Virus record (IMG/VR): IMGVR_UViG_3300020595_003017
Coordinates: 96,001-160,000 of that record
DNA: 64,000 bases
Reading direction: 5' to 3' (one strand)
Source of the DNA: a virus
The notes below the pieces were generated by a model that worked only from the letters and a program-made list of their open reading frames with translations, had not been told where the DNA came from and did not search any database. A program made the position numbers and the translations under genes. Positions 1 through 64,000 of this stretch are shown in pieces; position 1 is the stretch's first letter; every line of letters begins with the position of its first letter.

Positions 1-2
1 GA

Positions 3-1040
3 ATCCCTGTCAAGGGAATCAAAGAACATCACTTTGTCTTTGGAACAAACGAAAAGAATAAACGAGTCGGCTCAGCGCCTGGCAAAGATTTATCCAAAGG
101 ACAACAGGTTGGGCACAGAAAACGCCAACAGCAAAATGGACCTGGAAACAAACCAGGGAATGAGCCTGGCGAAGAAATGTACGAAATAGAAATGTCCCTA
201 GAGGAATTGGCTGGTTATCTTTTTAATGATCTTGAGTTACCAGAATTAGAAAAGAAAAACTTTAAGTTTACAACTCAAGAGAAAATGAAAAGAAAAGGCA
301 AAAGATCTTATGGTATTAGACCACGGCTATCAAAAAAAGAAACTATAAAACAAAAGATTCGAAGAAAGAAAGCAGCCATAAAGGCTGGTTCATATGATCC
401 TGAAAGCGGGGAAAGATTTACTTTCCACGAGAGTGATTTGCGCTACAAACATATAGCCCCAGTCAAAAAAGAAAATACCGCTGCGGTTGTGTTTTTTGTA
501 ATGGATGTTTCGGGTTCAATGACAACTAACAAAAAATATTTAGCTAGAAGTTTCTTCTTTCTTTTATACCAATTCTTAAACCATAAATATTCGTCTATTG
601 ATGTGGTGTTTGTTTCTCATACTGCTGATGCTCATGAGGTTAATGAGGAACAGTTTTTTACTCAAGTTCCTAATGGTGGAACTCTTGTGTCTACGGGATT
701 AATAAAAGTTGAAGAAATTATTGATAAACGTTATCACCCGAACAACTGGAACATATACACTTTCTATTGTGGCGATGGGGATAACTGGGCTATCGATAAT
801 AAAGAAACACTTTCTGCTTTCCGGCGTTTAAAAGAAATAAACCAAGTGATGTGTTATACTGAGATAGGTGCATTGAGCAAATATGAGTATGCTTTGTTTG
901 GTAACTCAAGTGGCGAAAAGAAACTATGGGACTGGACTAAGCTTATAGAGGACAAGAATTTTAAGAGAATAAGATTATCAGAAAACAAAGATATATGGCC
1001 GGCTTTTAAAAAGCTATTTGGAGGTAGACAAGATGGCTGA
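3..1040 (+). CDS. yeaH: YeaH/YhbH (DUF444) family vWA-type protein, 5'-truncated by the window edge
   Basis: Frame is open from base 3 (IPVKGIKEHHFVFG...), upstream of the tracked ATG 177. Family motifs: ELAGYLFNDLELPELEKK, DLRYK, MIDAS-like VMDVSGSM, GGTLVSTG, YTFYCGDGDNW. Adjacent to spoVR and prkA. Confidence 0.9.
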   Translation: MPVKGIKEHHFVFGTNEKNKRVGSAPGKDLSKGQQVGHRKRQQQNGPGNKPGNEPGEEMYEIEMSLEELAGYLFNDLELPELEKKNFKFTTQEKMKRKGKRSYGIRPRLSKKETIKQKIRRKKAAIKAGSYDPESGERFTFHESDLRYKHIAPVKKENTAAVVFFVMDVSGSMTTNKKYLARSFFFLLYQFLNHKYSSIDVVFVSHTADAHEVNEEQFFTQVPNGGTLVSTGLIKVEEIIDKRYHPNNWNIYTFYCGDGDNWAIDNKETLSAFRRLKEINQVMCYTEIGALSKYEYALFGNSSGEKKLWDWTKLIEDKNFKRIRLSENKDIWPAFKKLFGGRQDG

Positions 1041-2349
1041 TTGGTCGATGAGTGAACTCCAAGAATGGGATAAAAAGATCTGTACCTTAGGCGAGGGTTT
1101 AGGGCTAGATTGGTACCCGATCGAATATGAGATATGTGACTATAAAGAGATGATGGGGCATATGGCATATACTGGTATACCAACTCATTATAGGCACTGG
1201 TCCTACGGCAAATCTTTTGACCGTATCCAAACAGAGTATAACCTCGGTATGTCTGGATTACCATACGAAATGATTATAAACTCAAACCCCAGCATATCCT
1301 ATTTGATGACAGAAAACCCTATGCCAACGCATATACTTACAATGGCTCATTGTGTTGGACATAGCGACTTCTTTAAAAACAATAGAATGTTTTCTGAAAC
1401 GAGAGCAGACAATGCTATTGATAGGTTTAAATCTGCTAGCAAAAGAGTTAAAAAATATGTAGAAGATCCTCACATTGGAATAGATAATGTTGAAAAGATA
1501 CTGGATGCTTGTCATGCTATTAAATACCAAGTACCCAGAACGCCAGGTGTAAAAAGAAGAAACCATAAAGAGCTTAAAAAATATTATGAGAAACTTGTTA
1601 TGAACGATAAGTCCGGACGATGGGATCACTTTGATCTTAGCAAGATACCGCTAGAGCCTGACAATAATTTGTTGAAATTTATAGCTGATAAAAATCCAAT
1701 GTTAAGACCCTGGGAAAGAGACCTGATAAGAATTGTCGAACAAGAGTCTTTATATTTCATTCCCCAAGCTTGCACAAAAATCATGAATGAGGGCTGGGCG
1801 TGCATGATTCACGAAAAGATCGTAAATGCTCTAGGTATTCCCGACGAATATTTTCTTTCCTTTATCCGTCTGCATAATCAAGTAGTTAGACCACATATGG
1901 GAAGAATAAACCCATATCACCTCGGTTTCAGAATGTTTAAATATATTGAGGAAAATCAAGGGTTTGAGGAGTGTCTTAGGGTAAGAGAGACTCACAGTGA
2001 CGAAACTTTCATTAAAACATACCTTGATGAATACCTTTGTAAAGAGTTGAATTTATTCAGTTATTCTTTCAATAGGAAAGACGGCTATAATAAAATTACT
2101 GAAGTTTCCGGAGAAGCTACATGGCGAACAGTTCGTGATGACCTAATTACTAATGTAGGACTTAACAGTGTTCCCGTAGTTGTTGTTAAAGAACTTGATA
2201 AAGACGGCACGCTAATCCTGGAACATGAACATGATGGAAGGGACTTAGAGTTGTCTGAAGCCAATAAAGTTTTTGAATACATTAACGAACTATGGAATGG
2301 TGGTGTAAAATTTACCACCGTTATAGAAGAAGAGTCTTGGGAGTTTTAA
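1033..2349 (+). CDS. spoVR: SpoVR/YcgB family protein
   Basis: HYRHWSYGKSF, YEMIINSNP, LTMAHCVGHSDFFKNN and TKIMNEGWA are SpoVR signatures. Start moved to ATG 1033 because GGAGGT (1020-1025) precedes it. Confidence 0.92.
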   Translation: MADWSMSELQEWDKKICTLGEGLGLDWYPIEYEICDYKEMMGHMAYTGIPTHYRHWSYGKSFDRIQTEYNLGMSGLPYEMIINSNPSISYLMTENPMPTHILTMAHCVGHSDFFKNNRMFSETRADNAIDRFKSASKRVKKYVEDPHIGIDNVEKILDACHAIKYQVPRTPGVKRRNHKELKKYYEKLVMNDKSGRWDHFDLSKIPLEPDNNLLKFIADKNPMLRPWERDLIRIVEQESLYFIPQACTKIMNEGWACMIHEKIVNALGIPDEYFLSFIRLHNQVVRPHMGRINPYHLGFRMFKYIEENQGFEECLRVRETHSDETFIKTYLDEYLCKELNLFSYSFNRKDGYNKITEVSGEATWRTVRDDLITNVGLNSVPVVVVKELDKDGTLILEHEHDGRDLELSEANKVFEYINELWNGGVKFTTVIEEESWEF

Positions 2350-2350
2350 A

Positions 2351-4294
2351 ATGTCTAATAGTAAAAAATCTGATAAATTTCTCAAGTTAGTTGGTAAACA
2401 CCAAGAACAAAAGAAAAAAGAAAAGTTTCACGGTACGCTATCCGATTACCTAAAAATTATTGAAAAAAATTCTGACGCAACCAAGCTGGCTCACAAAAGA
2501 TTATATGACGCCATGGCAGCCCATGGTGTTACGAAGATGAAAACATCTGATGAGCGTTGCAATAAGATATTTAATAGCGAAGAATTGAGAACCTACGATT
2601 ATTTTCAAAGTAAGTTCTTCGGCATGGAGAGATCTATTGCAAAGGTTATGAGATTCTTAAGATCAGCATCTCTGAAGGGCGAAGAGAGCCGTCAGGTCTT
2701 GTTGCTTTTGGGACCTGTAGGCGCTGGCAAGTCGGCCCTCATGGAACACATCAAAGGAGCCCTAGAAGAGACGGAACCCATGTATCATATTGAGGGTTGT
2801 CCAATACACGAGGAACCTCTTCATTTGATACCCCGTTCTTTGAGAGAAGAATTTCAAAAAATTTATGGCATAAGAATAGAGGGAGACCTTTGTCCTGTTT
2901 GTCGTTATAAACTAAAAGAAGAGTATGGCAATGATTATACTGCGATGCCAATAACTGAGTCTTCATTTTCGGTTCGTGGTAGGCGTGGTGTTGGAGTGGT
3001 ACCACCCATGGATGCCAACAGCCAGGATGTTACTATTCTGATAGGCAGTGAAGACATTTCAAAGCTTGATATGTACGCCGAAGACGACCCTAGAGTGTTG
3101 TCGTTAAATGGTGCCTTTAATGTTGGTAATCGAGGCATAGTAGAGTTTGTTGAGGTGTTCAAGAACGAGATAGAATTCTTACACACGATGATCACAGCTA
3201 CTCAAGAGAAAGCCGTTCCCTCTCCCGGTAAGGGTCCGATGATTTATTTTGATGGTGTTATTTTAGCTCACTGTAATGAGGCAGAATGGAACAAGTTTAA
3301 ATCAGAGAACACCAACGAGGCCATCTTAGACCGTATTGTTCGAGTCAATGTCCCCTATTCTTTAGAGGTTTCCCAAGAGGTAAAGATCTATGAGAAGCTT
3401 TTAGGCTTGTCTGACTTTAATGGGCATGTGGCTCCTCACACCCTAGAGGTTGCGTCCATGTTTGCTGTGTTGAGTCGATTGCATCCGTCTAATAAAGTAG
3501 ACGCCCTTACAAAAATGAAACTGTATGATGGGCAAGATGTCATTGAAAGGGGCACTGTTAAAAAGATTGATATCAACGATCTAAGGGACGAAGCTCGTGA
3601 TGAAGGTATGACTGGCATCTCTACCAGATTTATTATGAAGGCAGTTGACGCTGCCCTGTCTGACAGCGAAAAGAACATGGTAACTCCAATATCAATTCGG
3701 GATGCTCTTATAAAACAAGTAAAAGATCAGATTGTTGTTGAAGATGACAGAAACAGGTATCTAGACTTTCTAGGTAAAACGCTTCATGATGAATATCTTA
3801 ATATTTTAGAGAAAGAGATTACCAAAGCCTTTGTTTCGGCTTATGACGAACAAGCAGAAGCTTTATTTAATAATTACTTAGACCATGCCGAGGCTTATGT
3901 TAACATGGCAACCGTTAAAGATTCTGTTACCAACGAAGAAATAGCCCCAGATGAGAATTTTATGGAATCCATTGAACAACAGATCGGTATAACCGGAACT
4001 TCGAAGGAAAATTTCAGAGTTGATATAACTGCTTTTATGTTCTCCAAACTTAGGAGAGGTGAGAAAGTAGATTGGCAGTCTTATGCGCCCCTCAAGGAGG
4101 CTATTGAGACCAAGTTAACATCGTCTGTTAAGCAAATCTCTAGGATCATCACCAAATCTAAAAGTCGTGACAAGAAGCAACAAGGGAAGTACAACGAGAT
4201 GGTGCAAACTTTGATCGATGAATACGGATACAATGAGGAATCAGCCGAGGAAGTTATTAAATTTGCTGCTAATAACCTATGGAGAGATAGTTAG
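2351..4294 (+). CDS. prkA: PrkA/YeaG family AAA+ ATPase / serine kinase
   Basis: Walker A GPVGAGKS, GCPIHEEPLHLIP, LSLNGAFNVGNRGIVEFVE, LAHCNEAEW, EGMTGISTRF; 647 aa, typical for the family. Confidence 0.93.
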   Translation: MSNSKKSDKFLKLVGKHQEQKKKEKFHGTLSDYLKIIEKNSDATKLAHKRLYDAMAAHGVTKMKTSDERCNKIFNSEELRTYDYFQSKFFGMERSIAKVMRFLRSASLKGEESRQVLLLLGPVGAGKSALMEHIKGALEETEPMYHIEGCPIHEEPLHLIPRSLREEFQKIYGIRIEGDLCPVCRYKLKEEYGNDYTAMPITESSFSVRGRRGVGVVPPMDANSQDVTILIGSEDISKLDMYAEDDPRVLSLNGAFNVGNRGIVEFVEVFKNEIEFLHTMITATQEKAVPSPGKGPMIYFDGVILAHCNEAEWNKFKSENTNEAILDRIVRVNVPYSLEVSQEVKIYEKLLGLSDFNGHVAPHTLEVASMFAVLSRLHPSNKVDALTKMKLYDGQDVIERGTVKKIDINDLRDEARDEGMTGISTRFIMKAVDAALSDSEKNMVTPISIRDALIKQVKDQIVVEDDRNRYLDFLGKTLHDEYLNILEKEITKAFVSAYDEQAEALFNNYLDHAEAYVNMATVKDSVTNEEIAPDENFMESIEQQIGITGTSKENFRVDITAFMFSKLRRGEKVDWQSYAPLKEAIETKLTSSVKQISRIITKSKSRDKKQQGKYNEMVQTLIDEYGYNEESAEEVIKFAANNLWRDS

Positions 4295-4305
4295 TAGGTT
4301 AGTGA

Positions 4306-5283
4306 ATGTCTCAACAGATTGAAAAATTAAAAAAACTACAGCTTTTGGTTGGAAACACGCCAACTGTTAAGCTCACATGTAAGTTTGAAGATAAAATACG
4401 CACTATATTAGCAAAATATGAGACTTTTAACTTCACTGGAAGCATAAAAGACCGCATGGCCATGCAAATCCTTAAATCAGCGTATGATCTTAACACTATA
4501 GACGCTAATGATACAATAGTTGAGGCTTCAAGTGGCAACACAGCAATAGCTTTCGCTGCCATGGGGGCTTTCTTAGGTCATAAAGTAGAAATATATATGC
4601 CAGATTGGCTCTCAGAGGAAAGAAAGAGGGTTTTAAGGTTTTATGGGGCTAAATTACACGAAATAAGTGTTAAAGACGGCGGATTTCTAAAGTGTATTGA
4701 GTTAGCAGAGCAAAAAAGTCAAAAAAACGGTTATTTTGGACCAAAACAGTTTAATAATACTTGGAATATCCTGGCACACGTTAATTCTACTGCTCCTGAG
4801 CTTGAAAATGCACTTAAGATTAACAATTTAGGTGATTTAGACGTTTTTATTACTGGTATGGGTACCGGAGGCACTGTTATGGGCTTTTATCACTACTTTT
4901 CGCAAAAAAAGAACGACTTTAAGGTTTACCCTATCCTTCCAAGTAAAAATGAAGATGGCGGACACCGAATTGAAGGCATTGGGGACAGCTTTATACCAAA
5001 TATTGTGGATTTACAAGCACTTAGCCCTGTTTTACGAGTAAAAGACTCGGATGCGATAAATATTGCTAGACAAATCAATAAGTTAGGCTTATCTGTTGGT
5101 ATTTCGTCCGGAGCAAACGTTTTTGGAGCTATTTTGAAGGCTGCTGAACTTAAAGAAACATCAAATGTAGCCACTATACTTTGCGATGGAAATAAAAAGT
5201 ATCTTTCAACAGATTTATGCAAAGATCAAAAAGAAGAACTATCTAAAGATATTGAAATATTAGATTTTGAAATAATTTCTTGA
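4306..5283 (+). CDS. cysK: PLP-dependent cysteine synthase (O-acetylserine sulfhydrylase family)
   Basis: VGNTPTVKL, FNFTGSIKDR (PLP lysine), EASSGNTA, GMGTGGT, HRIEGIG, GISSGAN. Confidence 0.9.
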   Translation: MSQQIEKLKKLQLLVGNTPTVKLTCKFEDKIRTILAKYETFNFTGSIKDRMAMQILKSAYDLNTIDANDTIVEASSGNTAIAFAAMGAFLGHKVEIYMPDWLSEERKRVLRFYGAKLHEISVKDGGFLKCIELAEQKSQKNGYFGPKQFNNTWNILAHVNSTAPELENALKINNLGDLDVFITGMGTGGTVMGFYHYFSQKKNDFKVYPILPSKNEDGGHRIEGIGDSFIPNIVDLQALSPVLRVKDSDAINIARQINKLGLSVGISSGANVFGAILKAAELKETSNVATILCDGNKKYLSTDLCKDQKEELSKDIEILDFEIIS

Positions 5284-5307
5284 AATAATCTGAATTTATG
5301 GTATCTT
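5280..5307 (+). promoter_or_regulatory. sigma70-like promoter with extended -10, probably giving a leaderless mRNA
   Basis: TTGAAA (5280-5285), 16 nt spacer ending TGG, TATCTT (5302-5307); ATG 5313 lies 5 nt after the -10 and has no SD. Confidence 0.5.
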
Positions 5308-5312
5308 AAACT

Positions 5313-5672
5313 ATGAGCGACTCTAAAGAAATATTAGAAAGAATAGCGGATGCTTTTGAGACAGTGAATTCAGCTTCGGACGATAAATACCCCAAAGAGG
5401 CTGTAAAAGTCGGGACAATTGTTCGGGCTAATAGATTAGATTCGCTGGGCGTTGTGACAGATGCGTTCTATGGTGAACTAGATAAAGATAATCAAAAGAT
5501 AATAATATACACTGTTCTTTTGTTCCCTAAAAGAAATCCTCTTAACCAAAGAAGAGAAGAGCAGTATTATATAAGTAATGAATACGAATATGAGGTAACA
5601 GCTTACCTCATGATTAATCCAATTAATATAAGCGAGTTAAGAAAGAACTTGGGAGGTGGACTTTTAATATGA
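5313..5672 (+). CDS. hypothetical protein
   Basis: 119 aa ORF, ATGA-coupled to the next gene; no recognised motif. Confidence 0.72.
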   Translation: MSDSKEILERIADAFETVNSASDDKYPKEAVKVGTIVRANRLDSLGVVTDAFYGELDKDNQKIIIYTVLLFPKRNPLNQRREEQYYISNEYEYEVTAYLMINPINISELRKNLGGGLLI

Positions 5673-6442
5673 AAAACAAAATTATGCCTGCGGCTCTACT
5701 GTTTGATATGGATGGAACCCTAACTGATGCTAGGGAACCAATATCACAAGATGTCCTTGAGGCCTTGAAGTCTGTTCCTAATTCCATCAAGAAATATTTA
5801 GTTACTGGTTCTGACATGGTAAAAATTGAAGAGCAAATTTCTAATGATAATTTATTACAACTTTTTGAGCGAGTATTTTCTTGTAATGGCACAAGGGTTT
5901 GGAATTGCAACCTTGATATGGATGACGAGACAAAACCAATTGAACCAGAATTAATTCACACAACCTCATTAATGGATTTTTATTCTGAGGCTGATATTAA
6001 TCATATTGTTAATATCCTTCTAAAGACAGCTTACGAGACCCACACTAAAATTAAAACAGGGACGTTTATTGAATGGCGTGACAGTCAGATTAACTTTTCG
6101 GTAGTGGGGAGAAACTGCACAAGCACTCAGAGAGAGGACTATGTTAAGTGGGATTATAAAAGCGGAGAAAGACAAAAAATAGTGGACCAACTACGAAAGG
6201 ATTTCAAAGGTTGGGGGCTATCTTTTCGATTAGGAGGACAGATCTCTATTGATATTACTCGTGAAGGTTGGGATAAAACTTATGCTTTAAAAAATATCAA
6301 AGAAACTCCAGATCAGTGTGTATTTTTTGGAGATAAGATTTGCAAAGACGGAAATGACCTTGACATTGCTATGAAATGTGGTAAATATCATATGGTTGAT
6401 GGACCAGCGGATTTAATTCTTCAACTACAGGAGTACCTATGA
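5669..6442 (+). CDS. eukaryote-type phosphomannomutase (HAD IIB, PMM family)
   Basis: LFDMDGTLT (HAD motif I), KTGTFIEWR..INFSVVGRNC, GGQISIDI...GWDKTYAL and FFGDKICKDGND match the PMM1/PMM2/SEC53 pattern throughout. Confidence 0.88.
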   Translation: MKNKIMPAALLFDMDGTLTDAREPISQDVLEALKSVPNSIKKYLVTGSDMVKIEEQISNDNLLQLFERVFSCNGTRVWNCNLDMDDETKPIEPELIHTTSLMDFYSEADINHIVNILLKTAYETHTKIKTGTFIEWRDSQINFSVVGRNCTSTQREDYVKWDYKSGERQKIVDQLRKDFKGWGLSFRLGGQISIDITREGWDKTYALKNIKETPDQCVFFGDKICKDGNDLDIAMKCGKYHMVDGPADLILQLQEYL

Positions 6443-6633
6443 TCGATGCCAATACTTACGCTACTGGTTGGTATTCTATTAGCCCTGCTTTTGCCTGGTG
6501 GAACTTTGATGCTCATCGTGTGGCTGAGATCAAAGCACGCAGAGAAGCAGAGAGAATTATTAAAGAAGATAAACGACAAAAGAAAATCAACTCTGCAAAA
6601 ATTGCAGAAGGATCAATTTCTGTATATGCGTAG
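6439..6633 (+). CDS. small hypothetical protein (overlaps 6446-6664 in another frame)
   Basis: AGGAG 5 nt upstream and ATGA overlap with the PMM stop; no family recognised. Confidence 0.4.
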   Translation: MIDANTYATGWYSISPAFAWWNFDAHRVAEIKARREAERIIKEDKRQKKINSAKIAEGSISVYA

Positions 6634-6664
6634 TAAAAAGACAAATAAAAAACTTGACAAGTAA
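6446..6664 (+). CDS. small membrane protein (N-terminal hydrophobic segment, basic tail)
   Basis: ~25-residue hydrophobic stretch with LLPGG, then a Lys/Arg-rich helix. SD spacing is poorer than for 6439. Confidence 0.45.
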   Translation: MPILTLLVGILLALLLPGGTLMLIVWLRSKHAEKQRELLKKINDKRKSTLQKLQKDQFLYMRSKKTNKKLDK

Positions 6665-6681
6665 CAAATCGATGATACCTT
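6654..6681 (+). promoter_or_regulatory. early sigma70-type promoter, copy 1
   Basis: AAAAAC-TTGACA-N16 (ending TGA)-TACCTT, followed by TAAGGAGAGAG and ATG 6700. Confidence 0.75.
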
Positions 6682-6699
6682 AGAGTATAAGGAGAGAGT

Positions 6700-6882
6700 A
6701 TGAATTGCTTTCAAATCGAAGTCCGTGGCACAACCTTTACAATCTGGGCACCTACCATTCAAGATGCTTTAGAAACTTTTATGATTGATATGGAGTTTTA
6801 TGAGGTGCCCAAGGAATTGGCTTCTATGGGTTCCTCCGATATGGGGGGTGATCTTTTTCCTGCTGAATGTAATGGTTTTTAA
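6700..6882 (+). CDS. small acidic early hypothetical protein
   Basis: Strong SD directly behind promoter copy 1; TAATG coupling to the NifU gene. Confidence 0.7.
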   Translation: MNCFQIEVRGTTFTIWAPTIQDALETFMIDMEFYEVPKELASMGSSDMGGDLFPAECNGF

Positions 6883-7181
6883 TGAGTGTAAAAGATAATA
6901 GTTTTCAAGAGAGATTATCAAATTTTGTTAAGGATGACATCAATCCGAATCTCGCTGCCCACGGTGGCTGGATAGAAATCGTTTCAGCCGATGAAGATAC
7001 TGGAGTTGTTAAACTAAAAATGGGTGGAGGGTGTCAGGGTTGTGGGGCTAGCGCAGCAACCATGCAACACGGAATTAAGATGGCCTTAATGGACGAGTTT
7101 ACAGAGATAAATGAAGTTTTAGATGCCACTGATCACAGTGCCGGAGAAAATCCTTTCTATATGGGTAATCCTTTTAAATAA
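6882..7181 (+). CDS. NifU C-terminal domain (NfuA-like) Fe-S cluster carrier
   Basis: INPNLAAHGGWIEI, MGGGCQGC (CxxC), C-terminal DATDHSAGENPFY as in the NfuA C-domain. Confidence 0.88.
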   Translation: MSVKDNSFQERLSNFVKDDINPNLAAHGGWIEIVSADEDTGVVKLKMGGGCQGCGASAATMQHGIKMALMDEFTEINEVLDATDHSAGENPFYMGNPFK

Positions 7182-7195
7182 AAGATAAATAAAAC

Positions 7196-7223
7196 TTGAC
7201 TTCTACGTTAACAGTGATATTAT
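7196..7223 (+). promoter_or_regulatory. early sigma70-type promoter, copy 2
   Basis: AAAAC-TTGACT-N16 (ending TGA)-TATTAT, then TAAGGGAGAGAG and ATG 7245. Confidence 0.8.
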
Positions 7224-7244
7224 AGGTTTGTAAGGGAGAGAGAT

Positions 7245-7718
7245 ATGAAGTTAGAGTCTGCTCTTAAAAAGATTCGCAATCGTGCCAAAGCTGTCAATCG
7301 TGAGGTTATGATTGAACAGAATGATTATCACAATAATAACCACCCCAAGGTCTATGTTTACTTTGAAGGTTCCAACCAGCTTATTTCATTCTGGACAAAC
7401 AGCGACGGCAGCATTAGTGCTCCTCATGTCAAGCGTCAAGGTGATGAGTCTGACCCTCACACGGACTACTTCCCCGGTTGCTTTTATGACAACATTACGC
7501 AAGCACTCAACTCGATTGCTCCGCTGCCTCCCAAATACCCGGTCGGCTCGTTAGTCCGCTTCAAAGACAATAAGCGTAACAACCGTTGGAAGTTGGCTGG
7601 CAAGGTTGCCTTGGTAATCCAAGCCGAAGCTGGTGGCAACTACAAGGTTCAGTACGAAGGTAGTGAAGATCGCTACAACCCCTTCTACGCCCAGCGTGAT
7701 ATTGAGCGGGTGTCATAA
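7245..7718 (+). CDS. early hypothetical protein (possible SH3/KOW-like C-terminal part)
   Basis: 157 aa ORF with its own promoter and SD; C-terminal PVGSLVRFK..G.VALV...YKVQY pattern. Confidence 0.8.
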   Translation: MKLESALKKIRNRAKAVNREVMIEQNDYHNNNHPKVYVYFEGSNQLISFWTNSDGSISAPHVKRQGDESDPHTDYFPGCFYDNITQALNSIAPLPPKYPVGSLVRFKDNKRNNRWKLAGKVALVIQAEAGGNYKVQYEGSEDRYNPFYAQRDIERVS

Positions 7719-7723
7719 AAAAC

Positions 7724-7751
7724 TTGACTCCTAGTCAATCCGTGATAATAT
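7724..7751 (+). promoter_or_regulatory. early sigma70-type promoter, copy 3
   Basis: AAAAAAC-TTGACT-N16 (ending TGA)-TAATAT, then TAAGGAGAGAG and ATG 7771. Confidence 0.8.
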
Positions 7752-7770
7752 AAGATATAAGGAGAGAGAA

Positions 7771-8085
7771 ATGGCTGCTGCGAATCCCGAAGTCGAATTT
7801 CACATGAACGGTTTTCTTAACGAGTGTGTGGAGATGTTGAACAATCATTATGATTCTAAGTTCCCGAACTTGCCTCGCCCAGAGGTCAAAGTCAAAGCGG
7901 GTGGTAAATACTACAAAGTTTATCAGGATGCCGGCGAATACCACAAGAGCGTTTGGTTCTTCGTCGGTAAAGAGGACGGCTTGATTTGGAAGGCTGCTTC
8001 TTGGAAGTCTCCTGCTCGCAACTTCGCTCGTGGAAATATTCTTGAAGACAAAGCAAAAGACGTCATCGGAGTTTATGGATTATGA
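7771..8085 (+). CDS. conserved phage hypothetical protein (KAASWKxPA type)
   Basis: KYYKV...SVWFFV...GLIWKAASWKSPA...RGNI resembles a small protein I recognise from large myophages; function unknown. Confidence 0.75.
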   Translation: MAAANPEVEFHMNGFLNECVEMLNNHYDSKFPNLPRPEVKVKAGGKYYKVYQDAGEYHKSVWFFVGKEDGLIWKAASWKSPARNFARGNILEDKAKDVIGVYGL

Positions 8086-8366
8086 TTTTAGCTGCCCTTG
8101 TTTTACTTGCTGCCCCAGGTTTAGAGACTAATGTCGTAAATCAAGGCAACCCTTCAACAGGCATTTATTGTCCAGTCTTTATGACTAAAGGCGAGGCCAT
8201 CTTCGGCGGACCAGATGTAAAACCTCGGGGACTTAATAAAGTTCTACAAAAACACATGTGCTTTACACACGTTGTGATGCCTCTTCAGCAGATCTGTATT
8301 ATGGAAGGTCATAACGAAAAGCGTTGTAAAATGAGAACTGTCAAATGGATTAAGAAAAAGAAATAG
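8082..8366 (+). CDS. hypothetical exported protein
   Basis: N-terminal MILAALVLLAAPG signal-like segment; four Cys; ATGA coupling. Confidence 0.6.
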   Translation: MILAALVLLAAPGLETNVVNQGNPSTGIYCPVFMTKGEAIFGGPDVKPRGLNKVLQKHMCFTHVVMPLQQICIMEGHNEKRCKMRTVKWIKKKK

Positions 8367-8373
8367 GAAAAAA

Positions 8374-8502
8374 ATGTTTATCCTTAGATTAAGAAAAGAT
8401 GTGTGGATGCCTGCTTTGATGTTTCTCTCCGGTATTGCCACAGGAATGGTTGGCGGAGCACTTTTGAGTTTAGAGTACCCTATTTATTGGCTAACCTTTT
8501 AG
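8374..8502 (+). CDS. 42-aa membrane peptide (not in the ORF track)
   Basis: Own translation: MFILRLRKDVWMPALMFLSGIATGMVGGALLSLEYPIYWLTF*. AGGA upstream; fills the gap between two genes. Confidence 0.45.
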   Translation: MFILRLRKDVWMPALMFLSGIATGMVGGALLSLEYPIYWLTF

Positions 8503-8511
8503 AGGGATATA

Positions 8512-8718
8512 ATGTCAGAGAACAAGAAACAGTGGAAATGCAATTTCAAGCTTGAGATTATCAGCAAAGAGGGAGCATCACTAGATGATTTTAATGCTTC
8601 CCTTGATAAATTTGTTAGTGATTGGATTGATGTTATCCCCGACACAGGAACAGCAGCACCGGAAAGTGCTATTGACTTCTGGCACGGCGGATTACACTTC
8701 CCACCAGACGAAGAGTAG
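8512..8718 (+). CDS. small acidic hypothetical protein
   Basis: 68 aa with GAGGG upstream. Confidence 0.65.
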   Translation: MSENKKQWKCNFKLEIISKEGASLDDFNASLDKFVSDWIDVIPDTGTAAPESAIDFWHGGLHFPPDEE

Positions 8719-8755
8719 AATTTAGGGAAACAAATAAATGAATAAACGACGATAA

Positions 8756-8918
8756 GTGTCAGGGTTAAACCCGAACCGATCTGGCAGGAAGCATAAAGAG
8801 CCAGCGTCCCTACCTTCAGTACCCACATACCTTTGAAGAGTTGCGTGTGGAAGACGGCTTGTAGGGTCAGATACAAATGTAACAGGAGTCCAGATGTACT
8901 TGGGCAAAAACTCTTCAC
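8756..8918 (+). ncRNA. candidate 6S-like (stem-bubble-stem) structured RNA
   Basis: Hand fold: interrupted closing stem 8756-8784/8890-8918, unpaired 23x23 nt bubble, terminal stem-loop 8808-8866 (CCCTAC/GTAGGG, CCACAT/GTGTGG). No credible + strand ORF. Strand assumed from the neighbours. Confidence 0.42.
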
Positions 8919-8922
8919 ATTT

Positions 8923-8999
<77 letters not shown>

Positions 9000-9009
9000 A
9001 GGAGTTATG

Positions 9010-9615
9010 ATGTTGAGAGTTTTAGGAAAATTACCAAGAGAACTGGTCGTCGCTGTCAGCGGCGGTCCAGACTCTATGGCTATCTTGGACTTTCTTAATA
9101 ACAGTCATAAAGTGACTGCCTATTATTTTGATCATGGAACAGAGTTTGGAGTTGAGGGTTATCGTTTCCTTAAGGACTATTGTGGAAAGAAAAATATTCC
9201 CTTAATTGTAGATTATATTTCTTCTTCCCGACCAAAGGGCAAATCCATGGAAGAGCACTGGCGTGATGAACGGTACAAATGCTTTCACGCTTTTGATTTT
9301 CCGGTTATCACGGGTCATCACTTAAACGATGTGATTGAGTGGTTTTTATTTTCTTCTATGCACGGACAGGGAAAAGTTATTCCCTACAAGAACAAAAACG
9401 TTTTTAGACCGTTTATCTCTACTCCTAAAAGCAAACTGCTTGACTGGTGTGAGCGCAAGGAAGTTCCTTATCTGGTTGATCCGGCAAACGAGAACCGAGA
9501 CTTCATGCGAAGCATTATTCGACACGATATTGTGCCCCATGCCGAAATGGTAAATCCAGGGATCGAAAAAACATTTAAAAAAATAGTAGAAAGGGAGTAT
9601 AATCTATTATACTAA
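9010..9615 (+). CDS. tilS: tRNA(Ile)-lysidine synthase, compact catalytic domain only
   Basis: VAVSGGPDSM PP-loop, DHG, E..WRDERY, TGHHLND..E, RPF, DPAN...RS.IRH. Start 9010 (or 9007) follows GGAG 9001-9004; the tracked start 8965 lies inside the tRNA. Confidence 0.92.
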   Translation: MLRVLGKLPRELVVAVSGGPDSMAILDFLNNSHKVTAYYFDHGTEFGVEGYRFLKDYCGKKNIPLIVDYISSSRPKGKSMEEHWRDERYKCFHAFDFPVITGHHLNDVIEWFLFSSMHGQGKVIPYKNKNVFRPFISTPKSKLLDWCERKEVPYLVDPANENRDFMRSIIRHDIVPHAEMVNPGIEKTFKKIVEREYNLLY

Positions 9616-9692
9616 GGGGGGTTAGCTCAATTGGTTAGAGCAACTGACTCATAATCAGTAGGTTCTAGGTTCAAGTCCTAGACCCCCTACCA
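9616..9692 (+). tRNA. tRNA with CAU anticodon, probably tRNA-Ile2 (lysidine substrate)
   Basis: Acceptor GGGGGGT/ACCCCCT, A73, CCA; arm ACTGA-CT CAT AA-TCAGT. Lacks the initiator GGG/CCC anticodon stem. Begins at the base after the tilS stop. Elongator Met is not excluded by sequence alone. Confidence 0.9.
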
Positions 9693-9693
9693 T

Positions 9694-9769
9694 GCCCGAA
9701 TAGCTCAATTGGCAGAGCAGTGGTTTTGTAAACCAAAGGTTGCAGGTTCAATTCCTGCTTTGGGCACCA
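9694..9769 (+). tRNA. tRNA-Thr(UGU)
   Basis: Acceptor GCCCGAA/TTTGGGC, loop TT TGT AA, encoded CCA. Confidence 0.96.
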
Positions 9770-9772
9770 TAA

Positions 9773-9847
9773 GCGGCTATCGTATAATGGCCATTACCTC
9801 AGGTTTCCAACCTGATGATCTCGGTTCGATCCCGAGTAGCCGCTCCA
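9773..9847 (+). tRNA. tRNA-Gly(UCC)
   Basis: Acceptor GCGGCTA/TAGCCGC, U73, arm TCAGG-TT TCC AA-CCTGA, encoded CCA. Confidence 0.96.
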
Positions 9848-9858
9848 AAAGGAAAAAA

Positions 9859-10347
9859 ATGTATAAAGATTTGATAACAGAAATTCCAAACTGGCCAAAA
9901 GAAGGTGTAACATTCAAGGATATAAGTCCGTTACTAAAATCAGATAGGTTTCACCAAGCGATACGAGACTTGGGAGAAAAGTTTAACAACCTCGATGAGG
10001 TTGATTTTTTTGTTGGCATTGACTCAAGAGGTTTTATATTTGCCTCTGCCTTAGCAACCATGTTTGGTAAGGGTGTGGTGCTAGCAAGAAAAAAAGGTAA
10101 ACTACCACCACCATTTGTCAGTGTACATTACGAACTGGAATATGGTAAGGACTATTTGCAGATGGGCAACGGCAGCGGAAACGTTATCATAGTTGATGAT
10201 GTTTTGGCTACTGGCGGAACCCTCAAAGCAACCCAGGAATTATGTAGGACGGCGGGCTACAACGTAATAGACTGTGGTGTTCTGATAGATTTAAAATTTT
10301 TACATGATGATGATATAAAAGCAAAAAGTGTTATAGAATATGAATAG
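9859..10347 (+). CDS. apt: adenine phosphoribosyltransferase
   Basis: IPNWPKEGVTFKDISPLL, GIDSRGFIF, ARKKGKLP, YELEYG and the PRPP loop IIVDDVLATGGT. Real start is ATG 9859; the tracked extension is tRNA sequence. Confidence 0.94.
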   Translation: MYKDLITEIPNWPKEGVTFKDISPLLKSDRFHQAIRDLGEKFNNLDEVDFFVGIDSRGFIFASALATMFGKGVVLARKKGKLPPPFVSVHYELEYGKDYLQMGNGSGNVIIVDDVLATGGTLKATQELCRTAGYNVIDCGVLIDLKFLHDDDIKAKSVIEYE

Positions 10348-10915
10348 AATAGTTGTATTGTGTGCTTTGCCAGAAGAGACACAAGGTTTAGTTGAGGAGT
10401 ATGTCCCTACGTTTTATACAGGCGTTGGAAAAGTTAATGCAACTATGACAGCTATGAGGTGTATTATAGATTACAACCCAGATTTGATTATAAACTTTGG
10501 CACTGCTGGCAGTAACAAGGTTGACCAAGGTACGTTAGTTGATTGCACTAATTTTATCCAAAGAGATATGCACATAAAAGAATTAGGATTTGATCTAGGG
10601 GTTACACCATTCGAAGATAAAGACACATCTTTATTATCTTTCCCTTCAGAAAACCCAATCAATAAAAGACTTACTTGTGGTACTGGCGATACGTTCGTTA
10701 GCGATATGAAAAACACTCCTTATGATGTTGTTGATATGGAATCATATGCTATCGCCAAATGCTGCTACGAGTGCGATATTGATTTTGTGTCTTTCAAATA
10801 TATTACTGATGGTGCTAATGATGATGCACCAAGTGATTGGAATGAAAACTGTAAAAACGGTGCGAATGCCTTTATTGAGGTTTTGCAAAAGTATTTGGAG
10901 AATAAAGATGAATAA
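10340..10915 (+). CDS. mtnN: 5'-methylthioadenosine/S-adenosylhomocysteine nucleosidase (PNP_UDP_1 fold)
   Basis: TGVGKVNA, INFGTAG, TGDTFV, VVDMESYAIA, KYITDGA. Confidence 0.85.
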   Translation: MNRIVVLCALPEETQGLVEEYVPTFYTGVGKVNATMTAMRCIIDYNPDLIINFGTAGSNKVDQGTLVDCTNFIQRDMHIKELGFDLGVTPFEDKDTSLLSFPSENPINKRLTCGTGDTFVSDMKNTPYDVVDMESYAIAKCCYECDIDFVSFKYITDGANDDAPSDWNENCKNGANAFIEVLQKYLENKDE

Positions 10916-11114
10916 TTTACTCAGAGCAGCGTTAAGTCATTACCAGGCACAAAAAGATGAGGCTATTGCCGTGCTTGAGATTTATTTCGAAAGTTCTGTA
11001 GGTATCGGAGAACACTCAAATTTATTAAAAGAAATTACAGAGTGGACAGAAAAACTTACCGATGCAGAAGAAAATATTGAAACTCTTAAAAAGTTTTATG
11101 AAATAAACGAATAG
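10908..11114 (+). CDS. small conserved phage hypothetical protein
   Basis: MNNLLRAALSHYQAQKDEA...GIGEHSNL resembles a short helical protein common in aquatic phages. Start ATG 10908 overlaps the mtnN stop. Confidence 0.75.
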   Translation: MNNLLRAALSHYQAQKDEAIAVLEIYFESSVGIGEHSNLLKEITEWTEKLTDAEENIETLKKFYEINE

Positions 11115-11143
11115 TTTAAGTTTACAAACTAATTACTATAAGA

Positions 11144-11239
11144 GTCAGATAGCTGACCAGTTCCTTTACTAAATGGTTATACTAAGTTCAGATTGGTGAC
11201 CCCAATCCTGATGGTGTAAATACCCATATTTAGGAGGAA
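11144..11239 (+). promoter_or_regulatory. structured 5' leader sequestering the SD of the 458-aa fibre-like gene
   Basis: TTCCTT(TA)CTAAAT (11161-11174) pairs with ATTTAGGAGGAA (11228-11239), covering AGGAGG. Hairpins GTCAG/CTGAC (11144-11157) and GATTGG/CCAATC (11191-11207). Confidence 0.5.
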
Positions 11240-11245
11240 AAAAAT

Positions 11246-12622
11246 ATGGCTTTTAGTACGTTCTCTGGTTCTAATTCAGGTAACCGAGCGTTTCAATTAA
11301 ATGGTGAAATCCTTGGTGGTGTCGTTGTTAGCGGTACTTTGTTTGGTGGTTTGCCTGTTTTTACTGGCTCAACCGACGGGATCCCGATTGCGGCACACGC
11401 CAAATATGCCCTCAGTAGATCATTCGCCGACAATGATGCCTCAGGTTCTATTATTCAGGCCCTCAATTATCTAGAGGCACGAGCCGGACTTTCCGGGGAT
11501 GTTACTTTTGTAAATGTTAACAATGCACTTCAAGAGTCTACTGGTTCTATACTTTTAGGTGACCCAAGTCGAACTGATACAATAAGTGGTTCGGGTCCAA
11601 TCAATATAGTTGGTGCAGGGTTCCTAGGTTCTTTAATAACAACTGGTTCGATATCTTCATCTGCCGGATCGTTGATCATTGGTGGTGGTACTACACTAAC
11701 CGGTCTGCTTGACGTTTCTGGTGTAATTACGGCTGCTGGAAACATTAGTTCTTCAGCCGCATTAATGATTGGTGGTGCTACTACACTAACCAACACGCTT
11801 GACGTTTCTGGTGCAGCAACGATTGTTGGTACCACTGCATTAAGAGGTAGATTGAATGTAACTGGTAATATTTCTGGTACTGCTGATGTTGCTGGTCAGG
11901 CATTAAAGATACAAGCTGGTGCAACTCTGACAGGTGCTTTAGTTCAACACGGTGGAACTACACTTCAAGGAGAACTTAGTTCTTCGGGTGGAGCAGTCTT
12001 CCTTGGTACAGTTATTACCAACACATTTGAAGCATCCAGTAGCCTCTTGGTAGCTGGCAACGCAGGGGTGACTGGTACTGTTCACGCTGGCAGTGACATT
12101 TCTGGTGCTGCTGATATTGCCGGACAGGAATTAAAAATCCAAGCTGGTTCAACCATCACTGGTAGTAGTGTATTCCACGGAGCCATATCGGGTGGCTTGG
12201 GCGCAACATTTGTAGAAGGTGTTATAGCATCAACACTTGAAGCATCCAGTAGTATTTTTTGTGGAGCATCAGTTGTTGTTACTGGCGCTAGTGGATTTGT
12301 TATGGCCACTTCAATGATTTCAAACCAAACAATTCTAGCTTCAACCTCTATGACTGGTGTTGTGGGCTTGAACCTTGGTGGTGAAAGTTTGATCAGAATC
12401 CACAATAATATTAAAGAGCCAGTTCTGAACGTTAGTGGTACTATTTTCGTTTCGGGTGCAGCATCAGCTAACCCAATCAAACTACAACTTGGTACTTCCG
12501 CTGCAAGTTGTAGTTTGGATATGATTCCATATATTCAAACAATGGGTGTTGATGAAGCGGGTAAATTAAAGTTGTTTAAGTTACAGATTTCTGGTGGTAT
12601 GTTCCAAGTTAGCGAAGCATAA
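11246..12622 (+). CDS. Gly/Ser/Thr-rich repetitive protein, probable virion fibre or decoration
   Basis: Strong SD, own terminator, low-complexity beta-type repeats (GGxTTLTxxLDVSG, GxISGxADxAGQxLKIQAG, xTxEASSS). Confidence 0.7.
   Translation: MAFSTFSGSNSGNRAFQLNGEILGGVVVSGTLFGGLPVFTGSTDGIPIAAHAKYALSRSFADNDASGSIIQALNYLEARAGLSGDVTFVNVNNALQESTGSILLGDPSRTDTISGSGPINIVGAGFLGSLITTGSISSSAGSLIIGGGTTLTGLLDVSGVITAAGNISSSAALMIGGATTLTNTLDVSGAATIVGTTALRGRLNVTGNISGTADVAGQALKIQAGATLTGALVQHGGTTLQGELSSSGGAVFLGTVITNTFEASSSLLVAGNAGVTGTVHAGSDISGAADIAGQELKIQAGSTITGSSVFHGAISGGLGATFVEGVIASTLEASSSIFCGASVVVTGASGFVMATSMISNQTILASTSMTGVVGLNLGGESLIRIHNNIKEPVLNVSGTIFVSGAASANPIKLQLGTSAASCSLDMIPYIQTMGVDEAGKLKLFKLQISGGMFQVSEA
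11681..11813 (+). repeat. intragenic direct repeat, 90-nt period
   Basis: GGTGGTG(G/C)TACTACACTAACC...GCTTGACGTTTCTGGTG at 11681-11723 and 11771-11813. Confidence 0.85.
11870..12148 (+). repeat. intragenic diverged repeat, 228-nt (76 aa) period
   Basis: ATTTCTGGT.CTGCTGAT.TTGC.GG.CAGG.ATTAAA.AT.CAAGCTGGT at 11870-11920 and 12098-12148. Confidence 0.8.
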
Positions 12623-12647
12623 CATAGCACTGACAAATTGTTTTATT

Positions 12648-12676
12648 AAAAAGGGGGCGCTTGCCCCCTTTTTTTT
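12648..12676 (+). terminator. intrinsic terminator, possibly bidirectional
   Basis: AAAAA-GGGGGC-GCTT-GCCCCC-TTTTTTTT. Confidence 0.9.
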
Positions 12677-12689
12677 GTCTATATATGAC

Positions 12690-13241
12690 ATGTCTCGACA
12701 ATTCAAAAAACTTACTCTGCAATATTCTTACCTCAAGATGGAAGTAGAAGACATAAAAGATGTTTGTGCCTCAGTTGAAAAAGATATACGCTCTTATATG
12801 AAGAAAAATTACCCTCAACATTATAAAGACTTTTTTGCAGATGATTCTAAAGTTTCAAATAAAGAACAAACAAGTGACGAAACAATTGAGAGTAAAATAA
12901 AAAATAAAGATCTTAAAAAATTGTATCGAAAAATAGCTTCAAAAATCCACCCAGATAAAACAAACAATAAAAAGGAATCAGACCTGTTTGCTCAAGCGGC
13001 TAAAGCATACTCAGAAAATAATGTTGGAAAAATATTAGAAATAGCAGGCTTGATTAATATAGAGATACCAGAATTATCTGATGATACTATTTCTCTTTTA
13101 CAAAACAATATAAATGAGGTATATAAAGAAATAGAGACAAGAAAGAAAAGTTCTGCATGGTTTTGGCACCATTCCAATACAGAGGAAGAAAAACTTAACA
13201 TCATTAACCAAATATTAGGATCAAAAGGAATATCTCTATGA
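12690..13241 (+). CDS. J-domain (DnaJ-like) co-chaperone
   Basis: LKKLYRKIASKIHPDK (HPD motif) followed by F.QAAKAY. Start moved to 12690, downstream of the terminator. Confidence 0.82.
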   Translation: MSRQFKKLTLQYSYLKMEVEDIKDVCASVEKDIRSYMKKNYPQHYKDFFADDSKVSNKEQTSDETIESKIKNKDLKKLYRKIASKIHPDKTNNKKESDLFAQAAKAYSENNVGKILEIAGLINIEIPELSDDTISLLQNNINEVYKEIETRKKSSAWFWHHSNTEEEKLNIINQILGSKGISL

Positions 13242-13510
13242 CAAACAAAAATATAAATGTAACAATCCATACGGATGATATCAGAAGAGTTGCTGACTCT
13301 AACCTAGGCCATGTTCTAAACAGGTTTATGTCTAAATATTCAAATAAGGTGTCAGACCTAGGCAATAACATGCATACAGAATCAAAAGAAAAAATTTTAA
13401 ATGATATGGCAGAATTGATATCCGTATTAGAAGGAACAATTCCTGAAATTGCTGCTATTGCTGCTTATGTTAATGAGATAGAGGACTTACCTGTCATCAC
13501 CGATACATAG
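13238..13510 (+). CDS. hypothetical protein
   Basis: 90 aa, ATGA-coupled; 3' end overlaps the convergent gene by 24 nt. Confidence 0.6.
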   Translation: MTNKNINVTIHTDDIRRVADSNLGHVLNRFMSKYSNKVSDLGNNMHTESKEKILNDMAELISVLEGTIPEIAAIAAYVNEIEDLPVITDT

Positions 13511-14743
13511 GTCCTCAAAAATTTGTCTAATTTGGATAAAAACCGTTTCAGAGTTTACGGCGGGAGTGAATAGCCTTCTTTGTTCTCCATGAACACACGC
13601 TAGAAATGTGTTATGATGCGGTTGTAAAGCAAAAACAAAAAGTTCAAAAAGTTCGTCTTGAGCGATTGAAGAAATTTCTGCGCAGTTCTTCCCCAAAACG
13701 GTTTGGGCTACTTCATCCGTCATCGTTATAATTACCTTTTGTGCCCCGGATCTCCAAGAAAAAGGATAAAGGGTCATCGACCAAAACATTGTATCGATGG
13801 TTGGTTCCACTCCAGAACTTTGTATCATTCTACCGGCTTCTAGGATGTCCAAAAACTCATCAGCCGGAACAAAGTCAGAGACCATTCTTGCGTACTGATA
13901 TGGAGGTCTTCTTTCTCCATTGCCTGCCGTACCTACAACAACCAGTCCAAAGCGAAATGTGCTCGTTATCGGGTCGTCTAAAAGCGGAGCAATACCTTGT
14001 ATCATTGATTCTATCTCTTCATTGAACGAACCAGAAATATCAAGAACAAAAACTAAATCTACACCACGGGTATCAAACCCTTCGTCTACTTCTCCATCAC
14101 AATCGTTATCTAGATTATCACAACGCTCTTGGGCTGGTAATATTTGACCATCACAAGGTCCGTCAAAGCCTCCATCTGTACAGTATCGAACACCAGCACG
14201 ACACTCTCCTACAGCCATAGTTCCATCTGGTCCTTCATAACAAACAATAGCTGTAGAATTGGCTATACCTTCATCTATTGATCCATTACAATTATTGTCG
14301 AGTCCATCACAGATCTCATCAGAGGGCCCAGTATGACCATCACAATAGACACCTCCATTGTCGCATTTCATCACACCTGGAGTGCATATGCCAACGCCAT
14401 AATCAGCGCCCTCAATAAATCCACATAGTTGATGTTCTTCTGGATATGTCTCATCTATAGCCACATCGCAATCATTATCTATACCATCACAAATTTCTTC
14501 TGCTGGTCCTCGTGCTCCTACACATTCTGACCAGCCGCTTGTCGTACAAGTTCTTAAGCCGTAAGAACATTGACCTGCCCTTTTTGCAACATCAATTGGA
14601 TCAGCAGCCGGAAAATCTTGACCCAACTCATCACAAACAAGTTTCTCGCCTGGTACACACTCAAGTCTTATGAGTTTTTCGTCGTCTATACATGCCGAAC
14701 AAGAAGTAAGTATCAGTGGCAATAATAAGACTAGCCGTTTCAT
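13487..14743 (-). CDS. lipoprotein with Cys/Asp-rich putative metal-binding (MopE-like) repeats and a C-terminal vWA domain
   Basis: Lipobox-like MKRLVLLLPLILTS-C; three repeats EICDGIDNDCD, EICDGLDNNCNG, ERCDNLDNDCDG; MIDAS FVLDISGS, EPT, ITMTDE. Confidence 0.85.
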   Translation of the reverse strand: MKRLVLLLPLILTSCSACIDDEKLIRLECVPGEKLVCDELGQDFPAADPIDVAKRAGQCSYGLRTCTTSGWSECVGARGPAEEICDGIDNDCDVAIDETYPEEHQLCGFIEGADYGVGICTPGVMKCDNGGVYCDGHTGPSDEICDGLDNNCNGSIDEGIANSTAIVCYEGPDGTMAVGECRAGVRYCTDGGFDGPCDGQILPAQERCDNLDNDCDGEVDEGFDTRGVDLVFVLDISGSFNEEIESMIQGIAPLLDDPITSTFRFGLVVVGTAGNGERRPPYQYARMVSDFVPADEFLDILEAGRMIQSSGVEPTIDTMFWSMTLYPFSWRSGAQKVIITMTDEVAQTVLGKNCAEISSIAQDELFELFVFALQPHHNTFLACVHGEQRRLFTPAVNSETVFIQIRQIFEDLCIGDDR

Positions 14744-15210
14744 TCCATTGTGGCCTCGACACAGGCATCATACGAATTGTAAAGAACCATTGTCATAGCC
14801 GTGCTATTGAAAACACGAAATCTAATTTGTTTAAGCGGAAGTTGATCTTTTCTATAAGATGCCGTCATTATTATAGGTGGTGATTCATCGGATTGTGTTG
14901 GGAGCTTAAAAGCAAACAGCAAAGAATTGCCGGGTCCATTCTGTAAGATACCAGCAATATAACCATCTTTAATAACTTCAGGAATGCCAATTTGGGCTGC
15001 GGCGTTGTCGCCGGGTTCAGTTGTTATACGATTACTGATGTGGACAACCCATTTACAATTACCGTGTTGACCCGGTGTATAGAATGTAGATTGTTTCGCA
15101 AATACGGTCTTGTAAAGACTGTTAGCTTTTATATGATAATGAAGCCCTATAGCAGACACTAAAGCTAGTATACTTAAAAGTGTAACTCTTTTAGTGAGAA
15201 AACTAAACAT
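14740..15210 (-). CDS. membrane-anchored or exported hypothetical protein
   Basis: N-terminal basic plus hydrophobic helix; ATGA coupling to the lipoprotein gene. Confidence 0.65.
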   Translation of the reverse strand: MFSFLTKRVTLLSILALVSAIGLHYHIKANSLYKTVFAKQSTFYTPGQHGNCKWVVHISNRITTEPGDNAAAQIGIPEVIKDGYIAGILQNGPGNSLLFAFKLPTQSDESPPIIMTASYRKDQLPLKQIRFRVFNSTAMTMVLYNSYDACVEATME

Positions 15211-15221
15211 AAAACCACCCC

Positions 15222-15503
15222 TTATTGGAGAGGATCTAACTCTAGTACCTCTCCGTTGGGAGATAAAGTAATGAAGGGCATTTTCTTTATCTCTTTATTA
15301 AGTATCTGGTTGTTGCTAGTTTTTGTTTTCTTTTCTATCCAGACAAGAATTTGAGTTTTTTCCTTAACTTGCCCTACATATGACCATTTTCCCTGTATTT
15401 TTTTCCAAACTTCAGGAAAATCAATAGGTTGACCCGAAAATAGTAAAATACCTGACAACATAACGCTGTTTAACATAAGATAATATTCCTTTAATGAATT
15501 CAT
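15222..15503 (-). CDS. hypothetical protein
   Basis: 93 aa, first gene of the minus-strand unit; one hydrophobic stretch. Confidence 0.55.
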   Translation of the reverse strand: MNSLKEYYLMLNSVMLSGILLFSGQPIDFPEVWKKIQGKWSYVGQVKEKTQILVWIEKKTKTSNNQILNKEIKKMPFITLSPNGEVLELDPLQ

Positions 15504-15555
15504 AACAAAGATTTACTGTGGATAATTAGTTCCCTTTCAATCTACTTACTTTATT

Positions 15556-16446
15556 ATGATTAAAAAAACACCTTTTTACGTTAAGTTTCTTATATTTTCG
15601 TTATTTTGCCTATCAAGTTGTGTCAGTGGTTGCACCACGATAAAAATTTCAAACGCAAGTCAGAAAGAAATTTTACCAAGAAATTCTTTTGTACAAATTC
15701 AACAATCTGTTGAGTTAGAGGGTTGTGGAATCGACCAAGAAACAAAAGAGAAAAAATGTCAAAAAGCAATGATGAGATATGTTTCGTCGGGTGCTTATGT
15801 TTTTCACAGCGAAGTAACTCAAGACATTTCTTATGTTTTAACTGCTGGTCACTCTTGTGAAAATAAACTACCCAAAGTCCAGAACATCAGAGGTTTTGAA
15901 ATACGGAATAAAGGGGCATCGTTTAAGGTTGTAGATCTTAACGGGTTTCAACATGATGCTAGGGTTGTAAATATTAATAATCGTTTTGATTTATGTCTAT
16001 TGCAGGTGTCAGATGTTTTAATGAACCCACCTGTTTTATCCCTAGCTGAAAATGAACCAAAAAGAGGAGAAACCGTAACTAATATGGCAGCACCTCATGG
16101 ACTTTTTTGGCCAGGAACAGTTTTAATATTCAAGGGTCAATTTTCTGGATATCATAATAAGGGATACTCTATCTATACAATCCCTACCAAGCCAGGCTCA
16201 AGTGGGTCGCCAGTACTTAATAAGAATAATGAATTAGTTGGCGTTATTTTTGCAGGCTACCCAATGATTGAAAACGTAGGGCTGTCTGCTCCTCTCGTAG
16301 CTATCAAGGTTTTTCTGAAAAAATCAATCGTAATAGGGGAAATGAGACTTTTCGAAAAAGATAACAAACCTAAAGTGAATACACAGATCGATAGGCTTTG
16401 GATTCAAAAAATGAAAACAAAACTTAATGAGGTTTTTGGTAACTAG
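15556..16446 (+). CDS. exported trypsin-like (S1 family) serine protease
   Basis: Catalytic triad motifs LTAGHSC, FDLCLL, PGSSGSPV; N-terminal signal/lipobox (LSSC or VSGC). Confidence 0.88.
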   Translation: MIKKTPFYVKFLIFSLFCLSSCVSGCTTIKISNASQKEILPRNSFVQIQQSVELEGCGIDQETKEKKCQKAMMRYVSSGAYVFHSEVTQDISYVLTAGHSCENKLPKVQNIRGFEIRNKGASFKVVDLNGFQHDARVVNINNRFDLCLLQVSDVLMNPPVLSLAENEPKRGETVTNMAAPHGLFWPGTVLIFKGQFSGYHNKGYSIYTIPTKPGSSGSPVLNKNNELVGVIFAGYPMIENVGLSAPLVAIKVFLKKSIVIGEMRLFEKDNKPKVNTQIDRLWIQKMKTKLNEVFGN

Positions 16447-16472
16447 ATATTTACCAGTGAGGAAATTATCTA

Positions 16473-16961
16473 ATGGCTGGAAAAAATAGACCGTCTAAAC
16501 CTGGAAGTTCTAACGCTGTAACAGTTGGACCTTTATCGCAAGGCAGTGCAAGATTTCCTTTATCAGAATTACCAACTGGTAAGGGATTAGCTCTAACAAC
16601 TTCAGATCAAAACGTTCATAAATTATCACCAGGTGTTCTAGAGGAAGTATACCTTTGGTGTGCAAATTACTCAGCCAGTGAGGTTATTCTAAGCCTTCAT
16701 TTTAATCAAGCTGGTTCAATTTCTGCCGGACCTTCACCTCAGGTAAAAATACCACCCAGGGAAGGCTTGGTTTTAGTGTGGCCAGGGATACCTCATACTT
16801 CTACTCTAGGTGAGGAAGATACCACAGTTCAAAATTTTGTAAGAGCTAAGGCTGCGTCCAATAGTGCCTTAATACTTTATGGATTTGTTGTTCGACATTA
16901 CCCAAGAGATAGGGACAATCTCGGCGCAGCCGGATATAGCTACGGTCCTGTGACAGAATAA
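16473..16961 (+). CDS. hypothetical protein, possibly structural
   Basis: 162 aa, GAGG upstream, beta-rich; tightly coupled to the next gene. Confidence 0.7.
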   Translation: MAGKNRPSKPGSSNAVTVGPLSQGSARFPLSELPTGKGLALTTSDQNVHKLSPGVLEEVYLWCANYSASEVILSLHFNQAGSISAGPSPQVKIPPREGLVLVWPGIPHTSTLGEEDTTVQNFVRAKAASNSALILYGFVVRHYPRDRDNLGAAGYSYGPVTE

Positions 16962-16962
16962 A

Positions 16963-17778
16963 ATGCCAATAATAGCTAGAAGAACACTTGGTCAAATAAA
17001 AACTCAAATGGGTGGAGATACAGATCCACCAAAAGCACCGTCTTTTATTAGTGTAACTCAAACTAATAATGTTACTGATCTGGGTAATGATGAAGACGAT
17101 ACCAGCAATTATTTTCTCTTCAAAACAACCATTGCTACTGGCGCAACAAGTACAACATTTAGTACAGATTCTGAATCTGACGATATCACTTTTACTCCCA
17201 CCAATGGTCGTTTTACCACGACTACTGCGGGTGATTATCGTATAGGCGTTACGCTCTCTCTCCTGGTGAGCGCAACTTCCACATTCACTGTCAAGGTATT
17301 TGTTGACAGTAGTGCTGTATATTCACAAACAGTCACAATTAACTCCGCAGCAGATCCACTACCCGTTACTATAAATTTAATTGAATCCTTGACTGCTGAT
17401 CAATATGTAAGGGTTCAAATTACTCGTAGCTCTGACGAAAATGTATATCCTCGCCTGGGTTCCAGCTTTACCTTGAACAGGCTTGGTCCCTCTAGTGGCG
17501 GTGGTAGCAGCGGTGGCGAAGTTACAATCAGGAATAATGTTGATGGCTATATTCTTAAGGCCACTGGTGAAAATAATGTTATTGAGGGTATGCCTCAATT
17601 TATCTCTTCCTCAACAGGTATAACTTCCAGCGTAGATTTTTATATTTCAGGTTCTAACCCCCCTTCCGCTGGTCCGAACCTATTTATACAGGGAAGCGAC
17701 GCAGATGGAAACGTTTCAAAAATGAAAATAATTGTTGAAAACGGATTCTTGAAGGTAATAGATGATAATCTTGAATAA
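16963..17778 (+). CDS. Ser/Thr-rich protein with a C1q/TNF-like beta-sandwich, probable fibre or decoration
   Basis: FTPTNGRFTTTTAGDYRIGVTLSL...LTADQYVRV...SSFTLNRL fits the gC1q/BclA-C pattern; Gly/Ser linker. Confidence 0.6.
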   Translation: MPIIARRTLGQIKTQMGGDTDPPKAPSFISVTQTNNVTDLGNDEDDTSNYFLFKTTIATGATSTTFSTDSESDDITFTPTNGRFTTTTAGDYRIGVTLSLLVSATSTFTVKVFVDSSAVYSQTVTINSAADPLPVTINLIESLTADQYVRVQITRSSDENVYPRLGSSFTLNRLGPSSGGGSSGGEVTIRNNVDGYILKATGENNVIEGMPQFISSSTGITSSVDFYISGSNPPSAGPNLFIQGSDADGNVSKMKIIVENGFLKVIDDNLE

Positions 17779-17794
17779 TGTGAGGGTTAAGTAA

Positions 17795-18034
17795 ATGTTA
17801 AGAAAAATAACAAAACAGTTCCTATTGAACGAAGCTATAAAAATAGATCCTGCTGCTTCAGTGCAGGCACTGTATGATATCATAAGCAATGTCAGAGTAA
17901 CAAATAAACGAGATACTGGCAGAATTTCCTTGGCAAAAGAGCATCTTCGTGGTATAAAGAGACAGTTAAGATCTCTTAACGAACGTATTGAATCTTTAGA
18001 AGAAGAGTTAAACTTACTCAAAGAGGAAAAATAA
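17795..18034 (+). CDS. small coiled-coil hypothetical protein
   Basis: 79 aa, GAGGG upstream; C-terminal heptads LRSLNERIESLEEELNLL. Confidence 0.7.
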   Translation: MLRKITKQFLLNEAIKIDPAASVQALYDIISNVRVTNKRDTGRISLAKEHLRGIKRQLRSLNERIESLEEELNLLKEEK

Positions 18035-20059
18035 ATGGGTGGTGTTGCAGGTCATATGGACCATCTTTACGATAATCGTAATTTAACTTTTGAAAAAATG
18101 AAAGAGATAATGTTAGCTGGTGCTGATGCAGAGTTATCTACCGAAGAAAAAGTTGATGGTCAAAATCTTTTCCTGTCTTATTCTATTCCCGAAGGTAAAG
18201 CTAAAGGCGCAAGAAACAAAGGGCATTATAGGACAGGTGGTCTTGATGCTAGCGGATTGGCACAAAAATTTGCTGGTAGAGGTGGACTAGAAAAAGCTTT
18301 CACTGGTGGATTTGATGCTTTTGAAAGAGCGGCAGAGTCTTTATCAGATGAAGAGAAAGAGAAAATATTCGGACCTGATGCTAATATTTGGTACAATGCA
18401 GAAATCATGGACCCCGGAACTGATGATCCTAATGACCCCGGTTCAGTAAATGTTATAAAGTATGACAACAAAACATTAAAAATACACAATGTAGGACATT
18501 TTGTATATAACCCAGAATCTGGGGAAACAGAAAAAATACCATCTGGTGCTCTAGAGACACTAGACAATGCTCTTGAAAGAATGCAGAAATCTTTGCGTGG
18601 CCACAATTTTTCATTGGCTAGAGAAGCTTTAATCCAACTTAAGAAACTTGAAGATCAAAAGCCAGTGCAAGAGGCATTTGCAAGGATCAATACAGCACTT
18701 AGTGCCGAGGATCTATCCGACTCGGATACCGTTGGAGACTATATTTTCTCTAGGTTAAAAAATGGTGTTGATACTGACCTAAATGAGAAACTTAAAGAAG
18801 AGCTTGTCAAATACCTGATGGGCTTGCCGGATAATATAGGTAAGCGTGCATTAAAGAAAGGTCTTAGCAAAGAGGATCAACAAGATATTGATAATATCGT
18901 GAGATCTAAGAGCATGATTCTCCGAGAGGCTATATTGCCTATTGAGATAGCAGTTCATGATTATACAGTAGAAATTCTAAAAGGACTTAAGAGTGTTTTT
19001 ATTGCCGACACAGACAGAGAAATTACTCGACTAAGAAATGAATTAGCCAAAGCTGTTAAGGAAATAACAGAAAGAGGCCCAGAGGATCCAGCTACTATGG
19101 AGGTGATGCAATTTCACTTAAATAAAATAAAAGATTTCTCTCAAATAACCACACCTGTTGAAGCTGTTGTTTTTGACTATGACGGACACACTTATAAATT
19201 TGCTGGTAATTTTGCTCCCCTTAATCAAATTCTAGGAATGTTTAGATACCCTAAGGGTGCTAAAAAAGTAACTACTGAAAATATATCCTTTAACACTGAA
19301 GTTATTACAGAAGATGAAGGTAAAAAAGTTGCACTGTTGCCTGGTGGCTTTAAACCGCCCCATGCTGGTCATTATAGGCTAGCCAAAGAATTATCCTCCC
19401 TTCCCGATATTGATGAAGTTCTTGTCATCATTGGTAAAAATCCTCGTTTTTCTGAGATAGAACCAAAGATCACAGTTACAGCAGAACAATCTAAAAATCT
19501 CTGGGATCTTTATACCAAAGATGATGAAAACATTAAAGTAAGAATTCAACAAGGAAGCACTCCTGTGGCTGATGTCTATGATTTAATAGCAGATAAAAAT
19601 TCATTCTCTAGCGGAGACACAGTTGTTCTAGGAAAAAGCGATAAAGATGAAGGCGACAAGAGATATTCTCGTGCTCAGTCTTGGGCTGAAAGACATAATC
19701 CTGGTGTCTCCGTAGAGGAAATGGTGATGCCAGTCTACGGAGGAGAAGGAATGGGCGGCACTTCCTTAAGAAATATGATAGCATCGGGAGATAAAAGAAA
19801 GTTGTTGTCCAAACTCCCTGAACATCTAAATGATGCTGAGAAAGATCAAGTTTACGACCTGTTGTTTTATACTAACGAAAAATTAGATTCTTTAATTGAT
19901 ACTACAATTGATGAAATGTCAACCATGGCTGCCGGGGCTGTTGAAATCGGTGTTGGACCTTTTGGTGCCGGTGGTAAGACAAATTCTTACAATCCGTATT
20001 CTAAGAAAAAGAACAAAAAACCAAAAGTCAAAAGAGCAAAACGTCAAAGGCGGAGATAA
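18035..20059 (+). CDS. fusion: ligase-like KxDG domain + HxGH (cytidylyltransferase-like) nucleotidyltransferase
   Basis: N-terminal GGVAGHMDHLYD..LTF and EEKVDGQNLF; C-terminal VALLPGGFKPPHAGHY, VVLGKSDKD, GGTSLRNMI. Confidence 0.7.
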   Translation: MGGVAGHMDHLYDNRNLTFEKMKEIMLAGADAELSTEEKVDGQNLFLSYSIPEGKAKGARNKGHYRTGGLDASGLAQKFAGRGGLEKAFTGGFDAFERAAESLSDEEKEKIFGPDANIWYNAEIMDPGTDDPNDPGSVNVIKYDNKTLKIHNVGHFVYNPESGETEKIPSGALETLDNALERMQKSLRGHNFSLAREALIQLKKLEDQKPVQEAFARINTALSAEDLSDSDTVGDYIFSRLKNGVDTDLNEKLKEELVKYLMGLPDNIGKRALKKGLSKEDQQDIDNIVRSKSMILREAILPIEIAVHDYTVEILKGLKSVFIADTDREITRLRNELAKAVKEITERGPEDPATMEVMQFHLNKIKDFSQITTPVEAVVFDYDGHTYKFAGNFAPLNQILGMFRYPKGAKKVTTENISFNTEVITEDEGKKVALLPGGFKPPHAGHYRLAKELSSLPDIDEVLVIIGKNPRFSEIEPKITVTAEQSKNLWDLYTKDDENIKVRIQQGSTPVADVYDLIADKNSFSSGDTVVLGKSDKDEGDKRYSRAQSWAERHNPGVSVEEMVMPVYGGEGMGGTSLRNMIASGDKRKLLSKLPEHLNDAEKDQVYDLLFYTNEKLDSLIDTTIDEMSTMAAGAVEIGVGPFGAGGKTNSYNPYSKKKNKKPKVKRAKRQRRR

Positions 20060-20069
20060 TTATAATACT

Positions 20070-20873
20070 ATGACTACTATTAATCGCAATGAGCTTATTG
20101 CAGAACAACTTATAAGAGAACATATTCACAAAAGAATAAAAAACAAACTCAATGAGCAGCAGGTTTTTGAAAATAAGCTTCGAGGATTTGTTCGAAAACT
20201 AATAGAAGCTGAAACAGGTACCGAGGAAGCCAGCAGTAATACTGGCATTAACGTTCTTGCCGACTTGTTAGAAAAAATTATCCCAACAATTGAGGGCGAC
20301 TATAAAATGTTGACAACCTCTGAAGAACAGAGGGAATCTTTTCGTAACCATATGGTTCATGCCATTAAGAATAGTCTAAGGCCAATTGAGGCTGCAACAG
20401 ATGCTGAAAAAGCTGCTGACCTACCAGAAAACTTTGTAGTTAATGCAAGTAATTTAGCAGAAGAGCTTAAAATTGATCTTGATCCAGATAACAGTGATGA
20501 AAGTGTGTCTGGAGAATTTATTGACATCGATTCAGGAGAATCTAAAGATTCCGATGACTTTGTAGAGTTACAAGATCAAAACGAAACCGGTCGTAACTTT
20601 GCTGCTACAACTTTTACGAAAGTTGAAAAACAGATTGTTGACGCATATGACATGTTGGCAGATGAAGAAGATCAGCAAATATTTTATGACTATCTTCTTA
20701 CCAACATTTTATTATATTTCGATAAGTTCGAAGATGAGCTTCAGGCAGAACTTCCAGATATAACAACACCAGAATATGAAAAAGAAAAAGATGAAGAAGA
20801 AGTAGATAATTCAAAAACTTCAGATGATGCAGAAGAACAACCATCAGATGATTTGGATGATTTGTTGTCTTAA
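20070..20873 (+). CDS. acidic hypothetical protein, possibly head-internal
   Basis: Start moved to ATG 20070 (the tracked start lies inside the previous gene); very Asp/Glu-rich C-terminus. Confidence 0.72.
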   Translation: MTTINRNELIAEQLIREHIHKRIKNKLNEQQVFENKLRGFVRKLIEAETGTEEASSNTGINVLADLLEKIIPTIEGDYKMLTTSEEQRESFRNHMVHAIKNSLRPIEAATDAEKAADLPENFVVNASNLAEELKIDLDPDNSDESVSGEFIDIDSGESKDSDDFVELQDQNETGRNFAATTFTKVEKQIVDAYDMLADEEDQQIFYDYLLTNILLYFDKFEDELQAELPDITTPEYEKEKDEEEVDNSKTSDDAEEQPSDDLDDLLS

Positions 20874-20993
20874 AGCTTAACACTTTTTTCTCAGCCGGTA
20901 TAATAGCTTGCAAGCTTTAAACAGCCTTTAAACAGCTATTGTTAGCTTTTCTTTATTTTTACTGCTTTATTCCAACTTATTACAGCTTAAGCT
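20874..20993. repeat. AGCT-rich non-coding tract with palindromes and a tandem repeat
   Basis: Seven AGCT in 120 nt; palindromes AGCTTGCAAGCT (20905-20916) and AGCTTAAGCT (20984-20993); TTTAAACAGC at 20916 and 20927. Confidence 0.7.
20877..20904 (+). promoter_or_regulatory. possible sigma70-type promoter with no downstream ORF
   Basis: TTAACA-N16-TATAAT. Confidence 0.45.
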
Positions 20994-21022
20994 TTGCTAG
21001 CATATAGAAAAGAATAATTAAC

Positions 21023-21051
21023 TTGACAAGTTGTTTGTTGTGGTGTATAAC
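21023..21051 (+). promoter_or_regulatory. sigma70-type promoter of the tmRNA
   Basis: TTGACA-N17-TATAAC, ending 11 nt before the mature 5' end. Confidence 0.7.
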
Positions 21052-21062
21052 TATTATATTAT

Positions 21063-21385
21063 GGGGGTAAACGGTATCGACTGATGGGAAAGTAGAAAAG
21101 GTGCAAGGGTGAGGGAAGCGTGGCTCACTAAAAACGCTTATCTTTTAATCGCAAACGACGATTTTCAACTAGCACAAGCAGCTTAATAACCTGACTTGAC
21201 TTGAGGCGCTGGCAGCCAAGAAACAGAAAGCCATACTGTGTCCTTTTAGTGATTTTGATTGTTTTGTCCGTAATAAAACAATCTAGTCAAGTGGTCTGTC
21301 CGACGAAAAAAACAGTTCTAACCTTGTGAATGACCTCTCTACGGAACTAGACAAGACGGGAGTTCGATTCTCCCTACCTCCACCA
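21063..21385 (+). ncRNA. ssrA: tmRNA, tag (A)ANDDFQLAQAA
   Basis: 5' GGGGGTAAACGGTATCGAC; 3' T-arm GGGAG-TTCGATT-CTCCC and TACCTCC-A-CCA with G3.U70; pk1 stems GTGAG/CTCAC and AAGCGT/ACGCTT; tag ORF 21151-21186 ending GCA GCT TAA TAA. Confidence 0.96.
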
Positions 21386-21406
21386 GCCGCCTTCGGGCGG
21401 CTTTTT
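21386..21406 (+). terminator. intrinsic terminator
   Basis: GCCGCC-TTCG-GGCGGC-TTTTT. Confidence 0.93.
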
Positions 21407-21461
21407 GTTTGTTTGGTTTGTTTGTAGACTACTTAATTTGAACCTAACAGAAGGGTAAATT

Positions 21462-22769
21462 TTGAAAAAAACTTTAATTTTAGACACCAATGTCTTTTTA
21501 ACAGAGGCAAACTCACTTTATAGTTTCGGGAAAGATGATATTGCTATTCCAACCGTAATTCTAGACGAAATTGACCGGCACAAACACAGACAAGACACGG
21601 CCGGTCTTAATGCACGAGCTATGAATAGAATTTTAGATAAGCTAAGGTCAAAGGGTAGTTTATTTATGGGAGTTCCACTAGGTCGTGGCAAAGGTCAAGT
21701 TTTTGCTGCACAATACGATCCAAGGTATATGCCCTCAGGTATGGAGGCGAATGATTCAGATAATAAAATTATAGCAATTGCAGTAAGGCTAAAGATAGAG
21801 GGCAGAGACATAGCAGTTATTTCTCGTGATCTTAACATGAGAGTAAAGTGTGATTCATTTGGTATTGAATGTCACGACTACCAGCCCCAACAAGCCGTTA
21901 AATCAGTTGATAAATTATTTGACGGGTCAGAAATTATAGAAGTAGAAGATAAACTAATCGATGAGTTTTATGCTGACAAAGAAGTTTTTGTCCCAGAAAC
22001 TAAGAAGGTTCTTTATCCTAATCAATTTATAATATTAACCTCCGATAAGAGTGATAAGAAAACAGCTTTATGTAGGTACGTCAATAATGATTCACCATTA
22101 CGTCGTGTCTATTCTTATCAAGATATATGGGGGTTGTCTGCTAATAATAAAGAGCAAAAGTTTGCAATGGATCTATTATTTGACAACAATGTACAAATAG
22201 TTTCACTCACAGGACAAGCCGGCACCGGAAAGACTTTGATCGCCGCAGCTTGTGGGTTGGAACAAGTTTTACACAGCACCAAGGCTAGCGGAGGGTATGA
22301 CAAATTAATTATCACCAGGCCTGTACAACCCATGGGTAGAGATATCGGCTTTTTACCGGGCACGTTAGAGGAAAAGATGATGCCATGGATTGCACCCTTG
22401 AGGGATAACTTAGAATATCTATTTGGGGATAAAACAGCACTTGACATGCAAATGGAACAAGGTATAATAGAGATAGAGGCCATGACATATATCCGTGGAC
22501 GCTCTATATCTAATGCTTTTATGATTGTAGACGAGGCTCAGAACTTAACAGCACACGAATTAAAGACTATAATAACAAGAGTAGGGCATGGGACTAAACT
22601 AGTGTTAACCGGAGACATTCAACAAATTGACAACTCTTATGTTGATGCTGTTTCTAATGGTTTAACTCATGCTGTTGAGAAATTTAAGAACTACAATATA
22701 GCAGGACACATTTCACTAAAGAAAGGGGAAAGGTCTAAGCTAGCCACATTAGCAGCCGAAATTTTATGA
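21462..22769 (+). CDS. phoH: PIN-domain + PhoH-family ATPase
   Basis: PIN motif LILDTNVFL...ILDEID; Walker A GQAGTGKT, IGFLPG, EKMMPW, YIRGRS, IVDEAQN, TGDIQQID. TTG start. Confidence 0.93.
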   Translation: MKKTLILDTNVFLTEANSLYSFGKDDIAIPTVILDEIDRHKHRQDTAGLNARAMNRILDKLRSKGSLFMGVPLGRGKGQVFAAQYDPRYMPSGMEANDSDNKIIAIAVRLKIEGRDIAVISRDLNMRVKCDSFGIECHDYQPQQAVKSVDKLFDGSEIIEVEDKLIDEFYADKEVFVPETKKVLYPNQFIILTSDKSDKKTALCRYVNNDSPLRRVYSYQDIWGLSANNKEQKFAMDLLFDNNVQIVSLTGQAGTGKTLIAAACGLEQVLHSTKASGGYDKLIITRPVQPMGRDIGFLPGTLEEKMMPWIAPLRDNLEYLFGDKTALDMQMEQGIIEIEAMTYIRGRSISNAFMIVDEAQNLTAHELKTIITRVGHGTKLVLTGDIQQIDNSYVDAVSNGLTHAVEKFKNYNIAGHISLKKGERSKLATLAAEIL

Positions 22770-23434
22770 GAGAATATATTCTAGAGAAAGTTAATAGTAA
22801 TCCAAAGTTCCTTAACTTAAACGGTGTAGAGATTGAAGTAAATGACGAATTGCCAGAGGGTTTTGATATTAGGAAAATCCTCAGCACTATTGAGAAAAGA
22901 ATACCATCCCACTTTTTTACTAATTTGAATAAGATTAGAATTGAAAATGACGAAGAATTTAGAAAGCGGGGTATCAATGCTTTATACAGAGACAATGAAT
23001 TTATTATCTCCCCAAAGCAGAAAAATGCTAATGATTTAATTGATGATATCGTTCACGAATTTGCTCACCATGTAGAAACATTATTTACAGAGGATATTTA
23101 TTCAGACGAAAGAATTAAGAATGAGTTTTTGAAAAAAAGGCAAGAAATGAAATTTGAAATTCAATCGGAAGGATACTGGGTTGAAGATTATGATTTTGAT
23201 GAGCTTAAATTTGATGAAAAATTCGATACCTTCTTGTATAGTAGATTAGGACGTAATATGTTACGAATGATTACGACTGGGCTTTTTATTAGACCATATG
23301 GATCAGTTTCTTTGAGAGAATATTTTGCAACTGGTTTTGAAGCTTACTATTTAGGTAAACAAAATAGTTTAGAAAAAATAAGCCCAATGTTATTTGATAA
23401 AATTGATGAACTAAACACCAAGAACCGTTATTAA
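22766..23434 (+). CDS. zincin-like metallopeptidase-domain protein
   Basis: VHEFAHHVE (HExxH) plus distal REYFATGFEAYY (gluzincin-like third ligand). Confidence 0.65.
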   Translation: MREYILEKVNSNPKFLNLNGVEIEVNDELPEGFDIRKILSTIEKRIPSHFFTNLNKIRIENDEEFRKRGINALYRDNEFIISPKQKNANDLIDDIVHEFAHHVETLFTEDIYSDERIKNEFLKKRQEMKFEIQSEGYWVEDYDFDELKFDEKFDTFLYSRLGRNMLRMITTGLFIRPYGSVSLREYFATGFEAYYLGKQNSLEKISPMLFDKIDELNTKNRY

Positions 23435-23448
23435 GAGAAAGTCTAAAA

Positions 23449-24288
23449 TTGGCCGGGAAACATATTTCTTATTCTGAGTGGCGAAACTGGCACATTTGCC
23501 CACATTACCACAAATTAACATATATTGATAAAGTTGCGCAGTTTGAAGGAAACATTTTTACTGCCTTCGGGAAAGCTATTCACACAGTTTGTGAATATAC
23601 TTTAACTTCTCCTGAAAAGTATCGCAAGCCAGGCGCTATTGAAACGCTAGTTAAAGAACAGTTCTTGAAAGAACTAAAGGCTCTACCTAAGGATGCGCAA
23701 AAAGACGCCCAAGCCAATTTCAAGCTCAAAGAATGGCTTGTAAATGGCTTGGATATCATTCCTGACCTTTATCGCTGTTTAGTGGATAAGTTCGGTAAGT
23801 TAGGTGAGGACTGGGAAGTTCTTAAAGCCGAAGAACAATTGTATGTACCCATTACAGAATTCACGGAAGCAGAAAAAAAGTTCAAAGGATTCATTGACCT
23901 TGTGGTTTACTCCAAAAAAGATGAGAAGATCCATCTGATTGATTGGAAAACTTGTTCATGGGGTTGGCGTCGTGAAAAGAAGAACGACAAAATCATGGCA
24001 TATCAGCTTGTTTTTTACAAACATTTTTATGCTCGCAAGTATGAAGTGGATCCCGCAGATGTGGATTGCCACTTCGTATTGTTGAAGCGCACAGCCAAGC
24101 CTGGCAAGAAGGCTGAATTTGTTAGAGTGACGGCAGCTAAAAAAAGAACAACAGATGCCCTTAACGCTTTAACAAAAGCATTGCATAATATCAATAAAGA
24201 AAATTATATCAAAAACCGTACTGCATGTACAAGTTGTAAAGACCGATTCGGCACTTGCGAGTTTTACCAGACGGAATATTGTTCATAG
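23449..24288 (+). CDS. PD-(D/E)xK exonuclease, Cas4/RecB-like, with Fe-S-type cysteines
   Basis: ISYSE...ICP, GKAIH, KGFIDLV, LIDWKT, YQLVFY, C-terminal CTSC...C...C. TTG start. Confidence 0.85.
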   Translation: MAGKHISYSEWRNWHICPHYHKLTYIDKVAQFEGNIFTAFGKAIHTVCEYTLTSPEKYRKPGAIETLVKEQFLKELKALPKDAQKDAQANFKLKEWLVNGLDIIPDLYRCLVDKFGKLGEDWEVLKAEEQLYVPITEFTEAEKKFKGFIDLVVYSKKDEKIHLIDWKTCSWGWRREKKNDKIMAYQLVFYKHFYARKYEVDPADVDCHFVLLKRTAKPGKKAEFVRVTAAKKRTTDALNALTKALHNINKENYIKNRTACTSCKDRFGTCEFYQTEYCS

Positions 24289-24294
24289 GAGTTA

Positions 24295-25572
24295 ATGGCC
24301 ATGTCCGAAAGAAAAATAAAAGTTTTAACACTTAGTGATCACCCGATGTTACCGTCAGGGGTAGGAACTCAAACGAAGTACATCATCGAGGGATTACTCA
24401 AAACGGGAAAATACCAAGTTATATCTCTTGGTGGGGCAATACAACACCCCGATTATACACCAACAAAAACAGAGGAGTGGGGAGATGATTGGATTGTTGT
24501 GCCTGTAGATGGCTATGGCAATGATTCTCAAATCAGATCAGTTCTTCAACAATTCAAGCCTGATATTTTGTATTTTATGACTGATCCACGCTTTTATGAG
24601 TGGCTATGGAATATGGAAGATGAGATAAGAGAAAATGTTCCTATGGTTTATTATCATGTGTGGGACAATTATCCAGCACCTGTTTTTAATAAGCCATGGT
24701 ATGATTCTAATGATTTTATTGCTACCATATCAAAAGTAACTTCTAATGTAGTTCGTGAAGTTACATCAGATGTAGAAGAAAGATATGTACCACATTCAGT
24801 GAATACAGATTGTTTTTATAATCTAAATAAAGACCCTGAAGGGAAAAAAGCACTAAAAAATACTATTTCTGATAACCCTGCTTTACAAGGTAAGTTTAAG
24901 TTTTTCTGGAATAATCGTAACGCTAGAAGAAAACAGAGCGGAACATTAATGTTTTGGTTTAAGAAGTTTTTAGATAAAGTGGGTCACGACAAAGCTGTGC
25001 TTATGATGCATACAGAGGTTAACGATCCAAACGGGCAGCCTCTAGAATATTTAGCAGCACAACTGGGTTTAAATAACGGACAAGTTATTTTTAGTAAGCA
25101 GAAAATTCCGCCAGAACAACTTGCAGTTATGTATAATTTGGTGGACTGTACAATTAATATAGCAGATGCCGAAGGTTTTGGTTTAGGTACTTTGGAATCT
25201 TTAGCGTGCGAGACACCTATAATTGTTAACATGACTGGCGGACTTCAAGAACAGGTGACTGATGGCGAAAACTGGTTTGGAATAGGTATTGAGCCAGCCT
25301 CAAAAGCCATAATTGGATCTTTGACCGTTCCCTTCATCAGGGAGGATCGATTAAACGAGGATGACGTTGTTGATGCGATGTATAAAATGTACACAATGCC
25401 CAAAGAACAGAGAGATAAGATGGGCGAAGCCGGAAGAAATCATGTATTGAAAAACTATAATTTTGAAGACTATCAAAAGACATGGGTTGAAATCATGAAT
25501 CACATTCACGAAAAATACGGCTCATGGGAAACAAGAAAAAATCATAAAAAGTGGGAGCTACTGGAAATATGA
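24295..25572 (+). CDS. GT-B (GT4-like) glycosyltransferase
   Basis: SGVGTQ, YVPHSVN, FWNNRNARRK, EGFGLGTLESLAC. Confidence 0.88.
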   Translation: MAMSERKIKVLTLSDHPMLPSGVGTQTKYIIEGLLKTGKYQVISLGGAIQHPDYTPTKTEEWGDDWIVVPVDGYGNDSQIRSVLQQFKPDILYFMTDPRFYEWLWNMEDEIRENVPMVYYHVWDNYPAPVFNKPWYDSNDFIATISKVTSNVVREVTSDVEERYVPHSVNTDCFYNLNKDPEGKKALKNTISDNPALQGKFKFFWNNRNARRKQSGTLMFWFKKFLDKVGHDKAVLMMHTEVNDPNGQPLEYLAAQLGLNNGQVIFSKQKIPPEQLAVMYNLVDCTINIADAEGFGLGTLESLACETPIIVNMTGGLQEQVTDGENWFGIGIEPASKAIIGSLTVPFIREDRLNEDDVVDAMYKMYTMPKEQRDKMGEAGRNHVLKNYNFEDYQKTWVEIMNHIHEKYGSWETRKNHKKWELLEI

Positions 25573-26840
25573 GAACTGTATTATTAAAAGGACCAATCCT
25601 TAGCAGAAGCGGATATGGCGAACACGCTAGAAGTGTTTTTCGGGCATTGCAAAGCAGGCCAGACTTATATGATATTTATATTGAACCAACTATCTGGGGC
25701 AAAACTCCATGGTCTCATACTGTTTCTGAAGAGAATAAAGAAATATTTGCGTGTATTAACAAAAGGCAGCAGTTTAGAGGTGTTTTTAATTTATCTTTGC
25801 AGGTTATGATACCAAATGAGTGGACAAATATAGCCGAGAAAAACATCGGTGTCACTGCTGGTATAGAAACAGATTTAGCATCCGAAACGTGGGTACAATT
25901 TTGCAAAGACATTGATCATGTTATAGTTGTCTCTAATCATGCTAAAAATGTTTTTCTAAACTCAGTGTATAAGGACAAGGTACCAGTAGCTAATGGGCAA
26001 ATGATGGATCTAAAATTAGAGCCTGAAGAAATTGATGTCATTGGGTACCCTGTTAAGAATAAAGACTGTGAGGATATGGGCTTAGAACTCAAAACTGATT
26101 TTAATTTTTTGACTGTGGCTCAATCAGGACCAAGAAAATGCCTTGACGCAACTGTGAGATGGTTTGCGGAGGAATTCAAAGACGAGAATGTCGGTCTTGT
26201 TGTAAAAGCAAATATGCAAAACAATAGTATTGCAGATAGACATAATCTTCAAACTAGTATGAAACACTGGATTCAAAAACTAAAGGATAAAAAGTGTAAA
26301 GTTTATCTTTTGCACGGAAATTTAAATGAGGAGCAGATTCATCACCTATACAATCACGACAAAATTAAATGTTATGTGACTACGACTCATGGTGAGGGTT
26401 TCGGTCTTCCAATTTTTGAAGCAGCTTATAGTGGACTTCCTGTAGTGGCACCGGCATGGTCTGGTCATGTAGATTTTTTATATAAAAAGTTTAAGAAAAA
26501 AAACGGCAAACCAGATAAGAAACCTTTATTTACTAAAGTTAAATATGAATTAGAAAAAGTTCAACAAAATGCAGTTTGGGAAAATGTTATTGTTGAAGAT
26601 TCTAAATGGGCTTTCAGTGATCAAAAGTCATTTAAAAAAGCACTAAGAAATGTTTATGATGCTTACTCCAGTAAGAGAGCTATGGCAAGTGAATTGAAAG
26701 AATATCTTCATGATGAAATGTCAGAAGAAAAAATACACGAAAAATATATCGATGTGATTAACAAGGTTTATCCACCTGAGGTATTTGAGGTTACTGATTG
26801 GTTATCGCAAATTGAGGGTAATTTAGAAACTCATGATTAA
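25569..26840 (+). CDS. GT-B (GT4-like) glycosyltransferase
   Basis: SRSGYGEHAR, GVTAGIET, THGEGFGLPIFEAAYSGLPV. Start ATG 25569 (ATGA overlap). Confidence 0.88.
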   Translation: MRTVLLKGPILSRSGYGEHARSVFRALQSRPDLYDIYIEPTIWGKTPWSHTVSEENKEIFACINKRQQFRGVFNLSLQVMIPNEWTNIAEKNIGVTAGIETDLASETWVQFCKDIDHVIVVSNHAKNVFLNSVYKDKVPVANGQMMDLKLEPEEIDVIGYPVKNKDCEDMGLELKTDFNFLTVAQSGPRKCLDATVRWFAEEFKDENVGLVVKANMQNNSIADRHNLQTSMKHWIQKLKDKKCKVYLLHGNLNEEQIHHLYNHDKIKCYVTTTHGEGFGLPIFEAAYSGLPVVAPAWSGHVDFLYKKFKKKNGKPDKKPLFTKVKYELEKVQQNAVWENVIVEDSKWAFSDQKSFKKALRNVYDAYSSKRAMASELKEYLHDEMSEEKIHEKYIDVINKVYPPEVFEVTDWLSQIEGNLETHD

Positions 26841-27681
26841 AAAAATCATTTTTGTTGCCGATTGGTTTTCTGAACAAGTCAACGGCGGCGGCGAATTAAA
26901 CAATGATGAGTTTATTTCGGTGGTTCGTAATATGGGAGTAGATGTTACTCCAATTAATTCACATTTATTGACCGTTGATATTCTCAACCAAACTAAGGAT
27001 TGTCACTATATATTTGGAAATTTTCTTAACCTTGACAATAACGTTTATCAGCATATAGTCCAAGGAAAAACAAAATTTTCAATCTATGAGCATGATCACA
27101 AATATTTAGTCAAAAGAGATCCATCCGGGTATGAGAACTACTTGGCCCCAAAAAACGAACTTGCAAACCTAGCCTTTTATAAAAAAGCAACTGCTATATT
27201 TTGCCAAAGTAAACTTCACGCTGAAACGGTTGAAAAAAACTTAAAACTAAAAACGATACATAATTTGTCCGGAAATATATGGGATTTAAGTTCTTTGAAT
27301 TTATTGGAGAACATATCTAGCAAAAGCAAGCAAAACAAAATTTCTATATGGGACTCTACAAACCCAATTAAAAACACTGCGAAGGCTGTCGCATACTGTA
27401 AGGTAAAAAATGTACCATATGAATTGGTTGGTTCATTGCCTTATAGCGAATTCCTGGAAAAATTGGGACAAAATGAAACTTTTTTATTCTTCCCCGAGAC
27501 AATGGAGACTCTGTGTAGAGTAGTGGTTGAGGCACGAATGATGAACATGAAAGCTATAACAAATGGTGTTTTGGGTGCTACTTCCGAAGAGTGGTTTTCT
27601 TTGAAAGGTAAAGAGTTAATCGACCTTATGAGGCAAAAAAGAGAGAGCATACCAAAATATATATTGGAGACTATTAAATGA
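26833..27681 (+). CDS. divergent GT-B glycosyltransferase-like protein
   Basis: NGGGELNN, YEHDHKY, ETLCRVVVEARMM (E-x7-E). Confidence 0.65.
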   Translation: MIKKIIFVADWFSEQVNGGGELNNDEFISVVRNMGVDVTPINSHLLTVDILNQTKDCHYIFGNFLNLDNNVYQHIVQGKTKFSIYEHDHKYLVKRDPSGYENYLAPKNELANLAFYKKATAIFCQSKLHAETVEKNLKLKTIHNLSGNIWDLSSLNLLENISSKSKQNKISIWDSTNPIKNTAKAVAYCKVKNVPYELVGSLPYSEFLEKLGQNETFLFFPETMETLCRVVVEARMMNMKAITNGVLGATSEEWFSLKGKELIDLMRQKRESIPKYILETIK

Positions 27682-28595
27682 AGATTGTGATGGTGTGGAA
27701 CAAGACACTAAAAAGAGGTAATATTCACAAAATAGATATTGGATTTTGGAACACATATTATTCCTTGTTGCAGTTGGGACACCAAGTTTACTTCTACGAT
27801 ACTGCATCTGAACCGGAAAAATCATTATCAGAGGTAGTTGAGAGTTTTAAACCTGAGTTGATTTATTGCTGTATGACAGGAGACAAATCTCTTACTCCAT
27901 ATGAGCCATGGGAAGACTTAGTTAAAGAAAAAGATAAAGGAAGGTGTAAAACTTTTAATTGGTTCTGTGATGACACTTGGAGATTTGATTCTTTTTCTTC
28001 TAAGGTTTGTAATGTGTTTCATGTATGTTCTACCGTGGAAAAAAATTACATTGAAAAATTTAAAGAAATAGATTATAACAACATTATACACGCAATGTGG
28101 CATACTAATCTTGATTTTTACCCCAAAGTAATTGAAAAAGACATCGATATATCTTTTTGTGGTATTCCAAATATCGAAAGAGAGAGTTTTACTAATGCTC
28201 TTAAAAGACAAGAGATGCCTGTGGAATATAAGTATGGAATCTCGCACGAGGATATGTGCGAGCTTTTTGCCAGGTCTAAGATAAGTTTAAACTTCTCAAA
28301 GAACATGACACTTACACCTCCAAGAAGGCAGATCAAGGCGAGGCTCTTTGAAGTTCCAGCCGGAAGAGCATTACTTTGCACAGAAGAAACGCCAAGTTTA
28401 GAGGAATATTATAAACTTGATGAAGAGGTCGTTACTTTTAAGAACTCGCTTGAACTGTATGAAAAGTGCAAATACCTTCTAAAGAATGAAAATGTACGAC
28501 GACGGATGGCTGAAAATGGATTCAATAGATTTAAAAAAGAACACGAATCAAAACAGCGTTTACCAAAAATACTTGACAAAATAATGAAAACATGA
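27678..28595 (+). CDS. CgeB-like glycosyltransferase
   Basis: NWFCDDTWRF, SKISLNFS, KARLFEVPAG.ALLCTE...LEEYY...EEVVTF. Confidence 0.8.
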   Translation: MKIVMVWNKTLKRGNIHKIDIGFWNTYYSLLQLGHQVYFYDTASEPEKSLSEVVESFKPELIYCCMTGDKSLTPYEPWEDLVKEKDKGRCKTFNWFCDDTWRFDSFSSKVCNVFHVCSTVEKNYIEKFKEIDYNNIIHAMWHTNLDFYPKVIEKDIDISFCGIPNIERESFTNALKRQEMPVEYKYGISHEDMCELFARSKISLNFSKNMTLTPPRRQIKARLFEVPAGRALLCTEETPSLEEYYKLDEEVVTFKNSLELYEKCKYLLKNENVRRRMAENGFNRFKKEHESKQRLPKILDKIMKT

Positions 28596-28598
28596 ACC

Positions 28599-28907
28599 AT
28601 GGTTATTTACATAGACATAGACGAAACAATCTGTCTTCATCCTGAAGGTTCCCCCGGTAGGGCTCGTGATTACAATTTAGCATCACCAATACCAGAAAAT
28701 ATCAACAAGGCCAACAGACTGTATGATGAAGGTAATACAGTAATCTACTGGACTGCAAGAGGGGCAACAACAGGGATTGATTGGACTGAACTTACCACAC
28801 GCCAGCTAGAAAAATGGGGTGCAAAGTATCACGAATTAAGGTTAGATAAACCTTTCTATGATTTGTTTATAGACGATAAGGTTATGAATACGGAGAATTG
28901 GACATGA
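28599..28907 (+). CDS. small HAD-family phosphatase (capsule-biosynthesis type)
   Basis: YIDIDETIC, VIYWTARG, KPFYDLFIDDK. Confidence 0.82.
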   Translation: MVIYIDIDETICLHPEGSPGRARDYNLASPIPENINKANRLYDEGNTVIYWTARGATTGIDWTELTTRQLEKWGAKYHELRLDKPFYDLFIDDKVMNTENWT

Positions 28908-29638
28908 CTGCAAAAGTGTCTGTTATAATCCCTTGTTACAATGCAGAAAATTATATTAAAGAGGCTATTGGTTCTGTTCTCAGTCAAACCTATGAAAATA
29001 TTGAGATAGTTGCTGTTGATAATGAGAGTAGCGATGCAACTTTAGATATTTTAAAATCCTACTCATCAGATAATAAACGGGTTGTTTACTCCACCGCAAA
29101 AAACATATATCCTTTTTGTTGGGATGAGGCCAGGGAAGAGGGTTTGAAAATATGCACGGGTGATTACATAACAACCCTATGCTCTGATGACTATTACAGT
29201 TTAGAATACATAGAAAAGTGTGTTCAAATCATGGACCAGTTAAAAGATAAAGTTTCATTAATACAGAGTCCCATAAGGGGTGTTGACGTAAGTGGTAGAG
29301 AGATTAACAGAGTGGGGCACCGTTATGATGGGGTTCAAGAGTTTAAAAATTTAGCTGTCAGCAAATGCCCGGTGACGAGTCCAACGGTTTTTTACAAACG
29401 AGAGATTTATGATCAAGGATTGATAAAAACAAACCCAGAAAAGTATAGTGGTGCGGCTGACTATGATTTATACTGTGGTTTAGCTGACAGTGGACACTAT
29501 ATTTTACCAGTCCCTAGTTGGATAGGTTACAATTATCGCTGGCATGAGGAACAAGCTACTTGGGGTATGCACAAGTCTAAAATAAATTACGATAGTCTGA
29601 TACAATCTTATTGGAGAGAAAAGTGGAACATCTACTAG
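28904..29638 (+). CDS. GT2 glycosyltransferase
   Basis: VSVIIPCYNAE.YI..AI.SVL.QTY, VDNESSD, LCSDD, ADYDL. Start ATG 28904 (GGAG upstream, ATGA overlap). Confidence 0.9.
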   Translation: MTAKVSVIIPCYNAENYIKEAIGSVLSQTYENIEIVAVDNESSDATLDILKSYSSDNKRVVYSTAKNIYPFCWDEAREEGLKICTGDYITTLCSDDYYSLEYIEKCVQIMDQLKDKVSLIQSPIRGVDVSGREINRVGHRYDGVQEFKNLAVSKCPVTSPTVFYKREIYDQGLIKTNPEKYSGAADYDLYCGLADSGHYILPVPSWIGYNYRWHEEQATWGMHKSKINYDSLIQSYWREKWNIY

Positions 29639-30267
29639 ACACCAAAAAAAGAATTGTTCAAATTGCATATGATAACCGACTGTCACATCTTGGCAGTTAT
29701 TTTTCTTGCCTTCCAGTTGTGGATGAAATATACTCTAACAAAAATAAGGAGGATATTTTTATCTTATCTTGTGGACATGCGGCGTTAGCTTTGTATGCTG
29801 TTTTGGAAAAATATGAGAATGCAGACGCATCTAAATTATTTAAGAAGCATGGTGGACACCCTCATCGAAATGTCAAAGATGGTATACATTGTTCCACTGG
29901 TAGTTTAGGAATGGGTCTCCCTTTTGCTGTCGGTAAAGCACTTGCAAACAAGAATAGAAAAGTATATTGCTTGATAAGCGACGGCGAGTGCGCCGAGGGG
30001 TCTATCTGGGAAAGTCTTAAATTTATATACGAAAACAACCTTAAAAATATCCAAGTATATGTTTCAGTAAATGGATATTCTGCCTACGATGCGGTTGATT
30101 CAGACTATCTGGTTAAAAGACTGCAATGTTTTTTGCCGGATATAAATATCAGATACACAAAAGTTAACGAATTTTCCTTCTTAAAAGGCTTGAACGCACA
30201 CTATCATATAATGAGTGAAAATGATTACAATTTAGCACTAAAGGAACTGAATGAGAAAAAAGTTTAG
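29623..30267 (+). CDS. transketolase-like TPP enzyme, N-terminal subunit
   Basis: SHLGSYFS, FILSCGH, GHPHR, STGSLGMG, LISDGECAEGSIWE. GTG 29623 chosen as start (GGAGAG upstream). Confidence 0.88.
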   Translation: MEHLLDTKKRIVQIAYDNRLSHLGSYFSCLPVVDEIYSNKNKEDIFILSCGHAALALYAVLEKYENADASKLFKKHGGHPHRNVKDGIHCSTGSLGMGLPFAVGKALANKNRKVYCLISDGECAEGSIWESLKFIYENNLKNIQVYVSVNGYSAYDAVDSDYLVKRLQCFLPDINIRYTKVNEFSFLKGLNAHYHIMSENDYNLALKELNEKKV

Positions 30268-30727
30268 TAGTATATTACATGACAAAATGGGGAAAGATGA
30301 GAGGCTTTTTTTACTGACAGGTGACCTTGGATATGGTTTGTGGGACAGAATAAAGATTGATTTCCCGGATAGATTCCAAGATTTTGGATCATCTGAGCAA
30401 TTGATGGTTGCTGCTGCTTGTGGTCTTGCAACAGACGGATATATACCACTTGTTTACTCAATAACTCCATTTGTTCTTTATAGACCATATGAGTTTATTC
30501 GAAATTATATTAACCATGAAAAAATACCAGTTAAGTTAATGGGTGGTGGTCGTGATAAAGATTATGGGTACCTTGGGTTCTCTCACTGGGCTGAAGATGA
30601 TAAAAAAACTATGGCTAATTTTAGTAACATTGCAAGTTACTGGCCAATTGACGAAGCGGAATTGGAGAAAGTAGTTGACACTTTCCTGTTTGATGGAAAA
30701 CCAAGCTACCTTAATTTAAAAAGATGA
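30251..30727 (+). CDS. transketolase-like TPP enzyme, pyrimidine-binding subunit (short)
   Basis: LLTGDLGYG, G.SEQLMV..A.GLA, YSITPF, RPYEFIR, GFSHWA; only 158 aa. Confidence 0.85.
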   Translation: MRKKFSSILHDKMGKDERLFLLTGDLGYGLWDRIKIDFPDRFQDFGSSEQLMVAAACGLATDGYIPLVYSITPFVLYRPYEFIRNYINHEKIPVKLMGGGRDKDYGYLGFSHWAEDDKKTMANFSNIASYWPIDEAELEKVVDTFLFDGKPSYLNLKR

Positions 30728-31572
30728 GCAAAATATTAGTTACGGGAGCATCAGGTTTCCTTGGTAAATCTGTAAGTGAGTATTTTTCTAACAAAGGTCA
30801 TGAAGTTTTTTCCTTGACAAGGCAAGATCTTGATGTTACTAATAAGGGACAAGTCACTGACTGGTTTAGACAAAACAAAGTTGACTTCGTAATTCACACG
30901 GCTGTAAAAGGTGGTCGTAGAGGTAACTATGATAGCTTCTCTGACTATGTGGCAAATATAAAAATGTTTGAAAATTTATTTGAAAATAAACACAGATTTT
31001 CAATGATGATTCATTTTGCTTCCGGTGCTGAGTTTGATAGAAAAAATCATATAAACTGTTTCAAGGAAGATCGAATATTTGATTCTATGCCAGAGGATTT
31101 TTACGGACTATCAAAAAATATGATAGCCAGAAAAATTATAAAACATAAAACTAATATTTATAACTTTAGACTTTTTGGTTGCTTTGGCAAAGACGAAGAA
31201 GAAAACAGGCTACTTAAGATTTTATCGAAAGGTATAGAGGAACAGTCAGAAACTTTTATCGAAGGTAGAAAAACCATGGATTTTTTCTATGATAAGGATG
31301 TCTGTAGGGCAATTGAATATTATATGGATAACTACAAGAAAAACAATTTACCCAGAGACATTAATTTGGTTTATGAGGAAAAGTTAACTATCAAAGAAAT
31401 ATCAGATTATCTTGAGGAAGTTATGGGCAAGCCTAACAAAAATTTAAAACTAAACGAAATTACCACTAACGGATATACTGGTGACTGGAAGCTGTGTACT
31501 AAGACGTTTCCCGACAACCTCTTTTCAGGGTTGAGGGAAGCTATATCTGAAATTTATTCGATGGAGAAGTAA
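30724..31572 (+). CDS. NAD-dependent epimerase/reductase (extended SDR)
   Basis: ILVTGASGFLG, VIHTA, FASGAE, YGLSK, RLFGCFG. Confidence 0.88.
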   Translation: MSKILVTGASGFLGKSVSEYFSNKGHEVFSLTRQDLDVTNKGQVTDWFRQNKVDFVIHTAVKGGRRGNYDSFSDYVANIKMFENLFENKHRFSMMIHFASGAEFDRKNHINCFKEDRIFDSMPEDFYGLSKNMIARKIIKHKTNIYNFRLFGCFGKDEEENRLLKILSKGIEEQSETFIEGRKTMDFFYDKDVCRAIEYYMDNYKKNNLPRDINLVYEEKLTIKEISDYLEEVMGKPNKNLKLNEITTNGYTGDWKLCTKTFPDNLFSGLREAISEIYSMEK

Positions 31573-31575
31573 AAA

Positions 31576-32952
31576 GTGTCAAACGATAAAGTAGATCAGA
31601 TTCTTGAGTTAGTAACTGAGTACATCAACGAAAGAAGAGAAAATGATAAATGGGTTAAAGGAGAGGACTGGGTAAATTATTCGGGACCTTATTATAGTTC
31701 TGATGAATATACTTCGGCTATTAAGATTTTATTGAGCGAATGGTTGATTTTTGGCAAACAAGGCAGGCACTTTGAGAATGTTTTCCCTCAGCACCTTGGT
31801 CAGAAGTATGGCGTACTAACAAACTCAGGCAGTTCCGCTAATCTTTTGATGGCGAATGTGTTTAAGAGTAAGTCGATGGCCATGAGAAAGTACCACATGC
31901 CACCTGGGTCTAAGTTTATAACACCAGTTGTGTGCTTTCCAACTACTATTAACCCACTCATACAGGCTGGATATGAACCAGTGTTTGTTGATGTAGATCT
32001 TCCTAGTATGAATCTTAATCTTGATGAAGTTGAGGCTGAACTTGAAAAAGACCCTAATATTAGAGCGATAACTTTTGCTCATGTTTTAGGTAATCCACCT
32101 GATATGGATCGGGTAATGTCGCTGGTTGAGAAGTATAAGCTTAATTTTTTAGAGGATAGCTGCGATGCACTGGGATCATTTTATGATGGTAAAAAGTTAG
32201 GATCCTTTGGTCTGATATCGACTTGTTCTTTTTTTCCGGCACACCACATGACAACAGGTGAAGGTGGCTTTGCAGCGACCTCAAATCTCAGGGTCAGAAA
32301 AGTTTTAGCTAGTATTAGAGATTGGGGTCGTGCTTGTTACTGTAATGAAAGAAAGCCAGGGGATGTTACTTCTGGAACCGCCTGTGGCGATAGATTCCAA
32401 GAGTGGTTGAGTGATGGGAAAAACAAAATTTGCTATGATCACAGGTATGTATTTGATGAGATTGGCTTCAACACCAAGCCGTTAGATCTTCAAGCAGCCA
32501 TGGGACTACATCAGCTTGATAAATTACCTGAAATGGACGCTGCTCGTAGAAAGAACTTTAAACGGATGGAAGAATCTTTTTCGAAATATGAAGATTTTTT
32601 TATGCTGCCAAAAGCAACAAAAAAAGCAGACCCATGCTGGTTTGGATATGCGCTAACGGTAAAAGACAACGATGTTTTTGAGAAACAAGAACTTGTATCT
32701 CACTTCGAAGAAAATAAAGTTCAAACAAGATCCTATTTTACGGGTAATTGTCTCTATCATCCAGCGTATAGGGAGTATGCAGAAAAGTATGGCAAAGATT
32801 ATGGCGATCTTGTTACAAGGTTCCCGAACGCTGATGTTGTTACAAAGAACACTTTTTTCTTGGGAACATATATCGGACTCACTGAAGAAAAGCTTGCTTA
32901 TATCGAGGAAGTTTTGGATGACTTTTTTAAGGATCGTGGTATAGAGAGATGA
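31576..32952 (+). CDS. rfbH: RfbH/DdhC-like CDP-4-keto-6-deoxyglucose 3-dehydratase (DegT fold)
   Basis: NSGSSANLL, PTTINP, AHVLGNP, EDSCDALGS, SFFPAHHMTTGEGG (His in place of the aminotransferase Lys), RDWGRACYC, YDHRYVF.EIGFN, FFLG.Y.GL. GTG start. Confidence 0.88.
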   Translation: MSNDKVDQILELVTEYINERRENDKWVKGEDWVNYSGPYYSSDEYTSAIKILLSEWLIFGKQGRHFENVFPQHLGQKYGVLTNSGSSANLLMANVFKSKSMAMRKYHMPPGSKFITPVVCFPTTINPLIQAGYEPVFVDVDLPSMNLNLDEVEAELEKDPNIRAITFAHVLGNPPDMDRVMSLVEKYKLNFLEDSCDALGSFYDGKKLGSFGLISTCSFFPAHHMTTGEGGFAATSNLRVRKVLASIRDWGRACYCNERKPGDVTSGTACGDRFQEWLSDGKNKICYDHRYVFDEIGFNTKPLDLQAAMGLHQLDKLPEMDAARRKNFKRMEESFSKYEDFFMLPKATKKADPCWFGYALTVKDNDVFEKQELVSHFEENKVQTRSYFTGNCLYHPAYREYAEKYGKDYGDLVTRFPNADVVTKNTFFLGTYIGLTEEKLAYIEEVLDDFFKDRGIER

Positions 32953-33899
32953 AAATACTCTATGTTACAGGGTGCCTAGGTTTTATTCCATCTTATTTTG
33001 TTAAAAAAGCACTAGACAAAGGTTGGATGGTCTTTGGCGTTGATAAGTTAACGTATGCCGCAAATACTAAGATTTTAAAAGAATTTCAAAAGTATGAAAA
33101 CTTTAGATTTGAGCAAGTTGATATCAAAGATATGAACCTGTTGTATGATTGTGACTACGTTGTTAATTTTGCTGCTGAGTCACACGTTGGAAACAGTATT
33201 ATTGATAGTGATGAATTTATAAATACGAATATCTTAGGGACAAAAAATTTACTTGATTTAGTGAGAAACAAACCTAAGAATTGTGGCAACCGCCCTGTTT
33301 TCTTACACATAAGTACAGACGAAGTTTATGGGGATATAATAGAGGGTAGTCATACAGAAAAAGATTTGTTACACCCTAGTAATCCATATTCAGCGGCGAA
33401 AGCGTCGGCTGACATGTTAGTGTTGGCTTGGTCTAGAACATATGGTATTGAGTATATGATAGCAAGGCCTACAAACAATTATGGGATCAGACAATATCCA
33501 GAAAAATTAATACCCCTCTGTGTAAAGAATCTTTTAAGGGGTAGAAAAATAAGGCTTCATAATAATGGCACTCCCACAAGAAATTGGTTACATGCTGATG
33601 ATACAGCGAATGCAATATTAACTCTTATAGAAAAGGGTAAAACGAATGAAATATACAATATTGCTGGTGACTTTGAGCAACAGAACAAAGAGACAGTTCG
33701 TAAAATAATTAAAGCTTTTCACAAAACTGATGAGAACTGGGAAAAGTATGTTGATTATTCTTATTCTAGGGTTGGTCAAGATCTAAGGTACGCTCTTGAT
33801 GACTCTAAAATTAAAGACCTTGGATGGAGTCCAGAGAAAAACTTTGACGAAGAAATAGACAGTATAACAAATTGGTACAAAGATAATTTCATATGGTAA
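32949..33899 (+). CDS. rfbB: dTDP-glucose 4,6-dehydratase
   Basis: VTGCLGFI, DKLTYA, NFAAESHV, HISTDEVYG, PSNPYSAAKA, RPTNNYG..QYPEKLIP, R.GQDLRYA. Confidence 0.9.
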   Translation: MKILYVTGCLGFIPSYFVKKALDKGWMVFGVDKLTYAANTKILKEFQKYENFRFEQVDIKDMNLLYDCDYVVNFAAESHVGNSIIDSDEFINTNILGTKNLLDLVRNKPKNCGNRPVFLHISTDEVYGDIIEGSHTEKDLLHPSNPYSAAKASADMLVLAWSRTYGIEYMIARPTNNYGIRQYPEKLIPLCVKNLLRGRKIRLHNNGTPTRNWLHADDTANAILTLIEKGKTNEIYNIAGDFEQQNKETVRKIIKAFHKTDENWEKYVDYSYSRVGQDLRYALDDSKIKDLGWSPEKNFDEEIDSITNWYKDNFIW

Positions 33900-34774
33900 A
33901 AAAAGAGCTAATAAACAGGTTCGATATAACTGCTTTACAGGATAGTTTCAGCGAGTCTGCCATGGCCGCAGCTTGTCCAAAAGAATTTTGGAGAAAACCA
34001 ACTTATGTTGAGTATACTAGAAATCAAAACCCTTTTAGTGGAATAACAATCTTCACAGACAAACAATTACATCTAGCACCAGAAGTTGATTCAACTTACA
34101 AGGTTGCAATCATACAAGAGCCAAGAGAATTGTTACCATGGGCTTATGATGTTATAGTTCAGTTTGAAGATCATTATGATTTAATTCTAACGTTTGACAT
34201 TGACCTAATCAAAAGAGGTAAAAATTACGTTTTTTGTCCTGGAGACACCGCTGCTATTAGGACCGAGGGTTGCAAGGTTCATAAAAAAAGTAAACTTATA
34301 TCTTTTCCGTATTCTTTAAAGACACAACTTTTTGGACATAAGCTAAGACACATCATAGCTAAGAGTATTATCCCTAATTTGGACCTATCCTATAATATCG
34401 ATTATTTTGGCGCTGGTGTTGGAAACTTTGTTGATGATAAGTTAGAAACTTTACAGGATTATATGTTTCAGATTGCGACTGAAAATGTTCAAAAAGAGTT
34501 TTATTTCACTGACAAAATTTTAGACTGTGCTATAACCGGCACCGTACCGATTTACTGGGGTCCAAAAAATATCGGAAACTTTTTCAACCCAAAGGGTATA
34601 CTTCAATTTGACCACCCAGAAGAATTAAAAAAAATACTTAAAAACTTAGACAAACAAGATTATTATGATATGCTCCCGTATGTAAAAGAAAACTATGAGG
34701 CAGCAAAATATTACATGATCCAAGACGACTTTTTTTACGATATTATAAAGAGAGGATTGAAAGACAATGGTTAA
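33893..34774 (+). CDS. GT10-like (fucosyltransferase family) protein
   Basis: K.ETL.DYMFQIATEN...YFTDKILDC...GTVPIYWG matches the GT10 alpha-1,3 motif. Confidence 0.7.
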   Translation: MVKKELINRFDITALQDSFSESAMAAACPKEFWRKPTYVEYTRNQNPFSGITIFTDKQLHLAPEVDSTYKVAIIQEPRELLPWAYDVIVQFEDHYDLILTFDIDLIKRGKNYVFCPGDTAAIRTEGCKVHKKSKLISFPYSLKTQLFGHKLRHIIAKSIIPNLDLSYNIDYFGAGVGNFVDDKLETLQDYMFQIATENVQKEFYFTDKILDCAITGTVPIYWGPKNIGNFFNPKGILQFDHPEELKKILKNLDKQDYYDMLPYVKENYEAAKYYMIQDDFFYDIIKRGLKDNG

Positions 34775-35435
34775 AGTATTAGAGTATGATACAGAAAGAT
34801 ATACATTTGCCAAAGAAGTAAGAAAGATATTCAATGTAACAGATTTAACTAAACTGCACAAGCATCGTAACGAAATGTACCCTGATTATGAGCTTGGGTT
34901 TCACAATGAAGTTAAAACTGATTATCATAAAGAATTTTATTCTGTTCTAAATGATGATTCTAAAAATCTTGAGCTTAAAAAAGCGTATGAACGTTTTATA
35001 AAAGAAATAGTATCTCCTTATTTTAAAGAGTCTTTTTGTTATCAGGCCTTCCCATCATTTAGAGTTCATTTACCACACAAGAAGGCTGTTCATGAGTGGC
35101 ATTTTGATAGCGATAAAAACCACATGCACCCTGAGTGGGAAATTAATTTTCAGATAGCTTTAACAAATTCAAGAGATACTCAGGCGATGTGGATAGAAAG
35201 TGTTCCTGGACTTAGGGACTTCTTTCCACTAAGTCTTAAACAGAATCAATTTGTTATTTTTAATGGTAACAAGTGTATGCATGGCAATAAACCAAATGAA
35301 ACAGACGATACTAGAGTAAGTATGGACTTTAGAGTTCTCCCATTCAGTAAGTACAACCCAGAAAAATCTAAATCTTCGGCGGAAAAAGGCACTCAGTTTG
35401 TTGTTGGTAGTTATTACAGATTATTTGAAAAGTGA
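34767..35435 (+). CDS. StrG-like 2OG-Fe(II) dioxygenase-fold protein
   Basis: PSFRVHLP, WHFDSD (HxD), EINF.IALT, MHGNKPN.T..TRVSMDFR. Confidence 0.62.
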   Translation: MVKVLEYDTERYTFAKEVRKIFNVTDLTKLHKHRNEMYPDYELGFHNEVKTDYHKEFYSVLNDDSKNLELKKAYERFIKEIVSPYFKESFCYQAFPSFRVHLPHKKAVHEWHFDSDKNHMHPEWEINFQIALTNSRDTQAMWIESVPGLRDFFPLSLKQNQFVIFNGNKCMHGNKPNETDDTRVSMDFRVLPFSKYNPEKSKSSAEKGTQFVVGSYYRLFEK

Positions 35436-35442
35436 GGTGTGA

Positions 35443-36099
35443 ATGTTTGAGCCAATAAGTAGCGTTATTCCATTACTAGAAGATCAGGGCTACAAAGTCA
35501 ACGACCCATGGGATATTGTTGACATTTTTGAAAAGAAGCTAGCTAAATTTGCTGGCAGTAAGTATGCGGTATCTGTTGATAATTGCACAGACGGAATGTT
35601 TCTTTGTTTAAAATATCTAGATTTTCAAGGGGAAATTACTATTCCTAGTAAGACATGGTTATCTGTTCCTGGGATGATAAAACATGCAGGATGTACTGTT
35701 AAATTTGAAGACTTTGAGTGGTCTGGTATATATCAGTTAAAACCAACACCAGTCTATGATGGTGCAACTAGGTTTACAAAAGGTATGTATGTACCAGGAG
35801 CTTATCAGTGTGTTTCTTTTCATCACAGAAAGATATTGAAAATTGGAAAAGGGGGTATGATCTTTACTGACAATAAAGATGCTTACGAATGGTTTAAGAT
35901 AGCTCGATATGAAGGTAGAAATCTCAAGGTGCCTTACGAACAAGACGATCACAAGGTGCTGGGATGGAACATGTACATGACTCCTGAGCAGGCAGCAAGA
36001 GGAATTATTTTATTTGAAGATATTAGTTTAGAAAATAAAGATACTGGTGGCAACTGGGCTTATAAAGATCTTTCTGAGTACGAGATTTTCACAAAATAG
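35443..36099 (+). CDS. compact DegT/DnrJ/EryC1/StrS-family PLP aminotransferase
   Basis: FEKKLAKFAG..YAVSVDNCT, SFHHRKILKIG.GGMI, GWNMYM; only 218 aa. Confidence 0.78.
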   Translation: MFEPISSVIPLLEDQGYKVNDPWDIVDIFEKKLAKFAGSKYAVSVDNCTDGMFLCLKYLDFQGEITIPSKTWLSVPGMIKHAGCTVKFEDFEWSGIYQLKPTPVYDGATRFTKGMYVPGAYQCVSFHHRKILKIGKGGMIFTDNKDAYEWFKIARYEGRNLKVPYEQDDHKVLGWNMYMTPEQAARGIILFEDISLENKDTGGNWAYKDLSEYEIFTK

Positions 36100-36146
36100 A
36101 ATAATTTCTGTATAATTACGTTATAGGAAAAGTCTGGGAGTAAAAA

Positions 36147-38129
36147 TTGAAAAACGTCTACTTGTTTGAAATAAACGATATTATAGCAAATCAGATGAAA
36201 CTTCCCTATAGTACGGGTCTTATTTGGTCTTATTGTATATTGGACGAGGTGATAACAAATAATTACAACCTTGATGGCTGGTTTTATTACCGACAAGATA
36301 TGGATGAAATTGTAGATAAAATTGAAAACCCTTCGGTCATAGGTTTCAGTTGTTTTGTGTGGAATTGGAAATTTAACAGAGACATTTCAAAAAAGATTAA
36401 AGAGAAGTGGCCAGATTGTAAGATAGTTTTTGGAGGTTGGTATCCTCCGATCCAAGACCGTAGTCAAGGATTTTTCCAAGACAATCCTTATGTTGATATT
36501 ATTGTTCACGGTGAGGGCGAGTTTACCTTCAAGGACATACTTTTAGAAAATTTAAAACCAAAAGAGGAACAAGATTGGACTTCGGTAGCTGGTTGCTCCG
36601 TTCCTCTCGAAGACTTAACAACCTTCGTTACCCCTAGCAGAGATCGAATCCCGGACATAAATGGTATGCCAACCCCTTATCTAAATGGGTTGTTTGACGA
36701 AATAGCAAAAGATTGTCCCTATGTTTTAGAGGCTACTTTAGAGACAACAAGAGGGTGCCCTTACCAGTGTACTTTTTGTGAAATTGGAACAAAATATTAT
36801 CAAAGAGTTAAGTGGCAAGATTTAGAAAAGGTCTATAAAGAAATTGACTGGATGTCTGATAATAAGGTTGCCTTTGTTTATAATGCTGATTCAAACTTTG
36901 GCTTACTTCCAAACCACCTAGAGGTAACAAAGTATTTTGTCAAAAAGAAAGAAGAAACAGGATTCCCAGACAAGCACAGATGCGACTGGGCTAAAAATAA
37001 AGCAGATAAAGTTTTAGAACTTGCTAAACTTTTTACTGATTCTGGAATGGACAAGGGAATTACGGTTGCGTTACAGTCCAGAAATCCTGAAACTCTCAAG
37101 GCTGTGAAGAGAAGAAACCTGGACGATGGTAAACTTGGCGAGTTTCTTAAGATGTATAACGAGGCAAAAGTCCCCGCCTATGTTGAACTGATTTTAGGAC
37201 TTCCAGAAGAAACTCTTGAAACATTTATTCAGGGGATATCTGACGTTATTGAATTAGACCAACACAATTACATTGGTATTTATGCTATGACAGCTTTACC
37301 TAATACACCCTTTGGGAAGCAGTCTTATATAGATGAATATGAACTTGAAATAATTAGTACTTTTCAAGCTTTTAATCATTATGATATATCAGGTGATAAT
37401 GAACTTGAAAGAGAAAAGATGGTTGTTGGTCATAAAAAACTAACATTTGAAGATTACAAAAACATGCATTATTTTAGATGGGTTGTCATGTCCGGACATT
37501 ATCTAGGGCTAACACAATTTATCAGTAGGTTTTTAAGGTCTGAGCATAATGTTTCTTATAAAGACTTTTATGAAAATCTCCTTAAATACTGTTATGATAA
37601 TCCACATAGTTTTCTAGGAAACGAATTAAGGCAAACAATAGTTAATTTAGAGGGTTCTTTGGGGGCTACTCAACCATGGGGAAGAATCATTGATGAAGTT
37701 AGAGAAAACTTTGGCTGGGATTTTGAAGAGGCCACAGCGATAAATGTTTGCTTACATAAAGAAAAGTATTATCTAGAAATACTAGACTTTATGAATAGGT
37801 ATCTCAAAGTAGAGATGCAACAAGATGTTATGGATGAATTAATGATTTATCAAAAAGTTGGTGTTCTTGATCCAACCTTAACTTATCCAATGAGAAAATC
37901 TTTCAAATATAACATTCATGACGTTATTACTAAAAAATCAAAACTTAGAAAATATAAAAACGAAATTGAATTCAACGCCAAAAACTATAACGGTGATCTG
38001 TATGAGTGGGGAAAAGAGACACTATGGTGGGGTCGTCGTGTTGGTGCGTGTAAAACAAAAAGAACAAAGGTAACGAAAAAATATAAAACAACCGATGCTC
38101 TCAATCCGCTAAGTGGGTTCAAGAGGTAA
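36147..38129 (+). CDS. B12-binding radical SAM enzyme
   Basis: Cobalamin-binding pattern IGFSCFVWN...IVFGG, GEGE; ETTRGCPYQCTFC (CxxxCxxC); DSNFG; ELILGLPEET. TTG start. Confidence 0.9.
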   Translation: MKNVYLFEINDIIANQMKLPYSTGLIWSYCILDEVITNNYNLDGWFYYRQDMDEIVDKIENPSVIGFSCFVWNWKFNRDISKKIKEKWPDCKIVFGGWYPPIQDRSQGFFQDNPYVDIIVHGEGEFTFKDILLENLKPKEEQDWTSVAGCSVPLEDLTTFVTPSRDRIPDINGMPTPYLNGLFDEIAKDCPYVLEATLETTRGCPYQCTFCEIGTKYYQRVKWQDLEKVYKEIDWMSDNKVAFVYNADSNFGLLPNHLEVTKYFVKKKEETGFPDKHRCDWAKNKADKVLELAKLFTDSGMDKGITVALQSRNPETLKAVKRRNLDDGKLGEFLKMYNEAKVPAYVELILGLPEETLETFIQGISDVIELDQHNYIGIYAMTALPNTPFGKQSYIDEYELEIISTFQAFNHYDISGDNELEREKMVVGHKKLTFEDYKNMHYFRWVVMSGHYLGLTQFISRFLRSEHNVSYKDFYENLLKYCYDNPHSFLGNELRQTIVNLEGSLGATQPWGRIIDEVRENFGWDFEEATAINVCLHKEKYYLEILDFMNRYLKVEMQQDVMDELMIYQKVGVLDPTLTYPMRKSFKYNIHDVITKKSKLRKYKNEIEFNAKNYNGDLYEWGKETLWWGRRVGACKTKRTKVTKKYKTTDALNPLSGFKR

Positions 38130-38132
38130 TGA

Positions 38133-38567
38133 ATGGCAGGATTTAAATGGACATGGGAAACAGCACCACAATCCCCAGGCGCTGGCATTGTTGTAGTTCA
38201 GAATTTTGATAAGGAATATAAAGTTCTAGGTTTGTGGGCTCGTGGTGGCTATGATATTCCAAAAGGACATGTTGAAAGTGGCGAGGGATTTCTTGAGACC
38301 GCCATAAGGGAAACAGAAGAAGAATCAAGTATCACCGACTTAGATTTTAAATGGGGAAAAAGACCGATTATAGTAGATCAGCTTAAGGTATATCTAGCTG
38401 AAACAAGTCAACCTGGAAAAGTGGTGGCTAATGAACATTCGGGGATATTAGAACATGAATACTTGAAATGGATGGAATGGGAAGAGATGTATGAAAAAAC
38501 TTATGATTACTTGAAGCCCGCTATTTTATGGGCCAAAGAAAGCGTGGAAAAAGATGAAAGCAAATAA
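38133..38567 (+). CDS. Nudix hydrolase (Ap4A hydrolase-like)
   Basis: Nudix box PKGHVESGEGFLETAIRETEEES; EH....W. Confidence 0.88.
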   Translation: MAGFKWTWETAPQSPGAGIVVVQNFDKEYKVLGLWARGGYDIPKGHVESGEGFLETAIRETEEESSITDLDFKWGKRPIIVDQLKVYLAETSQPGKVVANEHSGILEHEYLKWMEWEEMYEKTYDYLKPAILWAKESVEKDESK

Positions 38568-39423
38568 ATTAAAGCTAGCAGATATTATCGATAAACACAA
38601 AGGGACTGCTGCTGTTATTTGTGGTCACGGTCCTAGTCTTAATGAGGATAAAGAGCGAATAGAGGAGTTGCAGAATAATAATGAGATCATAAGATTTTCT
38701 GTAAACAATTGGTATGATTATTTTAAAATTGCGCCTGATTATTGGGTGATTTCTAATTCGCAGTTTTCTTTCCCTGTAATGCACGAAATAATGAATAAGT
38801 ACAAGTCACCAGTTCTTTATTCGACTGACGGTGATTTTTCAAGTGATGAATATATTCAATCTATCTTGCAATGTGATTACTTACCATATGATCAAAGACA
38901 TTTCAAAGGCCACAATTGTGTTAAAATACTTAAGTCTTTTAAAGACTATCAAGTGAAAAATAAAAACTTTGATTATAAAGAGTATGGCAACAATAGTGCC
39001 ATGTGGCATCCACCTCGTATCGGTTATCCTGATGGCTGGGCAGGTTTTGACCTGCATGGCAGGTGTTGTAAAATGATTGATAGGACACAACTAACAATAC
39101 AAGAAGAGCTACAAAAACAAACAGGACTTGATAGACATTATAGCACTGGGGACACAGTTGCGCTACATGCGATCGCTTTTGCTATTCTTATGGGATGTAG
39201 TCCAATATATTTGTCTGGTGTTGATTTAAGTTATAGGTTGGGATATGCAAGAAAAGATATCGCACTTCACCAAGATCATTTTACCCTTTGGGAAGACAAT
39301 CACAAAAATCTCATATCTGACTTGACAATTTTGCTTGACAGTGCTAACAATAAAGATATAAAAATTATGAACTTAAACAAGCAAACTTGGTTTGATTTAT
39401 TTCCAATTTCTGAATTACCTTAA
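38554..39423 (+). CDS. Maf/DUF115-like (motility-associated factor) glycosyltransferase-domain protein
   Basis: AVICGHGPSL, FSVNN, PDYWV, TVALHAIAFAILMGCSPIYLSGVDL.Y. Confidence 0.72.
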   Translation: MKANKLKLADIIDKHKGTAAVICGHGPSLNEDKERIEELQNNNEIIRFSVNNWYDYFKIAPDYWVISNSQFSFPVMHEIMNKYKSPVLYSTDGDFSSDEYIQSILQCDYLPYDQRHFKGHNCVKILKSFKDYQVKNKNFDYKEYGNNSAMWHPPRIGYPDGWAGFDLHGRCCKMIDRTQLTIQEELQKQTGLDRHYSTGDTVALHAIAFAILMGCSPIYLSGVDLSYRLGYARKDIALHQDHFTLWEDNHKNLISDLTILLDSANNKDIKIMNLNKQTWFDLFPISELP

Positions 39424-39485
39424 ATTTTTACTAAACATTTTTTCGATCAAGATATACAATCACTATTAGAGGGTCGTGAATACCT

Positions 39486-40163
39486 ATGAAAAAGTGTGTG
39501 GTTATCTTAGCAAGAGGTGGTAGCAAAAGCATACCAAGGAAAAACCTAGTTAAGATAAACGGTCAAGCTCTATTGTCATATCCTATAAAAGCAGCCTTTG
39601 CCGCTGGTATTGATGATGTTTGGGTATCTTCTGAGGACGAAGAAATTAAATCTTTAGCAAAAACTTTAGGTGCCAAAGTACATAACCGACCTTATTGGTT
39701 GGCTGGGGATCTCACAACGGATTTTGAATGTTTTCAGGATTTCTTATCTGATCATAATCAATATGATTATGTTATTCACTTGAGAGCGACGTCTCCACAA
39801 ATAAATGCTAAAATAATCCAAGAAGCAGTAACCAAGTTTGAAAATAATTACGAGATTGTTGATTCCCTTAGGTCTGTCACAAGGATGGAAAAATCTCCGT
39901 TCAAGTCTTGGTTTATGGAAAAGCAAGGATTTTTGACGCCGGTTATACCTGATAATGATTTACATTCCTCGCCGAGACAGGTATTAAGAACTAGCTTTTA
40001 TCAAAATGCTTGCATTGATATAATTAAAGCCGATACAATTACTAAAAAAAGTAGTATCATAGGTGAGCGGTGTATTCCATATCTTATGGAAGATGACTAT
40101 AATATAGACATTGACACCGAACAAGATTTAACTCAAGCAAAGAATATATTTAAGGATCAATAA
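39486..40163 (+). CDS. neuA: acylneuraminate (nonulosonate) cytidylyltransferase
   Basis: ILARGGSKSIPRKN, VWVSSED, R...LAGD, LRATSP, YQNA, IDIDT..DL. Confidence 0.9.
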   Translation: MKKCVVILARGGSKSIPRKNLVKINGQALLSYPIKAAFAAGIDDVWVSSEDEEIKSLAKTLGAKVHNRPYWLAGDLTTDFECFQDFLSDHNQYDYVIHLRATSPQINAKIIQEAVTKFENNYEIVDSLRSVTRMEKSPFKSWFMEKQGFLTPVIPDNDLHSSPRQVLRTSFYQNACIDIIKADTITKKSSIIGERCIPYLMEDDYNIDIDTEQDLTQAKNIFKDQ

Positions 40164-41635
40164 TGTTTTTTATTTTAGAAATGGCTAACAATCATCAGGG
40201 TAGTGTGCAACATGCAAAAGCTATTATTGATGATTTCGTAGAAGTTAAAAACAAATACGATTTAAACGTAGGTTTAAAAGTTCAGTTTCGTAACCTTGAC
40301 ACCTTTATTCATCCTGATTTCAAGAACTCTGGACTGAAATATGTTAAAAGGTTTAATGAGACTAGACTAGAGGTAGAGGATTTTCGACAAATTTTAGAAT
40401 ATGCAAAATCAAAAGGTATGAAAACTGTCGCAACGCCTTTTGATAATGAATCTTTAAGATTGTTCGAGGAACTTGATGTTGATATACTAAAGATAGCTAG
40501 TTGTTCTGCTGATGATTGGCCACTCTTAAGGCAGGTTGCAAAAATACAAAGAAAAATTGTTATGTCAACCGCCGGCACAGAAATACCGGTACTACAAAAA
40601 GCATACAACTTATTCAAGGCTAACAATAGAGATTTTGCTTTCATGCACTGTGTGGGGGATTATCCGACACCAACTTCTAGTGCAGACTTGTCTAGAATTC
40701 TAACGCTTAGGGATACTTTTCCTGATATAGAAATAGGTTTTTCTACTCACGAATCACCAGATGAGGTATCGTTAGCTTCACATGCTCGTGCCATGGGTTG
40801 TACGATATTTGAAAAACATGTTGGTAAAAAGACAGACACAGTAAATCTTAATGCTTATTCATGCACTAGAGAACAGTATGAAAATATGATAGTTGATTTG
40901 ATGCGTTACCAGTCTGCTTTTGAGGGTAAATCTAACACGCAGAAACAATCTTTGAGAAACCTCAAAAGGGGAGTGTATATTAGGGAAGATTTGCCCAAAG
41001 GTCACACCCTCTCAGAAGAAGATCTTTTTTATGCAATGCCTTGCCAAGAGGATCAACTGGATGTATCAAAAATTGATATGGTTTTGGGCTCTGCTCTTGA
41101 AGTGGCAAAAAGCAGAAATGAAAAACTCTGTCTAGAAAACATTATAAATAAAACTGATGATGAGACACATAAAATCTGTGACTCTGTTAGAGAAGTTTTA
41201 GAACACGCAAAAATACCAGTTACCCCAAAAGATAAGTGTGAAATTTCTTGTCATTACGGATTGGAAAATTTTGAAAGATATGGTGCCTTTATCATTGATA
41301 AGGTTAATAGAGAATATTGTAAAAAGCTAATTGTAATGTTACCAGGACAAAAACACCCAGAGCATTATCACATAAGAAAAGAAGAAACCTTTGAGTTAAT
41401 ACACGGTGACTGTTCTATTGCCGTAAAAGGAAAAACTGTTGACTTAAAGCTTGGAGAGCCATTTCTTATTGTCAGAAATGTACCACACGCTTTCCAGACT
41501 TTGAATGGTTGTGTTATCGAAGAAGTTTCTACAACTCATCATCGTGGTGATTCAATATACACTGACCCATCAATTCTTCGAAAAGAAGTAAAAGACAGAA
41601 AAGTAACATGCAATATTTATAGGAAAAAAATATGA
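40163..41635 (+). CDS. neuB: NeuB-family nonulosonate synthase with SAF domain and an extra C-terminal cupin
   Basis: ILEMANNHQG, KVQFR, ATPFD, KIASC, MSTAG, HCVGDYPT, GFSTHE, FEKH; cupin YCKKLIVMLPGQKHPEHYH.RKEETF...PHAF...IEEVST. Confidence 0.88.
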   Translation: MFFILEMANNHQGSVQHAKAIIDDFVEVKNKYDLNVGLKVQFRNLDTFIHPDFKNSGLKYVKRFNETRLEVEDFRQILEYAKSKGMKTVATPFDNESLRLFEELDVDILKIASCSADDWPLLRQVAKIQRKIVMSTAGTEIPVLQKAYNLFKANNRDFAFMHCVGDYPTPTSSADLSRILTLRDTFPDIEIGFSTHESPDEVSLASHARAMGCTIFEKHVGKKTDTVNLNAYSCTREQYENMIVDLMRYQSAFEGKSNTQKQSLRNLKRGVYIREDLPKGHTLSEEDLFYAMPCQEDQLDVSKIDMVLGSALEVAKSRNEKLCLENIINKTDDETHKICDSVREVLEHAKIPVTPKDKCEISCHYGLENFERYGAFIIDKVNREYCKKLIVMLPGQKHPEHYHIRKEETFELIHGDCSIAVKGKTVDLKLGEPFLIVRNVPHAFQTLNGCVIEEVSTTHHRGDSIYTDPSILRKEVKDRKVTCNIYRKKI

Positions 41636-42915
41636 CAAACCACTTTAAAAATATTACACAGTGCCGCATTTGTGGATCACAGGACTTGACTGAGGTTATC
41701 TCTATTGAGGAACAACATTTGTCTCCGACATTTGTTCGAACGAATAAAGATAATCATTTAGCAGGTTTACTTGTTAGGCAGACTTTAGTTCTTTGTGACA
41801 AAAGTAAAAATAGTAAAAATTGTGGACTTTTACAACTCAAAGAAACTGTGAAGCCAGATTTATTATACAAGCAATACTTTTATCGCTCCGCCGTAAGTGA
41901 TACGATGCGCAAGGACCTTAGAGAGGTTGTTGACGATGTTACATCTAGAGTAGACTTGAATGGTGGAGATGTTGTTCTTGATATTGGTGCAAATGATTGC
42001 ACCATGTTGTCTTACTTTGACTCTTCTTTGGCGAGAGTAGGAGTTGAGCCAGCAGAAAATATTGAATGGGATCATGTCGATGAATCAATAACAATTGTTA
42101 ATGATTACTTTTCTTGGCAGGCCGTGGAATCAACACTGGCAGGAAGAAAAGTAAAGGCATTTACAAGTTGCGCCATGTTTTATGATCTTGATGATCCAAA
42201 TAGCTTTGTAGCTGCAATCAAAAAATGTCTGGACAAAGATGGTGTCTGGTGTATTCAGTTGAGTTACTTGCCTTTAATGCTTGAGAATATTAATTTTTAT
42301 GATATTTGTAACGAACACTTGGAATATTATTCGCTGCAAGTTCTTGAAACACTGATGAATAGAAATGGATTAAAAATTGTAGACGCTAGCTTAAACAACG
42401 TCAATGGTGGGTCTGCTCGTGTTTTCATTAAGCACATTGAACACCCTGATGCTCAAAGTGATGATCTTGTAAAACTTCTGAAGAAAGAGGACGAACTAAA
42501 TCTCTATGAGCCAAAGACTTACGTTGAGTTTTATGACAAAATAAAAGATCTTAGAGATAGAATTAAAAACTCCATGCTTTCGGAAATTGAAAGAGGCGAG
42601 CTTGTCCTAGGTCTCGGAGCATCAACTAAAGGTAACATGCTACTTCAGCTTTTTGGTATCGATAATAAAATGCTTCCTTACATTAGCGAACGCAACCCAG
42701 ATAAAGTTGGATTACGAACGCTGGGCACAGACATAGAATTAATATCTGAGGAACACGCTCGGTCTCTTAATCCTAGTTGTATGCTTGTATTACCTTGGTA
42801 CTTTAAAGACGAAATTGTCGAAAGGGAACAGCCTTATATTCAGGCAGGCGGCAAGCTGATGTTTCCGATGCCGTATCCTCATATTGTGACAAAAGATGGG
42901 GAGATAAAAATCTAA
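41632..42915 (+). CDS. NDP-sugar C-methyltransferase (Zn-binding N-domain + SAM domain)
   Basis: CRICGS, CGLLQL, YFYRS, VLDIGANDCT.L, GVEPA, ICNEHLEYYS, GASTKGN.LL, LPWYF. Confidence 0.85.
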   Translation: MTNHFKNITQCRICGSQDLTEVISIEEQHLSPTFVRTNKDNHLAGLLVRQTLVLCDKSKNSKNCGLLQLKETVKPDLLYKQYFYRSAVSDTMRKDLREVVDDVTSRVDLNGGDVVLDIGANDCTMLSYFDSSLARVGVEPAENIEWDHVDESITIVNDYFSWQAVESTLAGRKVKAFTSCAMFYDLDDPNSFVAAIKKCLDKDGVWCIQLSYLPLMLENINFYDICNEHLEYYSLQVLETLMNRNGLKIVDASLNNVNGGSARVFIKHIEHPDAQSDDLVKLLKKEDELNLYEPKTYVEFYDKIKDLRDRIKNSMLSEIERGELVLGLGASTKGNMLLQLFGIDNKMLPYISERNPDKVGLRTLGTDIELISEEHARSLNPSCMLVLPWYFKDEIVEREQPYIQAGGKLMFPMPYPHIVTKDGEIKI

Positions 42916-43817
42916 TGAAAGTTGTAGTAACTGGTGGTTCTGGATTTGTAGGTAAAAGGCTGCAATTAATCAAGCCAGATTGGACATATCTTTCTTCGAA
43001 AGATTATAACCTAATGGACTCAGGTGACTGTGATAGGATGTACAAAGAATTAAAGCCCGACGCTGTGGTTCATTTAGCGGGTCAAGTAGGAGGCATAAAA
43101 GCCAATGACGACCGACCAGCAGACTTCTACTATATGAACATAACTATGAACACAAACATCGTTCAAAAGGCTTACGAGAATGGTGTTAAAAGAGTGCTAG
43201 CTTCTTTGAGTACATGTACATTCCCAGATGTTGTAAAAAAATACCCACTAACCGAAGAAGATATATTTGATGGACCTCCTGCGGCTACCAACATATCATA
43301 TGGGTATGCTAAGAGGAGCCTGTTAATACAAATTTTAGCGTACAGGAGACAGTACGGTTTAAATTATAGTTCCTTTTGTCCATCTAATTTGTATGGTCCG
43401 GGAGATAATTTCAACCTTAACACATCTCACTTTGTGCCGGCCATGATAAGAAAGTTTTCCGAGGCGAGTGATGGCGACACAGTTGAAGTTTGGGGAACCG
43501 GAAAACCACTCCGGCAACAATTGTACGTTGATGATTTGGCAAATATAATTCCCATTCTTTTAGACAAACATCACACTGAAGTCCCTTTGATTGTAGCACC
43601 TTATGAGAACTTGTCTATATCAGAAATGGTATCGATGATCAAGGAGAAATCAGGAAAGAATTGTGAAGTTTTTTATAACAACAACCTTGATGGTCAGTTT
43701 AGGAAAGATGGATCTAATGAGAAGTTAATTGATTTGATTGGTGAATATAATTTTATAAACTTTAAAGACGGAGTGGAGCAGACGTATGACTGGTACGCAA
43801 ACAAAGTCCTACAATAA
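42915..43817 (+). CDS. fcl: GDP-L-fucose synthase
   Basis: VTGGSGFVG, HLAGQVGGI.AN, STCTFP, YGYAKR, PSNLYGPGDNF, HFVPAMI, VWGTGKPLRQ.LYVDD, DGQ.RK. Confidence 0.9.
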   Translation: MKVVVTGGSGFVGKRLQLIKPDWTYLSSKDYNLMDSGDCDRMYKELKPDAVVHLAGQVGGIKANDDRPADFYYMNITMNTNIVQKAYENGVKRVLASLSTCTFPDVVKKYPLTEEDIFDGPPAATNISYGYAKRSLLIQILAYRRQYGLNYSSFCPSNLYGPGDNFNLNTSHFVPAMIRKFSEASDGDTVEVWGTGKPLRQQLYVDDLANIIPILLDKHHTEVPLIVAPYENLSISEMVSMIKEKSGKNCEVFYNNNLDGQFRKDGSNEKLIDLIGEYNFINFKDGVEQTYDWYANKVLQ

Positions 43818-44796
43818 GACAGCTTTTGTTACTGGCGTAACAGGACAAGACGGATCATATCTTGTAGAACTTTTATTAGATAAAGGGTACAGAGTGATTG
43901 GGGCAAAAAGAAGAACCTCTACTATCTGTACTGACAGGATCGATCGTTTATTTGATAGGCCAAATTTTATTCTTGAATTTTATGACCTTAACGACACTTC
44001 TAGAACATGGGAACTAATAAATAAATACAAGCCAGACGAGATCTATAATCTAGCAGCGATGTCGCATGTTAGAGTATCTTTTGAAATACCTGAACACACG
44101 GTAGATGGAATAGCTATGGGAACCTTGCGGCTTTTAAATGCCTGTAAGGAACTTGTACCAAATGCAAAATTTTACCAAGCATCATCTTCAGAAATGTATG
44201 GCGATAATCCAAATTATCCTTTCAATGAGGATTCTAGCTTAATGCCAGCATCTCCGTATGCTTGTGCTAAAGTATTTGCTCACAATCTCTGTAGAAATTA
44301 TCGACTAGCATATGGTATGCATGTTTCAAGTGGAATACTTTTTAATCATGAGTCTCCACGCCGAGGCGAAACGTTTGTTACAAGGAAGATAACTTTAGCA
44401 GCAGCCAGAATCAAACAGGGGTTACAAGACAAACTTTTCTTAGGTAACCTAGAGGCAAAAAGAGACTGGGGTTTCGCTGGCGACTATACCGAGGCCATGT
44501 GGCTCATGCTACAACAAGATGAGCCAGATGATTATGTTATCGCCACAGGCGAAACTCATACAGTTAGAGAATTTTTGGAAGAAGTTTTCTCACATGCTGG
44601 TCTTGATGTCGATAAACATCTGTATATTGACCCAAGACTTTTCAGACCCCATGAAGTTCCTTATCTTCTCGGTAATCCCGAAAAAGCAAAAAAGAAATTA
44701 AACTGGGAACCAAAAATAACATTTAAAGAATTAGCAAAACAAATGTACGAGGAAGACTATAAACTCGTCGCAAAAAATAAAGGAGAAATAAAATGA
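43786..44796 (+). CDS. gmd: GDP-mannose 4,6-dehydratase
   Basis: TGVTGQDGSYL, YNLAAMSHV.VSF, YQASSSE, SPYACAK, LFNHESPRRGETFVTRKI, LGNL.AKRDWG. Confidence 0.95.
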   Translation: MTGTQTKSYNKTAFVTGVTGQDGSYLVELLLDKGYRVIGAKRRTSTICTDRIDRLFDRPNFILEFYDLNDTSRTWELINKYKPDEIYNLAAMSHVRVSFEIPEHTVDGIAMGTLRLLNACKELVPNAKFYQASSSEMYGDNPNYPFNEDSSLMPASPYACAKVFAHNLCRNYRLAYGMHVSSGILFNHESPRRGETFVTRKITLAAARIKQGLQDKLFLGNLEAKRDWGFAGDYTEAMWLMLQQDEPDDYVIATGETHTVREFLEEVFSHAGLDVDKHLYIDPRLFRPHEVPYLLGNPEKAKKKLNWEPKITFKELAKQMYEEDYKLVAKNKGEIK

Positions 44797-44969
44797 AATT
44801 ATCACAGCAAGCAATTGGAGCACTATTGATGACACTTCAGAAGTGCCTTGCAGAAGAGAAAGATATTACTGAGCTTTTGTCTGATTGGGATTTAGAAATT
44901 AATGAAGCGGGCGATGTTACTGTAACAAACCCACCCAGTTTTAAAACTCAGGTATTTGAAACAGAGTAA
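44793..44969 (+). CDS. 58-aa hypothetical protein (not in the ORF track)
   Basis: Own translation: MKLSQQAIGALLMTLQKCLAEEKDITELLSDWDLEINEAGDVTVTNPPSFKTQVFETE*. AGGAG upstream; ATGA and TAATG coupling on both sides. Confidence 0.75.
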   Translation: MKLSQQAIGALLMTLQKCLAEEKDITELLSDWDLEINEAGDVTVTNPPSFKTQVFETE

Positions 44970-45229
44970 TGCCAAAGTACACCTATGTTTGCAATAAGTG
45001 CAATCAACAATTTGATGTAATTCATTCTTATAAAGATGAAATAACAAAGTGTGAGATTTGTGGTGAAATCGGCACTGTTTCAAAATTTCTTGGAAACCCA
45101 ATAAATGTGAGAAATAAAGTTACACAAAAAAAACCAGAAATTGGAAGCGTTGTCATAGAGACAATAGAAGAAGCTAAGAAAGAGATAGAAAATGAAAAAG
45201 CTAAAAAAAGGAAAGAGGTAAGAAAATGA
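44969..45229 (+). CDS. FmdB-family zinc-ribbon protein
   Basis: MPKYTYVCNKC..F........CEICG. Confidence 0.82.
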   Translation: MPKYTYVCNKCNQQFDVIHSYKDEITKCEICGEIGTVSKFLGNPINVRNKVTQKKPEIGSVVIETIEEAKKEIENEKAKKRKEVRK

Positions 45230-45504
45230 CTCTTTATTATATTTTGGCCTTTTCTGTTATCTGTAATATTTTCTTTGTTTGGTATGTTAGGCAGCTTTTG
45301 ATTCGCTTTAATTATTTTTCTACAAACTTTGAAGCCCTTTCGGATATGATACAGGTATATCACGATCACCTAGAAAAGGTTTATGGTCTTGAAACGTTTT
45401 ATGGAGACACAACTCTACAAGGGCTCCTAAATCATACGAAAGATTTTTCAGAGTTCATAACAGGAATGAAGGTAAATTTTGAAATCGACCAAGAAGAGGA
45501 ATAA
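45226..45504 (+). CDS. small membrane protein
   Basis: N-terminal transmembrane segment; LETFYGDTTLQGLL. Confidence 0.68.
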   Translation: MTLYYILAFSVICNIFFVWYVRQLLIRFNYFSTNFEALSDMIQVYHDHLEKVYGLETFYGDTTLQGLLNHTKDFSEFITGMKVNFEIDQEEE

Positions 45505-46168
45505 AAACCATTACTTTACAAAAGATACGGAGAGAGCAATAATTGCTTATTGCAGCACTGATGATCTATCTGTAAGGTCTAAACTTTACATAGAACAAAT
45601 CCAGCCAGCGTTTAATGAGCTTGTTGACAAGATCGTATATACTTATAAATTTACTTCCCTTGAAAACATTGATGTATTAAAAGACGACTGTAAAATTTGG
45701 CTAACAACAATATTGTCTAAGTTTGATCCTACACAAGGCACTAAGGCTTTCTCATATTTTTCTGTTGTAACGAAAAACTGGTTTACCCACAAGGCTAAAA
45801 AACAAACTCAAAAAAACAAAAGAGAGATAAATTATGATCTCATGATAAAAGAGGTAGAGATCGCCGATGTTAACAGGTCGGATTTTTTATCTGAGGCAGA
45901 GGAAAGAGAATTTTGGGCTTTTTTACTGAATGAAGTAGAAAGTTGGCAAAGACTAAAGATGAAAGGAAACGATCAAAAAGTTTTAGATGCCGTACTAACT
46001 TTAATGAAAAACATAGAAGACATAGAAATTTTTAATAAAAAAGCGGTTTATCTTTATATGAGAGAGATAACAGGGCTAAACACCAAACAGATAGTTGGTT
46101 GTCTAAATAAAATGCGAGCCAGGTTTAGAGTTTTTAAGGAAAAATGGGACAGGGGAGAAATTAAGTGA
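45479..46168 (+). CDS. phage-encoded sigma factor (T4 gp55-like, sigma70 region 2)
   Basis: N-terminal HYFTK...AII and region-2-like ILSKFDPTQGTKAFSYFSVVTKNWF; helical C-terminus ending YLYMREITGLNTKQI. TTG start. Confidence 0.72.
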   Translation: MKSTKKRNKNHYFTKDTERAIIAYCSTDDLSVRSKLYIEQIQPAFNELVDKIVYTYKFTSLENIDVLKDDCKIWLTTILSKFDPTQGTKAFSYFSVVTKNWFTHKAKKQTQKNKREINYDLMIKEVEIADVNRSDFLSEAEEREFWAFLLNEVESWQRLKMKGNDQKVLDAVLTLMKNIEDIEIFNKKAVYLYMREITGLNTKQIVGCLNKMRARFRVFKEKWDRGEIK

Positions 46169-46172
46169 CGTT

Positions 46173-46179
46173 CTATTTA
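46173..46179 (+). promoter_or_regulatory. candidate late-promoter core (C)TAHTTA, one of about 10 intergenic copies
   Basis: CTATTTA here; similar hexamers at 11130, 15543, 15523 (minus), 16448, 20057, 21430, 36113, 54780, 55203. Confidence 0.45.
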
Positions 46180-46195
46180 TATTCGAGGGCAAAAT

Positions 46196-46489
46196 ATGAG
46201 AAAAGATCTAGATTCTTTAATAGAACAAGCACTTGCTAATATAAACAATGATCGTCAAGAAACTGAAATACTTCTTGACGAACTTAAAGAGTATATGAGC
46301 GTTTCGAAAGATCGATATTCAGATTCTGGAAATATAGCAGCTAAATTTGTTGAAACTTTGCAAAGAAGTAATGAGCAACTTGTCAAGCTAGCTACACTAG
46401 TTTATAAAAAAGAAAGTCAATCAAATTCAAATGCATTATCTGATGAGGATAAAGACAGTCTATTTGACATTATAAACGAGGAAAAGTAA
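46196..46489 (+). CDS. helical hypothetical protein
   Basis: 97 aa, GAGGG upstream; KFVETLQRSNEQLVKLA. Confidence 0.75.
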   Translation: MRKDLDSLIEQALANINNDRQETEILLDELKEYMSVSKDRYSDSGNIAAKFVETLQRSNEQLVKLATLVYKKESQSNSNALSDEDKDSLFDIINEEK

Positions 46490-47860
46490 ATGTCAGTCCC
46501 TAAAACAAATAGAGGTTTGAACCCCAACCCAGCTACAACTCCACGCAGAAAAGAAGCTCCTCTACGAAGAGGTTTTGATCTAGATTCTAATAATGGTGTG
46601 TCTGAGTTCAAAAAAATTATCAGACAACAGTATACCACGGACATAACCGCAGACAAAAATGATTATGTGTGTAAGGCTATTACTAAGCCGGTAACAAGGG
46701 GAGAGGGCGCATTGGCAACTGTTTCCGTAAGAGGCCGAGCAAGAAACATACATGACTATCTGCCAATAATAGAGGGACCACCTAATGAGGATACCGCTTT
46801 TGGTAGACTTCAAATATGTAAGGCTTTCCTACACCCAGAGTTTAGCTCAACTCAAGCTAACTTGTTTTCATCTTTGGAGCCAGGATCTGAGTTTCTTGGT
46901 GACCTTCAATATCCAAAGTCGCCATTAGAATTTTTTAATGGCACCATAAAATCAAACTATACTAGAGGAGTTGATATAGCCGGTCTAACACCCAGTTCAG
47001 CCTTTAAGGTTTGTAGTGATTTTATACAACCGTCATCTGTAACTCCGGCAACAGGGAAAGCAGATGCTGGATCACAAAACCCTGGATCGAATGCAAGAAC
47101 TGCTGGAGCGATCTCGCCGGCACAACTGAAACAAAAGTGTAATACGATTTACTCAGTAGCAGATTTTGAACTTGCCGGTGATCTGCGAGCCGGTGGCACA
47201 CTTCTTTCTTCTGCGGCAACAACTGAACTGGGCGAATTTATTGCCTCTCACGAAGGTTTTATTCCGCAAATAAGAGAAGATTGGGATTACAACACAAGAA
47301 CCAAGGAGCGCCTTGATAGCGCCGGATATGGTTCTGTTGTCGATGACTCGCCACGATCGGGCGGATCTGCCCGCCGAGCAAAGCTTGAGTCTATCTTGCA
47401 GGAGACTAGACCAAGATCAACCTGGGGAACTGTCGGCAGTTTAGACAGAGACGGAAAACTTAAACCTGTGCCAAAAACAGCCTGGGTTAAATACGGTACT
47501 ACGAACTATTCAAAAATTGTACCTGGAGATTATACAAGCATTTCACCGATTGAAGCACAAAGATTAATGCTTGAGCATGATGTAGTGCCAACAGTTAAGA
47601 GATTCATAGGCAATCTGAAAAAAGATGTAGAGGTTACTGATGACATGATAATCGCCGTTACTTCTGCATCATATCAGTGCGGGCCTAGAGCACTTTTAAG
47701 AATTGCTAAAGTCATGAATCGAAAAGGAAGTCCGCAAGAAATATATTCAGCGTTTTTAGATCTAACCCCAGCATTTAGAAAAAGAAGGATGCAAGAGGCA
47801 GAGTTTTTCTTTGGAAACAAAAACTTTAAATATACAGATAAAGATAAGTTGAGGAAATAG
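46490..47860 (+). CDS. baseplate-region protein with a C-terminal GH24-like lysozyme domain
   Basis: FIASHEGF....D...GYG, EA..LM..D, SASYQCG, RKRRMQEAEFF resemble phage lysozyme with insertions; lies upstream of the spike and gp25 genes. Confidence 0.6.
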   Translation: MSVPKTNRGLNPNPATTPRRKEAPLRRGFDLDSNNGVSEFKKIIRQQYTTDITADKNDYVCKAITKPVTRGEGALATVSVRGRARNIHDYLPIIEGPPNEDTAFGRLQICKAFLHPEFSSTQANLFSSLEPGSEFLGDLQYPKSPLEFFNGTIKSNYTRGVDIAGLTPSSAFKVCSDFIQPSSVTPATGKADAGSQNPGSNARTAGAISPAQLKQKCNTIYSVADFELAGDLRAGGTLLSSAATTELGEFIASHEGFIPQIREDWDYNTRTKERLDSAGYGSVVDDSPRSGGSARRAKLESILQETRPRSTWGTVGSLDRDGKLKPVPKTAWVKYGTTNYSKIVPGDYTSISPIEAQRLMLEHDVVPTVKRFIGNLKKDVEVTDDMIIAVTSASYQCGPRALLRIAKVMNRKGSPQEIYSAFLDLTPAFRKRRMQEAEFFFGNKNFKYTDKDKLRK

Positions 47861-47865
47861 TAAAC

Positions 47866-48801
47866 ATGCCAATAGTTCCTGTAGATATGAAGTTTGGTGT
47901 TGATAAGAAGTTGTTGGAGCAGTCCTCTAACTTCACTGACTTCTTTAAATTAAACGGCGGTATGTTTAACGAGAAAATTATAGAGCCGGTCCCAAACCCA
48001 TCAAGGTCAGGTCCAGAAGTCGTTGAGCCTGAATACAGACCGTCAAACTGTATGATTGTTTATGGTAGGGATAGACCAAGGGGCGTTACGAGTGGATATG
48101 GTGGACGAGGAAACACTCATGCAGGCTGTATAGATATTATTGCCGGCATGTCTGGTCGTCTAGCTAGAGCAAAAAATCCGAACACTAATGAAGCAGTTTT
48201 TACGAACAAGAGTCCAGAGCTTGATGCGGCTAGAATTTATATAAGCCAAAAAGCCGATATTGATGACTATTTTAGTTTGCATGATGGCAAAGTAGGAGTA
48301 TCAAGGGCCAAATCGGCAATAGCAATAAAAGCTGATGATGTCAGAGTTGTTGCTCGTGAGGGTATAAAGTTAGTGACGGGAACTGATGTTTTTAACTCAC
48401 AGGGTATTAGAATATCAGTTATCTCCGGCATAGATCTGATAGCAGGAAATAAAGGGTCAGAATTACAGCCCTTGGTCTTAGGGAACAGTCTTGTTAATGC
48501 GATGAAAGACCAAAACAAATTAATTACTGACTTAAATGGTATTGTGTTTAGTTTGATTAATGCTTATTTGTCTTTGGTGGCAGCTTTAGCCGCTCATGTT
48601 CATGTTAGTGCTCCTCTTGTTGGCGGACCATCATCGCCATCGCCAGACTTGGCAGCAGCTTGTATATCTCAATTAAACAATGTTGCTCTTTTGATGGGAG
48701 ATTTAAATGCTCACCAGACTAATGTTGTTTTACATAATACAAATTTTTATACTCCGATCGGGGAAGGCTTTATAAACAGTCCTTATAATAGCACAAACTA
48801 A
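47866..48801 (+). CDS. baseplate hub/spike-related protein (gp5/gpV C-terminal-like)
   Basis: Beta-repeat region (AIAIKADDVRVVAREGIKLVTG), PLVLGN.L, HVH..P..GGPSSP tip-like motif. Confidence 0.6.
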   Translation: MPIVPVDMKFGVDKKLLEQSSNFTDFFKLNGGMFNEKIIEPVPNPSRSGPEVVEPEYRPSNCMIVYGRDRPRGVTSGYGGRGNTHAGCIDIIAGMSGRLARAKNPNTNEAVFTNKSPELDAARIYISQKADIDDYFSLHDGKVGVSRAKSAIAIKADDVRVVAREGIKLVTGTDVFNSQGIRISVISGIDLIAGNKGSELQPLVLGNSLVNAMKDQNKLITDLNGIVFSLINAYLSLVAALAAHVHVSAPLVGGPSSPSPDLAAACISQLNNVALLMGDLNAHQTNVVLHNTNFYTPIGEGFINSPYNSTN

Positions 48802-48802
48802 A

Positions 48803-51800
48803 ATGAATACTAATAGATTAAATGACATAGTAAATCCATACCCTGAAAGATACGCAGACAATACTGGGTTTGACGGATCTGGCGGGAGATCTGGCATAAC
48901 TTATGACTATGACAACGAGAGAAATAAATGGGTTATTGAGGGGATACATGATTCTTTTATAAATTACGGGGCATTTCCAGAAATTGGAACAGTGATAAAT
49001 TCTGGTGGACCCATAACTGATAATGATAATAGTATAACCTTAGAAGATGCCATGGCTTATACTGCTATTTACCCACAAAATGCAACAGTTATCAAGCTAG
49101 AACAGCCAAAAAATTTATCTGAAGCTATAACACAGTTTGATTTTTCTCCTTTGTCTAGAGCCTCAATGATAACTGAGTTGCAACAAGTATATCAATTTGT
49201 TACACAATCGCCCTCTGCTAATTCTCTGTTAACTGTTTCCGAACTAGCTTTGTATAAAGAGGATAGCGAAGAATTAAATTATCTTAGACTCCCAGCTATA
49301 AAATACCAGTCATCTCAAAATAGAACTATAAAAATAAGAAAATCTTTTGGTCTAAATCCTACCGAAGCAACCTTGGGAAAAAATATAGAGGAAGCAGACG
49401 ATATAGAAAACAAAATTCAAACAAAACAGAGAGATGGGTTAGATTTTGTTGATTGGACTAAGAACCTCCGCCCATCTCAGAGTCCCTCGGTTGTTTATTA
49501 TAACGCTAGGGATGGATTTATTTACTACCTCTCTAGAACAAGATCAAGATCTGCTAATAGCTACGATGCTAAATTTTCTAATGACGGTAACTACCTTGGT
49601 AGAAAAAGGACATTTCTTAAGAAAGCTACATCAAAAATGCTAGCCTTTATGGAAATAGATTATGTCCCCCAAGAGGACAGAAGAGAATTTGTAAGCAGGT
49701 TAGAGTTTTTAACTAAATATGGTGACCGGGACCGGCCCCCTGCGCCTGATGGAGTATCTGTCTGGCTCCTTGGGGCAAGAGTTCAATTAGCCGATATACA
49801 AAGCTTGAAAGATATTGCAACCACCACAACACCACCGCCAGAAGTTCAAATAAACGAAGGAAACCAGAAGGGCAAGGGTGGTAAACAAGCTAAGACTAAG
49901 AATAAAAACCGCAACAATCAGGTAAACACAGTACCATATGAATCTTATTTATCACCCTACCAAATAAGCAAAAAACTAATATCAAATAACTCGGTGAATA
50001 GAGGTGTGGTATATCAAATTAAAAACATGTTACCAGCCCTGGTTCAAACAGAAAAGGTAATCAGCAATTACTCTGACGCAATTTCAAACGCTAGAGTAAC
50101 GCCAAGTATGATATCAGGGTTCAATATAAGGAATCAACTGGAGAATTTTAGATTAACAAATCAATCAGTTCAAAAATTTATTTCTCTGAACGCCTTGCCT
50201 AATGAAACCTATGACATGATAGAATTTAGAATGTCTCCTGAGTTTGAAATAAGATATGCCTTCTATAATGGTTCACTTATTTTGGATGGTCTCGGGTTAT
50301 CCAAGAAGAATCTCATAAAAGATAATAGTTCTGAAAATGCGTTCAAAGAATTGACAAACACTTCAGTGGGATATTTTTATTATTCAACTGAGCTATCAAC
50401 ATTTGAGGGTAGAAAAGATATACCACCGTGGACTACTTTCTTAACTCAATATACATATCCTAATTTAAACGCCAATAGTTTCTTTAAGAGTAAAATAGCA
50501 AATACTACCAACCAAGGAAGTTCTACTAGTTTAAAAGATATATCAAAACTGATGGATGACGGTGATCGGAAAAAAAGCTCTTCACAAAAAATGGCTAAAG
50601 CGTCTGGAGACACTAAACTTTTTCCGTCTGAAAAAGACTTAAGGACAATTAGGGCAAAGAAAGATTTTATCTCTAGTAAAGAACTTCACAATGCCGTAAG
50701 AAGTGCTGTTGGTTCTTGTGATACAGGATTATCGTCAGCTTTGTCGGAGGCATTTCAAATATATGATCTTGTTAGCAATAGAGCAGATAAAAAAGCTCTG
50801 ATAGCAGGTATCCTTGTTAAGTCAAAAGATGCGATATTATTCCTTCAAAAAAAGTATGCCTTTGAGGTATTAGAAAATCCGGAGAAGATTTTATCTGGAG
50901 AATCAGTATTTGAATTTGGTAAATTGAGAATATCTGCTGATAATGTAGAATCTTATATAAACAGACCTGATTTTTTACTTCAAGAAATTGAAAGGGAAAT
51001 CTACAGGCAGGTAAGCTGCATATTCGATCTTATTGGTGATGGCGTTAATGAGTTAATTCTAGATCCTCTTATTGATGAACCCGGACCACTCAAAACGCTT
51101 GTTCGTGACGTTGTTAGCGAAACCAACAGATCTTCAAAGGCTTATACGGTTGATTTTTTAAGGTACAAGATAACAACCAGAGACAGTCAAAAAGGCTGGC
51201 GCTTGGCTGTTGAAAAAATTATTGAGAGCTTTCTGAAACAAATGATACTAGACATCTTTAAGGATGTTGTTACAGCCTTGCTGGGATGTGGGCCAGAGCA
51301 GAGTGAGGATAAAGAAACTGAAAATAAAAATAAACTATTAGAATCTTACGGAGAGTTGAGGTTAAATCTTTTAATTGAGAACGCCGAAAGCCAAGTTAAG
51401 TTGCTTGAAATATGCGAAAACCTAGACATAAAAAATACCACTCTTACGGGAGATAACCTAGATCAAGTGACAATAAGTCCAGTGACAGAGGAGCAACTAT
51501 ACCAGCTTCATGAGGATATTTCTGATACCTGCACTAAATCAGAGGTGGAGGGATTGCTGGAGGGTAATGCACCCAGGGATCTTGTTGTTGATCTTGTTGA
51601 TATGACAAATGACAACATTGATATTGGTGAATATAACAATTTTTTAACTGCCGAACAAAAAGAAATACTCATTCAATCATCTGTCGAAAATAACTTTGAT
51701 TATGCTGATCCTAGCAGTGTTATTTTCACCAGACTAGCAAAAAATGCAGGTATTAGATTTACTGAGGATAGAAAAGCTCTAGGAATTACAGAGACAGCAA

Positions 51801-54763
51801 AAATAAGACTTAAAATGTCAGCAGAGTCTTTTAGATCTGGTGATATTCGTTATGCTACTTTAGATTTTGATGAGAATAAATTAAGAGAGTACTTTAAAGA
51901 ATTGGGGAAAGCTTTAGGTCCTGATTCATTACCAAGTTCACCTTTGGTACCAGAGGATGCATTTTGTGATCCAAAGCTGTTGGCAGCCAGGGGATTAGAA
52001 GGTGTGGGAGTATCCTTAGAACAATTAAATCTAGAAGTCCAGCAAGGAACCCAAGCAGAATTGACAAAACTTTTAGACTTGTGTGAACTTTTTAATGGAG
52101 CTTTTGATGGATTCGATCTTAAATTCTTTAACAAATGGGAAGAGGGATTACCGATTGCTGAAGGATACAGGGCTATATTAGAGAAAATAGCGTTCTTATC
52201 TAGACTTTTTCAGGCGTTTATATCCGATGCATTAAGTATGTCAGCCGAGGCTGCTGATGCACCACTTGAAAGACAAAGAACAAGTGTAAGAGACACTCAA
52301 TTGTGGTCAACTATAACCACAAATTTTGGGACTCAAAGAATAATACCAAAAGTTAGGATGGTCCCTAACCCCACGGATCGAGAAAAAGATGACGTGTTCC
52401 AGTGGTATATATCTGCTGGTGTTGATCAAACATTTGTTGTTAACTTTCAAATTAGAGGTAACACTGTCTTTCTGGCAGGACAACGACCGAGTGATAGCCC
52501 TGAAGATGAAGAAGAATTTATGACTGAATCATTAGGGTCTTTTGAACTCAATAGAAATAATGGAATGGGTATCAACAAGGGAACACTGCACAATTACATT
52601 AAAGAAGATGGCTTGCTTTTCAGAGCATATAGTGCTGCTTTAGACAATTATAATAATGAGATAGCTACCTCTATTAATGCTTTGGTAGAGAACACTGTAA
52701 TTAGGTCACGAACTATAGAGGGCGGGTTTCCGCTAGCGATTGCTAACCCAAACAAAATTGCTGAAATTGTAACTTCATTTTATATCACTAATTCGGACAG
52801 ACTCAGACCACTAACCCAGGCCATATCCGAACCACTATTTGCAACTAATGGTGATCCCTGTGTTTTGACACAGCAGGAGAGAATAGCGATCGCTTGTTTA
52901 AACTCGATACAGACGAGAATAAGTAATTTTATATTGAATTCTGGTGTTTTGTTCCCGGCTCTTGGTTGGGGTATGGGTGTTCCCGATATTATTGATATGA
53001 TTTCTGGGTATTTGGCGAAAAAATTTGAGTATGAAATGACAGACAAAAAAATGTTTGACATATATCTTAAATCGATGGATGATGTTGACAAAGCTTTTTC
53101 TAAAGGACCCGCTAATGCAGCAGGTGTTTTGTTTGATATATCTACAACAAACGATCTAAGAGAAAAGTTTAAATTAGCAATTAAATTTTCTGTTCAGTCA
53201 ATGTTCTTTAATATTTCTAAGCAGTCTTTCGAAAACCCAGGAAGAAATCCTTACGAGAATCAGGCTACTGATAACCGAGGAACAACTCTTTTAAATTATT
53301 TACGAACAGGTGAGGTTTTACCCGAGGGTCGAGATCAAGTTGCTAATTATAACCCATCAAATTCTTTAGCAGGCTTTACAGACGGAGAATTTAATAGACC
53401 TGCCGTCGCTCCCACTGTAGCAGCATTGCAACAAGCAGGTGGTTTTGATGGTTCCGCTGAACTAACCTGGACTCAACAATATGGTTATTATTATATGCCA
53501 ATATCTCTATTGAACGCATTGACTATGATATATTATGATTATGCTGTCAAGCCGCAACAGAGATTACCAAACTTTAAATTTTTTGCAGAAAAAAGAGTAG
53601 CTAATGCTGACGATACACTGTTGACTGCTATAAATCCAGAAAACGTTTCGGCGTTTAGTGAAAGGTTTAGTGGATACCCGCTAACAGTCGCTGGCGAAAC
53701 ATACTACTCAGATGAAGAAGTCATGAAGGCGATTAAACTTTATGAAAGACAATTTGGAACGTATGAAAGATATCTTAATGTTCTTAAAACGCCTTTATAT
53801 TCCGGAGGCGATGGTTCATATGACTTCTTATCATATAAACATGGGGAGGTTAGTTATACCATACTTGGTAATACTCCACAAGAAAACGAGTTTAGAACTT
53901 TGCAACTCGGCGCTCTAGAATTTAATAGTCCTACTTTTACAGACAACTCAGAAAATGATGGAAGAGACTTTTTTAACCCCTTGTATTCAATGTATGTTCC
54001 AATATTTAAGAGACTACCAGCAGAGGAACAAGATTTTTGGATCAAAGAGGCCTTAAAATATAACTACAGTGATGCATCGTTAGTAAGTTATATTCCTTTG
54101 GGAGATGAGATGGGCACCGCTGAACAAAGAGCCAACCCCAACACACAAAAGGCTTTCGCTTTTTATGAGAGAAAAAGAGTTTTAGAAATAGCTACACCAC
54201 CAAACGGCGACTACACTTTTATGAGACTGTATAAGAGAGCTTATTCCACTTTTTTAAATCACAATCCGTATGCACCTGTTGGAGAAAGAACAAGTGACGG
54301 CAAAGCGAAAATAAAAGCGTGGGTCTCTAAAGAAAGAACTGAGGCTCTGGCAAGAAACACATCATCCAATGATGAACTTTCGGGCGTCATTAATTCATAT
54401 GGCAGTCAGGAAAGAAATAATTTTGATATGATAAACTATCCACAACCAGGGCAATGGGGTATTAGGAGAGGTAAGCTTGTATTAGACCCAGATTATTTGC
54501 GCCGTGGTGGCGGACCCGCACCGTACAACGCCCAGGGCTATCAACTTATTAGTTTGGAGGATGATATTCTATCGTATTGGAAATATCTGATTGCAAACTC
54601 AGCGGGCGCTGCGTCATCTAGACAAAATGATCTCATTAAGGTTGCCATAAATCATGTTTATTATATATTGAGTTCGTTAACGCAGAGGCATATTGCTAAT
54701 ATTAACCCAGATGATGATAGTTCATCAATTAACATATTAAAAAGGCATTTAGGTTTGAGCTAA
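48803..54763 (+). CDS. very large (1986 aa) hypothetical protein in the baseplate module
   Basis: Uninterrupted ORF between the spike and gp25 genes; no family recognised. Confidence 0.8.
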   Translation: MNTNRLNDIVNPYPERYADNTGFDGSGGRSGITYDYDNERNKWVIEGIHDSFINYGAFPEIGTVINSGGPITDNDNSITLEDAMAYTAIYPQNATVIKLEQPKNLSEAITQFDFSPLSRASMITELQQVYQFVTQSPSANSLLTVSELALYKEDSEELNYLRLPAIKYQSSQNRTIKIRKSFGLNPTEATLGKNIEEADDIENKIQTKQRDGLDFVDWTKNLRPSQSPSVVYYNARDGFIYYLSRTRSRSANSYDAKFSNDGNYLGRKRTFLKKATSKMLAFMEIDYVPQEDRREFVSRLEFLTKYGDRDRPPAPDGVSVWLLGARVQLADIQSLKDIATTTTPPPEVQINEGNQKGKGGKQAKTKNKNRNNQVNTVPYESYLSPYQISKKLISNNSVNRGVVYQIKNMLPALVQTEKVISNYSDAISNARVTPSMISGFNIRNQLENFRLTNQSVQKFISLNALPNETYDMIEFRMSPEFEIRYAFYNGSLILDGLGLSKKNLIKDNSSENAFKELTNTSVGYFYYSTELSTFEGRKDIPPWTTFLTQYTYPNLNANSFFKSKIANTTNQGSSTSLKDISKLMDDGDRKKSSSQKMAKASGDTKLFPSEKDLRTIRAKKDFISSKELHNAVRSAVGSCDTGLSSALSEAFQIYDLVSNRADKKALIAGILVKSKDAILFLQKKYAFEVLENPEKILSGESVFEFGKLRISADNVESYINRPDFLLQEIEREIYRQVSCIFDLIGDGVNELILDPLIDEPGPLKTLVRDVVSETNRSSKAYTVDFLRYKITTRDSQKGWRLAVEKIIESFLKQMILDIFKDVVTALLGCGPEQSEDKETENKNKLLESYGELRLNLLIENAESQVKLLEICENLDIKNTTLTGDNLDQVTISPVTEEQLYQLHEDISDTCTKSEVEGLLEGNAPRDLVVDLVDMTNDNIDIGEYNNFLTAEQKEILIQSSVENNFDYADPSSVIFTRLAKNAGIRFTEDRKALGITETAKIRLKMSAESFRSGDIRYATLDFDENKLREYFKELGKALGPDSLPSSPLVPEDAFCDPKLLAARGLEGVGVSLEQLNLEVQQGTQAELTKLLDLCELFNGAFDGFDLKFFNKWEEGLPIAEGYRAILEKIAFLSRLFQAFISDALSMSAEAADAPLERQRTSVRDTQLWSTITTNFGTQRIIPKVRMVPNPTDREKDDVFQWYISAGVDQTFVVNFQIRGNTVFLAGQRPSDSPEDEEEFMTESLGSFELNRNNGMGINKGTLHNYIKEDGLLFRAYSAALDNYNNEIATSINALVENTVIRSRTIEGGFPLAIANPNKIAEIVTSFYITNSDRLRPLTQAISEPLFATNGDPCVLTQQERIAIACLNSIQTRISNFILNSGVLFPALGWGMGVPDIIDMISGYLAKKFEYEMTDKKMFDIYLKSMDDVDKAFSKGPANAAGVLFDISTTNDLREKFKLAIKFSVQSMFFNISKQSFENPGRNPYENQATDNRGTTLLNYLRTGEVLPEGRDQVANYNPSNSLAGFTDGEFNRPAVAPTVAALQQAGGFDGSAELTWTQQYGYYYMPISLLNALTMIYYDYAVKPQQRLPNFKFFAEKRVANADDTLLTAINPENVSAFSERFSGYPLTVAGETYYSDEEVMKAIKLYERQFGTYERYLNVLKTPLYSGGDGSYDFLSYKHGEVSYTILGNTPQENEFRTLQLGALEFNSPTFTDNSENDGRDFFNPLYSMYVPIFKRLPAEEQDFWIKEALKYNYSDASLVSYIPLGDEMGTAEQRANPNTQKAFAFYERKRVLEIATPPNGDYTFMRLYKRAYSTFLNHNPYAPVGERTSDGKAKIKAWVSKERTEALARNTSSNDELSGVINSYGSQERNNFDMINYPQPGQWGIRRGKLVLDPDYLRRGGGPAPYNAQGYQLISLEDDILSYWKYLIANSAGAASSRQNDLIKVAINHVYYILSSLTQRHIANINPDDDSSSINILKRHLGLS

Positions 54764-54801
54764 ATTGTACCTAGAAGAATACTTATAGGAGGAGAGTTAA
54801 T

Positions 54802-55209
54802 ATGTCAAATAAAATGCAAGGTTTGTCTGTGGCTCTGCCGCTTCAATTAGACGCAACTGACGGACCTTATAGATTGAATAAAAATTTAGGACAGGTTATA
54901 AAACAAAATTTCAAAAACATGATACTAACATCTCCCGGCGAAAGAATAATGATTCCAGACTTTGGTGTTGGATTAAAAAGGATTCTATTTGAAAACTTTT
55001 CGAGCAGAACTAAAGAAAGAATTGTAACTCAAATTCAAAAACAAATTGACGTCTACATGCCCTTCATAGTTTTAGAAAGAGTAAGTTTTTTGACTAACGA
55101 AGATAATAACATGGTGGCTTTAAATGAATTAAGAATTACAATTCAATATAACGCTCCATCAATAAACTTTAGCGATACGTTACAATTTACTGAGGAAATC
55201 ACTACTTAA
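54802..55209 (+). CDS. baseplate wedge subunit, gp25/GPW family
   Basis: IKQNFKNMILTSPGERIMIPDFGVGL...LFE...I..QI..YMP.I. Confidence 0.92.
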   Translation: MSNKMQGLSVALPLQLDATDGPYRLNKNLGQVIKQNFKNMILTSPGERIMIPDFGVGLKRILFENFSSRTKERIVTQIQKQIDVYMPFIVLERVSFLTNEDNNMVALNELRITIQYNAPSINFSDTLQFTEEITT

Positions 55210-55234
55210 TTTTATAGTGATCTGAGGATTTTTA

Positions 55235-57028
55235 ATGAAAAAAATAAGACCAATTTCTTATACTAGCAGAGACTTTGATTCAATCAAGGAAGATCTGGTA
55301 AATTACGCTAAGAGATATTACCCAAACACGTTTCAAGATTTTAACGAGGCCTCGTTTGGTGCAATGATGCTAGACTTAGTGGCGTATGTTGGAGATCAAC
55401 TTTCATTTTATGTTGATTATCAAGCTAATGAAAGTTTCATAGATTCTGCGATTGAGTACAAGAATATTGTAAAATTAGCTAAGCAAATGGGTTTTAAGAT
55501 GCCAGGTGCTGCCGCATCAGTAGGTAACTGTGCTTTCTATGCAATAATACCTGCTTTGTCCTCAAACGGCAATCCGGACTTTTCTTACAGTCCAATATTG
55601 AGAAGAGGATCCATACTATCAGCCACAAATGGTTTAACATTTACACTAAATGAAAGTGTAGATTTTTCAAGACCAGAAAATGAAATAACTGTAGCAAAAG
55701 TAAATACTTCAACCGGGGTTCCTACCCATTACGCTATAAAATCATTTGGTCAGGTCATATCTGGACAGTTATATCAAACTGACATTACAGTTGATCAGTA
55801 TCAGAGATTTCTCAGGTTACCACTAGAAGCAACAAGTGTTATTGAAATACTCAGTGTTGTCGATAGTCAGGGAAATGAATACTACGAAGTGGACCATTTG
55901 ACACAGGATGTTGTATTAAATGAAGAACCAAACTTTTCAGACGACAAGGATGTTGTTCCAAACATAATGAAAGTAAAGCCTGTACCTAGAAGGTTTGTAA
56001 CTGAATTTGATTCGTCAGGGAATTGTTTTTTACAATTTGGTTTTGGTTCTGGTGAAAATTTAACGACTGATTTGGTGGCCGACCCAGCAAATGTTGTCCT
56101 TGATATTCATGGAAAAAACCATATTACGGACGGCAGCTTTGACCCTTCAAATTTAATTAAGACCGACAAGTTTGGTGTTGTTCCGACTAACACCACCTTG
56201 ACTGTTCGGTACCGATCTAATAATGTTAGAGAGATAAATGTCGCTGCTGGCGCTGTCACAAAAGTTATATTCCCAGATGTGGTATTTAAGAACAGGGATA
56301 CTTTAACAGAAGCAACAGCAACTGAAGTGATCTCAACAATAGAGGTAGAAAACGAGGAGCCAATCCTTGGTGATTCAAATATTATAACAGCCGAAGAGAT
56401 TAAGCAAAGAGCAATGTCTAGCTTCTCTTCACAAAATAGAGCCGTCACTCGTACAGATTACATTTCGTTGTGCTACAGAATGCCTGCAAAATTTGGAAAA
56501 ATAAAAAGAGCCAATATCTTACAAGATTCTTCAGCACTAAAGAGAAACTTAAATCTTTACGTTTTATCAGAAAACGAAAACGGAAATTTTATAGAAGCAA
56601 ATTCAACCATTAAGAAAAATTTGAAAGTTTGGTTAAACAGACATAGAATGCTTAATGATACAATTGATATTTTAAATGCTAAAATAATAAACTACGGTGT
56701 TAACTTTGAGATCATAACTGATCTTGGTGTTAATAAGTTTGAAGTTCTTAGTAGATGTACGGAAAAATTAATTGATAGACTTTCCGTAAGCCACTCAATT
56801 GGTGAATCAATTCAAATAACTAATATTTTCAAAATTTTAAATGAAGTTCCTGGTGTTACAGATACTGTTAATGTTTTCCTAGAAAATAAGGCAGGTGGTA
56901 TTTATAGTGGTTTCTTTTACGACGTAAATGCAAACATTTCTGACGATGGTAGATTTCTAAAAATACCTGATGACGCTGTTGCGGAAATTTTGATACCTCA
57001 AACAGATATTGTGGGAGTTATTAGATAA
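55235..57028 (+). CDS. baseplate wedge protein, T4 gp6/baseplate J-like
   Basis: YTSRDFDSIK..L, DFNEAS.G, L.AYVGD.LSFY.D, E..EEIK.RA..F..QNRAVT..DY. Confidence 0.9.
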   Translation: MKKIRPISYTSRDFDSIKEDLVNYAKRYYPNTFQDFNEASFGAMMLDLVAYVGDQLSFYVDYQANESFIDSAIEYKNIVKLAKQMGFKMPGAAASVGNCAFYAIIPALSSNGNPDFSYSPILRRGSILSATNGLTFTLNESVDFSRPENEITVAKVNTSTGVPTHYAIKSFGQVISGQLYQTDITVDQYQRFLRLPLEATSVIEILSVVDSQGNEYYEVDHLTQDVVLNEEPNFSDDKDVVPNIMKVKPVPRRFVTEFDSSGNCFLQFGFGSGENLTTDLVADPANVVLDIHGKNHITDGSFDPSNLIKTDKFGVVPTNTTLTVRYRSNNVREINVAAGAVTKVIFPDVVFKNRDTLTEATATEVISTIEVENEEPILGDSNIITAEEIKQRAMSSFSSQNRAVTRTDYISLCYRMPAKFGKIKRANILQDSSALKRNLNLYVLSENENGNFIEANSTIKKNLKVWLNRHRMLNDTIDILNAKIINYGVNFEIITDLGVNKFEVLSRCTEKLIDRLSVSHSIGESIQITNIFKILNEVPGVTDTVNVFLENKAGGIYSGFFYDVNANISDDGRFLKIPDDAVAEILIPQTDIVGVIR

Positions 57029-58551
57029 TGGGTATAAAAAGATATTTTGCAACACAAGACAATACAATTTCTAATGCCTTTAAGGCTGATCTAAAAAATC
57101 GAGGAACAGGATCCAATATGGGAGCCTCAGATATACTAGAGGCATTTGTTATACATGGACAGACATCAGCATCTATTGACTCTAATAGTGCAGAACAGTC
57201 AAGAATTTTACTTCAATTTGACATGAATCAGGTATTAGATGATATTGCCAACGGTGTGATCCCGTCATCTAGTGTTGATTTTCGTCTCAAGATGTACAAC
57301 GCACCCCACACAGACACAACTCCTCTTAGCTATAGTTTAAATGTGATAATGCTTACTCAGTCCTGGGAAGAAGGACGGGGATTAGACATGGACAGTTACA
57401 CAGACCTAGGGGTGTGCAATTGGGTAAGTTCTAGTAAAGGAACTTTCTGGGGCTCAAATCCTGCAAATCCAGCGACCGCTATCACTGGTGGATATTTTGA
57501 GACAGGTGAGAACGCATCTGCGAGTTATTTCTTTTCAGGCGGCCTGGAAGATTTAGATGTCAATGTTAATTTTGCTGTGGATCGCTGGCGCTCGTCGGGC
57601 TCAACTTATAACAACGGATTTATTTTGAAACACACTGACGAGGTTATAGCTGGAGCAAAAGGAACCTTTTTTACCAAGAAGTTTTTTGGTAGAAACAGTG
57701 AGTTTTATTTTAAAAGACCTGTTCTTGAGGCTCGTTGGGATTCATCAAGAAAAGATAATAGAGGTAATTTTATTGTTAGTAGTAGTCTTGCTGATGGTAC
57801 AGATAATTTAAATACTCTTTTTCTCTATAATAACGTTCGAGGACAGCTAAAAAATATACCGGGACTCAAAGACAATCAATTATTGGTAAAAGTTTACAGT
57901 GGTAGTGCCACCTCTCCCGGAACACAAAGCGTTTTAATAATTGACTCAGACAACAATGCGGAACATCATTTAACAGGTGGAATCCTTATTGAAAATGGTG
58001 TAGAGGTATCAGGTGTTTATACTTGTTCTTTTGCAACAACATCCTCTAATGATTATTTGTACGATGTCTGGCATACTGCATCGGCTGTTGGTAATATAAC
58101 AGAATTTTTTACTGGGTCATATGAGCCAACAACATTGAGGGCTTTAGAGCTTGTGTATTCAGATGAGTATATAACTGATATAACAAATCTTAAGAGTTCT
58201 TATATAAAGGGGCAACAACCAAGACTAAGAGTATTCCCAAGAAAGAAAAACTGGAATCCAAATATTTATACGGTTGCAACTGCGGAAGTTGTGCCTGAAA
58301 TAATTGAAGATGCGTACTATAGGTTGCATAGGGAAGTTGACAATTTAGAAGTTGTTCCGTTTGGAACAGGAAGTTCAGTCAAGGACTATACTAGAATGTC
58401 GTATGATGTTAGTGGTAGCTACTTCCAAGTTGACACCAATTATTTAGAACCGGGCTATACATATAAAATTCAATTTGTATACTATTTACAAGGAGAGTAT
58501 AGACAACAGCCCGAAGTTTTCAAATTTAGGGTCGAAGAACCTGCGCCATGA
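57028..58551 (+). CDS. structural hypothetical protein (baseplate region)
   Basis: 507 aa, coupled to the gp6-like gene; DNTI, SRILLQFD, SWEEG.G, NNGFILK, P.LEARWD. Confidence 0.75.
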   Translation: MGIKRYFATQDNTISNAFKADLKNRGTGSNMGASDILEAFVIHGQTSASIDSNSAEQSRILLQFDMNQVLDDIANGVIPSSSVDFRLKMYNAPHTDTTPLSYSLNVIMLTQSWEEGRGLDMDSYTDLGVCNWVSSSKGTFWGSNPANPATAITGGYFETGENASASYFFSGGLEDLDVNVNFAVDRWRSSGSTYNNGFILKHTDEVIAGAKGTFFTKKFFGRNSEFYFKRPVLEARWDSSRKDNRGNFIVSSSLADGTDNLNTLFLYNNVRGQLKNIPGLKDNQLLVKVYSGSATSPGTQSVLIIDSDNNAEHHLTGGILIENGVEVSGVYTCSFATTSSNDYLYDVWHTASAVGNITEFFTGSYEPTTLRALELVYSDEYITDITNLKSSYIKGQQPRLRVFPRKKNWNPNIYTVATAEVVPEIIEDAYYRLHREVDNLEVVPFGTGSSVKDYTRMSYDVSGSYFQVDTNYLEPGYTYKIQFVYYLQGEYRQQPEVFKFRVEEPAP

Positions 58552-61500
58552 GTGTTAAAAAGCTTTTTGAAAAAAGTAACAAAGGAAAGCCAATTAGTAA
58601 GTACTTGAAGAAGTCTTCATCTACTTCTATTGATCCTAAAATAGAATCGTTAGGTCACTTAAGTGAAAGCGTCGAAAAGCAAAAATATTTTCTACCGCCG
58701 GTAGACTATTCCCGACCTGAAAACTTTGCAAGGTACGGGTCTGCTGAAAAATATTATAGTGCAGCTTTCGATCATATTGTTAATAACTATCCTTATGATG
58801 GGTCTGGTTTAGAAAAAACAAAATTTTATAATGATTTATCGCCTTTAGAAAAATATACTCTGCAACATGTTTATCCTAAGGAGACTGGATTTGTTGCCTT
58901 TGGGTCAACTTATGGTGATGTTTCTGGAATTACTGACAATACCACAGGGTATTACTCCTCGTCAATAGATTTCATCCAAGCAAAAGGTGGACCACACTCA
59001 GGAACTCTATACTCCTCTGGCAGCAACAAAACAACAAATATAACTTTTGGTGGACCGTCCGGATCTACAGTTGAATTCTTACTCAAGAAAAACGACCTTA
59101 TCCCAGCCAGTAATGCCCAATCAAATAACCAAGTAATCTTTGATTTGGTTAACGGTGATGGGTCTTCACATGACGGGGGCTCTATTGGTGGCGGCGTTAC
59201 TGGATCTACAGGCTACGCCCGCATGAGAATAGAACTCCGCCACCCCGATCAGGATAGATTTTTTGTTACACTAGTTTCTGGAACCACTGGGTTTATGACA
59301 CAATCAGTCCCCACAACAGGCGGCCTAGAGATTGCAAGTGGTTCTTTTCATCACTATGCCTTTGTTTTTAATACGTCTGGATCAGATCCTACTATAGATT
59401 TTTACATGGATGGTGTTTGTCATCAGACACATATTACTGCTAGCAGTTACGCCGGTAGAGACCCGGCACAAGCTGATGATCCTTCTGTCGGCGGTGTGAA
59501 GTCAGGCTCTATATCTCAGGTCACGGGAACAATGATTGCAAACATTGGCGCTCTTAGAGCCCCGGTTAGCGGCGCATCTGATGATATGATGCCCGCCGAA
59601 GGCTGGGGTAAGTTATCCGCCTCGATAGATGAGTTTAGATTTTGGAAAACAGCTAGAACAGGTAAAGAAATAGGAAGAAATTGGTTTACAGATGTTGATG
59701 GTGGTGCTGACGTAGATGATCCTGACTTTAATTTAGGTGTCTATTATCGATTCAACGAGGGAACAACGGGAACTAGTAGTATAGACAAGGTTTATTTAGA
59801 TTATGCCGGCAGGCTGTCTAACGCTTCTCATGTTGGCTACAGCGCAACGAATTCTAGACAAACAGGGTCAGGGATTAATTTATTGGGACTAACAGATGTA
59901 TTTGAGGATGCGTCGCCTGTTGTTAGGGTAGGGAATTTAAACTTCCAAAATATCAAGACAAATCTTGAAGAGTCTGGATCTCAGTACGATTATGGAAATA
60001 CCTCTAACATGATGAACACGCTTCCGTCATGGATATCTGAAGAGGATGAAAACACTGGTGGTGAACTTAGAAACCTAAATCAAGTTCTAGGCGGCTATTT
60101 TGACACCTTGTATGTACAAGTGTCACAACTTAATCAGATAAAGGATTTAAGATATTTAAGTGGCACTCTAACTGGAAGCTCAAATGAATTTCCATACAAT
60201 GATAGAATTTTAGAAAATTTTGGACTTGAGGTCCCAGAGTTGTTTGCAAATGCAACTGTTCTGGAGAGATATTTTAACCGCTCGGAAGATAAAAACTTTG
60301 AGCAAACAATTGAGAATATTAAGAACACGATTTATAAAAACATCTATAACAACTTGTCCTACATATACAAGTCTAAAGGAAATGAAAAGGCGATAAGAAA
60401 TCTCATTAGATGTTATGGTATTGATGATGATGTAATATCTCTTAATACTTATGCTAACGAATATTCTTATACCTTACAGGAAAATTACAAACAAGTATCA
60501 AGCAAGAAAAAATATGCAGATTTTTCCGGCTTAACAGATGCAACTAGTTCAGCCGCTACTTGTTATCAGTTTTATGATTCAAGCAATCCAGCCTCCCATG
60601 GTGCAATATCAGGATCAGATGGGATTCTAGCATCTTTGGGTATTACTGCCCAAGCAGAGTTTATATTCCCTAATAGGCAAAGATTCGATGAGTCCAATGT
60701 AACCTCTGTAAGTCAGTCATTTTATCTTAGTTCTTCTTTGTTTGGTTGGCATACACCTGCTAGTGCCACTCATGTAGCTGACACTGGAATGCACGCTCAA
60801 ACCTGGGCAGACATAAATCCGGAGACTGCTGGTGTATCTGACAAAGGATTTCAGGTTTATGCGGTTAAAACACAGTCAGCATATGCTGAGATAACCGATG
60901 ATCCAAAAAAAGGAAAAGACGTTCGGTTTATTGTAAAAGATAGATTTGATAATACTTTGATTACAAGCTCTGTGTTTCAAAATGTTTATGATAATCAAAA
61001 GTGGAACCTGTCTTTAACTTTGGCACCTGAAAAATATCCTTTATCTGGAGGCGTTGCTGGTGTAGTGGGGCCTGGATCTGCCCGATACAGCTTATCTCTT
61101 TATGGAGTCAATTATGACTCTGGAATAAAGAGAGGGTCTTTCCTTGAAATTGCCAGCTTGCCTCATATCACAGGATCTGAATCCTTGGCACTTGATAAAA
61201 AGTTCTTTATTGGAGCACATCGAACTAACTTTACAGGATCTGTGCTGACAAATACTGATGTCAGGGCTAGTAGCCTTAGGGTTTGGTCAACAATTTTATC
61301 AACGGGAACAATAGACTTACACGCTAGAGAGGTTGATAGTCACGGCACCATACATCCGTTCCGCCAGGCGTATGAATTTGCCTCCTCCTCGGAAAGTTCA
61401 TATCCTGATTTGTTCATACCTGAAATAGAGACTTTGGCTCTAAATTGGGATTTTTCAAATGTCACGGGAAGCGACACCTCTGGTAGGTTTATTGTTGCTG

Positions 61501-64000
61501 ACATGTCCTCGGGATCATCAGGTTCGGCTGTTGGTGTAACCCCAGCAGTGGGTGGATATGAGGCAACTTATCAGGGACCTTTATTAAGTAATATAAATCT
61601 TAGACAACACACAGGACGAGGAGAGTTTTTCTCGGATACTTATGATCCTGTCACAAAACAATATATTGAATCAAGTAGGAAAAATCTGCCAGAATATGTC
61701 GCTAGTAGTGATATGATTGAGATTCAAGACGCTGATGTCCAAATATTTCAGCCAACAATGAGACCGTCTAATTTTTATTATTCTTTGGAAAAGAGCATGT
61801 ATCAGAGTATCTCTAGAAAGATGCTTGATTTGTTTGCGTCAATGGACGATTTTAATAATCTGATAGGTGAGCCTGTCAATACTTATAGACCAAATTATAA
61901 ATCCATGGAAAAGATGCGGGAGATATTCTTCCGAAAAGTTGGCAATACACCAGACTTGGAAAAATATGTTAAGTACTTTAAGTGGATAGACTCTTCTATA
62001 GGACAATTGGTGCAACAACTATTCCCAGCTTCAGCAAAACACTCTGAAGAACTCAGAACAATTATAGAGAGTCATGTCTTAGAGCGGAACAAACACAAAT
62101 ATAGTTATCTAGGTAATAGGCAAGAGATGCTGTCTCTTGTAGACGATGGTATAGAATCACTTGTAGGCGGTGATTTAGGTTACTCTCAGAACAGTTCAAG
62201 TGCTCAAACAATACGAGAAAATCGTAGACAAGGACTTGACAAAACAGTCAGCTTATCTAGTTTTAGTCTTACTAATCAAAAAGCACCACAATTTAAGTTC
62301 TTGACTCCACCGTTGAGTGGTCTTCAAAAGGACAACACAGGGTTCTGGAAATATACTGCCGATGTTCCAACACTGTTATCCTCGTCCGTCACTGACTTAA
62401 ACTCAGCCAAGACTAGCATAAGAAACGCAGCTAGAAGCGAAGATCTTAGAACTAGGGCTGTCAATATATCTGCTTTTTACGAACAAGAAAAGATAGACAA
62501 CAGAAGTCTCGTACAAAGAGGTTCTAGTCCAGCTAAGAAAAATAACATTTTTGATGTTAATACGGATAATTATGAGGTTTTGCCGGACAATGAAGATGTA
62601 AGAAAAGTTGTTCCAAATCAAAAAAGAAAGATACCGTTTAGAGCAAATGCTTTTATAGACGGGGACAAGTCTGGAGACTTGATAGCTCCATTTAGTGCCT
62701 ACGATTTAAGTGGGTCTGAGGTCATCGCTGGTTATGTTACTGTATTACAAGCGGCTTCGAGTTCTTTGAATCTTGATGTTACTAATTTTCATGAGGACAT
62801 ACCGGGTAACTATAATGATGGTATGCCGTTACAAGGGCCATTCACTAGTCAACATGTGGGTGGACTTTTGGGTAGAAATGTACCTGCCTTAAAAGAAAAT
62901 ATTCTTGCACAAAACATAAACAGAAGAGAAGTGTTTTCTACAACTGTTACAAGTCAGAGCAGTTCTGTGGCACGGATTGTCCTTGATGCTGGAATATCTG
63001 ATCCTGCAACTGAACTTAACGGATTAACAGTAACTTTAACTCTCGGAGGAGTTGATTACTCAGCCACTTATAATGGTGCGGTAGATGGTGCTGATACGTC
63101 AAAAACTGTTATTGGCGTAGCTGATGCCTTTGATGCCGACGACGCAACAACAAATTTAGTAACAAGCTTAAATCTGGCCGCAACGGCTGATGGTTTACCT
63201 CTGGCAGCTTCCATTAGCCTTGCTGGGGCAAACGTACTTACCGTATTTGGAAGTAATGTTGGACCCAGAGATAATGGCACATCTTTCGCTGGCACGGCGT
63301 TTGCTGGAGGATCACCCAAAGCAACTACTTCTGTTTTCGCCAGTGGTAGCTTGTTCGGCATAAATTTAGCAACACATAAAATAGGTACTACACCAAAGGG
63401 TCATTATACCCGCAACAACCTAGCAAAGTCACCAGTCAATATTGCTAATGTAAGATCTGCAACAGGCAGCTTAACAGCAGCAGGCAGTTCAAGCAGGGGT
63501 ATACAAATACTAGGCAACTTTGATAAAAACTATGAAGTAATACATGGCTTTGGACGAGAAAATGCAAACATGGATTTTGTGTTTAACAATCGCTTTTATA
63601 CAGCAAGCAATCCAACTGCATTTTTAACAACTCCTGCTCGACGTTTAGCTGGACTTACTGGCTCTGCTGATTATACAGCGCCACGACAAAAAGAAACAAG
63701 AAGAACAAACAAGAGCATAATAGCGAGCAGGTTTGCCGCACCCGGTAGCAAAGAGGATTCAAAACAGCAATTTAGAGATATTGCTACAGATCAGTTTTCT
63801 CCTAATAATGCATTGCCATTTAGAAACCTTCTCATAAGGAATATTTTTAATTCTCAGTCCATGACCTTTACTGGGTGGGGCGGATTTAAAAATTCAGATG
63901 TTGTAGGTATACTCCCTGATCCAAAAATAACAGATGCCGTATCACCAATGGACAATAATCAGGGTCCTGTTGCTTTGACACAATTGAATGAGGGTTCAGG
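58548..64000 (+). CDS. giant virion protein (>1800 aa) with LamG/ConA-like domain, 3'-truncated (not in the ORF track)
   Basis: ATG 58548 (ATGA overlap): MSVKKLFEKSNKG...YPYDGS. Frame was open at every spot check (60000, 61200, 62400, 63000, 63600, 63960), not read codon by codon. LamG motifs TVEFLLK, FHHYAFVF, SIDEFRFWKTART..EI, YYRFNEG. Confidence 0.85.
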   Translation, partial: MSVKKLFEKSNKGKPISKYLKKSSSTSIDPKIESLGHLSESVEKQKYFLPPVDYSRPENFARYGSAEKYYSAAFDHIVNNYPYDGSGLEKTKFYNDLSPLEKYTLQHVYPKETGFVAFGSTYGDVSGITDNTTGYYSSSIDFIQAKGGPHSGTLYSSGSNKTTNITFGGPSGSTVEFLLKKNDLIPASNAQSNNQVIFDLVNGDGSSHDGGSIGGGVTGSTGYARMRIELRHPDQDRFFVTLVSGTTGFMTQSVPTTGGLEIASGSFHHYAFVFNTSGSDPTIDFYMDGVCHQTHITASSYAGRDPAQADDPSVGGVKSGSISQVTGTMIANIGALRAPVSGASDDMMPAEGWGKLSASIDEFRFWKTARTGKEIGRNWFTDVDGGADVDDPDFNLGVYYRFNEGTTGTSSIDKVYLDYAGRLSNASHVGYSATNSRQTGSGINLLGLTDVFEDASPVVRVGNLNFQNIKTNLEESGSQYDYGNTSNMMNTLPSWISEEDENTGGELRNLNQVLGGYFDTLYVQVSQLNQIKDLRYLSGTLTGSSNEFPYNDRILENFGLEVPELFANATVLERYFNRSEDKNFEQTIENIKNTIYKNIYNNLSYIYKSKGNEKAIRNLIRCYGIDDDVISLNTYANEYSYTLQENYKQVSSKKKYADFSGLTDATSSAATCYQFYDSSNPASHGAISGSDGILASLGITAQAEFIFPNRQRFDESNVTSVSQSFYLSSSLFGWHTPASATHVADTGMHAQTWADINPETAGVSDKGFQVYAVKTQSAYAEITDDPKKGKDVRFIVKDRFDNTLITSSVFQNVYDNQKWNLSLTLAPEKYPLSGGVAGVVGPGSARYSLSLYGVNYDSGIKRGSFLEIASLPHITGSESLALDKKFFIGAHRTNFTGSVLTNTDVRASSLRVWSTILSTGTIDLHAREVDSHGTIHPFRQAYEFASSSESSYPDLFIPEIETLALNWDFSNVTGSDTSGRFIVADMSSGSSGSAVGVTPAVGGYEATYQGPLLSNINLRQHTGRGEFFSDTYDPVTKQYIESSRKNLPEYVASSDMIEIQDADVQIFQPTMRPSNFYYSLEKSMYQSISRKMLDLFASMDDFNNLIGEPVNTYRPNYKSMEKMREIFFRKVGNTPDLEKYVKYFKWIDSSIGQLVQQLFPASAKHSEELRTIIESHVLERNKHKYSYLGNRQEMLSLVDDGIESLVGGDLGYSQNSSSAQTIRENRRQGLDKTVSLSSFSLTNQKAPQFKFLTPPLSGLQKDNTGFWKYTADVPTLLSSSVTDLNSAKTSIRNAARSEDLRTRAVNISAFYEQEKIDNRSLVQRGSSPAKKNNIFDVNTDNYEVLPDNEDVRKVVPNQKRKIPFRANAFIDGDKSGDLIAPFSAYDLSGSEVIAGYVTVLQAASSSLNLDVTNFHEDIPGNYNDGMPLQGPFTSQHVGGLLGRNVPALKENILAQNINRREVFSTTVTSQSSSVARIVLDAGISDPATELNGLTVTLTLGGVDYSATYNGAVDGADTSKTVIGVADAFDADDATTNLVTSLNLAATADGLPLAASISLAGANVLTVFGSNVGPRDNGTSFAGTAFAGGSPKATTSVFASGSLFGINLATHKIGTTPKGHYTRNNLAKSPVNIANVRSATGSLTAAGSSSRGIQILGNFDKNYEVIHGFGRENANMDFVFNNRFYTASNPTAFLTTPARRLAGLTGSADYTAPRQKETRRTNKSIIASRFAAPGSKEDSKQQFRDIATDQFSPNNALPFRNLLIRNIFNSQSMTFTGWGGFKNSDVVGILPDPKITDAVSPMDNNQGPVALTQLNEGS

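Follow-up and report, generated by a model that had tools for sequence, protein, structure and literature searches.

A conserved pseudoknotted RNA preceded by an arginine-rich mini-ORF at the head of a phage tRNA cluster

The window analysed here is a stretch of 64,000 nucleotides, corresponding to bases 96001–160000 of a 190.5-kb IMG/VR virus record. In this window, a gap of 204 nt (8719–8922), whose existence and position agree with an initial annotation of the region, separates a 68-codon ORF (8512–8718) on its 5′ side from tRNA-Arg(TCT), the first tRNA of a cluster, on its 3′ side. Downstream of tRNA-Arg(TCT) lies a gene for a 201-aa PP-loop (TilS-like) protein (9010–9615; Pfam PF01171, 5.8e-31), and further tRNAs of the cluster, with anticodons CAT, TGT and TCC, follow it. 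The 68-codon ORF, the element located in the gap, the tRNAs and the TilS-like gene are all carried by the + strand. The minimal TilS-like gene and the following tRNA(CAT) are joined with zero spacer between them (9010–9692, +), and this tRNA may be the tRNA-Ile2 substrate of the enzyme rather than a tRNA-Met.

The phage encodes a gp6-like baseplate wedge protein and has no close cultured relative: the proteins neighbouring the gap match only distant cultured phages. When 50,697 phage records were searched by blastn with the gap as query, just chance matches of 26–29 nt were obtained, so that no cultured relative was found in this collection. Several other genes of the window can be mentioned. 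The segment 177–4294 (+) encodes a SpoVR-like protein (Pfam 5.7e-120) together with a serine kinase of the PrkA/YeaG type; the kinase is 34% identical to a Thermus phage ‘serine kinase’, and another ORF is present upstream of the pair. A eukaryote-type HAD phosphomannomutase (PF03332, 2.8e-44) is encoded at 5669–6442 (+), and a PNP_UDP_1 phosphorylase-family gene (10340–10915, +) is located directly 3′ of the tRNA cluster. Finally, a full-length phage tmRNA (Rfam RF00023, 84 bits) is found at 21063–21385 (+). Its tag frame reads ANDDFQLAQAA and is followed by two stops, and a terminator-like hairpin is present 3′ of the CCA end.

Relatives of the locus were gathered via the TilS-like protein, which yielded 37 viral loci. 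In 20 of these, the gap is 80–94% identical to the window at the nucleotide level, whereas the TilS-like protein is just 64–72% identical. The element has a mean identity to the window of 88.6%; the corresponding values are 92.7% and 82.6% for two tRNAs and 73.5% for tilS DNA. Judged by these identities, the element is as conserved as the adjacent tRNAs, and its unpaired nucleotides are also conserved at the tRNA level. A search of viral contigs with a 15-mer and a gapped pattern returned mostly chance matches and one added member (L041). Marine metagenome members were recovered with a 20-base gapped pattern, at least 100 being present among the matches listed. The family thus comprises 22 viral contigs and at least 100 marine metagenome contigs, and at least 120 members retain the entire unit. 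Applied to cellular genomes, the 20-base pattern gave 13 matches, which equals the chance expectation; none of them fits the family HMM and no cellular copy was found. Model R1 did not detect the element in five more distant phage records with a TilS-like gene. A second match in the genome of the window itself (13.8 bits) was discarded, the whole central hairpin being missing. Sequences were aligned with MAFFT (19 and 94 distinct sequences), and mini-ORF counts were made on 102 unique members.

The gap had initially been described as free of ORFs. It contains, in fact, a conserved mini-ORF of five codons in the window. An in-frame ORF starting with ATG and finishing at the same TAA was found in 101 of the 102 unique members, with a length of 9 codons in 77 members and a range of 5–12, and a Shine-Dalgarno-like motif is located 4–13 nt upstream of the ATG in 84 of 101. 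The family consensus is MKKK[Y/N]T[K/R]RR, directly followed by the stop. The last codon is AGA (60 members) or CGA (41 members), and the penultimate one is CGA in 98. At position −3, K or R is specified by six different codons, and Thr at position −4 by ACC, ACA and ACT (27, 27 and 25 members, respectively). This synonymous variation of the Thr and K/R codons indicates selection on the translated product. The codon comparison shows an arginine-rich peptide under selection, and hence a mini-ORF predicted to be translated. Whether the last codon is AGA or CGA bears no relation to which tRNA comes first in the cluster. The stop codon of the mini-ORF is mostly located 23–47 nt past the end of the upstream frame.

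Table 1. Coordinates of the features identified in and next to the gap.
Feature	Coordinates	Strand	Evidence
Shine-Dalgarno-like AGGGA, 9 nt 5′ of the mini-ORF ATG	8724..8728	+	sequence
Mini-ORF ATG AAT AAA CGA CGA TAA (MNKRR, stop)	8738..8755	+	conserved in-frame ATG
H1: G8758-C8776, T8759-A8775, GGG 8762-64/CCC 8770-72	8758..8776	+	covariation
H2: CG 8777-78/CG 8805-06, CTGGC 8781-85/GCCAG 8800-04; loop of 14-15 nt	8777..8806	+	
Long irregular hairpin H3-H5: CCCTAC 8808-13/GTAGGG 8861-66, C8814-G8856, G8819-C8855, T8820-A8854, CCACAT 8823-28/GTGTGG 8845-50	8808..8866	+	covariation, invariant U.G
Pseudoknot 5′ strand TGAAGAGTT, apical loop of the long hairpin	8834..8842	+	pairs with 8909-8917
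Single-stranded linker, near-invariant AGATAC and AGGA (8884-87)	8867..8887	+	conservation in alignment A2
Variable hairpin H6: G8888-C8905, TCCA 8889-92/TGGG 8901-04	8888..8905	+	
Pseudoknot 3′ strand AACTCTTCA	8909..8917	+	pairs with 8834-8842
Spacer CATTT, ends with U(-1); predicted RNase P site, 3′ end of the element	8918..8922	+	inferred cleavage
tRNA-Arg(TCT), first of the cluster	8923..8999	+	ARAGORN and Rfam

Comparison of the family members indicates that the gap carries a real folded RNA, strongly conserved and about 160–165 nt in length. The predicted fold is composed of hairpins H1 and H2, a long hairpin (H3–H5), a variable hairpin (H6) and a pseudoknot in which the apical loop of the long hairpin pairs with the 3′ tail (Table 1). 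H1 begins 2 nt past the stop codon of the mini-ORF. Its pair 8762/8772 is never unpaired and occurs as G-C in 78 sequences, A-U in 13 and C-G in 3, with at least 10 switches on the tree. H2 is paired in 100% of the 94 sequences, the sole changes being from C to U opposite G; as there is no compensatory change in this hairpin, its support comes from invariance alone. In the long hairpin, pair 8820/8854 is U-A in 84 sequences and C-G in 10 (3 switches on the tree), and pair 8814/8856 is C-G in 87 and U-A in 6 (4 switches). A few unpaired cells occur in H3 at 8811–8813, and 8828/8845 is an invariant U.G pair. H6 is represented by 51 distinct sequences of 15–45 nt in the 94 members, each of which folds into one hairpin, with a closing pair that is G-C in 66 sequences and A-U in 25. 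As for the pseudoknot, 98.2% of cells are paired. An A-U to G-C switch found in 5 sequences represents one event, and a single change to G.U occurs in 9 sequences (6+1+1+1 over four pairs). The pseudoknot rests on one compensatory event together with these G.U changes.

For the whole fold, 98.3% of 3848 cells are paired in the 94 sequences, and pairing falls to 26–45% of cells when partners are slid by 1–3 columns. Changes on both sides were observed at nine pairs (116 cells versus about 21 cells in shuffles) and none of 500 shuffles matched this result, a statistic that is generous and overstates independence because all the members are fairly close relatives. The frequent G.U pairs, one of them invariant, indicate that the RNA is made from the + strand. 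A protein-coding core was considered and rejected because indels break the frame: lengths fall into all three classes modulo 3, the commonest being 162 and 163 nt. Altogether, the alignments show an element whose predicted RNA product is conserved on the + strand, covarying and non-coding. The minimum free energy of the gap, or of 8756–8918, is no better than that of shuffled sequences (z = +0.62), and thermodynamics alone give no signal. When the gap was scanned with cmscan against all 4227 families of Rfam 15, using inputs of 901 nt and 196 nt, nothing was obtained at E<=10, nor with the gathering cut-offs. A full-text search with two conserved 15-mers returned no paper. Judged by Rfam and by this text search, the element is uncatalogued.

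Two members present partial duplications. In L299 (600–1400, −), the element is duplicated: the first copy ends after the linker, where an ORF of about 80 codons is inserted, and the conserved AGGAG of the linker serves as the Shine-Dalgarno sequence of this inserted ORF. The second copy is complete, with a degenerate mini-ORF end, and abuts a tRNA-Val. In L300 (5630–5720, +), the linker, H6 and the pseudoknot 3′ strand, which make up the 3′ third of the element, are repeated 2 nt 5′ of a tRNA-Lys (5723), in a second tRNA sub-cluster situated about 700 nt past the complete copy.

The position of the element relative to the first tRNA is fixed. The distance between the pseudoknot 3′ strand and the tRNA +1 position is 5 nt in 70 members and 6 nt in 18 (88 of 88), and a U occupies position −1 in 87 of 88. 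The first tRNA itself is variable (Arg-TCT in 42 relatives, Val-TAC in 37, Lys-TTT in 9 and Gly in 3), as are the upstream genes, and the spacing is the same regardless of the tRNA. No recurrent promoter-like site was found at a fixed place across the family, the mini-ORF directly following the upstream genes. Variable upstream genes, the lack of a recurrent promoter and the fixed tRNA spacing are therefore most simply explained by a polycistronic transcript and a 3′ boundary made by RNase P. No terminator-like site was detected in 8719–8922, and neither H6 nor the pseudoknot is followed by a U-run in alignment A2. The sole downstream terminator-like site, at 9102, falls within tilS.

The conservation pattern bears on a DNA-level role, in which the locus would be an origin, a recombination or homing site, or a promoter array, and on the view that the fold arises by chance. 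The locus does behave as a rearrangement hot spot, with variable upstream genes and first tRNA and with the element duplicated around an inserted ORF in L299. Nevertheless, the compensatory changes, with G.U pairs specific to one strand, indicate that an RNA read from the + strand is under selection, conservation of the element is far above that of its flanks, and the whole unit is kept in at least 120 members. We consider explanations of this kind highly unlikely.

The initial annotation had folded the gap into a rod similar to 6S RNA, with closing stems, a central bubble of 23x23 nt and an inner stem. Such an RNA would mimic an open promoter and sequester the sigma70 holoenzyme, freeing core polymerase for a phage late sigma factor. 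A length of about 165 nt is within the 6S range, and the rod can be drawn on the window sequence alone: the four outer complementary pairs, as well as the inner CCCTAC/GTAGGG and CCACAT/GTGTGG, are all present where the annotation had placed them. However, the closing stems are not supported by the relatives. They show 0 compensatory pairs and 86% pairing in 19 sequences, a value equal to that of shuffles, and again 0 compensatory pairs with 81.9% pairing in 94 sequences, where 499 of 500 shuffles are at least equal. Nucleotides of the rod belong instead to the covarying local hairpins and the pseudoknot; column 46 of the alignment (window 8762), for instance, had been assigned to the rod and covaries perfectly with the partner that it has in the local hairpin. 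In the proposed bubble, the 5′ side (8785–8807) corresponds to the loop and 3′ strand of H2, a hairpin paired in every one of the 94 sequences. The inner stem survives in part, since CCCTAC/GTAGGG and CCACAT/GTGTGG are retained in the family fold, with AGT/GCT replaced by G8819-C8855 and T8820-A8854, the register in which U-A becomes C-G in 10 sequences. Helices that the annotation had considered as competitors of the rod, CTGGC/GCCAG and TGAAGAGTT/AACTCTTCA, do exist and are not mere competitors, as it is they that the family conserves.

The 6S identity is not supported by other data either. The Rfam 6S covariance models (RF00013 and related) gave no match in the gap at E<=10, and the element lacks its own promoter and is joined to a mini-ORF on one side and to a tRNA on the other. 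The phage sigma factor invoked in this scheme (45479–46168, +) is a weak gp55-like late sigma candidate, because its only match is to PHROG 234 (gp55-type late sigma transcription factors) with an E value of 0.003, searches of Pfam and of PDB sequences having given nothing. A 6S-like function is thus very improbable, and the tempting annotation of a phage 6S RNA should be removed as wrong. The fallback offered with it, a novel non-coding RNA associated with the tRNA cluster, is by contrast well supported by an element that is conserved, covarying, read on the + strand and locked 5′ of the first tRNA.

We tentatively favour, at somewhat less than an even chance, an interpretation of the element as the translation-coupled leader of the phage tRNA operon, which would be released by RNase P. 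The module, placed at the head of the tRNAs, would consist of an arginine-rich mini-ORF of 5–12 codons and an RNA fold of roughly 160 nt starting 2 nt past its stop. It would have no promoter of its own and would be produced within a polycistronic early transcript running into the tRNAs, RNase P cleavage at the +1 position of the first tRNA defining the 3′ end of the element. The tail of 5–6 nt left behind the pseudoknot would be too short for a 3′ exonuclease to grip. With the stop codon 2 nt from H1, a ribosome terminating on the mini-ORF would have to cover the 5′ strand of this hairpin, judging from the size of the ribosome footprint, so that translation and folding of the leader would be coupled. 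The module could then act in cis on the tRNA precursor, at the level of folding, protection, processing or read-through, and this effect would follow ribosome traffic over the Arg codons.

Several observations do not fit easily with such a leader. No terminator or conserved alternative pairing that would make a switch was seen. The alternative pairings tested (the rod stems and AGGG 8761–64/CCCT 8808–11) show no compensation and are broken in 16–18% of sequences, most sequences still being able to form them. In addition, the last codon is unrelated to the tRNA that follows. Finally, conservation of unpaired nucleotides at the tRNA level exceeds what a simple leader needs, and a trans-acting RNA or a specific partner would fit equally well.

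A more specific proposal, which we regard as rather doubtful, is that the module serves the tRNA operon as a sensor of decoding capacity. Ribosomes slowed or stalled on the terminal CGA/AGA codons would hold H1 open, and open H1 would redirect folding of the pseudoknotted leader, altering the yield of mature tRNAs. The route could be RNase P access 5–6 nt behind the pseudoknot, or access of Rho or of a nuclease. The cluster includes tRNA-Arg(UCU) and the pair formed by TilS and tRNA(CAU). In a variant of this idea, the basic nonapeptide, similar to Tat, would bind its own RNA as a folding cofactor encoded in cis. If true, this would provide, in a phage, the first case of a tRNA operon controlled by a leader peptide.

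The conservation of unpaired nucleotides at the tRNA level also suits a trans-acting, small stable RNA. Like the species 1 and 2 RNAs of T4 (rnaC and rnaD), such an RNA would be released from the precursor of the tRNAs; it would accumulate, and might bind a partner, from the host or the phage, with a role in translation or tRNA biology. In this view, the mini-ORF would be a separate second product or would just keep ribosomes on the transcript. The compact predicted fold, with a 3′ end tucked into the pseudoknot and a tail of 5–6 nt, is consistent with this proposal, as is the situation in T4, where spacers of 1 and 6 nt separate two stable RNAs from tRNA-Arg(UCU). However, the element has no covariance-model similarity to rnaC and rnaD and lacks their tRNA-like T-arm, and a translated ORF selected for its peptide at 2 nt from the fold would be unusual for a stable RNA. 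We consider a stable RNA somewhat unlikely, while keeping it as the first alternative to a leader.

The location of the element, inside a polycistronic phage transcript at the point where translation ends and an extended untranslated region begins, also raises the possibility that it acts in cis as a processive antiterminator, in the manner of the HK022 put RNA. In this case, the nascent RNA would bind the transcribing RNA polymerase and enable it to cross the tRNA cluster, which is untranslated, and to continue past it. The put RNA provides a precedent for phage RNAs of this kind (PMC9378689), and a conserved host enzyme as binding partner would be in keeping with the high conservation of the sequence. 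The element has no Rfam match, no terminator that would need suppression was found downstream (the only such site lying within tilS) and an antiterminator leaves no role for the mini-ORF. Antitermination therefore seems unlikely to be the function of this RNA.

Phage tRNA clusters are usually seen as plain codon-supplement cassettes. In the abundant, uncultured and apparently T4-like marine phage lineage described here, the tRNA cluster is headed by a predicted pseudoknotted RNA of tRNA-grade conservation and by a selected arginine-rich mini-peptide. The RNA is tied with nucleotide precision to the predicted RNase P site of the first tRNA. Such an arrangement suggests that tRNA expression is regulated or assisted in the course of infection, or else that the RNA is a new stable species with a partner. 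The family counts at least 120 members, covaries well and is absent from Rfam, and should be suitable for structural and biochemical work.

The element was also compared with known systems. It resembles 6S RNA (SsrS; RF00013 and relatives) in being non-coding and of similar length, and differs from it by the lack of a conserved closing stem, of a central bubble, of a model match and of its own promoter, as well as by its fusion to a mini-ORF and a tRNA. GOLLD and ROOL, whose function is unknown, are structured non-coding RNAs frequently located next to tRNA genes in phages and prophages. Unlike the element, the GOLLD and ROOL RNAs (bioRxiv 10.1101/2024.12.08.627333) are 3–5 times larger and lack a mini-ORF, and the element is not matched by the Rfam models of either. 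The HK022 put RNA is about 70 nt long, with two stem-loops and no ORF (PMC9378689). By functional analogy, the element might similarly be a phage-encoded, cis-acting folded nascent RNA of an early operon; it is longer than put and associated with an ORF, and the two were compared through the Rfam search, which was empty.

The Rfam tmRNA model matches 21063–21385 and not the element, and the longest identities between the element and the tmRNA of the window are just 9–10 nt. Element positions 8807–8815 and tmRNA positions 21371–21379 have in common TCCCTACCT, which belongs to the 3′ strand of the T-stem/acceptor in tmRNA, and this identity extends to 12 nt in members with CCTCCAG. Positions 8744–8753 and 21153–21162 have in common AAACGACGAT, located at the start of the tmRNA tag frame, and the majority form of H1, GGGGTAAAC, is identical to the 5′ end of the tmRNA. 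The number of nine-mer matches expected by chance is about 0.25; these identities may be due to chance or may be a vestige of common origin.

The T4 rnaC and rnaD RNAs are closer in context. They are phage RNAs of 119–139 nt located in a tRNA cluster, abut tRNA-Arg(UCU) with spacers of 1–6 nt, and are presumably carved from the same precursor as the tRNAs, according to the T4 annotation. They are located 3′ of the tRNA, whereas the element is 5′. In addition, rnaC ends in a tRNA-like T-arm that the element lacks, and neither T4 RNA has a mini-ORF or a reported pseudoknot, both of which are features of the element. Model R1, run with filters off on the T4 tRNA region, produced only noise and nothing on rnaC or rnaD. 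To our knowledge, the function of the T4 species 1 and 2 RNAs is still not known, decades after their discovery.

Leader-peptide attenuators are exemplified by trpL, hisL and pheL (PMC3082878 for pheL), and ORF-containing leaders by Salmonella mgtL and mgtP. The element differs from attenuators by the lack of a terminator hairpin with a U-run, by the nature of the downstream genes, which are tRNAs and not genes for biosynthetic enzymes, and by a far stronger conservation of the RNA sequence. As for mutually exclusive pairings, the candidates tested show no compensation, although most sequences could still form them. It nevertheless has in common with them a very short translated ORF, with 2–3 consecutive codons of the same kind, situated directly before a structured leader: 101 of 102 members have an ATG ORF ending in [K/R]-R-R-stop. 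As in attenuators, the position of the ribosome might decide the folding of the RNA.
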